From positions 124,001 through 188,000 of the forward strand of contig NIVC01000659.1 in assembly GCA_002269645.1 (NCBI GenBank): 64,000 bases of DNA, in the 5' to 3' direction. The DNA comes from Macrostomum lignano. Its lineage: Eukaryota. Within the stretch, counting starts at the first letter, position 1; each line of letters starts with the position of its first letter. The translations under genes were made by a program, and so were the position numbers. Of this stretch, positions 1 through 64,000 are shown piece by piece. Below the pieces are notes generated by a model that saw only the letters and a list, made by a program, of their open reading frames with translations, did not search any database and was not told the DNA's origin.

Positions 1-1124
1 TTGCAGCAAAATTGGCATTCAATTTTAATGAATATTTTTCATGGGAATATTTATGGGATATTTTTATATAAAACTGCTGTTTTTGTTAGTTAACTCAATT
101 TAGATTTAGAGACTTTAAACAGTCTTTTAATACACGAGACAGCACACGGCACAAAACAGCCACCCCATAGATAATAACTCAATACTCAAGAATCGCATTT
201 CAAATTTATTATAATTCTTATTAGTCTACTTGAGTAAGTAGAAAGTTAAGCGTTAAAACGACTCTTGGACGACTCTTTCGTGACTCAAACGATTCTGCAG
301 CTCACGTGACGCGCTCGAGACTCAACAGTCGCCTCTCTGTCGCATTGCAGTCGTTTGAGTCGTTAAAAAGTCTTAAGAGTCGCCCCAGAGTCGCTAGAGT
401 CACCAGTGAGTTGTTTACAATGACTCTTTAGCCATTCTTGTCACGGTAACGTTTTCAACAAGCCCAAGGTGATTTTCTTATAAGCATGGAGAAACCAGTG
501 GGAGCTAAGCCAGGAATCGAGCCCGGGACCTTGGCTCCCTTTAAGGCTAGGCTACCCAAGCCTTTCTGGCATAGTTTACGGAAGCATAGTTTGAGTAAGT
601 CCCTGGCTTGAACTCAAAGGTTATTTGACAGCACAGCAGTGTACATGGTAGGGTAGAGCATTAGTTAGTATTTTATTTGATTTAGAAATTTTTAACTGAT
701 GGCAACTGGCATCCCGGTTATAAATTTGGCATCCAACCAAGTTTTAAAAAGCTACCTTAATGTTACTGCCCTAGCGCAATCGAAAATTATGCTAAAGTTT
801 AACAAAAAATCAAAACAAAAGACATACAAAATAACTAATTAATGCATTTTATTGAAAGTACTCTGGTAGAGACAAATGAAAACAAATAAAATTACATAGT
901 TAGAAAAGACTAGACATATACTGGGAAGCATTCCTTGCAGTTGTAGCAATTTCAAGTGTGTACACATCGAGCACCGAAACTGTTTGATGTACAGCAGTAA
1001 CATACCGTAATAGCATAAATAATTATATGTACAAAATCGCTAACAGTAGCAAGTATCAAGCATTGCATTACAAATTTAGGCAGTAATAGTTTGTGAGTTT
1101 GATTTTAGACTGTCGTTAATTTTT

Positions 1125-1430
1125 AATAGTACTACTGACACTACTACTACGAGTACTATATCCAAATGTGTAGAGTTACGGGCATAGAAATATTTGCCAC
1201 TGAATAACTGGGACTTAAAGGACTTAAAAGACTGGGGGGGGGGTCGCCACACACATCCTCAATTACCCCAGCTAATGCTGGCACCCATTTTACAGCTGGG
1301 TGAACTGAAGCAATGCAGAGTTAAGTGTCTTGCTCAAGGACACAAATTGTTCCAAGTGGGGTCGAGAATCGAACCCCCAACCTTTCAGTTGTGAGTCAGA
1401 CTCAGACACTATCCACTAGGCTACAACCCC
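1125..1430 (-). mobile_element. tRNA-derived CORE/MIR-like SINE
   Basis: The minus strand has a Pol III A-box-like tagcctagtggata (~1412-1425) and B-box gggttcgattc (~1366-1376). Plus-strand cccattttacagctgggtgaactgaagc...gagttaagtgtcttgctcaaggacaca resembles the MIR CORE antisense consensus as recalled. Short (act)n-like tail near 1130-1160. Confidence 0.65.
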
Positions 1431-1504
1431 CTGTTAGTCACAATACCTACACTGTCACAGTGAATAAATCAATCAAAAGTAGGCAACGGCTATATTTACT
1501 CGGG

Positions 1505-2832
1505 CTACACAGCACAGTACGGAGTGACGCCAGTATCGCAGTGCAAGTGAACGCACACCACTGAAGCTGGCTGTGCTCCATCAATAGCCAGGCTGTACCG
1601 GCGGGTCACCCGGTACCGCAAGCTGTCCATACCGCTGGTTCTGTCTCGCCTGAAGGTCAATTCCCGCTGATTGCCAACAATGCGGCTGTCCCGGGCGTGC
1701 CTGCGCGGATCGTGCAGGTGGACGAAACTGGCCGTGCCGCTTGACAGATTGCGCAATCGACCAATAGATAGACCGGCCTCCATTAATCTAAGCCGGAACT
1801 CGTCGTCCTCGCGACCCCAGCCCCAGAATAGGTTGGAGAAGCCGCCAGACTTGGCGAATGCCTCACGCGTTAACAGCAGAATGCCGCCCATGTACTCTTT
1901 GTAGTGGTACTGCGGGTTGAGGGTTGACGGGTCGACGGTGTTCTTGAATGGGGCTTCAGTGCGATTGTTTCTTAGCAGTACATCACAACTCTTTTTTGAA
2001 GGGTTTTACATGTACAGGACAACTCTCTTTTGAAGGGTTGTACATGTACATCACAACTCGGTTTTGAAGGGTTGTACATGTACAGGACAACTCTCTTTTG
2101 AAGGGTTGTACATGTACAGGACAACTCATTTTTCAATGGTCGTTCATGTACAGGACAATCCTTTTTGAAGGGCTGTACATGTACAGGACAACTCGGTTTT
2201 GAAGGGTTGTGCCAGTATATGTACAGGACAACTCTTTTTTTAAAGGGCTGTACGCGTACAGGACAATTGGTTGAAGGGTTGTACATGTACAGGACAAGTC
2301 TTTGCGGGGATGTACTCGTACTGAGGGGATTATTTGTAGTAGGTATAATTAACCAATTAGCATCAGCACCACATTCGCAAGCACCAACCTGAGGATGCAG
2401 GTAAGGCGGTGTGACATGCAGCACATCATATCCGCCTTTGTCCGGCGGAAACGGATAGTCAATAGAGGAATGATTGGGCAACAGATCCACATCGTGCAGA
2501 GCCATATAGTCGCAGTCTGAGCAGCCGTGCTCAAGGAAGCCAACGTTGAGCAGTGCGCCGCGATTGAATCTAAACGAGTCGCACTGGTCCACCACGATCA
2601 CGTGATGCGGCCGGTGGCGATCGTTTAAAAATTTGCTCATATAAGGCAGGAAAGCTGACAGTTCGCTAAATCTGTCTCTGAATGGCACTATGATGAGTAG
2701 CCGGTGATCTATCATCTGCTTTGACGCCAACCTGTCTTGAACAGACTGGCGCAGTGCAATGCACAAAAGAAACAATAATACTACTATAAGCAGTAAATGG
2801 CACGATCTTTGTCCGTTTAATTTTAATTGCAT
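1505..2832 (-). CDS. B4GALT7: Xylosylprotein beta-1,4-galactosyltransferase (GT7 family). Exons 2832-2389 and 1909-1505, 282 aa
   Basis: N-terminal TM anchor, IVPFRDR, FRFNRGALLNVGF, LHDVDLLP (DxD), HPQ|YHYKEYMGGILLL across a GT..AG phase-0 intron (1910-2388), and GFSNLFWGWGREDDEF. Spliced length 849 nt is divisible by 3. Confidence 0.93.
1985..2310. repeat. ~33-bp intronic minisatellite in B4GALT7
   Basis: Repeated tttgaagggttgtacatgtacaggacaactc. Confidence 0.9.
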
Positions 2833-2940
2833 TGTCTGATTGTTTAGCGCCAAGCAACACCTGAAAATCGTATTGCAAATTCAATTCTAAGATTATTCTG
2901 TTAATAAAGCGAGGCACCCACTCCCACTTGTCTACTACTA

Positions 2941-3670
2941 GTGTCTACTTCTTCCAAGTACTGTCTAATTCTTACAATTCTACTGTCAACTTCTCCCAAT
3001 CCTAGTATCTACTTCTCCCAAATCTACTGTTTACTTCTTCTCCCCATTCTACTATCTAATTCTTCCGATTCTGCATGCTTATCTACTTCTCCCAGTGTTA
3101 CTACAATATCTACTTCTTCCGATTCTGCATGCTTATCTACTTCTCCCAGTGTTACTACAATATCTACTTCTTCCAATTCTTCTATCTACTTCTCCCAATT
3201 CTACTATCTACTTCTCTCAATTCTACTATCTACTTCTCTCAATTCTACTATCTACTTCTCTCAATTCTACTATCTACTTCTCTCAATTCTACTATCTACT
3301 TCTCTCAATTCTACTATCTACTTCTCTCAATTCTACTATCTACTTCCCTCAATTCTACTATCTACTCCTCCCAATTCTACCATCAAGCTCTCCCAATTTT
3401 ACTATCTACTTCTCCCAATCCTACTATCTACTTCTCCCAATCCTACTATCTACTTCTCCCAATCCTACTATCTACTTCTCCCAATTCTACGGTCTACTCC
3501 CAATACTACTATACACTTCTCCCAATTCTAATATCCACTTCTCCCAATCCTACTATCTACTTCTCCCAATTTTACCATCCACCTCTCGCAATTCTACCAT
3601 CTACATCTCACAATTCTACTATCTACTTCTCTCAATTCTACTATCTACTTTTCCTAATTCTCCCATGTCA
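2941..3670. repeat. ~22-bp pyrimidine-rich minisatellite between ZDHHC and B4GALT7
   Basis: Repeated ctactatctacttctcccaatt; source of three overlapping low-complexity ORFs. Confidence 0.9.
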
Positions 3671-4228
3671 ATGAAAAAAATTAGGTAGTTTTATCAACAA
3701 AGCAGTGCCATTGTATTTAAGAATTTAAAACAGTTAAAAAGCATCTCGACTATACAGTAAATCATGAGATTTGAACTTGATTTTTGGGATTCTTTAGCGT
3801 TAGTTTTCGTGGGCTAAATAGTTATAATAGCAATTATCAAGTAAAAAACAACTAATTCAAATGAATTTACGCAACAGAAAACAAACAGTTACAACAACAC
3901 AAGGAAATGCAATTGATAATTGATTAACGTACTTTTGTTTATATAAATAGATAAGAAATTTCTACACAGCAACTAATAGGATTAAACAATAACGCAATAA
4001 ATAAAGCATTTTTGCTACTTATATAGTAACACTTAGTAGTACGCAAAGAATTTCTTATGCATTTTAAATCTTATGATAAGCAACTCGGGTTTAACAACTG
4101 ACCTTCTGTGAGTTAAGAAAGGGGGATTCTAATGTCAAGAAAGGGGAATATCAATCTTTATCGTTGTGAGGGATTTTTCTCTAACATAAAAGTACATCAA
4201 AATCTCCATTACTGCTGGACGCATGCTG

Positions 4229-6167
4229 CTATTTATTAGCTTCGACATCGCTGTCCGGCTCACGCGGACCAGCCAGCAGGTTGTCACGGTCCTCGCCGAA
4301 CTCGTGACGCGTTGGGAACACCAGGCCGGAGCCCTGACTGTGGACGGCGGAACAGCGGCAGGTGGATGCACATGATCAAATACACATCTAGATACACATG
4401 ATCAAATACACATCTAGATGCACATGATCAAATACACATCTAGATACACATGATCAAATACACATCTAGATGCACATGATCAAATACACATCTAGATGCA
4501 CATGATCAAATACACATCTAGATACACATGATCAAATACACATCTAGATGCACATGATCAAATACACATCTAGATGCACATGATCAAATACACATCTAGA
4601 TGCACATGATCAAATACACATCTAGATGCACATGATCAAACACACATTTAGATACACATGATCTAATACACATCTAGATACACATGATCTAATACACATC
4701 TAGATACACATCTAGATACACATGATCTAATACACATCTAGATGCACATGATCAAATACACATCTAGATGCACATGATCAAATACACATCTAGATACACA
4801 TGATTAAATACAAATCTAGATGCACATGATTAAATACACATCTATATACACATGATCAAATACACATCTATATACACATGATCTAATACACATCTAGATA
4901 CACATGATCAAATACACATCTAGATGCACATGATCAAATGCACATCTAGATGCAGATGATCTTATACACATCTAGATAGAGACGATCTAATACACATCTA
5001 CATACAGATGATCTAATACACATCTAGATACAGGTAAACACAAAAGCAAAACTGCTCGCACTCACCTGGAGTACATCGGCAGCAGCCACATAAGCCGATC
5101 ATTGCCAAACACTTGCTTGAAATTATTCTTCAAGCCGGCGTGATAAGCCCGTTTATCCGGCCCGAATTCGAACATGGGAGCCCGGAAGCTCTCCAAAGTA
5201 GTGAGATTGAGCAATGTTAAGTACAGGTGGTAGCCGCCCAGGCCAACCAGAGCGATGCAGAACATCCAAGCCGCAAAGAACAGGAACAGGAGGTGGAACC
5301 GGACCGCGTGGACATTGCCGATGCCCGCCTGAAGTTAGCGGTTCAATTATTCTCAGGTGCATTTCAGGGGTCAGTTAAGGTCAAATCTCAGGTGCATTTC
5401 AGAGGTCAGTTAAGGTCAAATCTCAGGTGCATTTCAGGGATCAGTTAAGGTCAAATCTCAGGTGCATTTCAGGGATCAGTTAAGGTCAAATCTCAGGTGC
5501 ATTTCAGGGGTCATTTAAGGTCAAATCTCAGGTGCAGTTTAGGTGTCAGTTAAGGTCAAATCTCAGGTGCATTTCAGGGGTCAGTTAAGGTCAAATCTCA
5601 TGTGTAGTTTAGGGGTAAGTTAAGGTCAAATCTCTGGTGCAGTTTAAAGATCAGTTAAGGTCAAATCTCAGGTGCAGCTTAGGGATCAGTTAAGGTCAAA
5701 TCTCAGGTGCAGTTTAGTGATCAGTTAAGGTCAAATCTCAGGTGCAGTTTAGGGATCAGTTAAGGTCAAATCTCAGGTGCAGTTTAGGGATCAGTTAAGG
5801 TCAAATCTCAGGTGCTGTCATGGAAATCAATTCAAGGATGAGCAAAGGTGATTAAATTACACAAAAGAGCACTCACAGTCCAAAACTTGACAAAGTATTT
5901 AGCGGTAGTGCAGCCCACATAGAAGCAGTACAGAGAGCCGTACATGAGGAACTGGACAAAGAATTTATAGTTGTGAAAACCAACGCAGTTGTTCACCCAG
6001 GGACAGTGATGGTCCATCTTTAGTAGGCAGCTGCGGTGATTAAGGGATGCAGGATTTAGCGAATCAACGGCTGCTACTAAACTAAAGGAGTTCAATCAGT
6101 TGGTAGATTTCACCTGGTATCGATAGAAATAATTTGAGCATGTAGGTACGTAAAAATAGGGACAGAG

Positions 6168-6229
<62 letters not shown>

Positions 6230-6255
6230 GCAGACAGACAGACAGACAGACAGGC

Positions 6256-6286
<31 letters not shown>

Positions 6287-9200
6287 GACTCAGTGACAGG
6301 TCCTGACTCAGCGACAGACCAGCTGACAAAGAGATCTCAGAAACCTGTCCTAACCTATCGCGAGTTTAAATCTCACATCCGGACACACGCAGAAGCAAAA
6401 CACCCAAACAGACCATCCGCAGGTGGAGCAGTGGTGCGCCCTGTCCGGTTTAATCAGCCGGCAGTCCTCGCAGATGCGGATGCCGTTGCCATTGGCCCGG
6501 GTGTACACCGGCAGGCCGCGCTGCCGCACCAGGCCCAGCAGGTACTCCGTCTTTCGCTGCCTGCTGCTGCCGACCTCCTCCAGACTGGCCCATTCCGACG
6601 GTGACAGCTCGAACTGCAAGGCCCGCAGCAGCTTAGAGAAGGCATCTGGGAATTGACCTTAACTGATCCCTAAACTGCACCTGAGATTTGACCTTAACTG
6701 ATCCCTAAACTGCACCTGAGATTTGACCTTAACTGATCCCTAAACTGCACCTGAGATTTGACCTTAACTGATCCCTAAACTGCACCTGAGATTTGACCTT
6801 AACTGATCCCTAAACTGCACCTGAGATTTGACCTTAACTGACCCCTAAAATGCACCTGAGATTTGACCTTAACTGACCCCTAAAATGCACCTGAGATTTG
6901 ACCTTAACTGACACCTAAACTGCACCTGAGATTTGACCTTAAATGACCCCTAAACTGCACATGAAAATCGACCTCAATTCTACTCACCTGCCTGGGTGGT
7001 CGAATAGGCCAAGTCAATGATGCTTGAGCATAGCTCCACAAAAATATGACAAGAAACAGGTGGTAGAACACTATGAGTAGGACTGCAATTAGATTGTAAA
7101 ATATACATATATTATGCTTTGTAATAACTTACTATAATGCAAATTAACCAATTGAGAAAGCTTATAAAACAGAATTACCCTTCCCTCCTGTGCTTGAAGC
7201 TGGGACAGTTTCTAAAATTTAATGATATAACAACCAATTTAAGCATTACTCATGCAAATGCTTAAAATACAAATGAAAATGCACCTCTTGGTTCTTCTAT
7301 TGTTAGGTATAAAATCAATTTTGACTTCTCTTAGTGGCAACTATTTGCATAGCTGATTTATTGTTTAGGGATTTGACATGCTATTCAAAAATTAAAAAAA
7401 ATAATATATATGTTCTTATGTTCAATAAAACAGTTTTTATATTTAAATTTTCATTTGCATATCATTGTCATTGTTGCCATTTCCATGCCATTGATATAGC
7501 AGAATGAAGTACCATAGGCTATCTTTTAATCCCATAGTCTAAAGGATTATTTGGTCAATACATTGCTTTGTTTGAGTGATTATTAGCAACATAAAATGGT
7601 AACTTGTCTATGGCCAACATTCAAATTATTTTATTAAACAATTTGTTAAAACCAAATTGTAAATTGTTTTGAATATCTAGGTTTACCTAAATACCTATTA
7701 AGAACCCTATATACTTGTACTTCAATGCATGCATTTTAAAAGAGAAGATTTCAAGAATATAATTTGAATTATAATACTATATAGTATAAGCCATAGGCCA
7801 TAGTTTGGATGGTGCAACATGGTACACCAGTAAAAAATGCCTCTTTCATTATGGTTTGCCACCTTTTTTGCATATGTGACAATTGAAATGATTGAAAAAT
7901 TCAATTGAAGAAACATATTTTAATTTTTTTAAAAAATGTTTTGTAAACAATTAATTTTTTATACTATCTTACAGAAATCAAAATGGTTATTATCAACAAA
8001 TTTTAAACAGATGAAACAATTTTTTAAAGTTTATATTTAGAACAATATACTATTCATATTGGATATAAATGGATTTTTTAACTCTTGTCATTGTTGAAAT
8101 GTGTGTATAGTTTAAAAAATAGATTATTGCAGCTAGTGCACCAAGAATTTCTTGAGCTTGAAGTGGTATGCCAAAATAGCTAAACTCTTTATGGTATACC
8201 AGAAAATTCCAGCATATATGTAACTTTCTTAAGTGTAGGCGGTAGGCCATAAGTCTTAACATTAAAAATTATATTAAACCTAATAGCCATGCTTCCAAAA
8301 TCCATTGCAGTTGTCTAATAATCTATAAAATAACATCTAAAACACAAAAATTAGTTATGAAATAAGAAATTTACAAACATTTTACTATAACAAACATGCT
8401 TTTTGCCAAAAAATGGCATAGTTTTTAGTGTATTTGAGATGAAATAAGTTTTAAAACTAAAAAATAATAACTTTTTTATTACTTGATCAATTTTCAAGTT
8501 TGGTGTCATTTTACTTATAACATTCATGGCTATAACATGGCCATATAAATAAAAAAAGGATTTCAATTTTTTCCTCACTGGACACCTTACTAATATTATT
8601 AGGCCTAATTATATTTATATTATATTTTAGGCCTACCCCTATTATTAAATTACAACTATATAGAGGTTGGATGGGATTGAAATCTTTAGGCAAGATTGGG
8701 ATTGGGAATAATTTTTTTCTCGGGATTGGGATCAAGATCAGGATTCGAGAATTGGGATCAGGTCTTTTAGTGTATTGTAGCTTGTAGGTCCATATAAAGT
8801 TAAAACAAAATTGAGCTAAAAATGTAAAGATTAAAAAGTAGAATATAACAAAATTGATGCAAAGTTTTGTAACCAACAAATTAACAATGTAATGACTCAA
8901 ATGAGTACAAGATAAAACAAAATACATTCAAGTAATCACTAATTCTATAAATTTTGAATCAAAAGACCTATTCCTATTTCTCGTGTTTTTTAGGGTTGGG
9001 ATTCTAGTCTCGTAGGAATCCAATTTTCCATGGGATCCCAAGATTTTGGGATCGGGATTAGGATCCCGTCCGACCTCTTCTATATATATGTTGATCTAGT
9101 CTCTTAGCTAACTAACCTAAATGCTATTTTGGGTTTATAATAAGTCTAGCCTGGTCCAACTCTAAAAATCTTATAACAACTAAAAATATAGCTTAATTGA

Positions 9201-9627
9201 TAGCTTGGCCTATTTTGAATAGGCCCAAGTCTAGTGTATAAGTAAGCCCCTATAACAAAGGCCTAGGCCTAGCCATATCAGTTTTAACTCCTATAGTTCA
9301 GGATAGCTGGATAGGTCTAAGAATCCTGGATTAACTTCAAAAACACAATTTTACTATTTTTTTAGCTAGACTAGCCTAGGTTAGAAAGAGAACAGCTATT
9401 AAACTTATCTTGTTGACTTATGTTAGGCCTAGGCTAGGGGGGGGGGGGCTACTAGACAAAGAAAGCAACAAATATTAAAATTTGAATGCCATTGAATTAT
9501 AAAAAATGTACTTACCAATACACATAACAATTATGTATGCATAATATGACCAACCGATTATACTTAAAATTACAAGAAGGGGTATTGCTTTACAGACTGT
9601 AAAACATATTTGAAAAATCTTATTCAT
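4229..9627 (-). CDS. ZDHHC2/15/20-like: DHHC palmitoyltransferase of the ZDHHC2/15/20 group. Exons 9627-9516, 7211-7179, 7082-6988, 6613-6414, 6030-5877, 5328-5066, 4337-4229; 321 aa
   Basis: Motifs [91 protein letters not shown] and [10 protein letters not shown]. All junctions are GT-AG and phase-compatible; total 966 nt. Confidence 0.92.
4370..5030. repeat. 26-bp intronic minisatellite (ZDHHC last intron)
   Basis: Repeated cacatgatcaaatacacatctagatg. Confidence 0.92.
5352..5816 (+). repeat. 35-bp intronic minisatellite (ZDHHC intron 5329-5876)
   Basis: Repeated tcagttaaggtcaaatctcaggtgcagtttaggga. Confidence 0.92.
6161..6290. repeat. (GACA)n microsatellite
   Basis: Directly visible. Confidence 0.95.
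6651..6975 (-). repeat. The same 35-bp minisatellite as 5352-5816, in inverted orientation (ZDHHC intron 6614-6987)
   Basis: Repeated gatttgaccttaactgatccctaaactgcacctga, the reverse complement of the 5352-5816 unit. Confidence 0.93.
8661..9079. mobile_element. Decayed MITE with TAGAGG termini
   Basis: Left tagaggttggatgggat versus reverse complement of right end agaggtcggacgggat; internal gggattgggatc repeats; TSD unclear. Confidence 0.6.
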
Positions 9628-10414
9628 TATACTAACACTATGCTATAATGCTACTACTTTTTAGAATTCGGCAGGGATGAATTGTCAATCAAAAGTCTGT
9701 GAAGAATCAAATTTTATTTTTGCAAAAAGATTCTCAGTAGTTTGCCACTCTAGTTTCTGCTTCAGCTAGAGCAACGCTCAGATGGGCTAATCTAGCAATA
9801 TGCCACTCTGTCGATACTGAGTCGTTACGTCCGAAACACTATCTAACGCGTGCTTTCAATTTAGATTTTCATGCACATGCATAAAAATAACAGAAACAGC
9901 ATTAAACTGTTTATCTGCACTCTGCAGACAAACTAACTAGGATGATCTTAGTCGAATGTCGAATGAGTGAGCCAATTCTTTCTAAGAATATGTTTATTTG
10001 AATTCTATATATTTTACAAACGAACAAAGGTCTTGCAGACCTGATGCAGAGTAAAAGATTCAACTTAGGGCGTTATAACCAAGCACTTATAATAAAAATA
10101 GTAAGAAAAATATAAGAAACACTACTTTGAATCAGATTATTCAGAACACTAGTGCTAGCCAAAGATACTATAACACTAGATAAGGACGACTTAAGTAGGA
10201 CGTGGAAACCTCGTTTCTTAGAAAATTTTAGAAAACAAGTTTTCCCGAAAAAAATACACTACAGAGATAGAAAGTTTTTATTTTTTCAGCACAAAAATTG
10301 CTTTTGATAGGAGGCAGATCCAGTGTTCATCTTTTGATATGTTGTGCCTTTCTTATTGCTCTATCGATATGCATAGAGCTTTTTATTCTAGAGCTTTTCG
10401 TTCTTTCGTTCGGC

Positions 10415-10498
10415 TAGTTGACGAAACGACCAGTGATAAAACCGAGTTGACGAAATGGCCAGTTGACGAAACGCCAGTTGACGAAATGACTAGGACCC
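10415..10498. repeat. Subterminal array (agttgacgaaa) of a DNA-transposon end
   Basis: About four copies of agttgacgaaa ending in actaggaccc; the partner end was not found. Confidence 0.45.
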
Positions 10499-10700
10499 GA
10501 TAATTTAGGCGCACTGGTGGTGGGATAGAAAATCAGGGACTGCACATAGCTATAGCCTGGGTTTGGCCGTTGGGTGAGGGTTAGAGAGGTTGCGGGTTAG
10601 AAAATTTGGGGTGGCGAATCGTGTTTAAATACAAGCTTAGATAAACATTACTAGAGTCAGAGTTAATGAAAGTACGAGTGCTTACTGGCTTTTCTAGCTA

Positions 10701-11480
10701 ATGTCTTTTGATTCGAACCTGTTGCTGTGCTCCCACTTGCAGTACAAGCTTTGGCTATCACCATCCGAGAAAGGAAATCTGGTGTGAATGCATAAATTAC
10801 TGAAAGATGACACTGGCGAAGCGCTGGCAGCAGTTTGGAGCTGGAGCTGGATATTGACCCTCAAACAGTTAAACCAAGGGGCCTACGTGTGTGCAGCTTG
10901 CACTTTACGGACGAGGCCTACAACTCCCTTACAAAGCGCCACAAACAAGACATCCGTCTTCGCTGGGACGCAATCCCACGGCCAAGAACTGGTGCTGCCT
11001 CGGCGCGTTTGAATAGACCAGCTACCCCTGTGTGCAAAGGACTGATGGAGGCGGACGACATGTACCCTCCAGTGCTGGAGCCAATTAGCGATCTACTTGC
11101 AGCCGAGCCTGCGGCCTGCCTGCTGCCAGTGCTGTGGCAGAGCAACACCGTGTCGGCTACCAGATGCTGCGCCGAGAATAGCTGTTGCGGCTGCACTGAG
11201 AGCTCTCACCTCTGCAGCCGATTCCAAGCCAACGACAGAAAGACGATGATCAAGCGGCTGCAGCGGCGATCCCGAAAGCGACAGGCGATGATCAAGCGGC
11301 TGCAGCAGCAACTCTCAATGGTCAAGGCAAGTGTATACTCGTAACGCAGCGCAGTCATCCGTGGACTGTGAATGCGTGGCTGGCGCAGCTTCCAGCGGTC
11401 GACTGGGCGCTCGCAGTCGGGGGTGCTCTGGTCGAAGGATGTCATCAGCTGATCATTGCAGCTGCACCACAAGAGTCATC
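10701..11480 (+). pseudogene. Degenerate THAP-domain, P-element/THAP9-like transposase 5' fragment
   Basis: Across frameshifts: CCAPTCS, RKSGVN, AKRWQQF, RVCSLHFTDEAY..RLRWDAIP (THAP CSxHF and AVP-box), coiled-coil IKRLQ repeats, then GVLWSKDVIS*SLQL. Confidence 0.65.
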
Positions 11481-12799
11481 TGTTGGGCCGTGCCGCTTGA
11501 CGGTTGACGCTTTAGTTGTTAATAAGCAGCCAGCTGGATGCTGTCCCTGAAAAAAGGTGACTGGCGCTGCGAAAGTTTCACAAACTGCGATTAGCTGATT
11601 AACTGATGAGAAATCTATTTGCTACACGAATACGTGTATATGATATATGTACTACTAGTTTAAGTAGTTCCTGGCTCTTATTCGCTAAACATAAATTAGT
11701 TGACATAATAAATAATACAGCCTTCAATGATACAATCTAAAGCATTCACAATGTTGCTTTGAGTCGTAGAAAGTATAATTATAAGTTTATTTTTGCAAAT
11801 AAAATCATGATACAATTGCTGCATTGAATTCATTAGTTTTTAATTTTTTTTAAATATAAAAAATTACTGTATTTCCGGCAAAAAACGCCATAAAAAAGAG
11901 AAAAAAATTGTTGGCTGTAAAAAATCATCACTAATCAACCAAAAGTCTTCATATTTCGATGAGGTTTTTGATTTAAAAAAAATTCCGTCTTTGTTCTGTC
12001 ATGGCGCTAGCGGACAGCTAGCGCGGTTCCCTGTACATATGTAAGGGTTTTCCCAGTGGGTAGGCTCAATCTGTATAGCTTAACCAGTCATTCAGGTATG
12101 ATAAAACACGGATTTAATGATGAGCTTCATGCCAGGATCGATGTAGATATCTCGCAGACGTCTAGCCAGGGTGTTGTGCTCGCAGCTCCGCTCAGCAGGT
12201 CTTTCGCTAGGCTGCTCACTCTGTAGACGGCGAAAGCATGGTAGCAGGACTCCACCTTGATTGAAATGCTATTGCGGTTTATAGCGATTTCATCCGTGAT
12301 GATGCTGTGATCGTATTCAGTAACGCTGCAGAATCGCTTCTTGCTGAAATACGTGCGGGAGCAGGGATCGTAGAGTCCGTTTCCTAAGCGATTGTTGGCG
12401 CCGAGTAAGTCAAGCTTGGGCTTGGCGCTGAAGTAGTAAATTCCCTGAGCAATGTTGTTAAAGTTCCATGGATCCCATTCCAGATCTGGGTCAACTGAAA
12501 TCATCAGATCGACTTTCTCTGCCAAGTTATCGTAAATATAGTTCAGGCTTCAGGTACATGTTTCTGAGGACGCTAATTGTGATGCCGCGATCGAAGAGTT
12601 CCTCCTTCGTAAGCTGCTATCCCCAGCCGGGTCTGTGCACCTTACCGGACCTGTATGTGATGTTAATTTTGCATGGCCCTCTTGGGTTTATTGGCCTGCA
12701 TCCGAGAATCACCGTCACTACTATGGACCCATTTATCCGCCCTTTTTGGAGGTGGGGTGGGTGTCAACGTGGCGCGTGGCGCCAAGCGCCGACCTGCCG

Positions 12800-13125
12800 C
12801 AGGCGCACCCTCCCGATATGTATGCCCACCCTCCCGATATGTATGCCCACCCTCCCGATATGTATGCCCACCCTCCCGATATGTACCCCGATATGTACAC
12901 CCTCCCGATATGTATGCCCACCCTCCAGAGCAGCAGGCGCCCATGCCGCAGACGCCCATGCCGCCGGCACCCCGAGTGTACACTCTCCCGAGCCAAAGGT
13001 ACACTCTCCCCAGTACGGGTGTACACTCTCCCAATACAGGTGTACACTCTCCCAATACAGGTGTACACTCTCCCAATACAGGTGTACACTCTCCCAATAC
13101 AGGTGTACACTCTCCCGATATGTAG
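12800..13125 (+). repeat. Composite repeat block, copy 1 (cctcccgatatgtatgcccac plus gtgtacactctcccaatacag arrays)
   Basis: Near-identical block at 15523-15850. Confidence 0.85.
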
Positions 13126-15522
13126 TCAACGATACGTACCCCGCAGGCCCCCTATACCTCACACCCTGCCCCCCACCTAGCCTCTTCCCCTCTCTCACCC
13201 GCATCTCAACTAGCGAAATCGAACTCAGGTCGCGCCCATACTAGGCCACTACACGGTTGGGTATAGGAAGTTTCAGCCCCGATGCTGACGCAGCCCTGTA
13301 CAGTGAGCGTGTACGGGCAGAGAGGGGTGGGTGGACAGAGAGCCAGTCACTAGGTTGTTATACTGTTGAAGCATAGGGAGCGAGAAGTTTTAACCCCGAC
13401 GCTGACGCAGCCCTGTACAGCGAGCGTGTACGGGCAGAGGGTGGGTGGAAAGAGATGTGAACAACACAGCCTGCTGCAGGAGCCGGATAGAGAGGCGCAT
13501 GCTAGGACAGAGAGGCAGTGTGAGTCACACACACCCCACAGAGAGAACCGTACAGAGGATAGAGAGCTCCCTCCCCAGTTGCAGGGGACAGAGAGGCAAG
13601 CAGGGTATGCAGGGGCATGCGATCAGTCAAGGGGCCACGCGAGGATAGAGTGGAGGAGCAGAGATGTGTATGGACAGAGAGCAGGCCACGCGTGCGTAGT
13701 GTGAGGGAACAGAAACATATGGAGCAGGAGGGAGATAGGGAGCAAACGCTCTGGGTAAGGGAGCCACACAAGGGAGCCATGCAGCAGGGAGCAGTGTACA
13801 GTGAGACACGGGCAGGGGTGGAGCCGTGCGTGGACAGAGCTGAACGGCACGGTCAGCTGCAGGAATAGGATGATAGAGAGGCGCGGAGAGGAGGGGGGCA
13901 GAGAGCAGTGTGCAGGGGTAGGCAGCCACGCAGGCTGGGGAACAGAGAGGCGCGTGTCAGCCAGTTGCAGCCCGGGACAGAGAAGGGTGAAGGGGGCCTG
14001 GGACAGAGTTGCGAGCAAGGCACAGAGAGGTAGGGTCCAGTAGCTATGTATAGACAGGGAACACACGCGAGGGCAGGACTGGGGGTAGGCATGCAAGTTG
14101 CATGCAAGGGCAGAGAGGTGTGCGCGGAGGGAGACAGAGAGCAGTGTGTAGGGGTAGGTAACAGCAAACTTTAGTAGAGGAGCGTGCGGGGACGGAGAAA
14201 CCAGTCTGAGCGTACAGAGACGTTACAGAGAGGTACACAAACAGAGACCAAAGCGGGCAGAGCACATGTGTAGAGACAGAGACGTGAGGGAGAATCGACC
14301 AAAACACGCTATGTATTATCAAAAGTTGGTTTTAGTGCAACATATTTAATAGTGGGTAGTATAATAGTATGTACATAGTAGGTATAATAGTAGTAATAAT
14401 AGTAAGTATATTAGCCCAAAAGGTAGGCTAAAACAGGCTAAACTGTGTGTACGCATCCTCGTCATCCCACAAGCCCCCTCCCCGCCAGACTCACTCTTCC
14501 AAACCCTCCTGTATTGCTGTATGAAGGAAAATATAGTGTAAAAATACAGATGTTAACCGCTAGACCGCTGAAATCAGGGCACACTAGAGGGGGTTTCGAG
14601 GGTCTGCATGCTCTATGTAAGCTGCTTGAGGAGGTTCCAGGGTGTAGGGAGGGTTTCCATTATGTTTTGAAAAAAGAACTAGGAGCTTAAATACAACGTT
14701 TTATTCAAAAGTAGGTTATTTTAATGAAATAGCTGATACAATCATTGTCGAGAGTAGAAATTTTTATAAGAAACCTGGTATTTTAGCAAAAATAAACCTT
14801 CAAACCCCATAAAATTGAATAAAAAGCAGACATTTTCAAGTAAGCAAACTACATAGAAACTACATAGAAAAGTAAGTAAACTAGGCACAAAACCAGCAAA
14901 TTTTACCTTTTTTATTTTAATGTTACTGATAGAGTAGAGAGTAGAAACTTGTGAGCGGTACGGAGTTAGAAAGTATTAGGCATTATGTATCGTATGAATT
15001 ATTAGTTCAGTACCAGCCATTGGTCAAGCGAGCATTTATGAAGTTATTACGAGCGAAGAAGGGATAGAGAGGTATATACAGGAAGACCATCGTCTCCTTC
15101 TAAACCACCACGAACAGTTTACTAAAAGAGATAAGCTTTGTCTGTGTGCAGTATGAGTAAGCGAAGGCGGGGCAAATACTTTTCCACATGCCGGACAGAC
15201 AGTATTATGCTAGGATTTCTCTCGAAATCTCGATACGTTAGTTTTTATCACACCATCCAGATGCGCCAACTAGTCAGCAGTAGTCATTTATATGTTATTA
15301 AACCTTACAAACCCAGGTCCGGTAAATATTACAAAGAGTATATTACGTACACACGCCAACCTCGAATACCAAACCATACTAGTCTACTTGCAGTGCTCCC
15401 GGAGGGAAGGGATGGTCTGGAGTTACACACCAAGAATGCATTCATACAAAGAGTACATCACTCGAGCCCAGTCCAGGCGCCCCGACATGTATGACGCAGG
15501 CAACCCTCCCGACATGTATGCA

Positions 15523-15850
15523 GCAGGCGCACCCTCCCGATATGTACCCCGATATGTACACCCTCCCGATATGTATGCCCACCCTCCAGAGCAGCAGGCA
15601 CCCATGCCGCAGACGCCCAAGCCGCAGGCACCCCGAGTGTGCACTCTCCCGAGCCAAAGGTACACTCTCCCCAGTACGGGTGTACACTCTCCCAATACAG
15701 GTGTACACTCTCCCAATACAGGTGTACACTCTCCCAATACAGGTGTACACTCTCCCAATACAGGTGTACACTCCCCGATATGAGTGTACACTCTCCCAAT
15801 ATGAGTGTACACTCTCCCGATATGTATGTCTACACCGATATGTAACCAAC
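15523..15850 (+). repeat. Composite repeat block, copy 2 (direct repeat of 12800-13125)
   Basis: Shares ccctccagagcagcaggc...gagccaaaggtacactctccccagtacgggtgtacac and both arrays. Confidence 0.85.
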
Positions 15851-17399
15851 GATATTAACACAAAATTAGGCTAGTGAAAACTACTCATAGTAGGTGAAAT
15901 TGCGTATATTTACATAAAAAGTAAGCAAAACGCATATTAAACATATCAGTAGGTGTAAATATCGGTGCATAATGCATATTACGATGCATATAGGTGTACA
16001 GACATATAGAATTAAGTATATGGGCAGCAAAAAACACACAATATAGATGCATTTTATCGATATATTGACAGAAAAGTAGGTGAAATAGACAAAATCGTAA
16101 TACAAAGCGGGTACATATCGCTTTATTAGTGGAGTAGGCGCTTGCAGATGCTAGTATAATGTAAAACATAGGTTGAAATACACATACACAGAGTAGATAC
16201 AAGTATAATACAGGTGCATATGCACACACTGTAGATTCAAATTATGTAGGTGTATAGGCTAATACACACATCGTAGAGGCAGAAGCAAGCATAATGCAGG
16301 AAAATTATGATACATATTAGTGCCCAATCTGTGCAACTCCAAGACGTTTTTCTGCAAGCGCTCCTTTGGCGTTTCGCACTGACGCTACAAAGACAGCAGT
16401 TTTCGTGCGCATCCAGTCTCTCCCAGTTCGCGTTCGATAGTTTTGGTCAAGCTCGCGATCCTCTCGTTGCATCAAAGGCATGCGTTCGTGTCTATGGACG
16501 AAGTACATGGAGCTGTTCCGCAAGTGCAAGACTTCAGCGTGTCCGTAGGCAAAGTCGGAAGATTTTTTTCTCAATAAGTTCAGGATCGAGATGTCTCGCT
16601 GCGTTTTTGCTGGTTCTGACTGGACTGTTGATTGAATGTATAGCGCTAGGGATTTTTCCCATCTGATGAAAATTTCCGTTTTGAGATGTACGAGTATCAT
16701 GGTTAAACAAAACAAAACATTAATGTTACAATAATGCAGACGAAGTGCTTCATGCCGACCATTTTGTTGCGTTGTTGATTCATTTGTTTGTATTTTTCCG
16801 TGAGGACTTTAATGGACCAGTCGAGACTCGTAGAAATACTCGTACAAATTCTACGAGCGTATGGTCTAAATAATGCTTGAAGCTGTAATCTAACGTCATG
16901 CCGACAGTTCGTCGGCTGAGCAGACAAAAAATTTTCTCACTCTGAAACTGTTCGTTTGCTGGGAAATGGGGCTGGGGAATGCGGAGTGGGGTGGGGAGCT
17001 GCCCAACAACCTCTTCGTTATAGCTGTTGTTAAATGCTGCAGTGGGTAGTTGGTCTCTTCGAATACGACGATCTACACTATTTGATAGTGTGGTAGACAA
17101 AGTCCTTGGACATTTCGGTGACAACAAGACGTTTGAGTGACAGCTTCATTAGCCTTTTCGGTGACAAGTTAAGTCATTTCAGTGACAAAGTTAGAGAATT
17201 AGACGGTGACCATTTTTTTAATACAATGCCTATACGATGTGTGGCCAGAAAGTGACGAGACTTCAGCTACAAAGACTTTCAGAACAAAAAAAGCAAATTC
17301 AGTCAACTGCAGCCTTCAAAGAAATTGCCGCCACTTTCAACACATCGCCTCAATCGCTGGTGCCAGCTCCTTATGCCGCCCTGGAAGTCCTCCTTCGTG

Positions 17400-17790
17400 A
17401 TGCCCCTCAGCACCCCTGTCACACTCTAGCTCTTTGATGGCGTCCAATCTTCAAATCTGGATCCTTTGAGTACCTGTTTCGCCCTGTGAAAGAGCCAGTA
17501 ATCACACGGCACCATATCCGGTGAATAGGGCGGGTGGCTAAACTCTGCGACCTGTCTTTTAGCCAAAAACTGTCTCGATCTTTCAATGTCCAATCGCAGC
17601 TGTTTCTGACTGTCAGTGAGGAACTTTGGCACCATCTTCAACGCTCTCTGCCGTCCATCCCGGAATCGTTTGTGTCACTCATAAACCCTTGCCTGAGACA
17701 TACATGTAGCACCATCTCTATGCACTTTACGGAAGCAGCTGGAGGCATTCTGATGGCTTCTTGCTGAGTGTCACCAATAACTTGATGTTA
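17400..17790 (-). mobile_element. Internally deleted mariner transposase relic
   Basis: SQARVYE*HKRFRDGRQSVED (HTH), VPKFLTDSQKQLR (WVPxxL-like) joined directly to HPPYSPDMVPCDYWLF...LKGSRF. Confidence 0.85.
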
Positions 17791-18266
17791 ATTAGTTGCT
17801 CGTTATTCATTTTGTGACAGCAGAGTAACAGATGTAATGAAAAATAATAAAAAGTTATGAAAACTAAAACACTTCGACACATTACTGCTTCCTATAAAAG
17901 CTGAGATGAGCTTCAAGAAGACATCGATTGACTTTAGTAAAAGCTCATATTTTCATATTTAAACAGCAATTCTCGTTACTTGAGTGGTCAACAGGAGACG
18001 GACCAGACGAATGAGGCTGAAGGCGCGGTGGTTCTTTATAGATTTTCAATTAAGAGCAATTAAGCGCAAATAGCAAAAGGGAAGAGGACGGTTGGTTTTT
18101 GGCTGAGTGCCTTGTGAATATTCATAGCCTGTTTCGCAGAACATTCTAGAATTCGGGAAGCATGTCCGCGGGAGTTTAAATTGCCTAATATGGAAGTGTA
18201 TAAGGGTTACAAGTGTGCTCGAGAATGAGACTATGAGCTTGGAGCGGCATGCAGTACGTGACATAC

Positions 18267-18267
<1 letters not shown>

Positions 18268-18314
<47 letters not shown>

Positions 18315-20340
18315 ATAATATTAATAATAATAAAAAATAATATTAATGATATTATTAATAATAATCTCACGCCCCACGCCGACCACACAAGTGACCAAAA
18401 AAGGGGGGTGTCAAATCGCACGCTTCAGGGCAAGGTCTCGAACGTACTTCACGGCCGGCTGCCTGGCTGGGAGCTCGAACGCGGCACGAACCAGAGCCGC
18501 ATGCGCCGCGTCGAGCTGCCTCTAGAGCGTCACGGTAGGCGTCCAGGTCTCAGCGTTGTACGGGAGGGCGGTCTCGACAACAGCCTGGAACAGCTGGGAC
18601 CTGGCGCTGTCCGATAGGGCCTCCGAGAGCAGCACCGCCCGAACAGAACGAAAGGCGGTCCAGGCCTTGTCGCGCCGTCTCGCCAGGACGCCGTTCATCA
18701 CGCGGGCTACCTCCGTGGCAACCCTTGCAACTCTCAGCGCCTCGACGGGGACATCGTCCGGACCGGGAGTGCGGCCTCCCAGTGCCTTGCGAGCGAACTC
18801 CAAACGTCGGTGCTGGTCACCGGACTGGTGTCGAAATCTTCCTGCCGCGACAGAGCCACCTCGGGGGCAGCGACATCTCGTCCGGCAGGGTCAGCGATGG
18901 CGCGTAGACGATGGCGGCGAAAAAGGTGCGCAGCTCATTTCTGCCCTTCTACGCAGTGTCGCCGGCCAGGTTCAACGCTGCTGTCTTCTTGACACCGGTG
19001 AGGGCGTTCACGACCGGCCAGATAGTTCTGCCGTTCAGGGCCTGACAGACGCAATCGCTCGGATTGAGTCATCAACAGCGGATTGCTGTCATCCCGTGTA
19101 GGCGTCCGCCAGGACCTTCTCGGCGTCAGATGCTGGTCGCCTGGCACGTCGCAGTTGCTCGACTGTGCGGCGGGCTTTTCGCTTGCCTTGAAATCACTTG
19201 CATTAGCGGCAGAGTCTTGGCAGTGGCAGTGGCGATAGCAGAGCTGATGATGGTGTAGTCTGGCACCTGCGCTGATCCCAGGGGGCAGTCACAGAGGTGA
19301 ACGCAAGCCTGCTGCGGGTGTCTTTGGTCTTGCAGGGCGCGGAAATATCTTCTTCTAGGGCGTTTTGGCGGCCTGTACAGCGGAATATGAAAGCCGCAGG
19401 TTGCAGTAGATCAGGCGGTGATCGGACCGAATGGCCAGGGGTTCCACGGTGTCGCAGTTCTTCAGCCGACTGCGTTCACAGTAGCGAACCAGCACGTGGT
19501 CGAGCTGCGCCAGGCGAGTCGTGGCGAAACCGCCTCGGGCGTTCTGCCTCCTCCGCTTGCAGCCGGCGAAGGTCGCTAGCTGGTGGTCTGGCTTGCGGAA
19601 ACGCGTATTGGCCGACACCAGGTCGAGCCTCGCCATCAGGTCCGCTTGCGCGGCGGTTTTGGCGTTCTGACATGACAAATGGGCAGCGCTGGAACCGCGA
19701 CGCGACGGCATTGAGGTCAACAAGCACCACCACAGTATCGCGGTGCGCCACCATCTCAAACTGCTCCGACAGGAACTCGTAGAATTCCTGGGCCTCCTGC
19801 TGATGGGCAGCCGCGCATTGCGGCGACGCAGCCTCACATCCACGCGCAGCAGTCGGGCTGACGCAGCAGACGCTCTCGCGTAGCCATGACCCCACGAGCA
19901 CGCCGACTCCTCCGCGGCCTCTGCTGTCCGCAGCGTCCAGCCGGCCCCCAGATCTTCACGGTGTAGTCCAGGCTCGGCAGTGATTGACACCTGCAGCATG
20001 ACGAGGTCCAGCCGCAGGTCTGATGCTAGCTGTGCGAGCATGCCCCTTCTCCAGGCGGACTTCAGCGTTCGGCAGCTGAAAGTGGCAAGCCTTAGAGCGC
20101 GATTTGTAACACGCGGCGGAACCGCGGTTGTTCGGGGGTCAGCGGACGATTGTTGGCAGCAGACCAGCGGAGGCGGCCTTTCGTTCGGCGGCCTCGCCGT
20201 TTGCGTTCCCTACGCCGCTCAGTGCGTCGTTGGGTGCCTCCCGTCCTGCCGCACTTGGCAGCCGCAGCACCGGGGCGCGGCTCTCCGCATTAGCCGAGGC
20301 AAGCGCTGGAGGCTCCAGCGTCACCAGGAGGCAATAGTTC
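18268..20340 (-). mobile_element. Non-LTR retrotransposon (APE endonuclease plus RT remnant), internally deleted, with a (TTA)n 3' tail
   Basis: APE motifs LATFSCRTL, DLVMLQ, VLVDLNA, ANTRF, QLDHVLV, SDHRLIY. RT-flanking TPGPDDVPVEAL and KAWTAF..LFQAVVETALPYNAETWT. (taa)n tract at 18268-18365 on the plus strand. Confidence 0.88.
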
Positions 20341-20827
20341 CATACTGCAAATAATTCAATACATACATGTACATGTACTGTACATGCAGACAATGCAGCC
20401 GAAGTACACAGCAGTAGTACAAGAAAATGCAACAGGAACCGTACACAGCAGGATTATGAGGAAATCTAACAATAAAAACAGTCTCACATACATGTACATG
20501 CATACTGCATCCGCCCCCACATATACAGTACCGGTGCTGCCAATGCTTTTCACACCTGGCCATGTAACGATTTGGATCATGTTGTTGGTTAGTTTGGATA
20601 GTGTTGGTTAGTGTTGGTTGTTTGGTGAGGTTAGTTTGGATGCGTAAAACCAAGCCAGGGTCTTTATTGACAGTAGAACTACCAAGGGTGAGGGGGGTCG
20701 AGATATTCGATATTCAAGGATTCTGCCAGGGTCGCATTTTTCCCACAAGCGCCAGTGCAGTATTCAATACACTCCTAGCCGTTGCGCCAATCAGTGCGGC
20801 CTTGTCAAGCTTCCACATTTCATCAGC

Positions 20828-21183
20828 CAGTGGCGTAGCCAGGAATTTCAATTAGGGGGGGGGGGCGGGTTAGCCTGGCTGGCCATGCCTTATGCCATTG
20901 CCACATTTGGCGCCGCAGGCACTCATTTTAGCGCCGCAGGCACTCATTTTGGCGCCGCAGGCACTCATTTTGGCGCCGCAGGCACTCATTTTGGCGCCGC
21001 AGGCACTCATTTTGGCGCCGCAGGCACTCATTTTGGCGCCGCAGGCACTCATTTTGGCGCTGCAGGCACTCATTTTGGCGCCGCAGGCACTCAATTGCCT
21101 CATGGTTTTTGGCCCAACCCCACCCCCCAGGCGATTGGGGTGGGGGCCGCGGCCCCCCTGTCACCCCCCTGGCTACGCCACTG
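20828..21183. mobile_element. hAT-type MITE with an internal 21-bp minisatellite
   Basis: Perfect TIR cagtggcgtagccagg / cctggctacgccactg; 8-bp TSD tcatcagc (20820-20827 and 21184-21191); internal ggcgccgcaggcactcatttt array. Confidence 0.92.
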
Positions 21184-22039
21184 TCATCAGCACATTGACC
21201 ACATACGTCCGCATCCACTGCACGGCCTTTACCCAGACGGAGCTTCTGGACCTTCAGAGGCTAGCTAGGTAGCTGGAGACCCTGTTGCGAACTTCTCCAG
21301 TTTCGCTGATCAAGTCTCGACATTGTGGGCAAGCCTCAACTGCTGGACATCCTTGACAGCTGGTCTCTCAAGCATTCCGTCATCCCCCCGACGCCGTCGG
21401 CAACCTTCAACATAGGGTGGAAAGTTTGACGGGTGAAAAAATGGCTCGGTATTCCTACTGTTGAAAGAGTCCTGTTAAAAGAAATCAAACACAGTGTGGC
21501 TGAAAGCCTTAATTCGCTTCCACTTACCTAGACAGTATTCGGCCAGTGTCTCTCAAGTTTGATTGCATATTTGGCATAGTGAAGTCTATGACTGATAAAA
21601 ATATGACCATTACCGCAATCGGGGACCCCGTACAGCAAACCGACGGCGTTCCGACGTCGATTACAAAAGTATTTGCTGTTACATTACATCGACAGATATC
21701 GACGTTATAAGTCAAAACCTGATAGTCGATGTAGCTGATGCAGGTACGACGTTAAAATTGCACGTATAAGCTACAGCGCTATACTGTCTTATCCTCTTGT
21801 CTCTGTTGTGTTGACATCTCAGGTGAAAACTTATTAAATCGGCCTCTATAAGATTGTTTCGCATTAGTCGTTTATAGTTTTACCGTCCCTAGCATTCAGA
21901 TGTCCACCACAATTGCTATTTAGAGGGCCATTGCTGCTTTCAGTTTTCGTGTGTAACTTGTCCCTATAGTTGCACTTGTACGCAGCCTGTGACTTTCCTG
22001 TATGAAAGACCCGATAGTTCTCCGTTTTCACAACCGTTT

Positions 22040-22850
22040 GATGTGCTCAGGAACAGCAGCACATTTGTGCATGATGTGCTCAGGAACAGCAGCACATTTG
22101 GTGCATGATGTGCTCAGGAACACCAGCACATTTGGTGCATGATGTGCTCAGGAACAGCAGCACATTGATGTGCTCAGGAACAGCAGCACATTTGGTGCAT
22201 GATGTGCTCAGGAACAGCAGCACATTGATGTGCTCAGGAACAGCAGCACATTTGGTGCATGATGTGCTCAGGAACAGCAGCACATTGATGTGCTCAGGAA
22301 CAGCAGCACATTTGGTGCATGATGTGCTCAGGAACAGCAGCACATTGATGTGCTCAGGAACAGCAGCACATTTGGTGCATGATGTGCTCAGGAACAGCAG
22401 CACATTGATGTGCTCAGGAACAGCAGCACATTTGGTGCATGATGTGCTCAGGAACAGCAGCACATTGATGTGCTCAGGAACAGCAGCACATTTGGTGCAT
22501 GATGTGCTCAGGAACAGCAGCACATTGATGTGCTCAGGAACAGCAGCACATTTGGTGCATGATGTGCTCAGGAACACCAGCACATTGATGTGCTCAGGAA
22601 CAGCAGCACATTTGGTGCATGATGTGCTCAGGAACACCAGCACATTGATGTGCTCAGGAACAGCAGCACATTTGGTGCATGATGTGCTCAGGAACACCAG
22701 CACATTGATGTGCTCAGGAACAGCAGCACATTTGGTGCATGTGCTCAGGACAGCAGCACATTTGGTGCATGTACTCAGGACAGCAGCACATTTGATGCAT
22801 GATGTGCTCAGGAACATGCAGCAGCACATTTGATGCATGATGTGCTCAGG
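22040..22850. repeat. 60-bp higher-order repeat (34-bp plus 26-bp subunits)
   Basis: Alternating gatgtgctcaggaacagcagcacatttggtgcat and gatgtgctcaggaacagcagcacatt. Confidence 0.93.
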
Positions 22851-23336
22851 AAAAGCATAAAAAACGAAGAATGATGAGATGCAAAAGAAAATCTCGCCTG
22901 CTACATATGTTTAGAGAGATACGAAGTAAAACGAATTTACACAAAGCAGCACAATGCAACCTTGACTGGGTCACCAGTTCCGATTGAAGAAAACATAGTA
23001 AAATACCAAACTGGAAAGTTTATTGAAACGGCGAGTGTATCGTAAAAAATGAATGATTTTTTTAGAATTTTTTCCAACTATTGAATAAATGGGCCAGAAG
23101 CGGCCCTCAAGCCGCTAAAGAAAAATGAGCTGCCATTGCATGCGCTGACTCCCGCCTACGCCGCGTTCACAAAGGCCCAGCGCGGTGTAATAAAGTCGGC
23201 CATAACCCCGAGCGATGTCCGAGCTAGGGCTTCCGGACTGTCCTGCATTTAAGTAAGTCAATTTCTAGAAAGTCAAGCTATCTTCGACTCTGCAGCTCTC
23301 TGAGACTCGACCAACCTCGCTAGACAAGCCGAAGCC

Positions 23337-23507
23337 ATGCTGAGATTTCTGATGCTCCTCGCCGCTCTGCTTCTGGTGGGCGCCACGCAACAGGCGGCTG
23401 CTGCTGATGAATGCAGCTGCCACCCGAATGGAGTCTGGTGCAATGGGGGAGATACGTGCAACGAAGGCTTCTGCAATAGAGATAGCCAGGGCGGCTGCTA
23501 TTTATGA
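23337..23507 (+). CDS. Small secreted six-cysteine peptide, 56 aa (MLRFLMLLAALLLVGATQQAAAADECSCHPNGVWCNGGDTCNEGFCNRDSQGGCYL)
   Basis: gccATG context, hydrophobic signal peptide ending in AAA, six Cys in a 33-aa mature part, AATAAA at 23552-23557, and a GTAAGT..CAG 43-nt candidate 5'UTR intron at 23253-23295. Confidence 0.78.
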   Translation: MLRFLMLLAALLLVGATQQAAAADECSCHPNGVWCNGGDTCNEGFCNRDSQGGCYL

Positions 23508-23636
23508 GGAACTTTGGAATGAATCGGAATCACTGAGAGCCTTTGAGTCTGAATAAATATGATAGCATTGCAGCTTCTGACCAGCTCTTTGAGCAATGCT
23601 TACATCAAATAAGCTGTGTTTGTACTGTCTTAATCA

Positions 23637-23714
23637 TTTCAGTCAGTCAGTCAGTCAGTCAGTCAGTCAGTCAGTCAGTCAGTCAGTCAGTCAGTCAGTC
23701 AGTCAGTCAGTCAG
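23637..23714. repeat. (AGTC)n microsatellite
   Basis: Directly visible. Confidence 0.95.
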
Positions 23715-24464
23715 TGTGTCTGAATGTAGAGGACGTACTTCTCTTTCTGATCGCAGTCGATAACAGCAGGCCAAGAGCTACTGCCGTCAGCCTCTAATGT
23801 ACAGGATGTCCTCTGCTCACCTTAGACGGACCTTGTTTTTCTGGGTTGCATTCTTTGCTAGTGTATATCTGTTATTGAGATTATAGATGTCTCAGCAATC
23901 CCTCCGCTTAATACCTCTTAGCATATGCACATGTACATGTATATGCTTCTTAGAGTTACATGTAGTTTGAATATGCATACACAAGCTGAGATGCTGAGAT
24001 GTCAAGGCTAATGAGGGCAATAGCTGAAATAAATGAAGGGGGTTGCTGAGATGCCTAAAGGCCAAACGTCAAAGGGAGATTCAGAGTCAGCCAAAGCTCG
24101 AAGGGAAAGCTGATATCAAGGGCGACTAAAGTAACATATGCATCTACTTAACTGGCTAATATCTTAAGCTGGATAGGTGGCTTTCATAGCCGATGATATT
24201 TGCTATAAAAACATCATTTTCCTTAAGAAACTAACGATAGTAACTGTACAAATCAAAAGTTGCATGTACGTATTGATTGAATAAAAGCTACATTGAATAA
24301 TATTTTAGGCAGTATAGTTTGAACAGTAACTCACTAATAATATCATAGACCGGTCAATCAAAAGAAATTTCTGTTAAAAAGTTGGCTCTAAATTTAACTA
24401 TAGCTACTGCATAAGTAGTAGATAACGCATATTTACAAAAACCAAAATCTTGAGTAGAAGGACG

Positions 24465-26572
24465 TTAACTGGAGCACGACCTGGTTGATTTGGATGCTCT
24501 GTCTTCCAGCAGCCTCACTCTGGCTTCCTCTGCCGCGGAAATTTCTGAACCAAAAAAGCTTCTAATTCTTTCAGCGCAGATCTTCAGGCGGGCACCGTCT
24601 GTGCAAAAATTGCAAAAAGCAAACAGCTCCTCATAGTCGGCATCCACATCAAGGTCGGCTTGCCAGCTGGCCATCTCTGACTCTCTATCAACGCTCTCTG
24701 CTCGCAAATGCAGGCTTAAACAGCGCCAGAAACTGTAAAAGTTGACGTAAGTGTGAGAAGCATTGCCCTGCTGGCCGAGGTGACAAATACAGCTGCTGGC
24801 GACTGTCTCTGGCAGAAAGTCCACCCCGATACTTCCATGGCTGTAAGCAAAGCAGAACTTCCAGGCCCAATCGCTTTCGCGAAGGATTATATAATCGTGC
24901 TCTTCAAAGTCGTAGCCTTCAAAATTGGCGTAATAACCGGATTCATTCAGTGTCTGAGCAGGGTCCCACTGTCGCTTTGTCTGATGACCCGCCAGCCGCT
25001 GTAGCGCCTGACAGGCGGACAACTGGTCGCCGAGTTTCAGATGCGCCAAGGCCTCCAGAACCTGGCGGGCGCACTTCATACAGGCCAAGTCATCGGCGCT
25101 TCTCAGCTTCTCATAGAAGTCGCTGGCCTGCTCAGGCTGCAGGTGTTGCAGTTCGCACAGTCGCCAGTAGACGAAGCCGTAGATGTCTGCAAAGTAGCTG
25201 AGCTTCAGTGTCTCCGGCCGAAACGATGGAACTCCCAACGGGAGCAGAGTGAATGGATAGAAGTAGAAGCTCGTGTCCTGTCCAAGCGGCCTCACGTGAC
25301 CAGCCAGGTGATGCTCAAATTCGGCCATGTTGAGCAGAACCCGCTTGATCAAAGTGAAAACAGTCAGTTTTGTTTCTGGCGATCCTACGATGGCGCTTTT
25401 GAAGAACAATGGCGCTCCTTCTAAGAAAAAGTGCGGCATGCAGACCTCGGGTTTGGGTTCATTGGTAGTGAGTTGCAGCATGAGCAGCAGGGACTCTCGA
25501 AACAGCGCGATTAGTCGTTCAGGCTTCCACTCATCCGGGTCATCCTGCTTCTTCTCGAGCATGAAAAACAGCAAAGTCTTGGCGTGGTAGGTCTTCAGAC
25601 CGGGCGCGTTCCAGGTTTTCGGGATGAGTCGCTTGAACAGGAACTTCAACAGGATAAACAGCTGGCCTTGCACAGTTGTCAGGCTGCGGAGGGCTTTCCT
25701 TTCCTGGAAGCTGAAGCTCACTCGAAGCTCGGTCGTTTTATCCGGCCTAGTTGCTCTGACCAGGTGCACGTTGCCCTCGCAATTGACGCTATCATCGCCT
25801 AGCAGAATGTTGATCCGGTGAGTATAGAATGAGCTGCAGCACATGTAGGCATAGCAGGTGTCCTGAGCTGGCCGGATTCCGCAGGGCGGAGCAGCGACTG
25901 CGGGCTGGGTGCCTGCAATGCAGCGGATGGCGTTTGATTAGCGGATTCAGTAACGATGCATGTGATGGATTTTATTTCTCCGACACTTCATATCTCCGAT
26001 ACTTCATATCTCCGACACTTCATATCTCCGACACTTCATATCTCCGACACGTCATATCTCCGACACTTCATATCTCCGACACGTCATATCTTCGTTAGGG
26101 TTAGGCTTACGGTTAAGCTTGTCGGAGGTATAAAGTTTCGAAAATATAAATAGGTGCTTTCGGAGATATGAAAGCGTCCCGTATAAAATAGACTGCAAAT
26201 ACCCCATTGATTCAGGTGACCCCCGGACTTCTACAAACCTGCTTGAACATCGATCAGACAGTGGCCTTCGACAACTTTTAATAGCAAGCCTCGTCCTCGT
26301 CTATCGGAGCACTGGCAGCCGAAGAACAGGTGAAACTTTTCCCCCTCCTGGATGACGGTCCAATCGATGTCGGAGTCCCTGGCGGTTCTTCCGGTCACCT
26401 GCACCAGGCTGTTGCCCCAGCCGTCGGAGAAGCTGCCAGTCATTTCCCGCATCTCTTCATAATAGGCCTTAACAGCGAGCTTTTGCAAGAACTCGGCCAT
26501 CTGGCACTGGAACTGAGCTCTCTCCCGGGTGAACCCAGCCTCCAGGAGTAGCTGGTGCAGGCGCAGGCTCAT
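24465..26572 (-). CDS. Mab-21/cGAS-like nucleotidyltransferase (cGLR). Exons 26572 (or 26597)-26239 and 25912-24465; at least 593 aa
   Basis: NTase motif GSFSDG...DSDIDW, SFSFQE, LFILLKFLFK, LKTYHAKTLLFFMLE, W, MPHFF (Mab-21 C-lobe). Phase-1 GT..AG intron 25913-26238 joins both ORFs in frame. Confidence 0.88.
25976..26090. repeat. 16-bp intronic minisatellite in the cGLR intron
   Basis: Repeated tctccgacacttcata, followed by ttagggttagg. Confidence 0.85.
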
Positions 26573-27198
26573 CTGGGCGTCATCGGCTGGTGACTCACTG
26601 AGAATTAGGAAGTAATAGTTGTGTCGTGACTATTTAAAGAAACAAATATATGCTCGCTAGTAGTCTATATACTCAGCAACATTGAAAAGTCGCTACTCTG
26701 TGCCAGTGAGCAATTTCTCTTGGACTATTCTGAAATAAAAGATACGAGAAAACTGATCGGGTTAGCTTCAATCCGTCCAACCCTCGCACACCGCTCCCAC
26801 CACTTCATTCCTCAACTCAAGTCTGCCGCGGCGTAGCTGAGTTGCGTTACTCGCAAAGATTGAGAGACTTTTTTCCTGAACTCTTAAAAGTGACGATCAC
26901 AGACAGAATCTTCTGGGATGGCGACTTTTCGATGTTGCGGAGTGATATTTTGAACTCCAGTCCAGCCTAATAGCTATATAAATATAACTCTTTACACATC
27001 GTTGAAATTTCCAAACAATGCTAGTTTCAGACTTCATTTAGGCCCTCCGAGGGGCCCAGTGTGCATACAGTGTATATTGAACACTTACAAAGCGTGGATA
27101 TCAGTAAGCATGGCCTTGAAGTCCGCAAAAGTGTGAGTATTGTCGACCGTATATTGGATTTTTCTGAAAATAATTGCAGGCCAAGTTAGAGTTTTAAT

Positions 27199-29239
27199 TT
27201 ATAAAACCCTTGTACGAGAAAAAGAGGGTGTAAGGCACAACCTTGACGAGTCTTCTTCCTGATCAGTCTGAGTTGAAAATCTCAGCAGCAGGTCGACAAT
27301 CACCTGATGCCCAGCGCTCCGAGCAATGTCCAGCGCCGATTGACTGGCACTTTTCTGTAGGTCTAGAACTGTCTCCTCGAGATCCGCGCCATTCTCCAGC
27401 AGGGCCTTCACGATGTCAGCGTAGCCTCTGCTGGCGGCACGCATCAGCAACGTCCAGCCGTCGGTTTCTACCGCTCGGCAGCTCAGGTCAACGAAATTCG
27501 CCACGAGCGACAGGCTCAGAGCGATGAAGCCGCCTGCTATGGCTGCATGGGCGATGCGCTGCGTCTGTTCTGGCGTCAAGTAGCTCAGTATTAACCGGAG
27601 CGAGCTGCACGCGTTGTTGGCCGCCTCGCCGTCCAGACAGCGTACCAGCCCGTCAGGACTTTGCTTGATTAGCTCTGCAATGTTGAGTCCATTTTCTAGC
27701 AGAACAGATACGACTAGCACAGAATTATTTCCAAGAGCGCAGGAGGATCCACTGAGAGTCCGTGATATTCAAATCGGCAGGACGGAATCCCAAACTAATC
27801 AAAAGTTGTACAACACGGGATTGTCCGTATCTGGCAGCGTCTATCAGACTGTGCCAGATGAGTTGTTTGCGGTCTGCTTCGGATTTAGAGTAAAAATCGA
27901 GCAGTTGCTTTGCAATACAGACATCTGTCAGATTAACGGCAGGGTTGGTGCCAAGCTGTTGATCATGAACTTCCTCCAACAGAACAGCGGCAACTTGAAA
28001 ATCGAGCGTTCTGAATGCGCTTTGAACGATCGCTGCTCGATCTGGAGGATCTAGATCATCTGGGCGGAAAATGCCTAAATTCAGCAACAGCCGAACAGCC
28101 CTCGGATCGCTGGATGTTGCCGCATGGCACAGTGCGCGTTCGATCAGTTGCTTTCGTTCGTCCACGGTCAGTGAGCAGTGATCAAATCGTTGGCAAATTT
28201 GATGAAAAATTTCTGTAGCGGTTGGATCTTTTGAAGAAGCCAGCTGGTACAGCACGTGACTTGTTGACTCGTCATTCAAAAAATAATCAACAACCGTAGG
28301 AAATTGCAGCAGTTCCCGCAACACAGAATAATTGCGCGCAGAAGTAGCTGCGTTGGCGCACTGATTCAGCAAGCAGCCGTTGCGCTCGTTACCGGAAATG
28401 TCTCTAATGGCCGACAGCAGTTTGTTAACAATAGGCCAAGATGAGCACTCGGCTGCCACGATGACTGCTTGCTTATTGGAACCAGTTTCTACCGGATCTG
28501 GATTTGCACCGGCAGTCAAAAGCAGGTCGATAATTTGTTCTGAGTCGGATTTAGCCGCTAATTGAATCGGTCTGCCATTCAATCTGGGAAGGCTCGGATC
28601 AGCTCCGTGTCCCAGAAGCAGCTCCACAGCTGCGGTCTGTCCTGAACCAGCAGCTGAGCACAAAGCGTTCGTGAGCGACTGGACGTCTAGAAAGCTCGGG
28701 TTAATGTCCGGATTGCAGACTAGCAAACGTACAATGTCCTCCTGTGTGGAAGCGCCGACTGTACGGTTGAGCGCGCAGTATCTTTCGTCTACTCGATTGT
28801 CCCCGGTGGCCCCCGAGCGAAACAGCAGTTCAACAATCTGTTTATGACCGAAGCTCGCGGCATAGTAGAGCGGTCGGCAGCCGAACCAGCGCTGCTCCGG
28901 CATGTCCGGATCTGCGCCAGCCTTTAGTAGCTCGGCTACTATGCTCAAATAGCCTCGGCGGGCCGCGAAGCTCAGTGGTGTAGCGTGGATGCGTGGATCC
29001 TCGTAGTTGGGATCGGCCGACCAGCGTACGAGAAGGTGCCGCACCAGATGCGCCTGGCCGCGAAAGCTGGCCTTTATCAGAGCCTTCTGAATGAGATCCG
29101 GCAGTCGAACGTTGGAGTCAATGCTGCCTGCTTGCAGCAGCAGCTGATCAATCCGTTCTATGCTACCAGCTGCGACTGCACGGTAGATTTCAGTTGCATC
29201 TGCTGTGGAAGCTATAGTTTGCGTTGTCAATATGTACAT
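27199..29239 (-). CDS. Multi-ankyrin-repeat protein (~670 aa) interrupted by one +1 frameshift near 27730-27745; may splice to the cGLR
   Basis: ANK units ATPLSFAARRGYLSIVAELLKAGADPD, RPLYYAASFGHKQIVELL, GWTLLMRAASRGYADIVKALLENGAD and SALDIARSAGHQVIVDLLL. ORF 29239-27725 continues in the +1 frame as CALGNNSVLVVSVLLENG. Confidence 0.85.
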
Positions 29240-29454
29240 GTAGACACGCCCGCACTTAATTATACGATTTTATGAGCTTAATACTTATTCGCAAATTTGT
29301 TTACTTTCCCGCCACATGGATGCCTTTTGAAATAAAAAGCTTCTGGTCTAAAACCTACATGAATGGAAGAGCACATGCAGTCAGTGATGGACGAAACTTT
29401 GAATACTGATGAAAAGTATGATTTCTTCTGAAACTCGACTGCTGTGATGTGATA

Positions 29455-30165
29455 CGGAGAGAGTGAGTGATGCGCAGAGAGTGAGTGATGAGCAGAGAGT
29501 GGGTGATGAGCAGAGAGTGAGTGATGCGCAGAGAGTGAGTGATGAGCAGAGAGTGAGTGATGAGCAGAGAGTGAGTGATGAGCAGAGAGTGAGTGATGAG
29601 CAGAGAGTGAGTGATGAGCAGAGAGTTAGTGATGAGCAGAGAGTGAGTGATGAGCAGAGAGTTAGTGATGAGCAGAGAGTGAGTGATGAGCAGAGAGTGA
29701 GTGATGAGCAGAGAGTGAGTGATGCAGAGAGTGAGTGATGAGCAGAGAGTGAGTGATGAGCAGAGAGTGAGTGATGAGCAGAGAGTGAGTGATGAGCAGA
29801 GAGTGAGTGATGCGCAGAGAGTGAGTGATGAGCAGAGAGTGAGTGATGAGCAGAGAGTGAGTGATGCAGAGAGTGAGTGATGAGCAGAGAGTGAGTGATG
29901 AGCAGAGAGTGAGTGATGAGCAGAGAGTGAGTGATGAGCAGAGAGTGAGTGATGAGCAGAGAGTGAGTGATGAGCAGAGAGTGAGTGATAAAGCAGAGAG
30001 TGAGTGATGCAGAGTGAGTGATGCAGAGAGTGAGTGATGAGCAGAGAGTGAGTGATGAGCAGAGAGTGAGTGATGAGCAGAGAGTGAGTGATGCAGAGGG
30101 AGTGATGCGGAGAGTGAGTGATAAGCAGTGAGTGAGTGATGCGGAGAGAGTGAGTGATGAGTGAC
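29455..30165. repeat. 18-bp minisatellite
   Basis: Repeated gagtgagtgatgagcaga. Confidence 0.95.
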
Positions 30166-30654
30166 AAGCTATCAGGAGTAATTTTATTTTTTTAATTCGC
30201 AATAACATGCTTAGAACGGAAGCATACAAAATTTTCAATTAAACAATGCACTCACCCATTTGCTGTGATACCTCAGTATGCGGCACTATTAATTAGCAGC
30301 TTTAACCAATATCAAATCAAAATAAGCTGAATTTTTAAGCGCTGTAGTTTATGACTGAACAAGAAGAATTAGAAAAAGAAGCAGCCTCATGCCTATCATA
30401 CAAAAAAATACAATTTCTTTCAACTAGGAACCATACAGTACTCTACAGTGTACAGATGAAATTTGATTGCAGCCAAAAAAGCGCGGGAAGGCCTTTTTGC
30501 TTCAATTTGAATTGTACAGCAATTCAAAGCTATTTTTAGAACGACCGATGAACGATATTAATTGTACAGCTTCCTTTTCCTCGTACATGGAAAGATGGAG
30601 AGAAAGTACTTGGCACAGTAAGAGACAAACAAAAAGAAATCCTTTAGGTAGCGG

Positions 30655-31275
30655 CTACTCACTAATGACCAGGTGATAATCAGGGAGTGGTTACTCACTA
30701 ATGACCAGGTGATAATCAGGGAGCGGTTACTCACTAATGACCAGGTGATAATCAGGGAGCGGTTATTCACTAATGACCAGGTGATAATTAGGGAACGGTT
30801 ACTTACTAATGACCAGGTGATAATTAGGGAGCGGTTACTTACTAATGACCAGGTGATAATCAGGGAGCGGTTACTCACTAATGACCAGGTGATAATTAGG
30901 GAGCGGTTACTTACTAATGACCAGGTGATAATCAGGGAGCGGTTACTTACTAATGACCAGGTGATAATCAGGGAGCGGTTATTCACTAATGACCAGGTGA
31001 TAATCAGGGAGCGGCTACTCACTAATGACCAGGTGATAATCAGGGAGCGGTTACTCACTAATGACCAGGTGATAATCAGGGAGCGGTTACTCACTAATGA
31101 CCAGGTGATAATCAGGGAGCGGTTACTCACTAATGACCAGGTGATAATTAGGTAGCGGTTACTCACTAATGACCAGGTGATAATCAGGGAGCGGTTACTC
31201 ACTAATGACCAGGTAATAATTAGGGAGCGGTTACTCACTAATGACCAGGTGATAATCAGGAAGCGGTTACTCATT
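30655..31275. repeat. 36-bp minisatellite
   Basis: Repeated ctcactaatgaccaggtgataatcagggagcggtta. Confidence 0.95.
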
Positions 31276-31719
31276 TAAGAAGTGAGGCGACAATTAAGGA
31301 GTCAAAATAAAATTGAAGCTATTATTTAATGAACTTTAAGACATCATTAAGTTGATAAATTTGACAAAAGACTAAAATATTTGCTAATTCATATCACACG
31401 AAGTTTCGAATGAATTGCATGATCTCTACCAGTACAGAAGACAATGGATTCTTTGCAAAACGCGTTTGTATTTTTGCTGTCTTTGGCTAAAGAGTTAACT
31501 CAAAATTAGCTACTTTTTACTAGGTTTTTATTAGGGAAGATAGCGAATAGCTCGTACAACTGATGACGTAATGATGTGCAAGATTCCCGACAAATTGTAA
31601 TGAAAGAAGTCAACATTCTAAATCGTTATGTAGAAAGATTCATAATTTACAAATTAGTGCTTTAAGTAGTCGCATTCTGTATTAATGTGGGACTTTGGGC
31701 ACTAGCTCGTAGAGTGAGT

Positions 31720-33030
31720 AATAGTGAGCAATGAAACCTTGTGAATGAGTGATCAATAACAACACAGCCTTGTGAATGAATGAATGGCAACAAGGCAATC
31801 TTGTGAATGAGTGAAAAGCAACAAGGCAATCCTGTGAATGAGTGAATAACAACAACGCAATCTTGTGAATGAGTGAAAAGCAACAAGGCAATCCTGTGAA
31901 TGAGTGAAAAGCAACAAGGCAATCCTGTGAATGAGTGAAAAGCAACAACGCAATCGTGTGAATGAGTGAATAGCAACAATGCAATCTTGTGAATGAGAGA
32001 ATAGCAACAACGCGATCTTGTGAATGAGAGAATAGCAAAAACGCAATCTTGTGAATGAGTGAATAGCAACAACGCAATATTGTGAATGAGTGAATGGCAA
32101 CAACGCAATATTGTGAATGAGTGAAAAGCAACAACGCAATCGTGTGAATGAGTGAATAGCAACAATGCAATCTTGTGAATGAGAGAATAGCAACAACGCA
32201 ATATTGTGAATGAGTGAATGGCAACAACGCAATATTGTGAATGAGTGAAAAGCAACAACGCAATCGTGTGAATGAGTGAATAGCAACAATGCAATCTTGT
32301 GAATGAGAGAATAGCAACAACGCGATCTTGTGAATGAGAGAATAGCAAAAACGCAATCTTGTGAATGAGTGAATAGCAACAACGCAATATTGTGAATGAG
32401 TGAATGGCAACAACGCAATATTGTGAATGAGTGAAAAGCAACAACGCAATCGTGTGAATGAGTGAATAGCAACAATGCAATCTTGTGAATGAGAGAATAG
32501 CAACAACGCAATCTTGTGAATGAGTGAATAGCAACAACGCAATCTTGTGAATAAGAGAATAGCAAAAACGCAATCTTTTGAATGAGTGAATAGCAACAAG
32601 GCAATCTTGTGAATGAGTGAATAGCAACAACGCAATCTTGTGAATGTTGAATAGCAACAACGCAATATTGTGAATGAGTGAATGGCAACAAGGCAATATT
32701 GTGAATGAGTGAATAGCAACAACGCAATCTTGTGAATGAGTGAATAGCAACAACGCAATATTGTGAATGAGTGAATGGCAACAATGCAATCTTGTGAATG
32801 AGAGAATAGCAAAAACGCAATCTTGTGAATGAGTGAATAGCAACAATACAATATTGTGAATGAGTGAATAGCAACAACGCAATATTGTGAATGAGTGAAT
32901 GGCAACAACGCAATATTGTGAATGAGTGAATGGCAACAACGCAATATTGTGAATGAGTGAATGGCAACAATGCAGTCTTTTGTCTTTTGAATGAGTTAAA
33001 AGAAAAATTCAGTTTTGTGAATGAGTGAAT
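31720..33030. repeat. ~31-bp minisatellite
   Basis: Repeated ttgtgaatgagtgaatagcaacaacgcaatc. Confidence 0.95.
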
Positions 33031-33504
33031 AAGTACACACCGTTAATACTATCTACAGATCTACTTACTACAAATCTACTGCGGGAAATTCTCTCGCGGG
33101 CAAATTGCACTGCGGGCAAATTTCCTGTGGGCAAATCTCGACAGGCAATTCGTCTGCGGGCAATTCTCGTGTTCCCGTGGCTACTCTCTAGTAGACTCCT
33201 GCGAACATGTCTCCTAAATTTTTTGCGAGAAAATTTTTTTTATTATTACTTTCGGGTTTGAGCTCACAATTTGACGGCAGTCAAAAGTTGGACCACGAAC
33301 TGGCTGGGTGGCCAAGCTGATCCATTTATAGTACTTGATTGAAGATAAACAAGTTATTTGTTTAGCCAAGCTATGCACTATTTTTTGTAAATAAATTAGC
33401 TTTAAGTCGGCTCACTGCTCAATCATTCAAATTCAGGATTGACCTTCCTAGTCTTCTTGGAAATTAATTGCCGTTTCGAATCGAAGCTTAGATTTAAGCA
33501 ATTT

Positions 33505-34070
33505 AGCGCCGTAGACAGGAGTCGAGCGCCAATTTAGCGCCGCAGGCAGGAGTCTAGCGTCATTGCAGCGCTAATTTAGCGCCACAGGCAGGAGTCTAGC
33601 GCCAATTTAGCGCCGCAGGCAGGAGTCTAGCACCAATTTAGCGCCGCAGGCAGGAGTCTGGCGCCAATTTGGCGCCGCAGGCAGGAATCTAGCGCCAATT
33701 TAGCGCCGCAGGCAGGAGTCTAGCATCATTGTAGCGCCAATTCAGCTCCACAGACAAGAGTCTAGCGCCAATTTAGCGCCGCAGACAATAGTCTAGTGTC
33801 ATTGTAGCGCCAATTTAGCGCCGCAGACAGGAGTCGAGCGCCAATTTAGCGTCGCAGACAGGAGTCTAGCGTCATTGCAGCGCCAATTTAGCGCCGCAGA
33901 CAGGAGTCTAGCGCCAATTTAGCGTCGCAGACAGGAGTCTAGCGCTAATGTAGCGCCGCAGACAGGAGTCTAGCGCCAGTTTAGCGCTGTACGTAGCCCG
34001 TAGGCAAGAGTCTAGCGCTAATTAAGCGCCATAGAGTCATAGACAGTTTAGCGACAATTTAACGCCACAA
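33505..34070. repeat. ~31-bp GC-rich minisatellite
   Basis: Repeated ccaatttagcgccgcaggcaggagtctagcg. Confidence 0.9.
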
Positions 34071-35270
34071 GCGAGATGTTTTGCTGAAGTCGTGTTAGAT
34101 CTGCAAGTTTAGATTAAAATGTTTAATTAGTTGAGTGTACGAATAGTTTGGCAACAATTTAGTTGGCCCTTCTGGCCTAAGAATATTTTACTGTGCCTGC
34201 CTTCTCTAGTGGGGGCGGTCGTCTTTCTCTTCCCTTTGGTTGCAGAGCTGTAAGCTCGCAATAACTCGTAATCGTAACTGTAAGCTATTCTATACTACGA
34301 GCATAGTGCATTGCAAAGATAAAATCGCGAAAAACCCAAGACGCTCTCTTTTCTCTCTGCCCACCAGTAGACTGCTTACAATTATAATATATGTATACAT
34401 ATATGCGGCACACCGGGGTCCATTAGAGAACGATTGGACTATAATACAAAAACAGAGCTCTATATTCGCGAAAGATAAGGGTTATTTTGCTTGGTATGGT
34501 AATGATGCCTTACATAGCCATTACAGGCGCCAGCATAATAAATAGCAAAAAACAGTAGCAGCTTCGCTTTCGCTTTGTTTATATTTCTTATATTTGCATT
34601 ACATTCAGTAGCACCCGCCAGCCAGCCAAGAGATTCTAGAATGCACTGTAAAGTTGCAAAGTACAGACAGCACAGAAAGAGAAAAGCCATACGACGGCGC
34701 TTGTTAACAGTTCAAATCAGGGTTTAAATGACTTTCTACAAAGGATTCCACTCCAAAACTACAAAATCGTTACTTTAGTAATGTACATCTAAATGTACAT
34801 CTGAATGTACATTAATTGCCTCCCCCGCTGATTTGGGTTAAAAAACGGGAAAATCCTATACCAGTTGCCCGCGCATAGTTGACCGACTTTTGTTTTTATG
34901 ACCCAAACGAACGAATTCGGTCAACAAGATTCAATTGGCTGTTGGGCAACGGTCTACCCAACTGAAAATTCAGCCAATTACACCCAGTCTCTCTACCCTT
35001 GCTTTTATAAAAACAGCCTGACACGTGATAAAAAGGCTAACTTTTTTGCCTAGTTTATTCTACTAGACCATACTATACTATATCTATGATTCTGTGTTTA
35101 GGGCACCAGTTTCTTACTGATTTGGATAACGCCTTGACCTTGGCAGAATTTGTGCTATTATTTTAATAGAAAAAATTCTATCTATACTGCTCAATCGACA
35201 ATAAAACAGTCCAGATAAGCACTAGAACTGTATAAGCCTAGGAATAAATCGATTCAATATATTTGAAACC

Positions 35271-38200
35271 ATGGATTGCAGCATTTTTCTTGATGGCAAA
35301 ACCTACTCAAATAATCATAGACTTGTCAAAGAAATAGTAGTGGATGCTACAAGACAATATTTTCCATTGGAAGAATTCCACCCAGATGGAGATAATAGAC
35401 AATATACCATGTTAGACCTTGGCTGTGGAACTTGTGAAAATACAAAATGGTTTGGAAGTCAAGTTGGAGCTAAAAGCATTGTTGGCATTGACTGGGTAAG
35501 TTCTTTTAAGCATATATTTACCACTAGGCATGCTATGCTTGAATATATTTTGAATACTAAAGCAATCTTAAACATAGTACACCATAGTGGCACTCTGCCC
35601 TGTTTCCTGTCTAAGTTTTAGTTTTTTTTGAAGACCTAACATATATTTTATAAGTTCAATTCCTTGTTTGGCCTCTAAGGAAAATGTAGCTTTTGGTCTA
35701 TTTAGCCTAGGTCTATTTTTAGTTTGAGTTTTGTATATTAAAGGGAAATATAGGCCTAGTTAAGAAGTTCCTAGTTGGGTTTATTATACCTTTTTAGTTT
35801 TTTATGTTTGTTTTTACACAAATAAAGTTAGGCCTATTTTGTTCTAAGGCTATAATATTTTACTTATGAGGCCAAACAAAGAATCTAACTTAAGTTAGGT
35901 CTTTTAAAAGTTAGGATACAATTACGAGGGGTGTCCAAAAAGTAGTGATACTTTTAACCATAGCTCTTATTCTATAGCTTCCTGTGATTTAAAATTTTAT
36001 GAACTGATAGCGGCAAATCTCTTCTACAGACTGCTTTTTGAATTTTTAAAATTGATACTAGAAAACAAGTTATAGGCCTACCCACGAAAGTAATAGTACC
36101 TGTACCATAGAGTTACACAAACTATATTGAAATTTATAATAGTCGACTTCTGCACTCATTCATTAAGAGGGCATCGATAAATGTCTTGTTTAAGCAATAC
36201 CAAAGCCCAATTGTAAAATGATGCAAAATGAAAGAAAAGGACGGAATCATGCGCAGAAAAATAAAGCATTAAATCCATTACTTTACTTGCAAACAGAGGA
36301 GCTTGCATTTTGCCATTCGTCCATGAGTTCATTGCCTATACTCGACAACACACATGGATGTGCACTCAGTTGTTGCTCAGCAAAGTACTATCTTCACTCT
36401 TTGGGGCGCTAGCCACAGTGCCTCAGAAATTCATGCAAAACTTTGCTCTGCACACGGATCCTTTGTGGTCAGCAAAATGACAGTTTATCGATGGATTGAG
36501 CAGTTCAGCGAGGGAAGGACTGACTTGGCAGATCAGCATCGGATAGGGCGGCCATACATTCATCAACCTGATGTACTGGTGGATTCCATTCTGAATCTTC
36601 TTGACGATGACTCCCAAATGACCATTAGAGAGATTGCTGACAGGTTGGACAAGCCGAAATCTACAATTTATCAAAGCTTACTTGGCATGGATCTCGTGAA
36701 GCTCAGCCTATAATTTGTGTAACTCTATGGTACATATACTGTTACTTTCATGAGTATAACTTTTGTTCTCTGGTATCAATTTTAAAAATTCAAAAAGCAG
36801 TCTATAGAAAAGGTTTGCCGCTATCAGTTCATAAAATTTTAAATCACAAGAAGCTATAAAATGAGAGCTACAATTATAAGTATTACTACTTTTTGGACAC
36901 CCCTCGTAGTAGTGTTAACAAACTTGAAATGTTAATATTATTTATAGAAAGCAAGTTATTATACTTCATAGCAAGGTAACATTTTATTTGAAATGTTTGA
37001 AATTTGAAAAAAGCAAGAAAAAGGATAGCTAATATTTTTATAGAAGATATAGCAAGTAGGCCTATATCAAATAATTTGATACTAGTAACATAGGGTTTGG
37101 ATCATATAATAAGCCCTACAATAGAATTTTTGGCCTTGAATATATTATAATAATAATAAAGGTTTGCTAACCCCTGATTTAAGTTAGTATTATCTATAAT
37201 TAATCAGCATTGAAAATCTGCCACTCTACTATGTATCAATAGGCAATTTCAATTGGACTATTTTGAAATAAAAGATAAAAGAAAATTGATTAGGATATTT
37301 ATAGCTTTAATATATCCTATCCTTGTATATTGTTCCCCCATTTCATTCCTTGGCTCAACTCAAGTCTATTATAGTATAGGCTTAGTTAAGTTGCATTACT
37401 AACAAAGATTCAAAGACTTTACCTACACTTTCAAAATTGATAACCATAAATAGAATCTTTGTAATGACAACTTTTTAATGTTGCTAAGTATATTAATCTA
37501 TTGGCATTAATAGCTCCCAGTTATATAGCTAGGATTCATTAGGGGGTAGGGATAGAGACATAAACCTATCTCCAATAGAAGCAATGAAAGCAAAATACAA
37601 AGGCAAAAAAATTTCCACTTTGAGAAGGAAGGACAAGGAGGCATGTTCCCAGTGTCCCCCCTTGGCTATACCATTGATAGATCTTTAATAAGCTATTCTT
37701 TTTATAAATATTGTTAGTCTAATTCTAGTGGCATGGCCAGGGGGCCGCAGCCCTCCCAATCACCTAGGGGTGGGGTTGGGCATGGCAAGTACTAAAAAAC
37801 AAGCAAAATTTAGAAGGAAATGATACAAAACTAGAGAGAACAAGGAACCATGATGCAATGCAATGCAATACCATTATAATACCATTATACACATTGAACA
37901 TAACATTGGGATTGGGCCATTGGCTATCACTATGGTGTGGCATGCCTTGTGGCATTAGTGTATGCACAAAGTAGCAATGGCATAGCATGAGACATGGCTA
38001 GCCAGGCCAAACCACCCCCTAATTAAAATTCCTGGCTACAACACTGTCTAATTCTGATTTTACCATTAATGTCTAAGATCTCTCTAGTAAGCCTTTGATT
38101 AAAATGTTATACTTTTATTTATTTAAGGCTTTATTAGCTAATGTTGTTACTATAAGTAGAAATTTTAGAAAAATTACAATCTTAGAAATACCCTCAAGGC

Positions 38201-41200
38201 CTAGTATTAAAAATATCAAAAAAGCTAAAAGTCTTAAATATTGTTTATTTTATATTGGCTTTTGCTACTATTTGTATATATATTTTGCCTATTCATTATA
38301 ATAAATTATCAATACATAAAATATAGACCAAATCATATATGCATAACCTTGGGAATTATTAATAACATGTGTGCAAGCGCTTAATGCTACTAATAGTAAT
38401 AATAATAGTTTTTGTAAATAAATTTGTCAATAATAATTTCGAGTTTTATCACTCAAGAATAGTATTCACATATTATTTGTTTTAATCTTCTAACGTTTAA
38501 TAATAATATTCATGTAAAAATTGTATGTATTTTTAAACCGAAAACTAATTTTAGCCCTATTTGTTTTAATACTGCATATATCAAAATTAATATTGATCAA
38601 GTCTCAAAATAGTATAAATAGACGGGATCTGGCCAGAGAGCCACCAACTGGCTGATTGCTTGTTCCTAAATTAGTCTCAAGTCTCGCTACTTGTTGAGCC
38701 TTAAACTGTTACTTAGAAATCTTTTCAAGACTTAGTAAATTTTTCGATTCAAAGAGTGAAGTGGAAGTTAATCATATCACAGATACTACTGATACTCAGA
38801 ATACCAAGGAGATTGAAGTAAAACAAAGTAGATCTCGGGAATACATATACAGTATTGAGAAGGCCGTGACCCTCTAATCTCGGGAACGCCTAAACGACTG
38901 GACTAGACGATCAGACACTTAAATAACTACAAAAGAATTACAAGGAAGATCATTCTGAGAAATACATTCCAGGCCAATAGTAGACCACTCGGCATATACT
39001 AAGAACGCTACCAATACATATACTAAGAACGCTACCAATAGAAGTAGATACTTAGACTAATCCTTAGACATATACCTAGACTTATTCTTAGACTTATACT
39101 TAGACTGATACTTAAAGACTTATACTCAGACCTATTCTAAGAAACATTTCTCAGATTATTCTAATATTGATAAACTCATAATTTATTAATCGAATAATCT
39201 TGGTGGCAGCTACCAACCTAAGAAGAACACTTAAGAGATTAGTAAATTAGCCCTGTGACAGCTTTTGGTGACAGTGTGAAATTATTATTAGAGACAGAAG
39301 TAACCCCTAGGACACATGGTTCCTTGGGACTATTGGTTGAAGGCAGTCACGTGACTACTATTCTATCTAATATCGACTTACATGTGTGTGTTGCCAATAG
39401 AAATGGCCAAGTGAATCCCAAGGTTATGCCCAAGCATGGACCAAATATGAAAATATAACCAAATGTTATTTTTATAACAACTATAACTATTTTAGGATTT
39501 TATATAATAACTAAGGTTATAATAGCCCTTAAAAGCAACAAAGGAAATATCTTTACCTACTAGTATAGCAGCCTAGGTAGCATGGCCTTTTGTTAATGCT
39601 TGATAGCACCTATATAATATGGCCTTTAATCAGAAATCTTGGTATAATTTTTCTAAATCTATCTCTAGAATGTTTAGTTTATCAGAGGTGGCTTTTAGAG
39701 TTTCCCATAGTAAAATGAATATTTGGAATAAAATAATTAAGTTTAAAAAGGCCTTTAAAGTCTAAAATGACAAATAATCTACTGTTTTCTTTTCAGAATA
39801 CAAAATTTCTAGAATATGCAGCTAAGCATGTTACCATTACTACTAAAAGTACATCTGGAGATAGCAGCAAAGCTGAGAACATTAGCTTTGATTTGCATTG
39901 TATCAATCTAAATGAGGCTAACTGGCATAACAGTGTACCAAGGCAACACTATGATCTAATCACAAGCTTTCTAACTCTGCACTGGATTAAAAACTTGACT
40001 GCCTGTTTTGATAGTTTCAAGCAGCTTGCCACACCAAGGAAAACACTAATGTTTCATGTGATTGGTATCCAGCCAGGACGGAACTTTCAAGCCACTATTA
40101 AATCACTTGCTACCACAGATAAATGGGGTCACATTGTTCAGGTAAGTCTATTGAAATATATAGTGTTCATTTAGTTATTGCAGTGCATATTGCAGCTTTA
40201 GTTAGTCAATATTGGTAGAAGTTTGATATTGATATTGTAAGTTTATGCAAAACCTCTTTGATACATTTATAAAAAATATGTGATATTATTGGTTTTACTT
40301 TAAAATGAAGAGTATCTTTCATTTAAAGATTCATTTAAAGGTTCTCTAAACCCTATCTCTTGGATATAGAGGGGTATATATAAATCCAGAAAATTTTGAA
40401 TCAAGGGCACAAATTACTAAGGTATATAAAATAAAAAATTCTAACTCAATAGAAGCATGCACCCTATGTACCTCCCCCTTAAATCTGCCACAACTTGGAT
40501 ACTCATCCCAAAGTTAATATACCTTAGTTTTACTTTTAATTAATAACTTTAATTGGTTTCTCAAGCTTAAAACACTTGTGTGACTGATAAATAATGTTAT
40601 GTTGCCATATGCTATTTATTTACTCTTTCCTAAGTATCATATGATTGCAAGTAGAGATGCTAATACTGGGACCCCGGTTTCGAAAAATACTGGTTTTGGG
40701 CAATTTTTTGGTATTACCAATACCAGTATTAGGGTCTGGTATTGGTCTAAAATTATGTCTGTATTTTTACAAATTTACAATTTTTTGTTTAAATTGCATT
40801 TTTCTAGAAAGTAAAAATGCTTTTGCTTTGGCTTTTTAGCTTTAAATTTACTTGGGATTTGGGGATTTCTTAGAATTGGGGAAATGTTTAATTTATGCTA
40901 TAAGGAATAAGCCTGGGGATACTCTTGATGGCATAAGTGTCTGAGTGGCAAGACACTATCTAATATACCAAGGGGGAAAGAAGAAAAGGGCTATGCAGTA
41001 GATTGGAGTTGCCTGGGAAATGGATGCGCCAATGGGAAATTTCAATAGCTAATGGGGAATTCTAACAGTCAATAGGGAATGCTGGCATAGAAAGTGGGAT
41101 ATTTATAGGGAATGGGGAGGTAGGAAGGCAGAATGCCTAATGAATTGGCACTAAGGCCTAATAGCAATTGCTTAGTTACCCATTAGCTAAATATCACCAT

Positions 41201-44200
41201 ATATTTGCTCATAATTTTAGTAATTTTACTAAATATGGTGGACAATTATTAACAAAATTTAAGCAATAGTATGTACATATATAGTAAGCAAAGTAAAGCA
41301 AGGCAATATATTTAACCACTTAATAAGGAAAAATAGAATTGAAACTATGAGTAGAAGATACATGATTTTTTGTGATCTATTTAACAAACAATATAGCTAG
41401 GCCTATATTAAAGTGAATATGATAAGGCAATCAATAAGAAAATAAGGTAAGGCTAGTAAGAATCCTACTAAAATGATAACTATTGTACAAACAATTACTA
41501 CTACTTCACAAATAGTGATTGGATTTAAAAGTCAGGACAATTCAGTAAATGATTTATAATGCATTCAAAAAAAAAGCAAATAAAATTTGACTTTATTAAA
41601 ATTTGGGAGCCAAAATATGAAAAAAGCTATTGAATACTGGTATTCAAAACTGGTATTGGTGAAATTCTAGTATTGAATACCGGGATCCTGGTTTTGGGCA
41701 AGTCCAGTATTTTAGCATCTCTAATTGTAAGTACTCAAATAGTACTAGCCCTTTACATTCCACAGTAATTCATAGACAGAACCATAACCAGTAGATAAGC
41801 AACTGCAGCAAGTAGAAGTAGTGAGTCACTTACATCTAATGTGGCAGCTAAACTTTCCTTTCCTTCCTTTGGATTGTAGCCTTGGGATATGTAACTTGGG
41901 TTTACCAAATCTAATTCAATCATTAAAATAGCAATAAGAGATCTAGGTCAAATATGAATAGACAAAAAGCTTAAGTGTTTATATATTTGGCTATAGGCTA
42001 GGATACCACTATTTTTCTATTAATATACACACTTGATTTGGATTATAATAAAAAACTAAGTATAAGCCCAAGGCATTCACAAGTAGATAGGCCCTATTGG
42101 AATAGGTAGTCAAAAGGCAGCCAACCATCTATTGCAATTTCGGAATTTTCCAGTGTTGCATTGTGGCTAGAGTCAAAGCAAGTTGTATTGCAGTACAGTC
42201 CAGTTTTGGCTAAATAGCAAAGAGTAAATATGATTGTCTTATTAAGGCTAAATGCCTCATCATCTAATTAGTACACCTTTTCATGTTCAATTTTGATCAA
42301 AGTCCAGTTCTAAAAAAACTAATGAAATTCAATTCAGACTGGGGACAATTTTGTCTATGGCTAAACCTTGCTTTGGTAGCAGAATAGACAGAATGTTTTG
42401 AACTGGGGTTTGTTTTTATTGACAGACTTACTCTGTAAAAGAAACCCTATAGCAAAAATTAATGCAATTTTGAGTAAACAGTAGGAGTAACTATGATTGT
42501 CTTATTAAGGCTAACTGCCTCATCATCTAATTAGTACTACATCTGTAGAGTCTAGGTAAGGTACACCATTTGAGGAAAGTCAGGAAAATGAAAGCAAAAG
42601 TGAACTATTGATTTTGTACTATTAAAGATAAAATGTGAATGTTCACTTTTGCTTTCGTTTTCTTGATTTACTGTCTGTATTATTTGTGGGTATTTTTGCA
42701 ACTTATCCCTAGTCTACCACAATTTATAATGGTCAGATTGGCCAGCAGTTGCACATTTACAAATAAAACTCTAGATCAAGTATAAAAGTAGTACAAAAAT
42801 CTTTGCATACTTATCAGTTTCTTCAAGAATCTTGACAAGAATAAAATATTAAAAAGCAAAATCATATCAACCCTAAACATACAAAGTGTACATTTCTAGT
42901 CTAAGGTTTTAATATCTAATCTTTAAGCCTTGGTTTTCTTATTGACCCTTTGCATTTTGTTGGTTAATTCCCCTACACAAGTATTGGTATCCAAGCGATG
43001 AAATGTCTAAAATTTGTAGCATCTGATATAGAGATAATTATTCTAAGTCACTATATTAATAATTTATAACTTGATACAAAGCCTTTAACTTTAGGAAGAC
43101 AAACATATAGGCCTAGTATTCTTAAATAACTTTTGGTGGAAAAAAATTATTTATAAAAAAATTATGTATCTAGGCCTACTGACTAACTAGTGTCTACTAT
43201 CAGTCATATCACTATCAGAAAAATAAACAGAATCAGAAAAAAATAGGGGTCTAGTTTGATAATTTTTTGGTAAAAAGGCAAGAGGCTTATCAATTCTAAT
43301 ATTAAACACATTTTTCTACAATTTAGACCAGATTTAGTAGGCCTACTAGCCTTGTTTATCCTTTGACTTTTAATAGCACAATGCACAAGAATATGACCAC
43401 CCATTTTAATTATGTGGGAGTAGTTAACCCCTTTCACTTTGCTTAGATTGCTCTCTAATGCATTTAGGCAATGACCAAGATATTAAATGGGGTCCAGTAT
43501 GCTTTCAAATAAAGTACAAGAAAGTACGACAGTATGACAGAGTAAAGTAGAACAGAGTTGTCTTGTATGTCGAGTGTCAGTAGTGATGATCATTGCTTTC
43601 TTATTGATCACTTTTGCATGTTAAACTAATGTTTTGGGTTTAAAAAAATATTGGTCCTTGGTTTCTGCCTAGCCTAGATCTGAATGATGCAGTACTCTTG
43701 ACCTTTAAGTAAGCCTGGTACTCCGCCCGCAAGTTATTAATCTTTAAATTTTCACGTGCAACTCAATTCATTATTTGAATCGTTTCTTTCCTGTCGTATT
43801 AAAAAGTTAAGATAAGTTAAATGAGTTTAACAAAAAGTTTTTTGATTACTAAAATTACCCTGTCTTACCAGACAGACCTATGCCATTACTGGGCAGCTTA
43901 AAGCAAACCATTTTAGTGTCGTTCTTTTTATCTTGTGGTCTGGAAATAAATCCATCTGGAGTTGAGTTTGACTCCCGAGGTCTGGTATTCATTTCCCAAT
44001 GTTTTCAAGTTCCATTCCGGTTGTTCAAGACTATAATTGATGCCATTAACGGTAACAGAACCCTGCAATTGGAATTCAGCCAGCGGCTATTCAACCTTGA
44101 TAAGCGCAGATAAAGTTTTACTGACCCCAGCCCCGGCCCCCATTCGTACGACACTTACCGTACTAGTACGACACTTACTAGCTAAAGCTGTATGTGCCCT

Positions 44201-45962
44201 GAAGTACATTATTATTATCTAAATGTCGCTACCGGCAGGGTGTAATGTTTTGGTAATTTGGTTCTATTTGTTTTCCGCTTCGCGTCTGAAAAGTCAAAAG
44301 AATATTAACGAATTCGACTGATTCAAGCGGTGGTAAACCTTCTCTTTGTTGTTTGTCTTATATTTCGAATGGTGGTAACAGTCAATCAGTGGTATGGTGA
44401 CTACTGAGATTAAACCTAAGCAAGAAGCAGTAGTGAATTGTTTTATACTTATCAAATCGAATCCAAAGGTTCAGGCTGGATTATGTTAGCGTCAGATTGT
44501 TTCTTTTTTTCGGGTTGGCTCAATGTTAGGGTGCCTTCGTGAATATAGTAGTTTGAATAGTTTAGCTATGGAAGAGTGGTGCGGCGAGACGGGGGGGGAG
44601 AGGAGAACCGAAGGACACTGCTTGCTTGGTTTCTTATATTGGATGGCGAGTGGTCTGCCATTGGCGGTCTATGCATTAGCGAATACGGTGTTAGTGTAAA
44701 GCGCATTGGTGGGAAAAACGCATAGAATATTGTTAGAAGAAATGGCGACATTTCAAGGGCTTCCCGTTAATTTTTATGCAAGTAAGCCAGTGAATGGTAA
44801 GGATTATTATAACATACAGTGTTACGAAATTCTTTACTTGGATCATGCTTTCGTGTGTGCAGCATGTGTTTCAAGATGTATTTGTGCCTCGACTAATTAA
44901 TTCTTAGTCATTTCTAAATATAGCTTAGGTCTAAAATATCAGTAGGTCAGCGGATGCGAGTATAAGAACCCAGTGTGTATATGTGTAGTTGGTAATTACT
45001 TGTACATGTACATGTAAAATTAAACAACCTTGAGGAATTCTCACTTGTTTTTAAAGCTTCCATTCGTATACAGTATATTGACTATTTGCGACAACTCCAG
45101 CATCAATCCAATCAAACTCGTTGATCGAGTTAGTAGCTTTAAATCAAGGGTCGGCAAACTTTTACTTCATGGGCCAGATAGATAATCTAGCGCATGACTG
45201 CAGGTCAAATGAGGAGAGATAGAGAGAGGAGAGGGAATAGAGATCGAGAGACGAAATAGGTGAGAGGATCGAAGTAAAGAAAGGAGAGGAGAGGAGAGGA
45301 GAGGAGAGAGGGGAGAAGATCGAGCTTGGCCGAATTTTCATATGAAGCTTCGTAGGACCCGAGGGCCGGCTTCGCGGCAGAGGCTTCGGAGTTTCGAAGA
45401 GGCTTCGGAGAGGCTTCGAAGCCGGAGTTTGACGAGCCCTGCTTTAAATATATTTACTTTTTATTTCGCGCACAGCTAAAGTGTACATAACAAGCACATC
45501 TTGGACAATCCTGATCCCCCATGTTGCTCTTATTTCAGGCACGCAAATCCAGTTACGTGTGTCTAACTGACTAAACTAATCCAACCCCACGCACCTCCCC
45601 TCCCGCATTGTGGACATGCCACTGCACAGGCCTTCATGCACGAAACTCGATGGCAAGACCCGACCATTGCCGACTGGCGCACCGGCCCCGATCCGGCTGG
45701 CGCATTTCGCAACATTCTAACCGCCGCGGGCTTCTCGGTCAGCGTCTGCGACAAGATGGCGTTCACTTACACAACGGAGAGCGAGGCCGAGTGCCGCGGG
45801 CATCTGCAGTGGCTGGTGCCCTTCACCTCCCAGCTGCCTGACGGTGACCGTGCGGAACTGATGGACGACTTCATGTCGGTGTACCGCCAGTTCACTCGAC
45901 AAGAGGGTCCCGGTCAGTACGTGTGGGAGAACGAAGTCCTGGTGGTCTTGGCCAAGTTTTAA
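35271..45962 (+). CDS. Class I SAM-dependent small-molecule methyltransferase, JHAMT-like. Exons 35271-35495, 39797-40141, 45630-45962; 300 aa
   Basis: Motif I MLDLGCGT, IVGIDW|NTKFLEYAAKH, YDLITSFLTLHW, and C-terminal EVLVVLAKF. Both introns are GT-AG phase 0; total 903 nt. Confidence 0.85.
35925..36906 (+). mobile_element. Non-autonomous mariner with ~200-bp TIRs, TA TSD and an HTH-only ORF (36354-36713)
   Basis: TA|cgaggggtgtccaaaaagtag ... ctactttttggacacccctcg|TA. ORF has ASEIH..VSKMTVYRWIEQFSEGR..D..RIGRP..TIREIA (bipartite mariner DNA-binding domain) and no DDD domain. Confidence 0.9.
37726..38046. mobile_element. Older inverted copy of the 20828-21183 hAT-type MITE family
   Basis: Ends tagtggcatggccagg / cctggctacaacactg; 8-bp TSD tctaattc on both sides; shared subterminal segments. 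Confidence 0.8.
38865..39320 (+). mobile_element. LTR plus PBS-like fragment related to 56823-57310
   Basis: Shares gtgaccctctaatct, catatactaagaacgctacca repeats, cctgtgaca followed by tggtgacag, and gacagaagtaa. Confidence 0.6.
40652..41723. mobile_element. hAT-type MITE (TAGAGATG termini)
   Basis: TIR tagagatgctaa / ttagcatctcta; 8-bp TSD attgcaag / attgtaag. Confidence 0.8.
45145..45441. mobile_element. hAT-type MITE
   Basis: caagggtcggcaaact ... agtttgacgagccctg; exact 8-bp TSD ctttaaat. Confidence 0.85.
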
Positions 45963-47966
45963 CTTAAATGCTAAGAGTGATAATTTTACTTGGTTGTGCG
46001 CGTAACTTTTATAAATAATTCAACTATGAATGTCAAATTTTTTTATACTGCCAAGTTTTGAGTTTGATGTATGTTTGGTCATAGTAAAGTTATTAGTTGA
46101 AGTTATACGAGTATAGTTCCGTCTTATAATTCTTAAACTTTAGCCCTTCAAAACTATCAGGCAAAAAATTCAAAAGTTTCGCTCACAGATACCAGAATAA
46201 CTACATGTAGATGGGCACCCAGGCATAATATACTAAGTAAAACAGCTTTCTACTTTCAGTTCAGTAGCAAAGAAGAATACATAAGCTATTTTATAAGAAT
46301 AACGGCAGCTGAAATGAATTTGATAAGTTTAGAAGCCCAAGCTTTCAGGCGTAAACAACTTGCTAATTGGCTCAGCCATAATGTACATTAGCCAGTCCAC
46401 TGAAATGTACATGGCAGCGTTAGGCTGGAATTCCGAGAAAGGCAATAAAAATTGGGGTGGGGCGGGGTAGAGTGGAAAGGCGCGGTTGGAGGGTTTAAGC
46501 TGGGGGTAAGAGCCAATAAGTAAGCCTTGGCTTTAAAAATGCATTAAAATGCTTTAGTTAAACTTACTACTGAACTGAAAGTAGCTTGCACGCAAATGTG
46601 CAGAGTGGCCCATCTAGTTATTCTAGTATCTTAAACCCTTTCTGTTTTTTAGAAACAACAGTTTTGTCATCATGGGTCGAACTCACTTGCATGCAAAAAT
46701 ACATTTTCGAATCTCTAGGCAGCCGTCCGTGGCTTTGTGGCAGGGGGAGCCTTTCCGATGTAAAGTGCCAAGCGTCACAGGATATTAACCTGATTATATA
46801 TATATGTTACGAGTATAGAGGCATTGCTTTGACACTAATCATAGCTCGCACTACCTCCAGTGTAGATTCATAAAGTTTTTTATCTTAGCTATGACTTTGT
46901 AATCTGACAATTAAATTGTCAATCTACATCGCATTTGTTTTGTTATGAATTTTATTAGAAGGTATCGGCGGTAAAAATTTCTCTATATTGCTACTCGAAA
47001 GAGTGCTTTTTTTGCTCTGATCTTCTGCTTCGATCTTGCCCCATAATGCGATTGTCATTTTTGAGTAAAAATCTGGACAGGATCACAGTGGTTGTTCTGC
47101 CGTTTCATCGAAATTCTTGATTTGTTTTAATGCTCAAGTGTCCTATTAATTATTTCATGTGCACAGATATGCGAGTAATTTTCTCTACGTTGATTTTTAA
47201 GGTTCTTTCAACTTTTTGCCGGCTGTTGGCGCATGCGCTCATTGTAACGGGTGTCCTAAAAAAGCTTATCCATTTTAAATGACTCCTGTTCAGCACTTTT
47301 CCGATATGCGATCCCTATAGGGTACGGGCTGCAGACCAAAAGACAAGCATAATCTTAATTTAATCTGTCGAAACCGCATTCTATTAGAACAATGGTTACA
47401 GCAGCTATAGCCCTGCTTTAAAAATAAGACAGCATCTCAATGAGCACCCCACGACCCTCTTGAAGCATCTATCCGACCCTCGGGTTTTAAGATTTCACAA
47501 TAGCAATCCAGCCCGCTTAAGGTCTCAGCTCAGCTCAGCTCCCTTACCTCCTCTCCCTTTTTCTCCTCCGCTAGCCTTTCTCTCTCTCTCTCTTTTCTCA
47601 TCTCCTCTCTCTCGATCATCTCATGACTCCTCTTTCCTCTTCTTTCCTCTCTCATCTGGCCCGCAGCCATTAGCTATAGGTTCTTCATCTGGCCGTTGAT
47701 GTAAAAAAAAAACTTGCCAATCCCTGACGTAGCGTAATCCGATCTGAAAGATTTTCAGACACGCACTAGTATGGTGTCTTTCTATATTATTTTGTCTATC
47801 CCTTGGCCAATTGTTTAGCAAGATTTCTCGCAGATTTAATTAGCTATAATCTATGATTTTTTCCTTGGCTCTATCCCTCAGTTATTTAATTTTTATTGCT
47901 TACCTTTTGATATTTCACTGTAACTTTTATGAAACAAATTCAGCTAATTTAGCTAAGCAAATTTAG

Positions 47967-49060
47967 TTAATAACTGTTAATTTCCTGCACTTTCTCAACA
48001 AAGTTCCCCCGCAGTGACACGCACTTGGCCCAGCGCTCTGGTAGCTTCTGAATGCCCGCAGCGTACCAGTCTTCACCCTGGTGTTTGCACCACCGGTTCA
48101 CTGAGGATGCCAGTGCAGTCACAGAAACTCTGTGGCGTCCTCGCAGAGAGTTTTTCAGCGCCGGAAACAACTAGAAGTCCGATGGGGTCAGGTCTGGCGA
48201 ATGAGCAGGGTGAGGGAGCTGCTCGAACCCCAGCTTGATCGCGTATGGCAGCCTGCGCCTTGTGACCGAGGTGTTGTCATGGACTGGAGAAGCCGGATGC
48301 CCCTGGTGACCTTTCCTCGCCTCTTCTTGATTGCTTCCTTCAGTTGACGCAATGTGGCAACGTAGGCGTCTCCCATGTCCGTCTGCTTCTAAGGCCCCAC
48401 TCGATAGGATAGGCAGCAACCCTTTGCTGATCCCAAAAGATGGTGCCCATCCGCTTCTTCATTGATGGGACTGCCTTGGCCTTCAGCGGAGTGGGCTCAT
48501 CGGGGTGCTTCTACTGCATGCTTTGAGCTTTTGTCTCCGGCTCGTACAGGGAGAACGTTGACTCATCCCCGTCACAATAGAGTCGAGAAACTCCTCTTGG
48601 CGGTGCTGCATCAGGCAAAGCGGATGCTGACATGCCTGCATCCGATATGATTACGCTGCATTTCCGCAGTCAGGAGTTTTGGCACCCATTTGGCACAAAC
48701 CTTTGACATTCCCAGCTGGACCGTCAGGATGGACTGCGCGCTGCCACAACTGATGCAACAGGCCTCTGCTATCTCAACAATAGTCACTCGCCTGTCCTCG
48801 TAAAAGAGGCTCTGGACGCTGTCGATAACGCTCTGGTTGGTGGAGGTCCTGGGTCTGCCACACTGCGAAGTTCGTCTTCGAAGTCACCTTTTGCCTCCTT
48901 CGAAACTGTGAATCCAGCGGATGATGGTGCGATATGACGGCGCAGAATCCCCATGTGCTCATGCAAACTGGCTTCAATTTCTTTTGCTGCAGTGCCGCGC
49001 CTCTACTCATAATGGATGACGGTACGTATGGCTTCGCTTGAACCTGACATAGTCGCTCAG
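47967..49060 (-). mobile_element. Near full-length frameshifted mariner transposase
   Basis: FEDELRSGRP, VTIVEIAEAC, KVCAKWVPKLLT, YVATLRQLKEAIKKRR, HPAHSPDLTPSDF, FPALKNSLRG, GIQKLPERWAKCV, in several frames. Confidence 0.9.
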
Positions 49061-49954
49061 GGTCGGTGAAGAAAAAATGATGTAGATTCTCGAGCTACGC
49101 AATCTAGTGACGTTAAAAATTTATGTTTAAGTAGGGGACATAATGTGCCTATGGTAACAACTAAAATCAATTTAAAGAGAAGCCCCGTGTACAAGAAAAA
49201 TTAAGCAGTCACTGAAATTTTTTTTCGTCCCACTACTCCCTCGATCGTATGCTAATATTTCAATAACATTTCATGTCCTACAGGAAATTTCTGTCTTATT
49301 TAGACCACTTTGTACGTCAACAGCAAAGCCTTAACGTTAAACTTTTTTTCTTATCTAAATGTAGCTTAATGCCTGTAATAAGGCATAAGTGACATACATA
49401 GTAAGGTTCGTCCTCTAAGTTTTAATTATGTCTTGAAAATGCTCAGTATAACTTGAATTTGCGTCATCTCTAAACGTTTCATATGCAAATTGATCAGCTG
49501 GACAGGCCTTATCTGTCTAGACGTTAAAAGTCGATTCACTTGTGGTATGTGTGGCACTCGTATGTGAAGATATGCCAAAGCCACCAAATATTCTCCTACC
49601 TGTTAACCTGTTTATCGCTAAACCAGATTTTAAAGCGGTTCTCCAAATTCAACCGTGCGCATATTGTTTTTAAAAAGTTTCTTTAGAAATTGGTACCAAA
49701 ATCGATTGATCGATGGCTTTCACAGGGGACAATATTGGGTCTCTTGGTGGACGCGCCTGTCTCTTTGTGAGCACCCATGTCTCTTGGTTGGCGCCACTGT
49801 CTCTTGGTGGGCGCGCCTGTCTCATGGTGGGCGCCCGTCTCTTGGTTGGCTCTTTGTTTCCATGAGCTGTTATATACAATTTAGACGCGTTTTTCCTCAG
49901 AGTTCTATTCGCCCAGATGCAGCAGGTCTTCAATCTTGCTATTGTTAGCTACTG

Positions 49955-50168
49955 TGCTAAAGCCCCTGGTGCTAAAGCCCCTGGTGCTAAAGCCCCTGGT
50001 GCTAAAGCCCCTGGTGCTAAAGCCCCTGGTGCTAAAGCCCCTGGTGCTAAAGCCCCTGGTGCTAAAGCCACTGGTGCTAAAGCCACTGGTGCTAAAGCCA
50101 CTGGTGCTAAAGCCACTGGTGCTAAAGCCACTGGTGCTAAAGCCACTGGTGCTAAAGCCACTGGTGCT
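49955..50168. repeat. 15-bp minisatellite
   Basis: Repeated ctggtgctaaagccc/a. Confidence 0.95.
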
Positions 50169-50436
50169 ACTAAAGTCTGTTCGCATTAAAATGACACCCT
50201 AAAATGATAGAAGAGGAGAGAAGGGAGGGGAGAGAAGAGGAGAGAAGGGAGGGGAGAGAAGAGGAGAGAAGGGAGGGGAGAGAAGAGGAGAGAAGGGAGG
50301 GGAGAGAAGAGGAGAGAAGGGAGGGGAGAGAAGAGGAGAGAAGGATAGAACAGGAGACAGGAGAGAAGAGAAGAAGAGGAGAGAGGAGAGAGAAGATGGC
50401 GGAGAAGGGTGAGGAGCTGAGAGGAGAAAGGAAATT

Positions 50437-51571
50437 GGGATAGCGACATTTGCCTGCGGGACGTTTGCCAGCCGACATTTGCCTGCGGGACGTTTGCCAG
50501 CCGACGTTTGCCAGCGGGACGTTTGCCAGCCGACGTTTGCCAGCCGACGTTTGCCAGCCGACGCTTGCCAGCCGACGTTTGCCAGCCGACGTTTACCTGC
50601 GGGACGTTTGCCAGCCGACGTTTGCCTGCGGGACGTTTGCTAGCCGACGTTTGCCAGCCAACATTAAGTCAGTGAGTGAAAAATTTGATACTGAAATATT
50701 CGCAATTTAGCGGGTTGAAAAAGTTTTTTTAGTCCAACTTTTTGACGGTTGTTCGCATGTATAAAAGTTCGAAAACAAAATCTATACAAATTATGCAGTT
50801 CATCAATCTAGCATCTAGTTTCACAACAATTTTTTTGAATGTGAAAATATTATAAAGTTTACTTCTGACAGTTCTGTATCGCTTTTCCCAGTTTGAGATG
50901 TTTCATTTTTGATTTGCGAATGAAGACACGCAAATTTAAACAGGAATATCCAGCGAGCCAAGTTTTGAGCAAATAAAAGAACTGCTGAACGATAATTCTG
51001 GCTTATATATTTCCCAGTTCATTGGGAGATCCAAAAGCGATTTAATTCCAATGCAGCTTGTCAAGTGCACGCTGTCATGGCGAAACTCCGTTAAGCAGAG
51101 TTTGGCTTTTGAGTTAAGTTATAGGCGAGACTAGACCAATACCATTATGGATGTCTCAGTCTTTTCCCATTTAGCTTGTAAAAACTTAGCTTGTTTGGCC
51201 ACTGAGATGGAAAGGGCCATTCCATGGCATACATAGACACCAACTGTGACGATGGAAACTCCTATTTTGTATTTTCACCTTCCTATTTAGGCAGACAAGA
51301 GCAATAACTTCAATAAGCCTGAACAATAGTTTGTTAGTAACCCGTATATTTAATAGCAGTAGTAGGGAGCGAGCTGGAATTAGATTAGTGCAATGTCCAC
51401 AGTTTTCAAATGCAAGTACATGTAAGCCTAGAGAGGGCATACTTCTTTAACCAATTGCCGCCTGCAAATGTCCGGCAGGCAAACGTCGGCTGGCAAACGT
51501 CGGCTGGCAAACGTCCCGCAGGCAAACGTCGGCTGGCAAACGTCCCGCTGGCCAACGTCGTATGTAGACCC
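50437..51571. mobile_element. Non-autonomous DNA element with inverted subterminal arrays, inserted in a GA-rich tract
   Basis: gccagccgacgtttgcc array at 50446-50662 mirrored by ggcaaacgtcggctggc at 51457-51560; GG..CC ends; gagaaaggaaa near both flanks. Confidence 0.7.
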
Positions 51572-52041
51572 GAGAAAGGAAAAGGAGGAGGAGAGGGGAG
51601 AAGAGAGAGGAGAAGAGGAGAGAAAAGAAAAGCGCGAGAGGAGATTAGAAAAAAGGAGCTAAGAAAAGACATACATGTACATGTAAACCCGAAGGACTAG
51701 CCTACTGAAATAAATTAAGGACGAGAACTACGTTGCTTGGAAAGAAGGCAGGTTTTACTAAATAAATTGTTATAGTAATAAATGTTACCTTATATGATTG
51801 TATGCTGTAGCTATATTATTCGTTAAACTCGTCATAAAATTCATATGTTTTCTTGTCATCAAATTAATTCTCCCTTTTTGCCTATTAGAATCGTCTGAAA
51901 TATTATACTATACCTTAAAAGGTGCGCTTAATAACTACTACCTTATATATTTTGTTAAGAATTGTCCGCCATTATTGCTAAAATTACTATAAATATAAGC
52001 AAATGAATCGATAGAGAGCCCAACTTCTGTGGCCGCCTCTT

Positions 52042-52790
52042 TGTAATAGGCTTTGTCTTTCGGCCAAAATGAACAGTTGTTCTAAAAATAGATCAGTCTA
52101 TGAGTTATTCCTTTGAAGGCGCCCGCCTTTCCCCTTCCCCAAGAGGTCCTGTTCAGCTTTAAGCGTACAGTCGCCTCCCCTTCTCTTCCCTAGAAGGCAT
52201 TTGTTCAGCTATAAGCGTACAGCCTTTCTCCCTCTCCCCCAGAGAACGTACAGTCTCTTCCTGAGTAATATTTCTAACCCCTTTATCAGTTGGACAGGCG
52301 TGTGGCCTCCCTTCCCCAGATCTCTAATTAACCTGGCGATCTGCCAACTCCTCATCCAGACGCACTGTCTGCTTAGGCGCCCTGCCCTTATCTAATTCCC
52401 TATTAAAGCATATCCCTCCCATGCCAGCATTCCCTATTAGCTATTAAAATTCCCCAATAGTGCGCCCCGTTTCCCAGGCAACTCCGATCCATCGCGTAGC
52501 CCTCCCTCGGACTAGTTAAGTTAATATAGATTGTGTCTTGCCGCTCGGACACACCACGCCACCAGGAGCAACCTACGGCTTACTCCTGTTAAGTAATATA
52601 AATTGCGCAGCCCCCCCCCCCGAATTCTAAGAAAACCCCAAAAATTCCCAATAAACTTCCCACCCCCACGACCCCTATAACAGTTTTGGTAACAGCAGTG
52701 AGATTCGTAAACAGAGAGCCAGTAACCCTACAACAGATTTGGTAGCTAAGCGGTGGGATTTCAGTGAAGAGAATATAACCCTACGACAAA
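52042..52790 (+). mobile_element. LTR (52042-52682) followed by tandem PBS-like sites
   Basis: Termini tgtaatagg ... cctataaca (8/9 inverted match), AATAAA at ~52650, then tggtaacagcagtgagatt and tggtagctaagcggtgggatt. Confidence 0.65.
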
Positions 52791-53965
52791 ATAAATTACC
52801 GAGATAGGAGCTCTTCCTATTTCCTAATTTTTATTATACCTTTGATAGAAGGGGGGACCCAGTGTTCATCTTTTAATGTCCTTGTCTATCTTTTTTTTTA
52901 TACAGTACATGTGTGTGTAGCTCGACTTACTGATATTTATTATTCATGCATAAAACACTTTCGTTAAGAAAATTACGATTCTATGTTAATTTTATAACCT
53001 TAAGTAATGCCCTAATGCCTAAAATTCTTAAACAATGGCAGAACTCGACTCATTGGTTAATATTAGCCTTAGAACTTTATTTTATCCTTTATTAGCTCAA
53101 TGATACAATTAACAAAATGCATGGTGAAATAGAGGCTTTTTCAGGTTGTCTTAAATCTACATTGAAATTATTTTTATTTCGCTTTTCAGTCTTGTTGGGT
53201 TCTTAGCCACTTGTAGGTCCCGGACTGTTAGTTTCTTAATATAAATTCTCATCTCACTCTTAACAGCTATAGGCTGTATGGGAAGTCAGTACGCACAATA
53301 AAACAGCCTATCAGTCAGCAAAAACAATATAATATTAGCTTGTTGAGATTTTTATTAAAATTTTTCACACCATTTTATAATAATAGAGAGAAATTATCCG
53401 TTTTTAGGTCTTCATTTATTTAGTTTTATTATAACACGATTTCATCTTATAAAATTTAAAGCAACGTTTCGTCAGGTTCATCGTAAACGAGCACACAACT
53501 GGACACTGGACTGGACTGGACTCAATTGAATAAATGATCGACATTCTTGTAGGGAGTACGAGTACTGGAGTAGTAATTAGCTGATAGACTTTTGGCAGCT
53601 ACTATTTATTTGAATTGACTATAGAATCAACGCTAGCGTGTAGTTTTTTCTGCCTAGAACTTTTCCAGAAATTATCGCTTTTTCTACTTGACTTGAATTT
53701 AAGAGACTAGTATAATTTACTATTATTGCAGATCAGATTTATGATCAATACTTTTCCTAAACTACTCGTTGAATTCGGAAGAAAAAATCCTACGTTTTTA
53801 TTGTCTAGTTCTAGATCTAAGCATCTTCTTTCTATTAAAAAACATTTACCATTATTGACATTGTCTTCTTGCAATTCAAAGCAGTTTGTAACAACTACAA
53901 ATAGCCATCATCCCAACATATTTGGTAGGCCTAGCCTCAACCAGCACAATCAACGAAGCAAGAGA

Positions 53966-56900
53966 ATGTCTCAAGTAAGTAGAAATTGGAGGTGCTATTA
54001 AGCACTGCTATTAATATTATTATTAGGCCTAGGCAATTACAAATATTGATTTCTATTTATAGTATAAATGTAAATTGTAATGTAAGTTTGTACTTGTTAT
54101 TGGATTAAAAATTTTTACTTTTTCTTTTCCAGAATAGATGTGGTCATTTGGTGTAATATCTAGGCCCTAGGGTCTAATACCTTTTTATTTGCCCATATTC
54201 CGATCATGCCCAAAAATTATATACCCAAAGTAGGCCTATGTGCCCAAAAATTTGGGCCTGCATTGGCCCTGCATGCCAAAAGTAGGCATACATAGTTGGT
54301 GTGTATCACTCCTAAGAAAATTGTGTACATGTATACCTAGTGGCATTCCAGCATGGAATTCTTGTATCTGGCATATAAAATGGAAAATTGCAACTTTTTT
54401 TTGGCATGCAATTTCATACTGAACCAAAAGCAATTTTTACAATCTTAAACAAAATTTAGTGGCGCAATTTTTAGCATTAACAATTGTCAAAATAATGTTT
54501 TGCGATAGTCTCATACTCTCATTTTTTGACGACTCATTACAATAAATATTAGATTGATTATCTTTGTTTTTTTAAGTAGAAAATTTTAAATTTGAACAGT
54601 TCGTAAATAACGAACTATAAATGTTACATTTTTGTAGTAATTTTATATTTAATACAGTAAAGTCAGTAATTTAAACTGTGCAAAGAGTTGCCAAATAATT
54701 CACAATTTTTGTTGCATTTTTTGCAGCCTGTATAGGTGCGCAATTTTTTTTGTGTTGCGCAATTTTTCGCAATTTTTTTCCCGAATGCAAAAATGCGTTG
54801 CAATTTTTGTGCAAGAATTCCTTCCTGGGTGGCATGCACTTCATAAAATCAGGCAGAAGAATTATTGTAAAGTAGAAAAAAAGTTCATTTTAATTTTAGG
54901 TGGTAAGCAAATAAATTTTAAGCTTTCTAGAAATATTTTTAAGCTTGTAACAAAGCATTTAAACAAATCTCTGCATGTATCAATTTTTTACTGTAAATAG
55001 TATCATCAAAAAAGCAGAGAAATATACCAAGTTATATGCCAAAAAAGGTCTATTATGCAATTCAAAAAAGTCATTTATTGTCACAACATAGGCATATTTT
55101 TGAAAATGGGCATGTACTCATTTTTTTGGTATGCATTTGTAATTATTCATTTTTTGTTTGAGCATATACCCAGCATGATTTGGACTATGGTTATCTACTA
55201 GTAAAGAGTGGTGATCAGTCACTCAAAAACTCCCACTTCTAGACACTGGCATACATGCGCAACTGCTGGCCGACCTGGCCGATCTGGCCACCGTAAATTG
55301 TGGTGGACCAGGGGTAAGTCGCAAAAATGCCACCCCAAAGAATACGGACATAGTACTAATTATATGCTGAGGCATTTAAGCCTGATAAGACGGTCATAGT
55401 TACTCCTGCCGTTTACCCAAATAAGCGTTTATTTTGCTTTAGGGTTTCTTTCACAGGTAAGTCGCATTTTTGGTCAAAAAGTAAGTCGCATGGCCAGTGT
55501 AAATCAGGGGGGTTGCGCATGTATGGACACTGGGGAACAAGTGCCTAGGTATTTTCCAGTTCAAATAACTTATTGCAGCAGATCCTCTTGGGGTCGGCAG
55601 CCAGTGGAGTCCTGTGGCTAGCAAGCTTGCTGAGCGGTTATGGCGACTAGTTCCGGTGAACAACTGTTGTTCCTTGGTATCCTTAACTTTATCTGTGGGT
55701 TGACCAGAATGAGAGTGAATCAGAATTCTTGATGGTCCTCGAGCTCAGAATTCACAATAGAATATGCATGTGCGCCCTTATGAACAATTGAATTCTCTAA
55801 CTATCTATAATAGGTCCTCCTGAAGGGCATCTTCTTTGTTATGTCCAAAATGTAATGGATAACTCAATTAACTCAATAAATCCTCTAGGAATATCCTAGG
55901 AAACAAGGAGGCCTTTCTCAAATGTATCGACAATGAACTGCTCTTGTATAACTCAATTATTTAACTTAATAATGTTAACAATCAAATAACTGAATCTAGT
56001 AAATGCTTACCAATCGAACAAGTGTGGTTCCTCAGAGATTGGTCTTTTTCTTGTTTCTTCGGAGTCTTCTTAGAGACCGCTCTGAGCCTGAATTTTTGAC
56101 TCAAATTTTTACTTATATTTATAGCAAAATTTTGGAGAAAAACTGGTTTGGGATTGGGTATTTACTTAGGTCATAAATGTTTGATTAAGCGGTCATGCAT
56201 GTTTGAGCATTACCATATATGGGGTTAAGCAAATATAGCTGTTGGAATCTGGTTCCTTGATCAAACAATGTAGGGTTCTAAATCATTCTGTTTGTGCGTG
56301 ATTCCTAAAATAGATGACTTATTTTTTAAAAGAAATTGACTTCCTTAGAATATTACTTTAAGTAGAGCATTACAGTATGGTTTAATAACTCTCTACACTA
56401 GCAGACAAAATGACTTCGAAGAAAAAAAATTTTCATAGTTATAGGCCTATATATTATAAAAGTTTTTTTTATATTAAGATAATATAATTAAAAAAATAGG
56501 CACTTATTATTTAGGCTTCCAGTCAATCTGTAGAAGTGGTTTTTGTTTCTAAGAAATACTTGTTTTAAAATGTTACGCGAAAATTCTATTTTTGTTTTAC
56601 TTTGCAAAATATTCTCAAATATTCTATGTTTGTTTAAATATACACAAAAGAAATAGTATAAATAGGAGTGAAGTTTAGGGAAGTAGGATTCAACTTGCTC
56701 TCACAAATTAAATCTTTTACAGCTTGTTCAATACTTATTCTCAGATCATTGCTTATTTTAAAGAGGTATTGAGAGTTGGGAATCAGGGATTCATGCAAAG
56801 AAAGTACTAAGAGAGTGATCGCTGTGACCCTCTAATCTTGGTAACGCCCAGACTGGAGAAAGAGAGAGAAGTACATATACCAGTAAGACCGCTCAGGCCA

Positions 56901-59900
56901 TATACTAAGAACGCTACCAGACTAATACATAAGACTGCTCAGGCCATATACTAAGAACGCTACCAGACTAATACATAAGACCGCTCAGGCCATATACTAA
57001 GAACGCTACCAGACTAATACATAAGACGCTACCAGACCATATACTAAGAACGCTACCAGAATATACTAAAAACACTACCAGAATATACTAAGAACGCTAC
57101 CCAGAAGATATATGAAATTCTAAGAAACAGTTAGAAATACTAAAGGCAGAATTTAGTATCAGCAGTATAAATTCTAGACAGAGGAATAACGCCTGTCACA
57201 GCTGGTGGCAAATCGGTGGGATTAAAATTGATAAAGTAAGAGGTGAAAGGCCTGTCACAGCTGGTGGCAATAGTGGGATAGTTGGAGGACAGAAGTAAGC
57301 CCTACGACAAATCTAGCAACAGACAATCTGACAACAGTCAAAGTGGCTACAGATAATCTGGCAACAATTTATTTTGTAGATTTTACAGATTTTAGGACTG
57401 CATCTAATGCTTTATAATTGTATATAGTGCTCTTGTTCTCATCTAAGATGCGTCAATCCTAATGTAAGTTACTGTAGTAATTAAATTAAATTAAATTAAT
57501 TTTAATTTTAATTTTAATTAAATAAAATGTTATTTTCTGAGTTGTTTATTACAAAATATAAATACTTTAATGTGTAGATGTCCTATAAATTAGACCTCAT
57601 TTATATTTATATATTCATTGCTGCATGTGAACTATACAAATATAAAGCTTTTAAGCAACTAATTGTCAAGATTCTATTTCCTTGTAACAATACTCAAGAA
57701 TTGAAAAACCCAAAAATTGCTGGTTACATTGCAACTTCCATGCATTTGCTATGCTAAAAATGCATAGGAGAATGCAACATATAGTTGTAACCATTCCATT
57801 TAATATAACAAATTCAGAGTAGAGAAATGTTTGCAGAATTCAATATAAATAAAAAGAATAATAGTACATAGCTCTAATAATCTATATAAATGCTAAATCA
57901 TTGAGTTTTTAGCTTTTATTCATATTACACCAATTGTTGCCAGATTGACTATTACCAAATTGATTGTAGCCGGATTGTCTGTTTCCAGATTGTCTTGTTG
58001 CCACATTGACTGGATACCATTATTTGCATGGTACCTTGTAAATATTGCTGTTTCTTTTATAATATTCCTTTGATATTACTTTGCACAATTAATAGTTAAT
58101 AGCTAAATAAACACATATAAATCATGCCTTATTCATTTATTCTATTTAGTTTTAACTCATTATTAGAGTATAAGATAAGTATTTATCAGGTAATTTTTTT
58201 AGCTACTTTATAGATAGTGCTAGTACTATTTACAATTATAAACCATTTTGGTAATAGCCACTTTGATAATTGCTATTTCAGTAACAAAGTAGACTTATAA
58301 TTTTCAGTAGTATATATAATAATTGACTTTAATACCTATGAGATTAATAATTAACATGTCAAATATTTTATCATTAAATATAGTTTAATTTTCTAGTTTA
58401 ACTATATTATAATTTATTTAAACTGGCACAGATCAGTAAAAAAGAAAATAGATGCATTCTAAGATCAGAATATAGTTTTACTATATAACTATAGTTAAAA
58501 CTATATAACTATAGTTTATTGTTTGAAAAACATGTCACAAAAGGGAATATTGAAACTTGTAATAATTGTAATTGTACTAAAAAACACAATTTGTATCTTT
58601 TACATAGATTTAGCAAATCTGAAAATTGAAATAGATCAAATAATACCTATATACCAACAATTTGAACACTATGTTTCTGCATAGTCAGCATAGATATAAA
58701 CTTCACAAAGTGTGGGCCCTAAGAGAATATATCTCAATGATTTCTTTCTAGTCTATTTCACAAAAGTTCATTAGCATTTCATTCTTCAAAGCATATCAAA
58801 TTATATACTGTTAATTCTCCTTTGTTACTAAGTGGCTATTACTAAAGTAGACTATTATCCTATTTATATGGTATTGGGCAAATAACACTGGCAATATTTA
58901 AATGGTATTGTGCTAGTAGCAAGTAACAAAAAATATAATAATATAGTTTTAGTTATAGTGGTTACATTAATGCCTTCCCTGAAAACCCTGCGCCCATTGT
59001 TCAGCAGAAACGAGCAGCTGGCAGCGGCGACAAGACGGCCTCTGGGCCCGCCAGATCTGGGCTGAATCCCTGGCCCGAGTACATTGCCGAGCGGGAGAAG
59101 GTCTGGTCCAGATGCAAAGCGGCTTACGAAGAATTTGTTGCTAAGCAGCCGCGCGAATCAATTCGAATCACGCTGCCGGATGGCACCGTGAAGGAGGGCG
59201 TCAGCTGGGAGACCTCGCCGATGCAGATTGCCAAAAGCATCAGCCAGGGCCTTGCGGAGTCCGCTGTCATCGCCAAGGTCAACGGCACCCTGTGGGATCT
59301 GGACCGGCCGCTGGAGGGCGACTGCAATCTGGAGGTGCTCAAATTCGACTCCGACGATGGGCGCTACGTATTCTGGCACTCGTCAGCTCATATTCTCGGT
59401 GAGGGAGGGTATTGTATTGGCGAATATCCATTCATTGCTCCTCAGTTGCTGGGCTAGCTTCCCAGATCCTCATTTGCTGGGCTAGCTTCCCAGATCCTCA
59501 GTTGCTGAGCCAGCCTCCCAGATCCTCAGTTGCCGGGCCAGCCTCCCAGATCCTCAGTTGCTGGGCCAGCTTCCCAGATCCTCAGTTGCTGAGCCAGCCT
59601 CCCAGATCCCCAGTTGCTGAGCCAGCCTCCCAGATCCTCAGTTGCTGAGCCAGCCTCCCAGATCCTCAGTTGCTGGGCCAGCCTCCCAGAGTGTCAGTTG
59701 CTGGGCCAGCCTCCCAGATCCTCAGTTGCTGGGCCAGCCTCCCAGAGTGTCAGTTGCTGGGCCAGCCTCCCAGTTCCTCAGTTGCTGGGCCAGCCTCCCA
59801 GATCCTTAGTTGCTGGGCTAGCGTCCCGGAGTGTCAGTTGCTGGGCCACCAGCCTCCCAGATCCTCAGTTTCTGGGCCAGCCTCCCAGATCCTCAGTTGC

Positions 59901-62900
59901 TGGGCCAGCCTCCCAGAGTGTCAGTTGCTGGGCCAGCCTCCCAGTTCCTCAGTTGCGGGGCCAGCCTCCCAGATCCTCAGTTGCTGGGTCAGCCTTTCAG
60001 ATCCTCAGTTGCTGAGCCAGCCTCCCAGATCCTCAGTTGCTGAGCCAGCCTCCCAGATCCTCAGTTGCTGAGCCAGCCTCCCAGATCCTCAGTTGCTGGG
60101 CCAGCCTCCCAGAGTGTCAGTTGCTGGGCCAGCCTCCCAGTTCCTCAGTTGCTGGGCCAGCCTTCCAGATCCTCAGTTTCTGGGCCAGCCTCCCAGATCC
60201 TTAGTTGCTGGGCCAGCCTCCCAGATCTTCAGTTGCTGGGTTAGCGTCCCGGAGTGTCAGTTGCTGGGCCACCAGCCTCCCAGATCCTCAGTTTCTGGGC
60301 CAGCCTCCCAGAGTGTCAGTTGCTGGGCCAGCCTCCCAGATCCTCAGTTGCTGGGCCAGCCTCCCAGAGTGTCAGTTGCTGGGCCAGCCTCCCAGATCCT
60401 CAGTTGCGGGGCCAGCCTCCCAGACCCTCAGTTGCTGGGCCAGCCTCCCAGATCCTCAGTTGCGGGGCCAGCCTCCCAGACCCTCAGTTGCTGGGCCAGC
60501 CTCCCAGATCCTCAGTTGCGGGGCCAGCCTCCCAGACCCTCAGTTGCTGGGCCAGCCTCCCAGATCCTCAGTTGCGGGTCCAGCCTCCCAGATCCTCAGT
60601 TGCGGGGCCAGCCTCCCATATCCTTAGCTGCGGGCTAATAGTTTAGTTTTTAGCCAAATTGCAGATAAAAGTTTAAGCGATTCAGCCTCCCCGTGACTGC
60701 CGAATTCAAACTCCATCGCAGGCGAGGCCATGGAGCGCACATTCGGCGGCTGCCTCTGCTACGGCCCGCCAGTAGATGACGGCTTCTATTACGACATGCA
60801 CATTGCCGAGGACACCGTGTCGCAGGAGGACTTCCCGCCGTTAGACAATCTGTGCAAAAAGATTGTCAAAGAGAAGCAGCCGTTCGAACGATTGGAGATG
60901 AGCAAAGCGGACCTGCTGGAGATGTTCAAATATAACGAGTTTAAGCAGCGGATTATCAATACTAAAATTGACACGCCTACAACTACGGTGTACAAGTGCG
61001 GCCCTTTGATTGACCTGTGCCGCGGCCCGCACGTGCCCCACACTGGCCGAATCAAAGCCATGATGGTCACTAGGAACTCGTCTGCCTATTGGGAGGGCAA
61101 GGTGAGGGAGTTATTAGTGCAGTATTCGTGCCCCAGCTACATTAGAGTTATTAGTGCATGGTAGTTTCCTAGTACAATCTCACCTGTGAGATTTTTTGTA
61201 GCTGCAGTCTCAGGGTGAGTTTTATTGTAGGAGATGCAATCTCAGGGTGAGATTTTTCGTGGGAGATACAATCTCAGGGTAAGATTATTGTAGGAGATGC
61301 AATCTCAGGGTGAGATTTATTGTAGGAGATGCAATCTCAGGGTGAGATTTATTGTAGGAGATGCAATCTCAGGGTGAGATTTATTGTAGGAGATGCAATC
61401 TCAGGGTGAGATTATTGTATTAGAAGCAATCTCATGGTGAGATTTTTAGAGCAGATTATTATTCAGTAATAATCTCACTAACAGGCGGATGCGGAGAGTT
61501 TGCAACGCGTCTACGGAATCTCTTTCCCGGACCCGAAGCAGCTGAAAGAATGGAAGACGATCCAGGAGGAAGCTGCTAAACGCGATCACAGGTATTGGAT
61601 AACTAATTAGCTGACGAGGCTAAACATGCTATAGTTACTCTCGCCTTTTACCCGTGTACTGTCTAATATTGCAGGCGTCTTGGCAAAGAGCAGCGTCTAT
61701 TCTTCTTTCACGAGCTTAGTCCCGGCTCTTGCTTCTTTTATCCGCGCGGCGCCCACATTTACAACACTCTCGTTGCTTTCATTCGCGAAGAGTATTGGAA
61801 GCGCGGCTTCAGCGAAGTGATCACGCCAAATATTTACAATGCCAAGCTATGGGAGACGTCCGGCCACTGGCAGCATTATTCCGACAATATGTTCAAGATC
61901 GAAATCGAGAAGGAGACTTACGGATTGAAGCCCATGAACTGTCCCGGCCACTGCGTCATGTTTGGCAGCGAACTGCGGAGCTATAAGGAGCTGCCTATTC
62001 GGTGTGTTTGCTGAGATCTTCTTTTAATAGAAAAATTGCTTTTGCTGGATTGCCCAGCTACCCCAATAGAATCGCCCCAGCTACCCTAAAAGAATCAACC
62101 CATAGACAATCGCCCTGAACTACCCATAGACAATCGCCCTGAACTACCCATAGACAATCGCCCTGAACTACCCATAGACAATCGCCCTGAACTACCCATA
62201 GACAATCGCCCTGAACTACCCATAGACAATCGCCCTGAACTACCCATAGACAATCGCCTTGAACTACCCATAGACAATCGCCCTGAACTACTTACTCATA
62301 GACAGTCGCCCTGAACTACCCATAGACAGTCGCCCTGAACTACCCATAGACAATCGCCCTGAACTACCCATAGACAATCGCCTTGAACTACCCATAGACA
62401 ATCGCCCTGAACTACTTACTCATAGACAGTCGCCCTGAACTACCCATAGACAGTCGCCCTGAACTACCCATAGACAATGGCCCTGAACTACCCTGTCTAC
62501 GCATAGACAATCGCCCTGAACTATCCATAGATAATCGCCCTGAACTATCCATAGATAATCGCCCTGAACTACCCAAAGACAATCGCCCTGAACTACCCAC
62601 AGACAGTCGCCCTGAACTACCCATAGACAATCGCCCTGAACTACCCATAGACAATCGCTCTGAACTACCCATGGACAATCGCCCTGAACTACCCATACGC
62701 TCGTAGACAATCGCCCTGAACTACCCATGGACAATCGCCCTGAACTACCCATGGACAATCGCCCTGAACTACCCATAGACAATCGCCCTGAACTACCCAT
62801 GGACAATCGCCCTGAACTACCCATAGACAATCGCCCTGAACTACCCATAGACAATCGCCCTGAACTACCCATGGACAATCGCCCTGAACTACCCATGGAC

Positions 62901-63468
62901 AATCGCCCTGAAACCTATGCATCACCTAGAATATTTTCCCTGAAGTTTTGATCGGCCCTCAAATCATAAATAATCTTTCCCCTCCCTTTCCCTTGATCAC
63001 GTGATCCCGTTCAGCTACGCGGACTTTGGCGTCCTGCACCGCAACGAGCTGTCCGGCGCACTCAGCGGCCTCACCCGGGTGCGCCGCTTTCAACAGGACG
63101 ATGCGCACATCTTCTGCCGCGAAGACCAGATCCGCGACGAGATTGGCGGCTGTCTGGACTTCCTACGACACGTCTACGGAATATTCGGCTTCACCTTTAA
63201 ACTGGAGCTGAGCACCCGGCCTGAGCAGTATCTTGGCGAAGTTGAACTCTGGGATCGGGCTGAGAAACAGCTGTCTGAATCGCTAAACGCATCCGGTCTG
63301 GAATGGAAGCTCAACCCGGGCGATGGCGCTTTCTATGGGCCCAAGATTGATATTGGCATTCAGGACGCGTTGAAACGCTGGCACCAGTGCGCCACAATAC
63401 AGCTGGACTTCCAGCTGCCGCAGCGGTTCGATCTGCACTATCAGTCAGAGTCTGATGATACTGACGCT
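53966..63468 (+). CDS. TARS1: Cytosolic threonyl-tRNA synthetase, 3'-incomplete. Exons 53966-53974 (tentative), 59005/59008-59398, 60722-61101, 61485-61591, 61675-62001, 63015-63468
   Basis: [11 protein letters not shown] domain ([33 protein letters not shown]), [10 protein letters not shown]|[18 protein letters not shown]|[79 protein letters not shown]. All junctions are phase-compatible. Confidence 0.96.
56823..57310 (+). mobile_element. LTR (TGTGAC...GTCACA, 56823-57200) with duplicated LTR-end plus PBS units
   Basis: cctgtcaca-gc-tggtggcaaatcggtgggatt (57200) repeated as cctgtcaca-gc-tggtggcaatagtgggata (57259). Confidence 0.65.
57310..58018. mobile_element. Decayed element with inverted subterminal arrays
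   Basis: gacaatctggcaacaa-like array on the left, ttgttgccagattg-like array on the right, ending ggatacc. Confidence 0.5.
59440..60640. repeat. 28-bp intronic minisatellite (TARS)
   Basis: Repeated cagatcctcagttgctgggccagcctcc. Confidence 0.95.
61180..61450. repeat. ~32-bp intronic minisatellite with an internal hairpin (TARS)
   Basis: Repeated gtaggagatgcaatctcagggtgagatttatt; contains aatctca-ggg-tgagatt. Confidence 0.88.
62095..62915. repeat. 24-bp intronic minisatellite (TARS)
   Basis: Repeated ccatagacaatcgccctgaactac. Confidence 0.95.
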
Positions 63469-63539
63469 GTGAGTGCTATAGTGCTGTATAGGTGTGTGCA
63501 GACAGTGGTTCTAGCATTGCTAACTCACTGTGTATATCC

Positions 63540-64000
63540 TCTACCCCTTCTATCTTCTACTTTTTACCCACACTCTGTCTTCTACCCTCTGTCTTCTACC
63601 CTCTCCCACCCTCTGTCTTCTACCCTCTGTCTTCTACCCTCTCCCACCCTCTGTCTTCCACCCTATGTCTTCTACCCTCTCCCACCCTCTGTCTTCTACC
63701 CTCTGTCTTCTACCCTCTCCCACCCTCTGTCTTCTACCCTCGGTCTTCTACCCTCTCCCACCCTCTGTCTTCTACCCTCTGTCTTCTACCCTCTCCCACC
63801 CTCTGTCTTCCACCCTCTGTCTTCTACCCTCTCCCACCCTCTGTCTTCTACCCTCTGTCTTCTACCCTCTCCCACCCTCTGTCTTCTACCCTCGGTCTTC
63901 TACCCTCTCCCACCCTCTGTCTTCTACCCTCTCCCACCCTCTGTCTTCTACCCTCGGTCTTCTACCCTCTCCCACCCTCTGTCTTCTACCCTCGGTCTTC
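63540..64000. repeat. Pyrimidine-rich 14/24-bp intronic minisatellite (TARS)
   Basis: Repeated tcttctaccctctg and tcttctaccctctcccaccctctg. Confidence 0.93.

Follow-up and report, generated by a model that had tools for sequence, protein, structure and literature searches.

When a reading frame of only 56 amino acids carries the marks of a secreted, cysteine-rich peptide, one has to ask whether it is a gene at all, whether it belongs to a family already on record and what its product might do. Here we ask this of the ATG reading frame MLRFLMLLAALLLVGATQQAAAADECSCHPNGVWCNGGDTCNEGFCNRDSQGGCYL, located at 23337..23507 (+) in the window, by which we mean the whole stretch of 64,000 nucleotides that was analysed. 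The window itself is eukaryotic and rich in mini- and microsatellites.

A gene for a putatively secreted six-cysteine peptide and its relatives

An earlier note, made from the letters alone, had described a 56-aa frame with a signal peptide, a 33-aa remainder with the cysteine spacing C-x-C-x6-C-x5-C-x4-C-x7-C, and an AATAAA signal further downstream, and all of these are present as described. Among the 167 ATG frames of 40-120 aa in the window, this is the only one that pairs a signal-like N-terminus with at least six later cysteines, and none of 100 local shuffles yielded such a frame. The 56-aa frame thus exceeds chance. It represents a real gene, coding for a secreted peptide with six cysteines. 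It is indeed absent from the ORF track, because it falls below the usual 60-aa cutoff; to call it "hidden", as the note did, was an overstatement, since a copy with 84% identity (PAA93506.1) is present in GenBank.

A search of 5.8 billion proteins recovered two relatives, both from Macrostomum lignano. The first (P0001; hypothetical protein BOX15_Mlig013770g1, PAA93506.1, UniRef A0A267H5E7) is also 56 aa long, with a phmmer E-value of 1.6e-24, and the second (P0002; BOX15_Mlig020725g1) is 58-60% identical (phmmer E = 8e-6) and occurs as near-identical copies g1-g3 (PAA58764.1, PAA49576.1 and PAA47085.1). When 1.84 billion cluster representatives were searched exhaustively with a HMMER profile, nothing came up but these two M. 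lignano clusters (E = 7e-33 and 6e-27). None of 320 pattern matches in JGI metagenome contigs could be confirmed, and within the window neither tblastn nor a scan for the cysteine pattern found a second paralogue. The search for paralogues and orthologues that had been proposed as a check did reveal in-frame conservation in four other loci, namely that of P0001 (L001) and those of P0002-P0004 (L002-L004). As far as these searches reach, the gene family is known only from Macrostomum flatworms, with relatives found only in M. lignano; since no more than five loci are available, and these come from one genome or two, this lineage restriction may partly reflect poor sampling of macrostomids.

The family falls into two subfamilies, one Mlig013770-like (window and L001) and the other Mlig020725-like (L002-L004). 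The window peptide resembles the other members over its full length, including the signal MLRFLMLL..ATQQ, and the columns that are invariant across the family are C26, S27, C28, C35, C46 and Q51-Y55, i.e. the CSC start and the QGGCY tail. The position of the fourth cysteine shifts between the subfamilies while the number of cysteines is unchanged. Mlig020725 shares with the window peptide the signal, the CSC start, the six cysteines, the QGGCY tail and the same gene unit; in contrast, its mature part is only 42% identical, is 31 aa long, is near-neutral (pI 6.2) and has the spacing C-x-C-x6-C-x7-C-x2-C-x5-C.

As for secretion, the N-terminus of the window peptide has an arginine at position 3 (R3), a 12-residue hydrophobic core and an end of small residues of the AxA type, and in an AlphaFold model of the full precursor residues 3-22 form one helix. 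Published SignalP 4.1 predictions are positive for both groups of M. lignano homologues, for which ProP gave no propeptide site (PMC10414684 S5). The SignalP check that the earlier note had asked for is therefore answered favourably by these homologues, and we infer from the sequence and from the published predictions that the window peptide is secreted. Cleavage would occur either after A23, by alignment with the paralogue (AQA|D), or after A22, as in the published SignalP 4.1 prediction for the 84% copy, so that the mature window peptide would have 33 or 34 residues; the mature homologues predicted in the same source are ADECSCHQDG...CYL (34 aa) and DSCSCEDNK...CYD (31 aa) (PMC10414684 S5). 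The mature part follows directly on the signal, and there is no dibasic site. Modelled alone, it is all-beta and has no helix, at moderate confidence (AlphaFold pLDDT 71), and the peptide probably has three disulfides and a small all-beta fold.

Regarding expression, the gene models of M. lignano were built from transcript assemblies only (StringTie, TACO and a de novo transcriptome, with RPKM of at least 0.5; PMC5730564). Since models exist for Mlig013770.g1 and Mlig020725.g1-3, the homologues are transcribed, and by extension the window copy is likely to be expressed as well. The exact protein of the window has no record in the annotated assemblies searched, the gene IDs and peptide strings were not mentioned in full-text searches of the literature, and searches of the supplements of PMC5816591, PMC12896417, PMC7336406 and PMC5946080 found no localisation or regulation of family members.

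Layout and origin of the gene unit

The window carries the gene unit common to the family, which consists of a TATA-like ATTTAAG box, a single coding exon, AATAAA and a downstream (TCAG)n repeat, the last being found behind the gene in all family loci (Table 1). In an alignment of three loci (window, L001 and L002) all indels within the coding sequence are multiples of three, and the context of the start codon, the position of the stop, the AATAAA and the upstream blocks are conserved. In the region of the 5'UTR, the window and L001 differ at two of 84 nt. One of the upstream blocks, GGCTTCCGGACT, contains what we take to be an ETS-like TTCCGG core, and its role is presumed from that motif.

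Table 1. Positions of the parts of the gene unit in the window
Feature	Position	Strand	Basis or remark
Duplicated gene unit, promoter to microsatellite	23177..23715	+	Sole L002 blastn match in the window, 71% identity; three-locus alignment
Upstream block CGGTG..ATAAA.TCGGCCAT	23183..23203	+	Invariant columns in window, L001 and L002; putative promoter-proximal role
Conserved block GGCTTCCGGACT	23228..23239	+	Invariant in the alignment of window, L001 and L002
TATA-like box ATTTAAGTAAGT	23247..23258	+	Kept as ATTTAAGAAAGT in L002; precedes the inferred mRNA start by ~15-25 nt
Inferred 5'UTR (~65 nt)	23272..23336	+	Begins at the position that corresponds to the first base of the gene models in L002-L004
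Signal peptide coding part MLRFLMLLAALLLVGATQQAAAA	23337..23405	+	Paralogue alignment; published SignalP 4.1 on the 84% copy
Mature peptide DECSCHPNGVWCNGGDTCNEGFCNRDSQGGCYL	23406..23504	+	33 aa, 3.5 kDa, pI 4.1, six Cys
Stop codon TGA	23505..23507	+	Same position in all copies
Poly(A) signal AATAAA	23552..23557	+	45 nt past the stop; invariant in window, L001 and L002
(TCAG)19 microsatellite	23639..23715	+	Detected by TRF; found here in every locus; marks where the duplicated unit ends (3')

The earlier note had also proposed a 43-nt intron in the 5'UTR. The string on which this was based exists, with GTAAGT starting at 23253 and CAG ending at 23295, but its reading as an intron is unsupported, as neither splice site survives in the paralogue, which has GA for the donor GT and AA for the acceptor AG. 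Moreover, the transcript-derived model of the paralogue crosses the acceptor region without interruption and begins downstream of the "donor". In the window, GTAAGT (23253-23258) lies inside the conserved TATA-like box ATTTAAG(T/A)AAGT, ~15-20 nt upstream of the inferred start of the mRNA, and the "acceptor" CTGCAG lies inside the inferred 5'UTR, in a region that the paralogue has as colinear exon sequence. In GenBank, the CDS models of P0002-P0004 are 5'-partial, starting 84-87 nt upstream of the ATG, and the genome has no in-frame stop before that point; this suggests that the mRNAs start there, which corresponds to ~23270-23275 in the window. The window gene is therefore best read as intronless, with a 5'UTR of ~65 nt whose start is placed by homology.

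Two other readings of the region were discarded. A gene on the minus strand is ruled out, as the antisense frames contain no long ATG ORF and it is the plus strand that carries the poly(A) signal as well as the published gene models. As for a non-coding RNA, Rfam gave no family and only sub-threshold CsrB noise in a minisatellite. A conserved inverted repeat behind the AATAAA (23564-23571 / 23593-23600) is unremarkable, with a folding z of -1.2 and no folding in the paralogue.

The two subfamilies differ in how much of their surroundings they share with the window. L001 is collinear with positions 21644-26430, i.e. over more than 4 kb, at 89-94% DNA identity, and has the same promoter, UTRs and poly(A) signal as the window copy. 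This collinear stretch also includes, on the opposite strand, an intact Mab-21-like ORF of 459 aa, which has no exact protein record and whose best annotated relatives are only 40% identical. L002-L004, in contrast, share with the window only 23177-23715 and lie in a different neighbourhood, of F-box/LRR and protein kinase genes. Since the sharing is limited to this segment, the family has spread as a unit of ~540 bp comprising promoter, gene and (TCAG)n.

The genome of M. lignano is neopolyploid, with ~3 copies of most loci, and its subgenomes differ by ~2% in SNPs (PMC10733133). L002-L004 differ from one another by 1-2% overall, in line with this figure. The divergence between the window and L001 (~5% in the flanks, with a pS of 0.074 in the neighbouring ORF) exceeds ~2%, and so the window represents either the orthologue of L001 in a sister species or a paralogous block of greater age.

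Evolution of signal, scaffold and loops

The peptides of the window and L001 have the same cysteine spacing and differ at nine residues, eight of which are in the mature loops. With the window given first, these are HPNGVW/HQDGIR between Cys II and Cys III, NGGDT/IGGEK between Cys III and Cys IV, and R/K at position 48 (R48K). At the nucleotide level the mature parts differ at 10 of 99 nt (eight non-synonymous changes and two synonymous ones), and all cysteine codons, the CNEGFC segment and the SQGGCYL tail are untouched. The part coding for the signal has a single difference in 69 nt. Taken together, promoter, 5'UTR, signal and 3'UTR differ at 7/356 positions, compared with 10/99 in the mature part (Fisher p = 0.0008). 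The downstream background (95/1899) provides a local reference, relative to which the mature part is more diverged (p = 0.036) and the regulatory, UTR and signal parts are more conserved (p = 0.008). The latter shows continuing constraint on expression and secretion.

The 459-aa ORF next to the gene served as an internal yardstick, with pS 0.074 and pN 0.017 between the window and L001 (ratio 0.23). The mature part of the peptide has a pN of 0.097, which is 5.7 times that of the neighbouring ORF (p = 0.0003), and compared with the local pS (p = 0.48) it is at about the local neutral rate. A similar partition is seen across the deeper split between the subfamilies: the signal part has pS 0.14 and pN 0.09 (89% nucleotide identity to L002), the UTRs and promoter are 24-33% diverged, and in the mature part pS and pN are both 0.45 (55% nucleotide identity to L002). 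What is kept across that split are the six cysteines, the frame, the position of the stop and QGGCY. Judged by these sequence comparisons, the scaffold is constrained and the loops change at about the neutral rate. Such a loop pattern, with pN/pS near 1 in one pair, may reflect either diversifying selection or relaxed constraint; the Mlig020725 copies g1-g3 are unsuitable as a test of selection, because they differ by only 1-2% overall.

Possible roles, prior record and comparison with known systems

We consider it rather probable (roughly 70%) that the window gene encodes a lineage-restricted extracellular effector peptide, expressed from the compact intronless unit 23177-23715, in which the scaffold is fixed and the loops evolve fast. 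Under such a reading, a transcription unit with a TATA-like box, a 5'UTR of ~65 nt, a CDS of 171 nt and AATAAA would give rise to a 56-aa precursor, which would enter the secretory pathway and lose a signal peptide of 22-23 aa, leaving an acidic peptide of ~3.5 kDa. Its rigid disulfide scaffold would present the variable loops, mainly those between Cys II and III and between Cys III and IV, outside the cell, where they may engage a target that itself changes, whether the setting is defence or some other contact between organisms; the peptide would not act as a cationic membrane-lytic agent. Its target and biological role are a matter of speculation. [quoted passage not shown]

Among more specific roles, one may consider an antimicrobial peptide of innate immunity, which would be released onto the epidermis or into the gut and kill microbes directly. 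Families of antimicrobial peptides (AMPs) often have mature regions that evolve fast, and the window peptide is, like them, secreted, small and cysteine-rich. However, its charge at pH 7 is -4.2 (pI 4.1) and that of the L001 peptide -3.2, the opposite of typical cationic AMPs; with -0.3 in L002-L004, none of these peptides has a net positive charge at neutral pH. Both subfamilies do appear as AMP-like in the S5 File of a published survey, with 10/11 predictors positive (PMC10414684). In the same file Kunitz protease inhibitors also score 90.9% and the authors warn of a bias towards cysteine-rich peptides, so that the score says little about function. Flatworms lack the canonical AMP families (PMC10414684), and lineage-specific cysteine-rich peptides would be expected as their replacements. 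The antimicrobial option that the earlier note had entertained is thus weakened by the acidic charge and retains the predictor scores of the homologues in its favour; we see it as possible but doubtful.

Alternatively, the gene could encode a reproductive peptide, for instance a component of the seminal fluid, a product of the prostate glands or a mating pheromone, and sexual selection or sexual conflict would then be the cause of its fast evolution. Three studies describe the reproduction-related genes of Macrostomum as fast-evolving and often lineage-specific (PMC7336406, PMC8662610, PMC10092323), putative seminal-fluid proteins of M. lignano are known from an in-situ screen (PMC5977470), and a mature part that combines a fixed scaffold with roughly neutral change elsewhere would fit such a role. 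On the other hand, the gene IDs were not found in the supplementary tables of positional and reproduction-related RNA-seq (PMC7336406, 3 Mb) or in lists of germline and neoblast genes (PMC5816591), which counts only weakly against it, as the files searched may be incomplete and short transcripts are often filtered out. Overall, we find a reproductive role plausible but rather unlikely.

For a gene evolving in this manner one may also consider an explanation other than function, namely that the family is real while the copy in the window, being redundant, drifts neutrally under relaxed constraint or early pseudogenisation and has no function of its own. A neopolyploid genome with ~3 copies of most loci (PMC10733133) provides the setting for it, and a pN/pS of 0.8-1.25, a mature pN not different from the local synonymous rate and the lack of a record of the exact protein in the annotated assemblies searched would all be in agreement. 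Nevertheless, the ORF, start, stop, six cysteines, QGGCY tail, promoter blocks and AATAAA are all intact, the same pattern of fast loops on a fixed scaffold is seen across the much older split of the subfamilies, and the conservation of promoter, UTRs and signal above the surrounding DNA shows continuing constraint. Redundancy of the window copy is therefore improbable. An endogenous signalling peptide, i.e. a hormone- or neuropeptide-like ligand of a receptor of the worm itself, is very improbable. A small secreted peptide with a rigid disulfide scaffold would suit it, as in some invertebrate hormones, but there are no dibasic sites, no ProP site and no C-terminal amidation signal, and a ligand of a conserved receptor would not typically have loops that change at the neutral rate or occur in a single genus. 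Of these readings we prefer that of the lineage-restricted effector with a fixed scaffold and fast loops.

The survey mentioned above, by Irvine et al. 2023 (PLoS Pathog, PMC10414684), ran SignalP 4.1 and ProP on all WormBase ParaSite proteins of at most 150 aa. Both subfamilies were listed and discarded there, Mlig013770g1 as "Ungrouped AMP-LP no. 524", having no sequelog, and Mlig020725g1-3 as "fAMP-LP group 67, same genome" (PMC10414684 S5). The pipeline did not link the two, and no peptide with more than two cysteines was assayed (PMC10414684). That the subfamilies were dropped as "ungrouped" or "single genome" is due to their kinship residing in the signal peptide and the cysteine frame rather than in the mature sequence, and the case shows what large peptide-mining pipelines can overlook. 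The suggestion of an undescribed family thus stands in part: no known family matches, yet both subfamilies had already been tabulated as AMP-like peptides in the 2023 supplement. With the window gene, a Macrostomum-specific family that had been annotated and flagged before gains a further copy, which is either an orthologue or a homoeologue.

Why such a copy deserves attention is that in free-living flatworms the canonical invertebrate AMP families are absent and the repertoire of secreted effectors is almost uncharacterised. The role of the peptide is directly testable, since RNAi and transgenesis are available in M. lignano and the promoter unit is only ~160 bp. Otherwise it is one among many orphan cysteine-rich secreted peptides, and no general concept is changed.

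Comparison with known families began with a Pfam scan at E <= 10, which gave only a meaningless match of Defensin_propep to the signal peptide (E = 0.6). Neither phmmer nor the profile search matched any PDB entry, and Foldseek of the mature model (pLDDT 71) against the PDB had a best E-value of ~9, with no toxin, defensin or knottin among the matches. Across Pfam, PDB sequences, folds and the exhaustive profile search there was hence no clear match to a well-known family; it is such a match that the earlier note had said would remove the novelty.

The likeness to sea-anemone toxins of the beta-defensin fold, which the start of the peptide had suggested to the earlier note, is not supported, as there was no HMM match, no terminal CC and no structural match to the model of moderate confidence. 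The type 1/2 sodium-channel and BDS-like toxins do share with the window peptide an N-terminal CxC, six cysteines, small size and secretion; the window peptide, however, ends in ...C-x7-C-Y-L, has no CC anywhere and differs in the lengths of its loops. A CS-alpha-beta defensin was likewise rejected, given that there is no CxxxC, that the CxC is N-terminal instead of C-terminal and that the model has no helix. Flatworms have been reported to be without CS-alpha-beta peptides (PMC10414684).

A knottin was not found among the Foldseek or PDB profile matches. As a lead only, the CxCxPNGxxC of the window peptide resembles EETI-II (...CVCGPNGFCG), a knottin trypsin inhibitor of the squash type. Squash inhibitors and the window peptide have in common six cysteines, ~30 residues and the local motif C-x-C-x-P-N-G-x-(x)-C, which in EETI-II forms a beta-hairpin. 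Unlike in those inhibitors, where it is C-terminal, the motif is N-terminal in the window peptide, and other family members have QDG or EDNK in place of PNG. Homology between the plant squash inhibitors and a flatworm peptide is implausible.

A parallel of another kind concerns the mode of evolution. In conopeptide superfamilies and in the precursors of frog-skin peptides, the signal is highly conserved, synonymous sites included, and the mature region is hypervariable around invariant cysteines. Macrostomum, by comparison, is a diatom-feeding free-living flatworm for which we know of no venom apparatus, and the window peptide differs from conopeptides in having neither a propeptide nor a proprotein-convertase site, and no match in sequence or cysteine framework. 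What the window peptide has in common with conopeptides and frog-skin peptides is not homology but a mode of evolution, in which a conserved signal and fixed cysteines frame a variable mature part.

Open reading frames among minisatellite arrays

Minisatellite arrays are very dense throughout the window (42 tandem-repeat rows from TRF with a score of at least 200) and account for its local extremes of GC skew. In the six-frame list, the majority of long ORFs fall inside such arrays and for that reason are probably artefacts of the repeats, not genes. One ORF matches glycosyltransferase family 7 (beta-1,4-galactosyltransferase-like, E = 9e-16) in that family's N-terminal region and is probably a single exon of a bigger gene; a 34-bp tandem array overlaps it in part.

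On the minus strand, an ORF with a Mab-21 HhH/H2TH-like C-terminal domain and two ankyrin-repeat ORFs are jointly similar to proteins of 650-800 aa that combine ankyrin repeats and Mab-21, an expanded family in Macrostomum lignano, with a best identity of only 40%. The Mab-21-like ORF has an intact counterpart (96% amino-acid identity, pN/pS 0.23) in L001, the collinear M. lignano locus that carries a close copy of the peptide gene, and is under purifying selection there; no gene model is on record for it in L001.

Features of the window
Feature	Position	Strand	Details
Glycosyltransferase family 7-like ORF	1972-2853	-
34-bp tandem array	1978-2303
Minisatellite	22106-22823		60-bp period, 11.9 copies, 96% match
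Inverted repeat, perfect, 8 bp	23564-23571 / 23593-23600		AGCATTGC / GCAATGCT
(TCAG)n microsatellite	23639-23715
Mab-21-like ORF	24465-25844	-	459 aa
Ankyrin-repeat ORF	27199-27720	-
Ankyrin-repeat ORF	27725-29239	-
Example minisatellite arrays	2938-3661, 4365-5032, 29458-30161, 30646-31273, 31738-32979, 59439-60635, 62098-62912
Example long ORFs in arrays	29355-30238, 31662-32970, 60093-60638

Repeats on either side of the peptide gene

The peptide gene is preceded, at a distance of about 500 bp, by a 60-bp minisatellite, which gives rise to long but spurious ORFs of 252 and 242 aa on both strands. The equivalent place in L001 holds just ~1.3 copies of the unit, whereas the window holds 11.9, so that array length is strongly unlike between the two loci.

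Shortly 3' of the poly(A) signal there is a perfect inverted repeat, and the stretch that holds it is well conserved among paralogues. Its predicted fold is no improvement on shuffled sequences (z = -1.2) and no fold is predicted for its counterpart in L002, a paralogous locus of the second subfamily; a conserved cleavage or downstream element is therefore more likely than a hairpin.

Immediately 3' of the gene comes a (TCAG)n microsatellite, found at the same relative position in L001 and in all three loci of the second subfamily (L002-L004). Every member of the peptide family thus carries a directly adjoining (TCAG)n, including the paralogues that have only a ~540-bp unit in common with the window; the microsatellite therefore either was duplicated together with the gene or marks the boundary of the duplication.

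Follow-up and report, generated by a model that had tools for sequence, protein, structure and literature searches.

Gene structure at the locus

In this study, the window, a stretch of 64,000 nucleotides from Macrostomum lignano, was investigated at positions 29239..24465 of the minus strand, where an ankyrin (ANK) array is followed by a cGAS-like enzyme (cGLR). The following features were assigned to the locus.

29239..27242, minus strand: exon 1, ankyrin repeats in one large exon, 1998 nt, about 666 codons after frameshift repair
27745..27725, minus strand: frameshift site and premature stop, from frame comparison and the second copy
27241..26598, minus strand: intron 1, 644 nt, phase 2, GT..AG
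26597..26239, minus strand: exon 2, linker and N-terminal part of the Mab21/cGLR nucleotidyltransferase (NTase) core, 359 nt
26238..25913, minus strand: intron 2, 326 nt, phase 1, CAG/GTTTGT..TTGCAG/
25912..24465, minus strand: exon 3, remainder of the NTase core, RVSFSF motif, Mab-21_C and C-terminal domain, from Pfam, AF2/Foldseek and hhalign

A sequence-only reading of the same DNA had proposed that the ANK open reading frame (ORF) splices in frame onto the cGLR, and its coordinates and sequences for the locus were all recovered on the minus strand. With reference to the sequence comparisons given below, 29239..24465 is very probably a single three-exon gene belonging to a large, lineage-specific ANK–cGLR family of M. 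lignano. The protein would run from about 20 ankyrin repeats, encoded by the 2-kb exon, through a short acidic linker into a Mab21-fold nucleotidyltransferase and a family-specific helical C-terminal domain.

Exon 1 opens with the ATG at 29239..29237 and closes at the phase-2 donor AAG/GTTGTG, found after EEDSS at 27242/27241 as had been claimed, and its two ANK ORF pieces both matched Pfam Ank_2 (E 2e-49 and 2e-18). At the junction, exon end 27242 joins exon start 26597, with the donor GTCAAG/GTTGTGCC and the acceptor TTCCTAATTCTCAG/TGAGTC (TCTCAG/TGAGTC), and the spliced peptide reads EEDSS-S-ESPADDAQMSLRL. The acceptor at 26598 is indeed in frame with the cGLR, the frame being open from 26597 into the ATG at 26572. 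Exon 2 contains this ATG, which had been taken as the cGLR start, together with G46-S47 (26437..26432) and D68/D70 (26371..26363); exon 3 carries the third catalytic aspartate, D129, at 25862..25860, and its stop codon finishes at 24465. The exon lengths (1998 + 359 + 1448) give 3805 nt and, minus one base, 3804 = 3 x 1268, so that the previously reported total, divisible by three, was reproduced after compensating the frameshift by one base; the intact, repaired product would be about 1268 aa. Such in-frame arithmetic is by itself weak evidence, since any donor/acceptor pair falls in frame one time in three, and the open frame was needed over merely eight codons upstream of ATG 26572.

The junction donor is weak, scoring -2.2 on our own generic matrix, which applies approximate metazoan frequencies and was trained without M. 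lignano. The most enriched motif reported for cis-donors of M. lignano is GT[G/A]AG (PMC8629364), which AAG/GTTGTG does not contain. GTT donors had been said to occur elsewhere in the window, and both cases were located: CCTCAG/GTTGGT in B4GALT7 (exon end 2389), linking Glyco_transf_7N to 7C, and CAG/GTTTGT at 26239/26238 in the cGLR intron. The latter intron, with boundaries 26239/26238 and 25913/25912, was rated as real, and its position and phase (..AG/[STN]xPA..) are common to all the paralogues mapped. A 16-nt tandem repeat in seven copies is also harbored inside this intron, at 25977..26091. The GC content is 41% in intron 1 compared with 53% in the exons.

Public gene models, second copy and frameshift

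Two UniProt models, A0A1I8FV86 (P0001) and A0A1I8GDN2 (P0002), map onto the ANK exon. A0A1I8FV86 shows 100% identity on the window, with exon borders 27242/26597 and 26239/25912, and by this sequence identity it is the very locus under study with the identical junction, so the proposed in-frame splice already stands in a public model. A0A1I8GDN2 is a second copy, 98-99% identical and perhaps a homeolog, which displays the same junction. It carries Lys in place of the supposed start Met of the window (...DDVQKSLRL), and on these sequences ATG 26572 is an internal Met and not a start codon. The close matches in the protein search with the ANK part were these two fused models only, with an ANK-only model being absent; likewise, two database-wide protein searches and an exhaustive phmmer search returned no Mlig_3_7 (BOX15) or transcriptome-derived protein for the gene. 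Both UniProt models may be ab initio predictions; a description of the annotation method was not found in the literature. Both end in ...FFKSA, lacking the last 308 residues.

The coding sequence of the window copy is not open throughout: the ANK frame is broken by TAA at 27727..27725 and continues in another frame as ORF 27720..27199. At the frameshift site, CTCCTGCGC/TCTTGG, a GC that the second copy has (WILLR-A-LGNNS) is missing after 27737, and the public model of that copy is open over the equivalent part (WILLRALGNNS). In the region 27700..27780, an open-frame version would read CTGCGCGCTCTT and a truly frameshifted one CTGCGCTCTT. By sequence comparison, the simplest account of the frameshift therefore appears to be that two bases were lost after 27737 (CGCGC to CGC), and not that one was gained; the one-base compensation applied by the sequence-only reading keeps the total divisible by three, but the second copy favors the loss of two bases. 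A full-length protein is consequently not encoded by the locus as assembled. The frameshift is the sole defect across 3.8 kb, with the remaining frames open and the catalytic residues intact. The window copy is either a very recently disabled gene or the product of a sequence error, and we rate these two about equally. The 142-nt 'intron' at 27816..27675 in A0A1I8FV86 was rejected as a gene-predictor device, having a donor score of -6.2 and being read through by intact repeats in the second copy; since the model needed it, the sequence underlying that model already contained the frameshift.

Fold and catalytic motif of the enzyme

The AF2 model of the enzyme part reached a pLDDT of 87.3 and a pTM of 0.90, and its top 46 Foldseek matches against the PDB were all cGAS, MAB21L1, MB21D2, Sp-cGLR1 or Tc-cGLR, the best being cGAS (E 1.1e-7, prob 1.00, target-normalised TM 0.58). 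At the sequence level, the family profile matched Sp-cGLR1 (E 9.5e-9) and then cGAS (6e-8), and hhalign of the enzyme with cGAS gave a probability of 84%, lining up ELRVSFSFQERK with the cGAS stretch TWRLSFSHIEKE, a cGAS signature. Pfam PF20266 (Mab-21_C) was recorded marginally, at 25.7 bits against a cut-off of 24.1, while the Mab-21 NTase model PF03281 was not reported in the Pfam search of the ORF pieces. The catalytic GS loop, D68-x-D70 and D129 are all intact in the window copy; across the family, no variation occurs at G46, S47, D68 or D70, and D129 is nearly invariant, with at least 90% conservation. These residues fit the model strands 41-45, 68-82 and 127-137, the GS pair following beta-1, D68 and D70 being carried by beta-2 and D129 by a later strand. 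They were assigned by motif, conservation and predicted secondary structure, without residue-level superposition, and the N-terminal part of the motif from conservation and strands in particular, because hhalign and HMMER aligned just the second half of the core to cGAS. The predicted structure gives the enzyme the cGAS/Mab21 fold, and its catalytic motif is intact; the Mab-21 fold ascribed to it earlier thus agreed with the fold, the family homology and the catalytic motif.

The C-terminal family-specific domain of about 250 aa, encoded in exon 3, was modelled separately (pLDDT 79) and gave no fold match in the PDB (E >= 0.25), with TPR-like noise alone. The computed isoelectric points are 8.3 for the core, 5.2 for the ANK part and 5.1 for the C-terminal domain, values that are non-diagnostic for the type of ligand.

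Paralogues in M. lignano

ANK–cGLR genes are present in M. lignano by the dozens, forming 55 clusters at 50% identity (E <= 1e-30). Both ANK and Mab21 domains were found in 44 of the 57 homologues, and all named matches except three came from M. lignano. In the search for ANK+Mab-21 paralogues that had been suggested as a check, five loci were mapped on GCA_002269645.1 (Mlig_3_7 annotation), each consisting of an ANK exon, a phase-2 intron, a Mab21 exon of about 350 nt, a phase-1 intron and a last exon. The counterparts of exon 2 measure 347-365 nt, single ANK exons 1.5-1.7 kb, and P0077 and the window agree in having 13 codons from the acceptor to the L[HN] motif that follows it. With ANK–Mab21 relatives of about 1100-1380 aa (1109-1378 aa), the length of the predicted protein is normal for the family. 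Three of the five mapped paralogues display GTGAGT at both homologous junctions, whereas the two introns of the window gene have non-consensus GTT donors. P0073 shows a cGLR–ANK–caspase order, and some members appear to be wired directly to a caspase.

The paralogues PAA68676.1, PAA45980.1 and PAA86972.1 share with the window gene the order of ANK array, linker, Mab21 NTase and C-terminal domain, together with the exon plan, the intron phases and the GS...DSDID...RPAxD motifs. Compared with the Mlig_3_7 (BOX15) paralogues, the enzyme part is just 40-56% identical and the ANK array of the window gene is longer (~666 aa).

Discussion

Of the proteins with solved structures, Sp-cGLR1 of the coral Stylophora pistillata (PDB 8gjy) matches the sequence best (E 9.5e-9). 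It is a stand-alone dsRNA sensor making 3'3'-cUA, whereas the window gene is ANK-fused; Sp-cGLR1 has no counterpart of the C-terminal 250-aa domain, and the profile match stops near position 315. Coral cGLRs do include ANK- and death-domain-fused forms, and some of those of S. pistillata are fused to ankyrin repeats (PMC9980059). With vertebrate cGAS, human MB21D2 and MAB21L1, the enzyme shares the bilobed Mab21 NTase fold (Foldseek prob 1.00, target-normalised TM ~0.5-0.6) and the RxSFS...E[KR] and Mab-21_C signatures, at an identity of only ~13-16%. It differs from them in having an ANK solenoid in place of the disordered basic N-terminus and an extra C-terminal domain, and it is unaligned to the cGAS zinc-ribbon stretch in hhalign.

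The single-gene reading is strongly supported by comparative sequence evidence, which lifts it well above chance and which we consider decisive. Two separate genes, possibly forming an operon, would instead require an ANK-only mRNA polyadenylated at 27199 and a cGLR mRNA of its own from ATG 26572, with 26598 being a spliced-leader (SL) trans-splice acceptor or lying downstream of the cGLR's own promoter. Such an arrangement would account for the ATTAAA at 27198, which adjoins the read-through stop contained in intron 1 (27201..27199), for the ATG 25 nt past the acceptor and for the weak cis donor. The gap, about 600 nt, agrees with the <1 kb spacing of SL trans-spliced downstream genes, and a minor isoform of this type could be made alongside the fused one. 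Yet its supposed start is a Lys in the second copy, a start at the next Met (M25) would cut away the first helix of the core, and a right-phase cis donor is present at an intron whose position and phase are kept in five paralogues annotated from ANK to Mab21. Neither protein search returned an ANK-only or cGLR-only model of the gene. Moreover, TCTCAG lies outside the M. lignano trans-splice acceptor motif [T/C]TNCAG, and, with the SL ending in ATG, splicing at 26597 would read ATG-TGA (PMC8629364). We regard two genes as very improbable, and equally so a fused gene joined differently, by an extra in-frame cassette exon inside 27241..26598 or by the stronger donor at 27304. A 54-nt mini-exon between two phase-2 introns does occur in two of the five paralogues (P0004 and P0067), but P0080 and P0077 splice directly, as proposed for the window gene, and the public models of both copies show the direct junction. 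The donor at 27304 (CATCAG/GTGATT) scores best (4.8) and is pairable with phase-0 acceptors at 26629, 26593 or 26572; it was rejected, as it would remove the last ANK helix (VIVDLLL; VLRLLD kept in paralogues) and is at odds with the paralogues and with the two public models.

The single-gene structure may also be right while the window copy is dead, so that it would give no more than an ANK protein cut short at 504 aa or a target of nonsense-mediated decay, with the second copy alone functional; we give this slightly less than an even chance. A single defect in 3.8 kb, with the other frames open, the catalytic residues intact and 97-99% identity to an open copy, speaks against it, as does the fact that small indel errors can occur in long-read assemblies. 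The premature TAA points the other way, together with a public model that stays open solely through the pseudo-intron, the return of a Mlig_3_7 (BOX15) model by neither protein search, and GTT donors in both real introns, unlike the GTGAGT of three of the five paralogues. A further point is the size and redundancy of the family, in a genome reported to be a hidden polyploid (PMC10468722).

As to mechanism, by analogy with other cGLRs the enzyme of the single fused gene would be inactive until a ligand is bound, whereupon it would make a nucleotide second messenger at the GS / D68-x-D70 / D129 site; the ANK solenoid may serve for ligand or protein recognition, or may keep the enzyme off. For STING or another cognate receptor in M. 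lignano, nothing specific or usable was found in the literature. The likeness to NLR receptors suggested by the sequence-only reading holds for the architecture, since NLR/STAND receptors likewise couple a repeat array to an effector or signalling enzyme and are strongly expanded in one lineage. It is architectural only, because the STAND ATPase is absent: the Pfam search of the three ORF pieces detected ANK families and Mab-21_C only, and no NACHT/NB-ARC ATPase. Furthermore, the repeats are N-terminal ANK and not C-terminal LRR as in NLRs, and signalling would proceed through a nucleotide and not through oligomerisation-driven recruitment.

The gene model is already known from public databases and the ANK–cGLR architecture from the 2023 cGLR survey of Li et al. 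(PMC9980059), which lists such fusions and has M. lignano paralogues among them; the finding is thus correct but known. Five M. lignano relatives are in the screen of that survey, among them PAA68676.1 (P0008), 43% identical, which is listed with Ank_2 and entered the biochemical screen (PMC9980059). The main text does not mention M. lignano, so its enzymes are not described there (PMC9980059). For annotation, the value of this study is that 29239..24465 is settled as one gene, the public model gains 308 C-terminal residues and the frameshift is flagged; biologically, the single locus alone adds little. The dozens of ANK–cGLRs sit in a phylum said to be mostly without immune cGLRs. We consider it an unlikely conjecture that they constitute a lineage-specific receptor repertoire in which pathogen proteins, or further ligands that are not nucleic acids, are recognised by the variable ANK solenoids instead of the NTase surface, with release of cGLR autoinhibition; if true, this repertoire would have converged in function with those of the NLRs. 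ANK-fused cGLRs are a catalogued, uncharacterised class. M. lignano is tractable for transgenesis and its ANK–cGLR family is very large, which makes this flatworm well suited to the question of whether cGLRs sense non-nucleic-acid ligands.

Exon-intron structure and public gene models

The sequence-only reading had proposed that an ankyrin (ANK) array splices in frame onto a cGAS-like (cGLR) enzyme of Mab21 fold. The ANK open reading frame (ORF) begins at ATG 29239 on the minus strand (Pfam Ank_2, E 2e-49) and stops at the TAA of 27727..27725, and the ankyrin repeats resume in a different frame in the minus-strand ORF 27720..27199 (Ank_2, E 2e-18). Close to the end of the latter lies a phase-2 donor, GTCAAG/GTTGTGCC (exon end 27242), and an acceptor, TTCCTAATTCTCAG/TGAGTC, was found at 26598/26597, with the frame open onward to ATG 26572. 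The Mab21-like ORF, which ends at 24465, is interrupted by an obligatory phase-1 intron, from CAG/GTTTGT (26239/26238) to TTGCAG/ (25913/25912). The exons sum to 1998 + 359 + 1448 = 3805 nt, or 3804 nt minus one base, and the peptide across the join is EEDSS-S-ESPADDAQMSLRL. The ORF, donor, acceptor, peptide and total thus all agree with that reading, whose observation is confirmed, and its interpretation as an ANK-cGLR fusion is supported. GTT donors, as it had also claimed, are used in the window by the Mab21 intron and by the B4GALT7-like gene, where a 479-nt phase-0 intron runs from CCTCAG/GTTGGT (exon end 2389) to CCGCAG/TACCAC (exon start 1909). Repeats of about 55 nt were observed inside this 479-nt intron.

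Features of the window (residues counted from ATG 26572)
1505-2853, minus strand: B4GALT7-like gene, Glyco_transf_7N then Glyco_transf_7C
10835-11344, plus strand: THAP domain, weak Pfam match (E 8e-4, below cut-off)
24465-25490, minus strand: family-specific C-terminal domain, residues about 341-593 (last roughly 250), helices and a small sheet, conserved DWAWRFC and YVNF motifs
25977-26091: 16-nt tandem repeat TCTCCGACACTTCATA, 7 copies, 94% matches, within the Mab21 phase-1 intron
29458-30161: satellite array, 18-mer x40, beginning just 220 nt or so upstream of the ANK ATG
30646-31273: satellite array, 36-mer x17
31738-32979: satellite array, 31-mer x40
39767-40174, plus strand: Methyltransf_23, weak Pfam match (27 bits, at cut-off)

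The three satellite arrays give rise to several long spurious ORFs near 29458-32979, and, given the weak THAP and Methyltransf_23 matches, the window may contain further genes or remnants of transposons.

In-frame arithmetic by itself does not lift the join above chance, as a random donor/acceptor pair is in frame in 1/3 of cases and the stop-free stretch needed before ATG 26572 is eight codons only; the case therefore rests on comparative evidence. The donor at 27242 scored -2.2 on a self-made generic matrix of approximate metazoan frequencies, and GT[G/A]AG is reported to show the strongest enrichment among motifs at cis-donors of M. lignano (PMC8629364).

The public model of this gene, P0001 (UniProt A0A1I8FV86, 898 aa), maps onto the window with 100% identity and places its exon borders at 27242/26597, the junction of the sequence-only reading, and at 26239/25912. 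The same junction was observed in P0002 (A0A1I8GDN2, 954 aa), which is 97-99% identical to the window and belongs to a second locus that may be a homeolog. The public models of the window gene end at ...FFKSA (25392), before the C-terminal domain, so that 308 C-terminal residues are missing.

Across the frameshift site P0002 reads DSQWILLRALGNNSVLVV, and the window has CTG CGC TCT TGG against the needed CTG CGC GCT CTT GG. The protein comparison with P0002 is most simply explained if CGCGC lost 2 bp after 27737. This sole defect in 3.8 kb may be a real and very recent mutation, which would leave the window copy broken, or an assembly error. P0001 sidesteps it through a 142-nt "intron" (27816..27675), which we rejected as real and which looks like a predictor device, because its donor is poor (-6.2) and intact repeats would be cut.

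Paralogues and the shared exon plan

The 593-aa Mab21 protein matched 57 homologues, the named ones all from M. lignano except three, which identifies the window as M. lignano DNA. Both ANK domains and the Mab21 region are present in 44 of the 57. An exhaustive phmmer search gave 180 cluster representatives (55 with E <= 1e-30), and all ten top representatives checked belonged to M. lignano. ANK lies N-terminal to the Mab21 part in most representatives scanned, including annotated models of 1109-1378 aa, a range in which a product of 1268 aa is nothing unusual.

Five paralogues (P0004, P0009, P0067, P0080 and P0077) were mapped to their own loci in GCA_002269645.1; their BOX15 locus tags place them in the Mlig_3_7 annotation, described as built on a genome-guided transcriptome assembly (PMC8629364). 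In all five, a single large ANK exon is followed by a phase-2 intron and a Mab21 exon of 347-365 nt, after which a phase-1 intron, placed at G/[STN]xPA, leads to a last exon of 1.4-1.7 kb. The window follows this plan with 1998 nt, phase 2, 359 nt, phase 1 and 1448 nt. The acceptor precedes the L[HN] motif by 13 codons in P0077 and the window, and by 12 in P0080. Gene structure and family membership are strongly supported.

That ANK and cGLR are instead two genes or an operon is very unlikely. An ATTAAA at 27198, the 600-nt gap and the high rate of spliced-leader (SL) trans-splicing in M. lignano (PMC8629364) would fit it, but P0002 reads ...SESPADDVQKSLRL, with Lys where the supposed stand-alone cGLR has its "start" Met, and the intron between the ANK and Mab21 exons is conserved. 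Separate ANK and cGLR models of this gene were also absent from the results of both protein searches; among the close matches of the ANK-part search no ANK-only model was detected, and only the fused P0001 and P0002 were returned. Moreover, the acceptor TCTCAG mismatches the trans-splice motif [T/C]TNCAG (PMC8629364), and the SL ends in ATG, which would give ATG-TGA if spliced at 26597. A separate-transcript form may be present as a minor isoform. A different join, in which the mRNA gains a cassette exon from within the intron or is spliced from 27304, a stronger donor, is equally improbable; splicing from 27304 would lose a conserved ANK helix. A further short exon precedes the Mab21 exon in three of the five paralogues, and in P0004 and P0067 it is 54 nt with phase-2 introns on both sides.

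Other arrangements were also noticed. The 1036-aa UniProt model P0003 from M. lignano holds a complete ANK-Mab21 unit, after which another Mab21 unit begins, represented by its N-terminal part; it is either two tandem cGLR genes that the model has merged or a genuine fusion with more than one cGLR. P0073 (PAA59752.1; GCA_002269645.1 NIVC01002235.1, locus L006 1501-5151) has the order cGLR-ANK-caspase (Mab21/cGLR 2-538, ANK 600-737, Peptidase_C14 872-1094) in five exons with canonical 73-102-nt GT-AG introns, keeps the family phase-1 intron, and has a sister model, PAA80948.1 (1444 aa). Relatives with 27-37% identity came from short environmental contigs, P0030 and P0047 (JGI metagenome) and P0048 (labelled as a bacterial Kangiellaceae MAG); these are probably not bacterial genes but eukaryotic (meiofaunal) DNA captured in metagenomes.

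Enzyme fold and catalytic motif

Pfam detected only Mab-21_C on the enzyme, by a narrow margin (25.7 against a threshold of 24.1 bits); structure and profile comparisons speak more strongly. An AlphaFold model built with 28 family sequences reached pLDDT 87.3 and pTM 0.90, and its best PDB matches were all cGAS, MAB21L1, MB21D2, Sp-cGLR1 and Tc-cGLR (best E 1e-7, probability 1.00), while the family profile ranked Sp-cGLR1 (8gjy, E 9.5e-9) first and cGAS next. G46, S47, D68 and D70 are invariant across the family and D129 nearly so. In the model, G46/S47 follow strand 41-45, D68/D70 lie on strand 68-82 and D129 on strand 127-137, a predicted layout that is the polymerase-beta-type NTase pattern with the motif intact. 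The stretch ELRVSFSFQERK aligns with TWRLSFSHIEKE of cGAS. Neither Pfam nor a fold comparison with the PDB returned a match for the C-terminal domain.

Relation to known cGLRs

cGLRs are mostly stand-alone, and some bear TPR or ankyrin modules (Li et al. 2023, PMC9980059). The domain table of that study lists M. lignano PAA68676.1, PAA45980.1 and PAA86972.1 with Ank_2; the first is P0008, which shares 43% identity with the enzyme of the window. The biochemical screen of the study included five cloned M. lignano proteins, and those constructs examined start in the Mab21 region; the main text does not mention M. lignano, so none of its enzymes is described there. Many cGLRs are noted to show no apparent activity in vitro, probably because the right ligand is missing (PMC9980059). 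The ANK-cGLR architecture and this gene model are thus already known in database and literature, and this study adds proof of the junction by comparison, the 308 C-terminal residues that the public models lack, and the frameshift.

We know of no experiment on any ANK-cGLR. The analogy to NLRs drawn in the sequence-only reading holds for architecture only, as NLRs carry a STAND ATPase, whereas Pfam found none in the window protein. The product would be a ligand-gated nucleotidyltransferase, in which the N-terminal ANK solenoid may provide recognition or autoinhibition.
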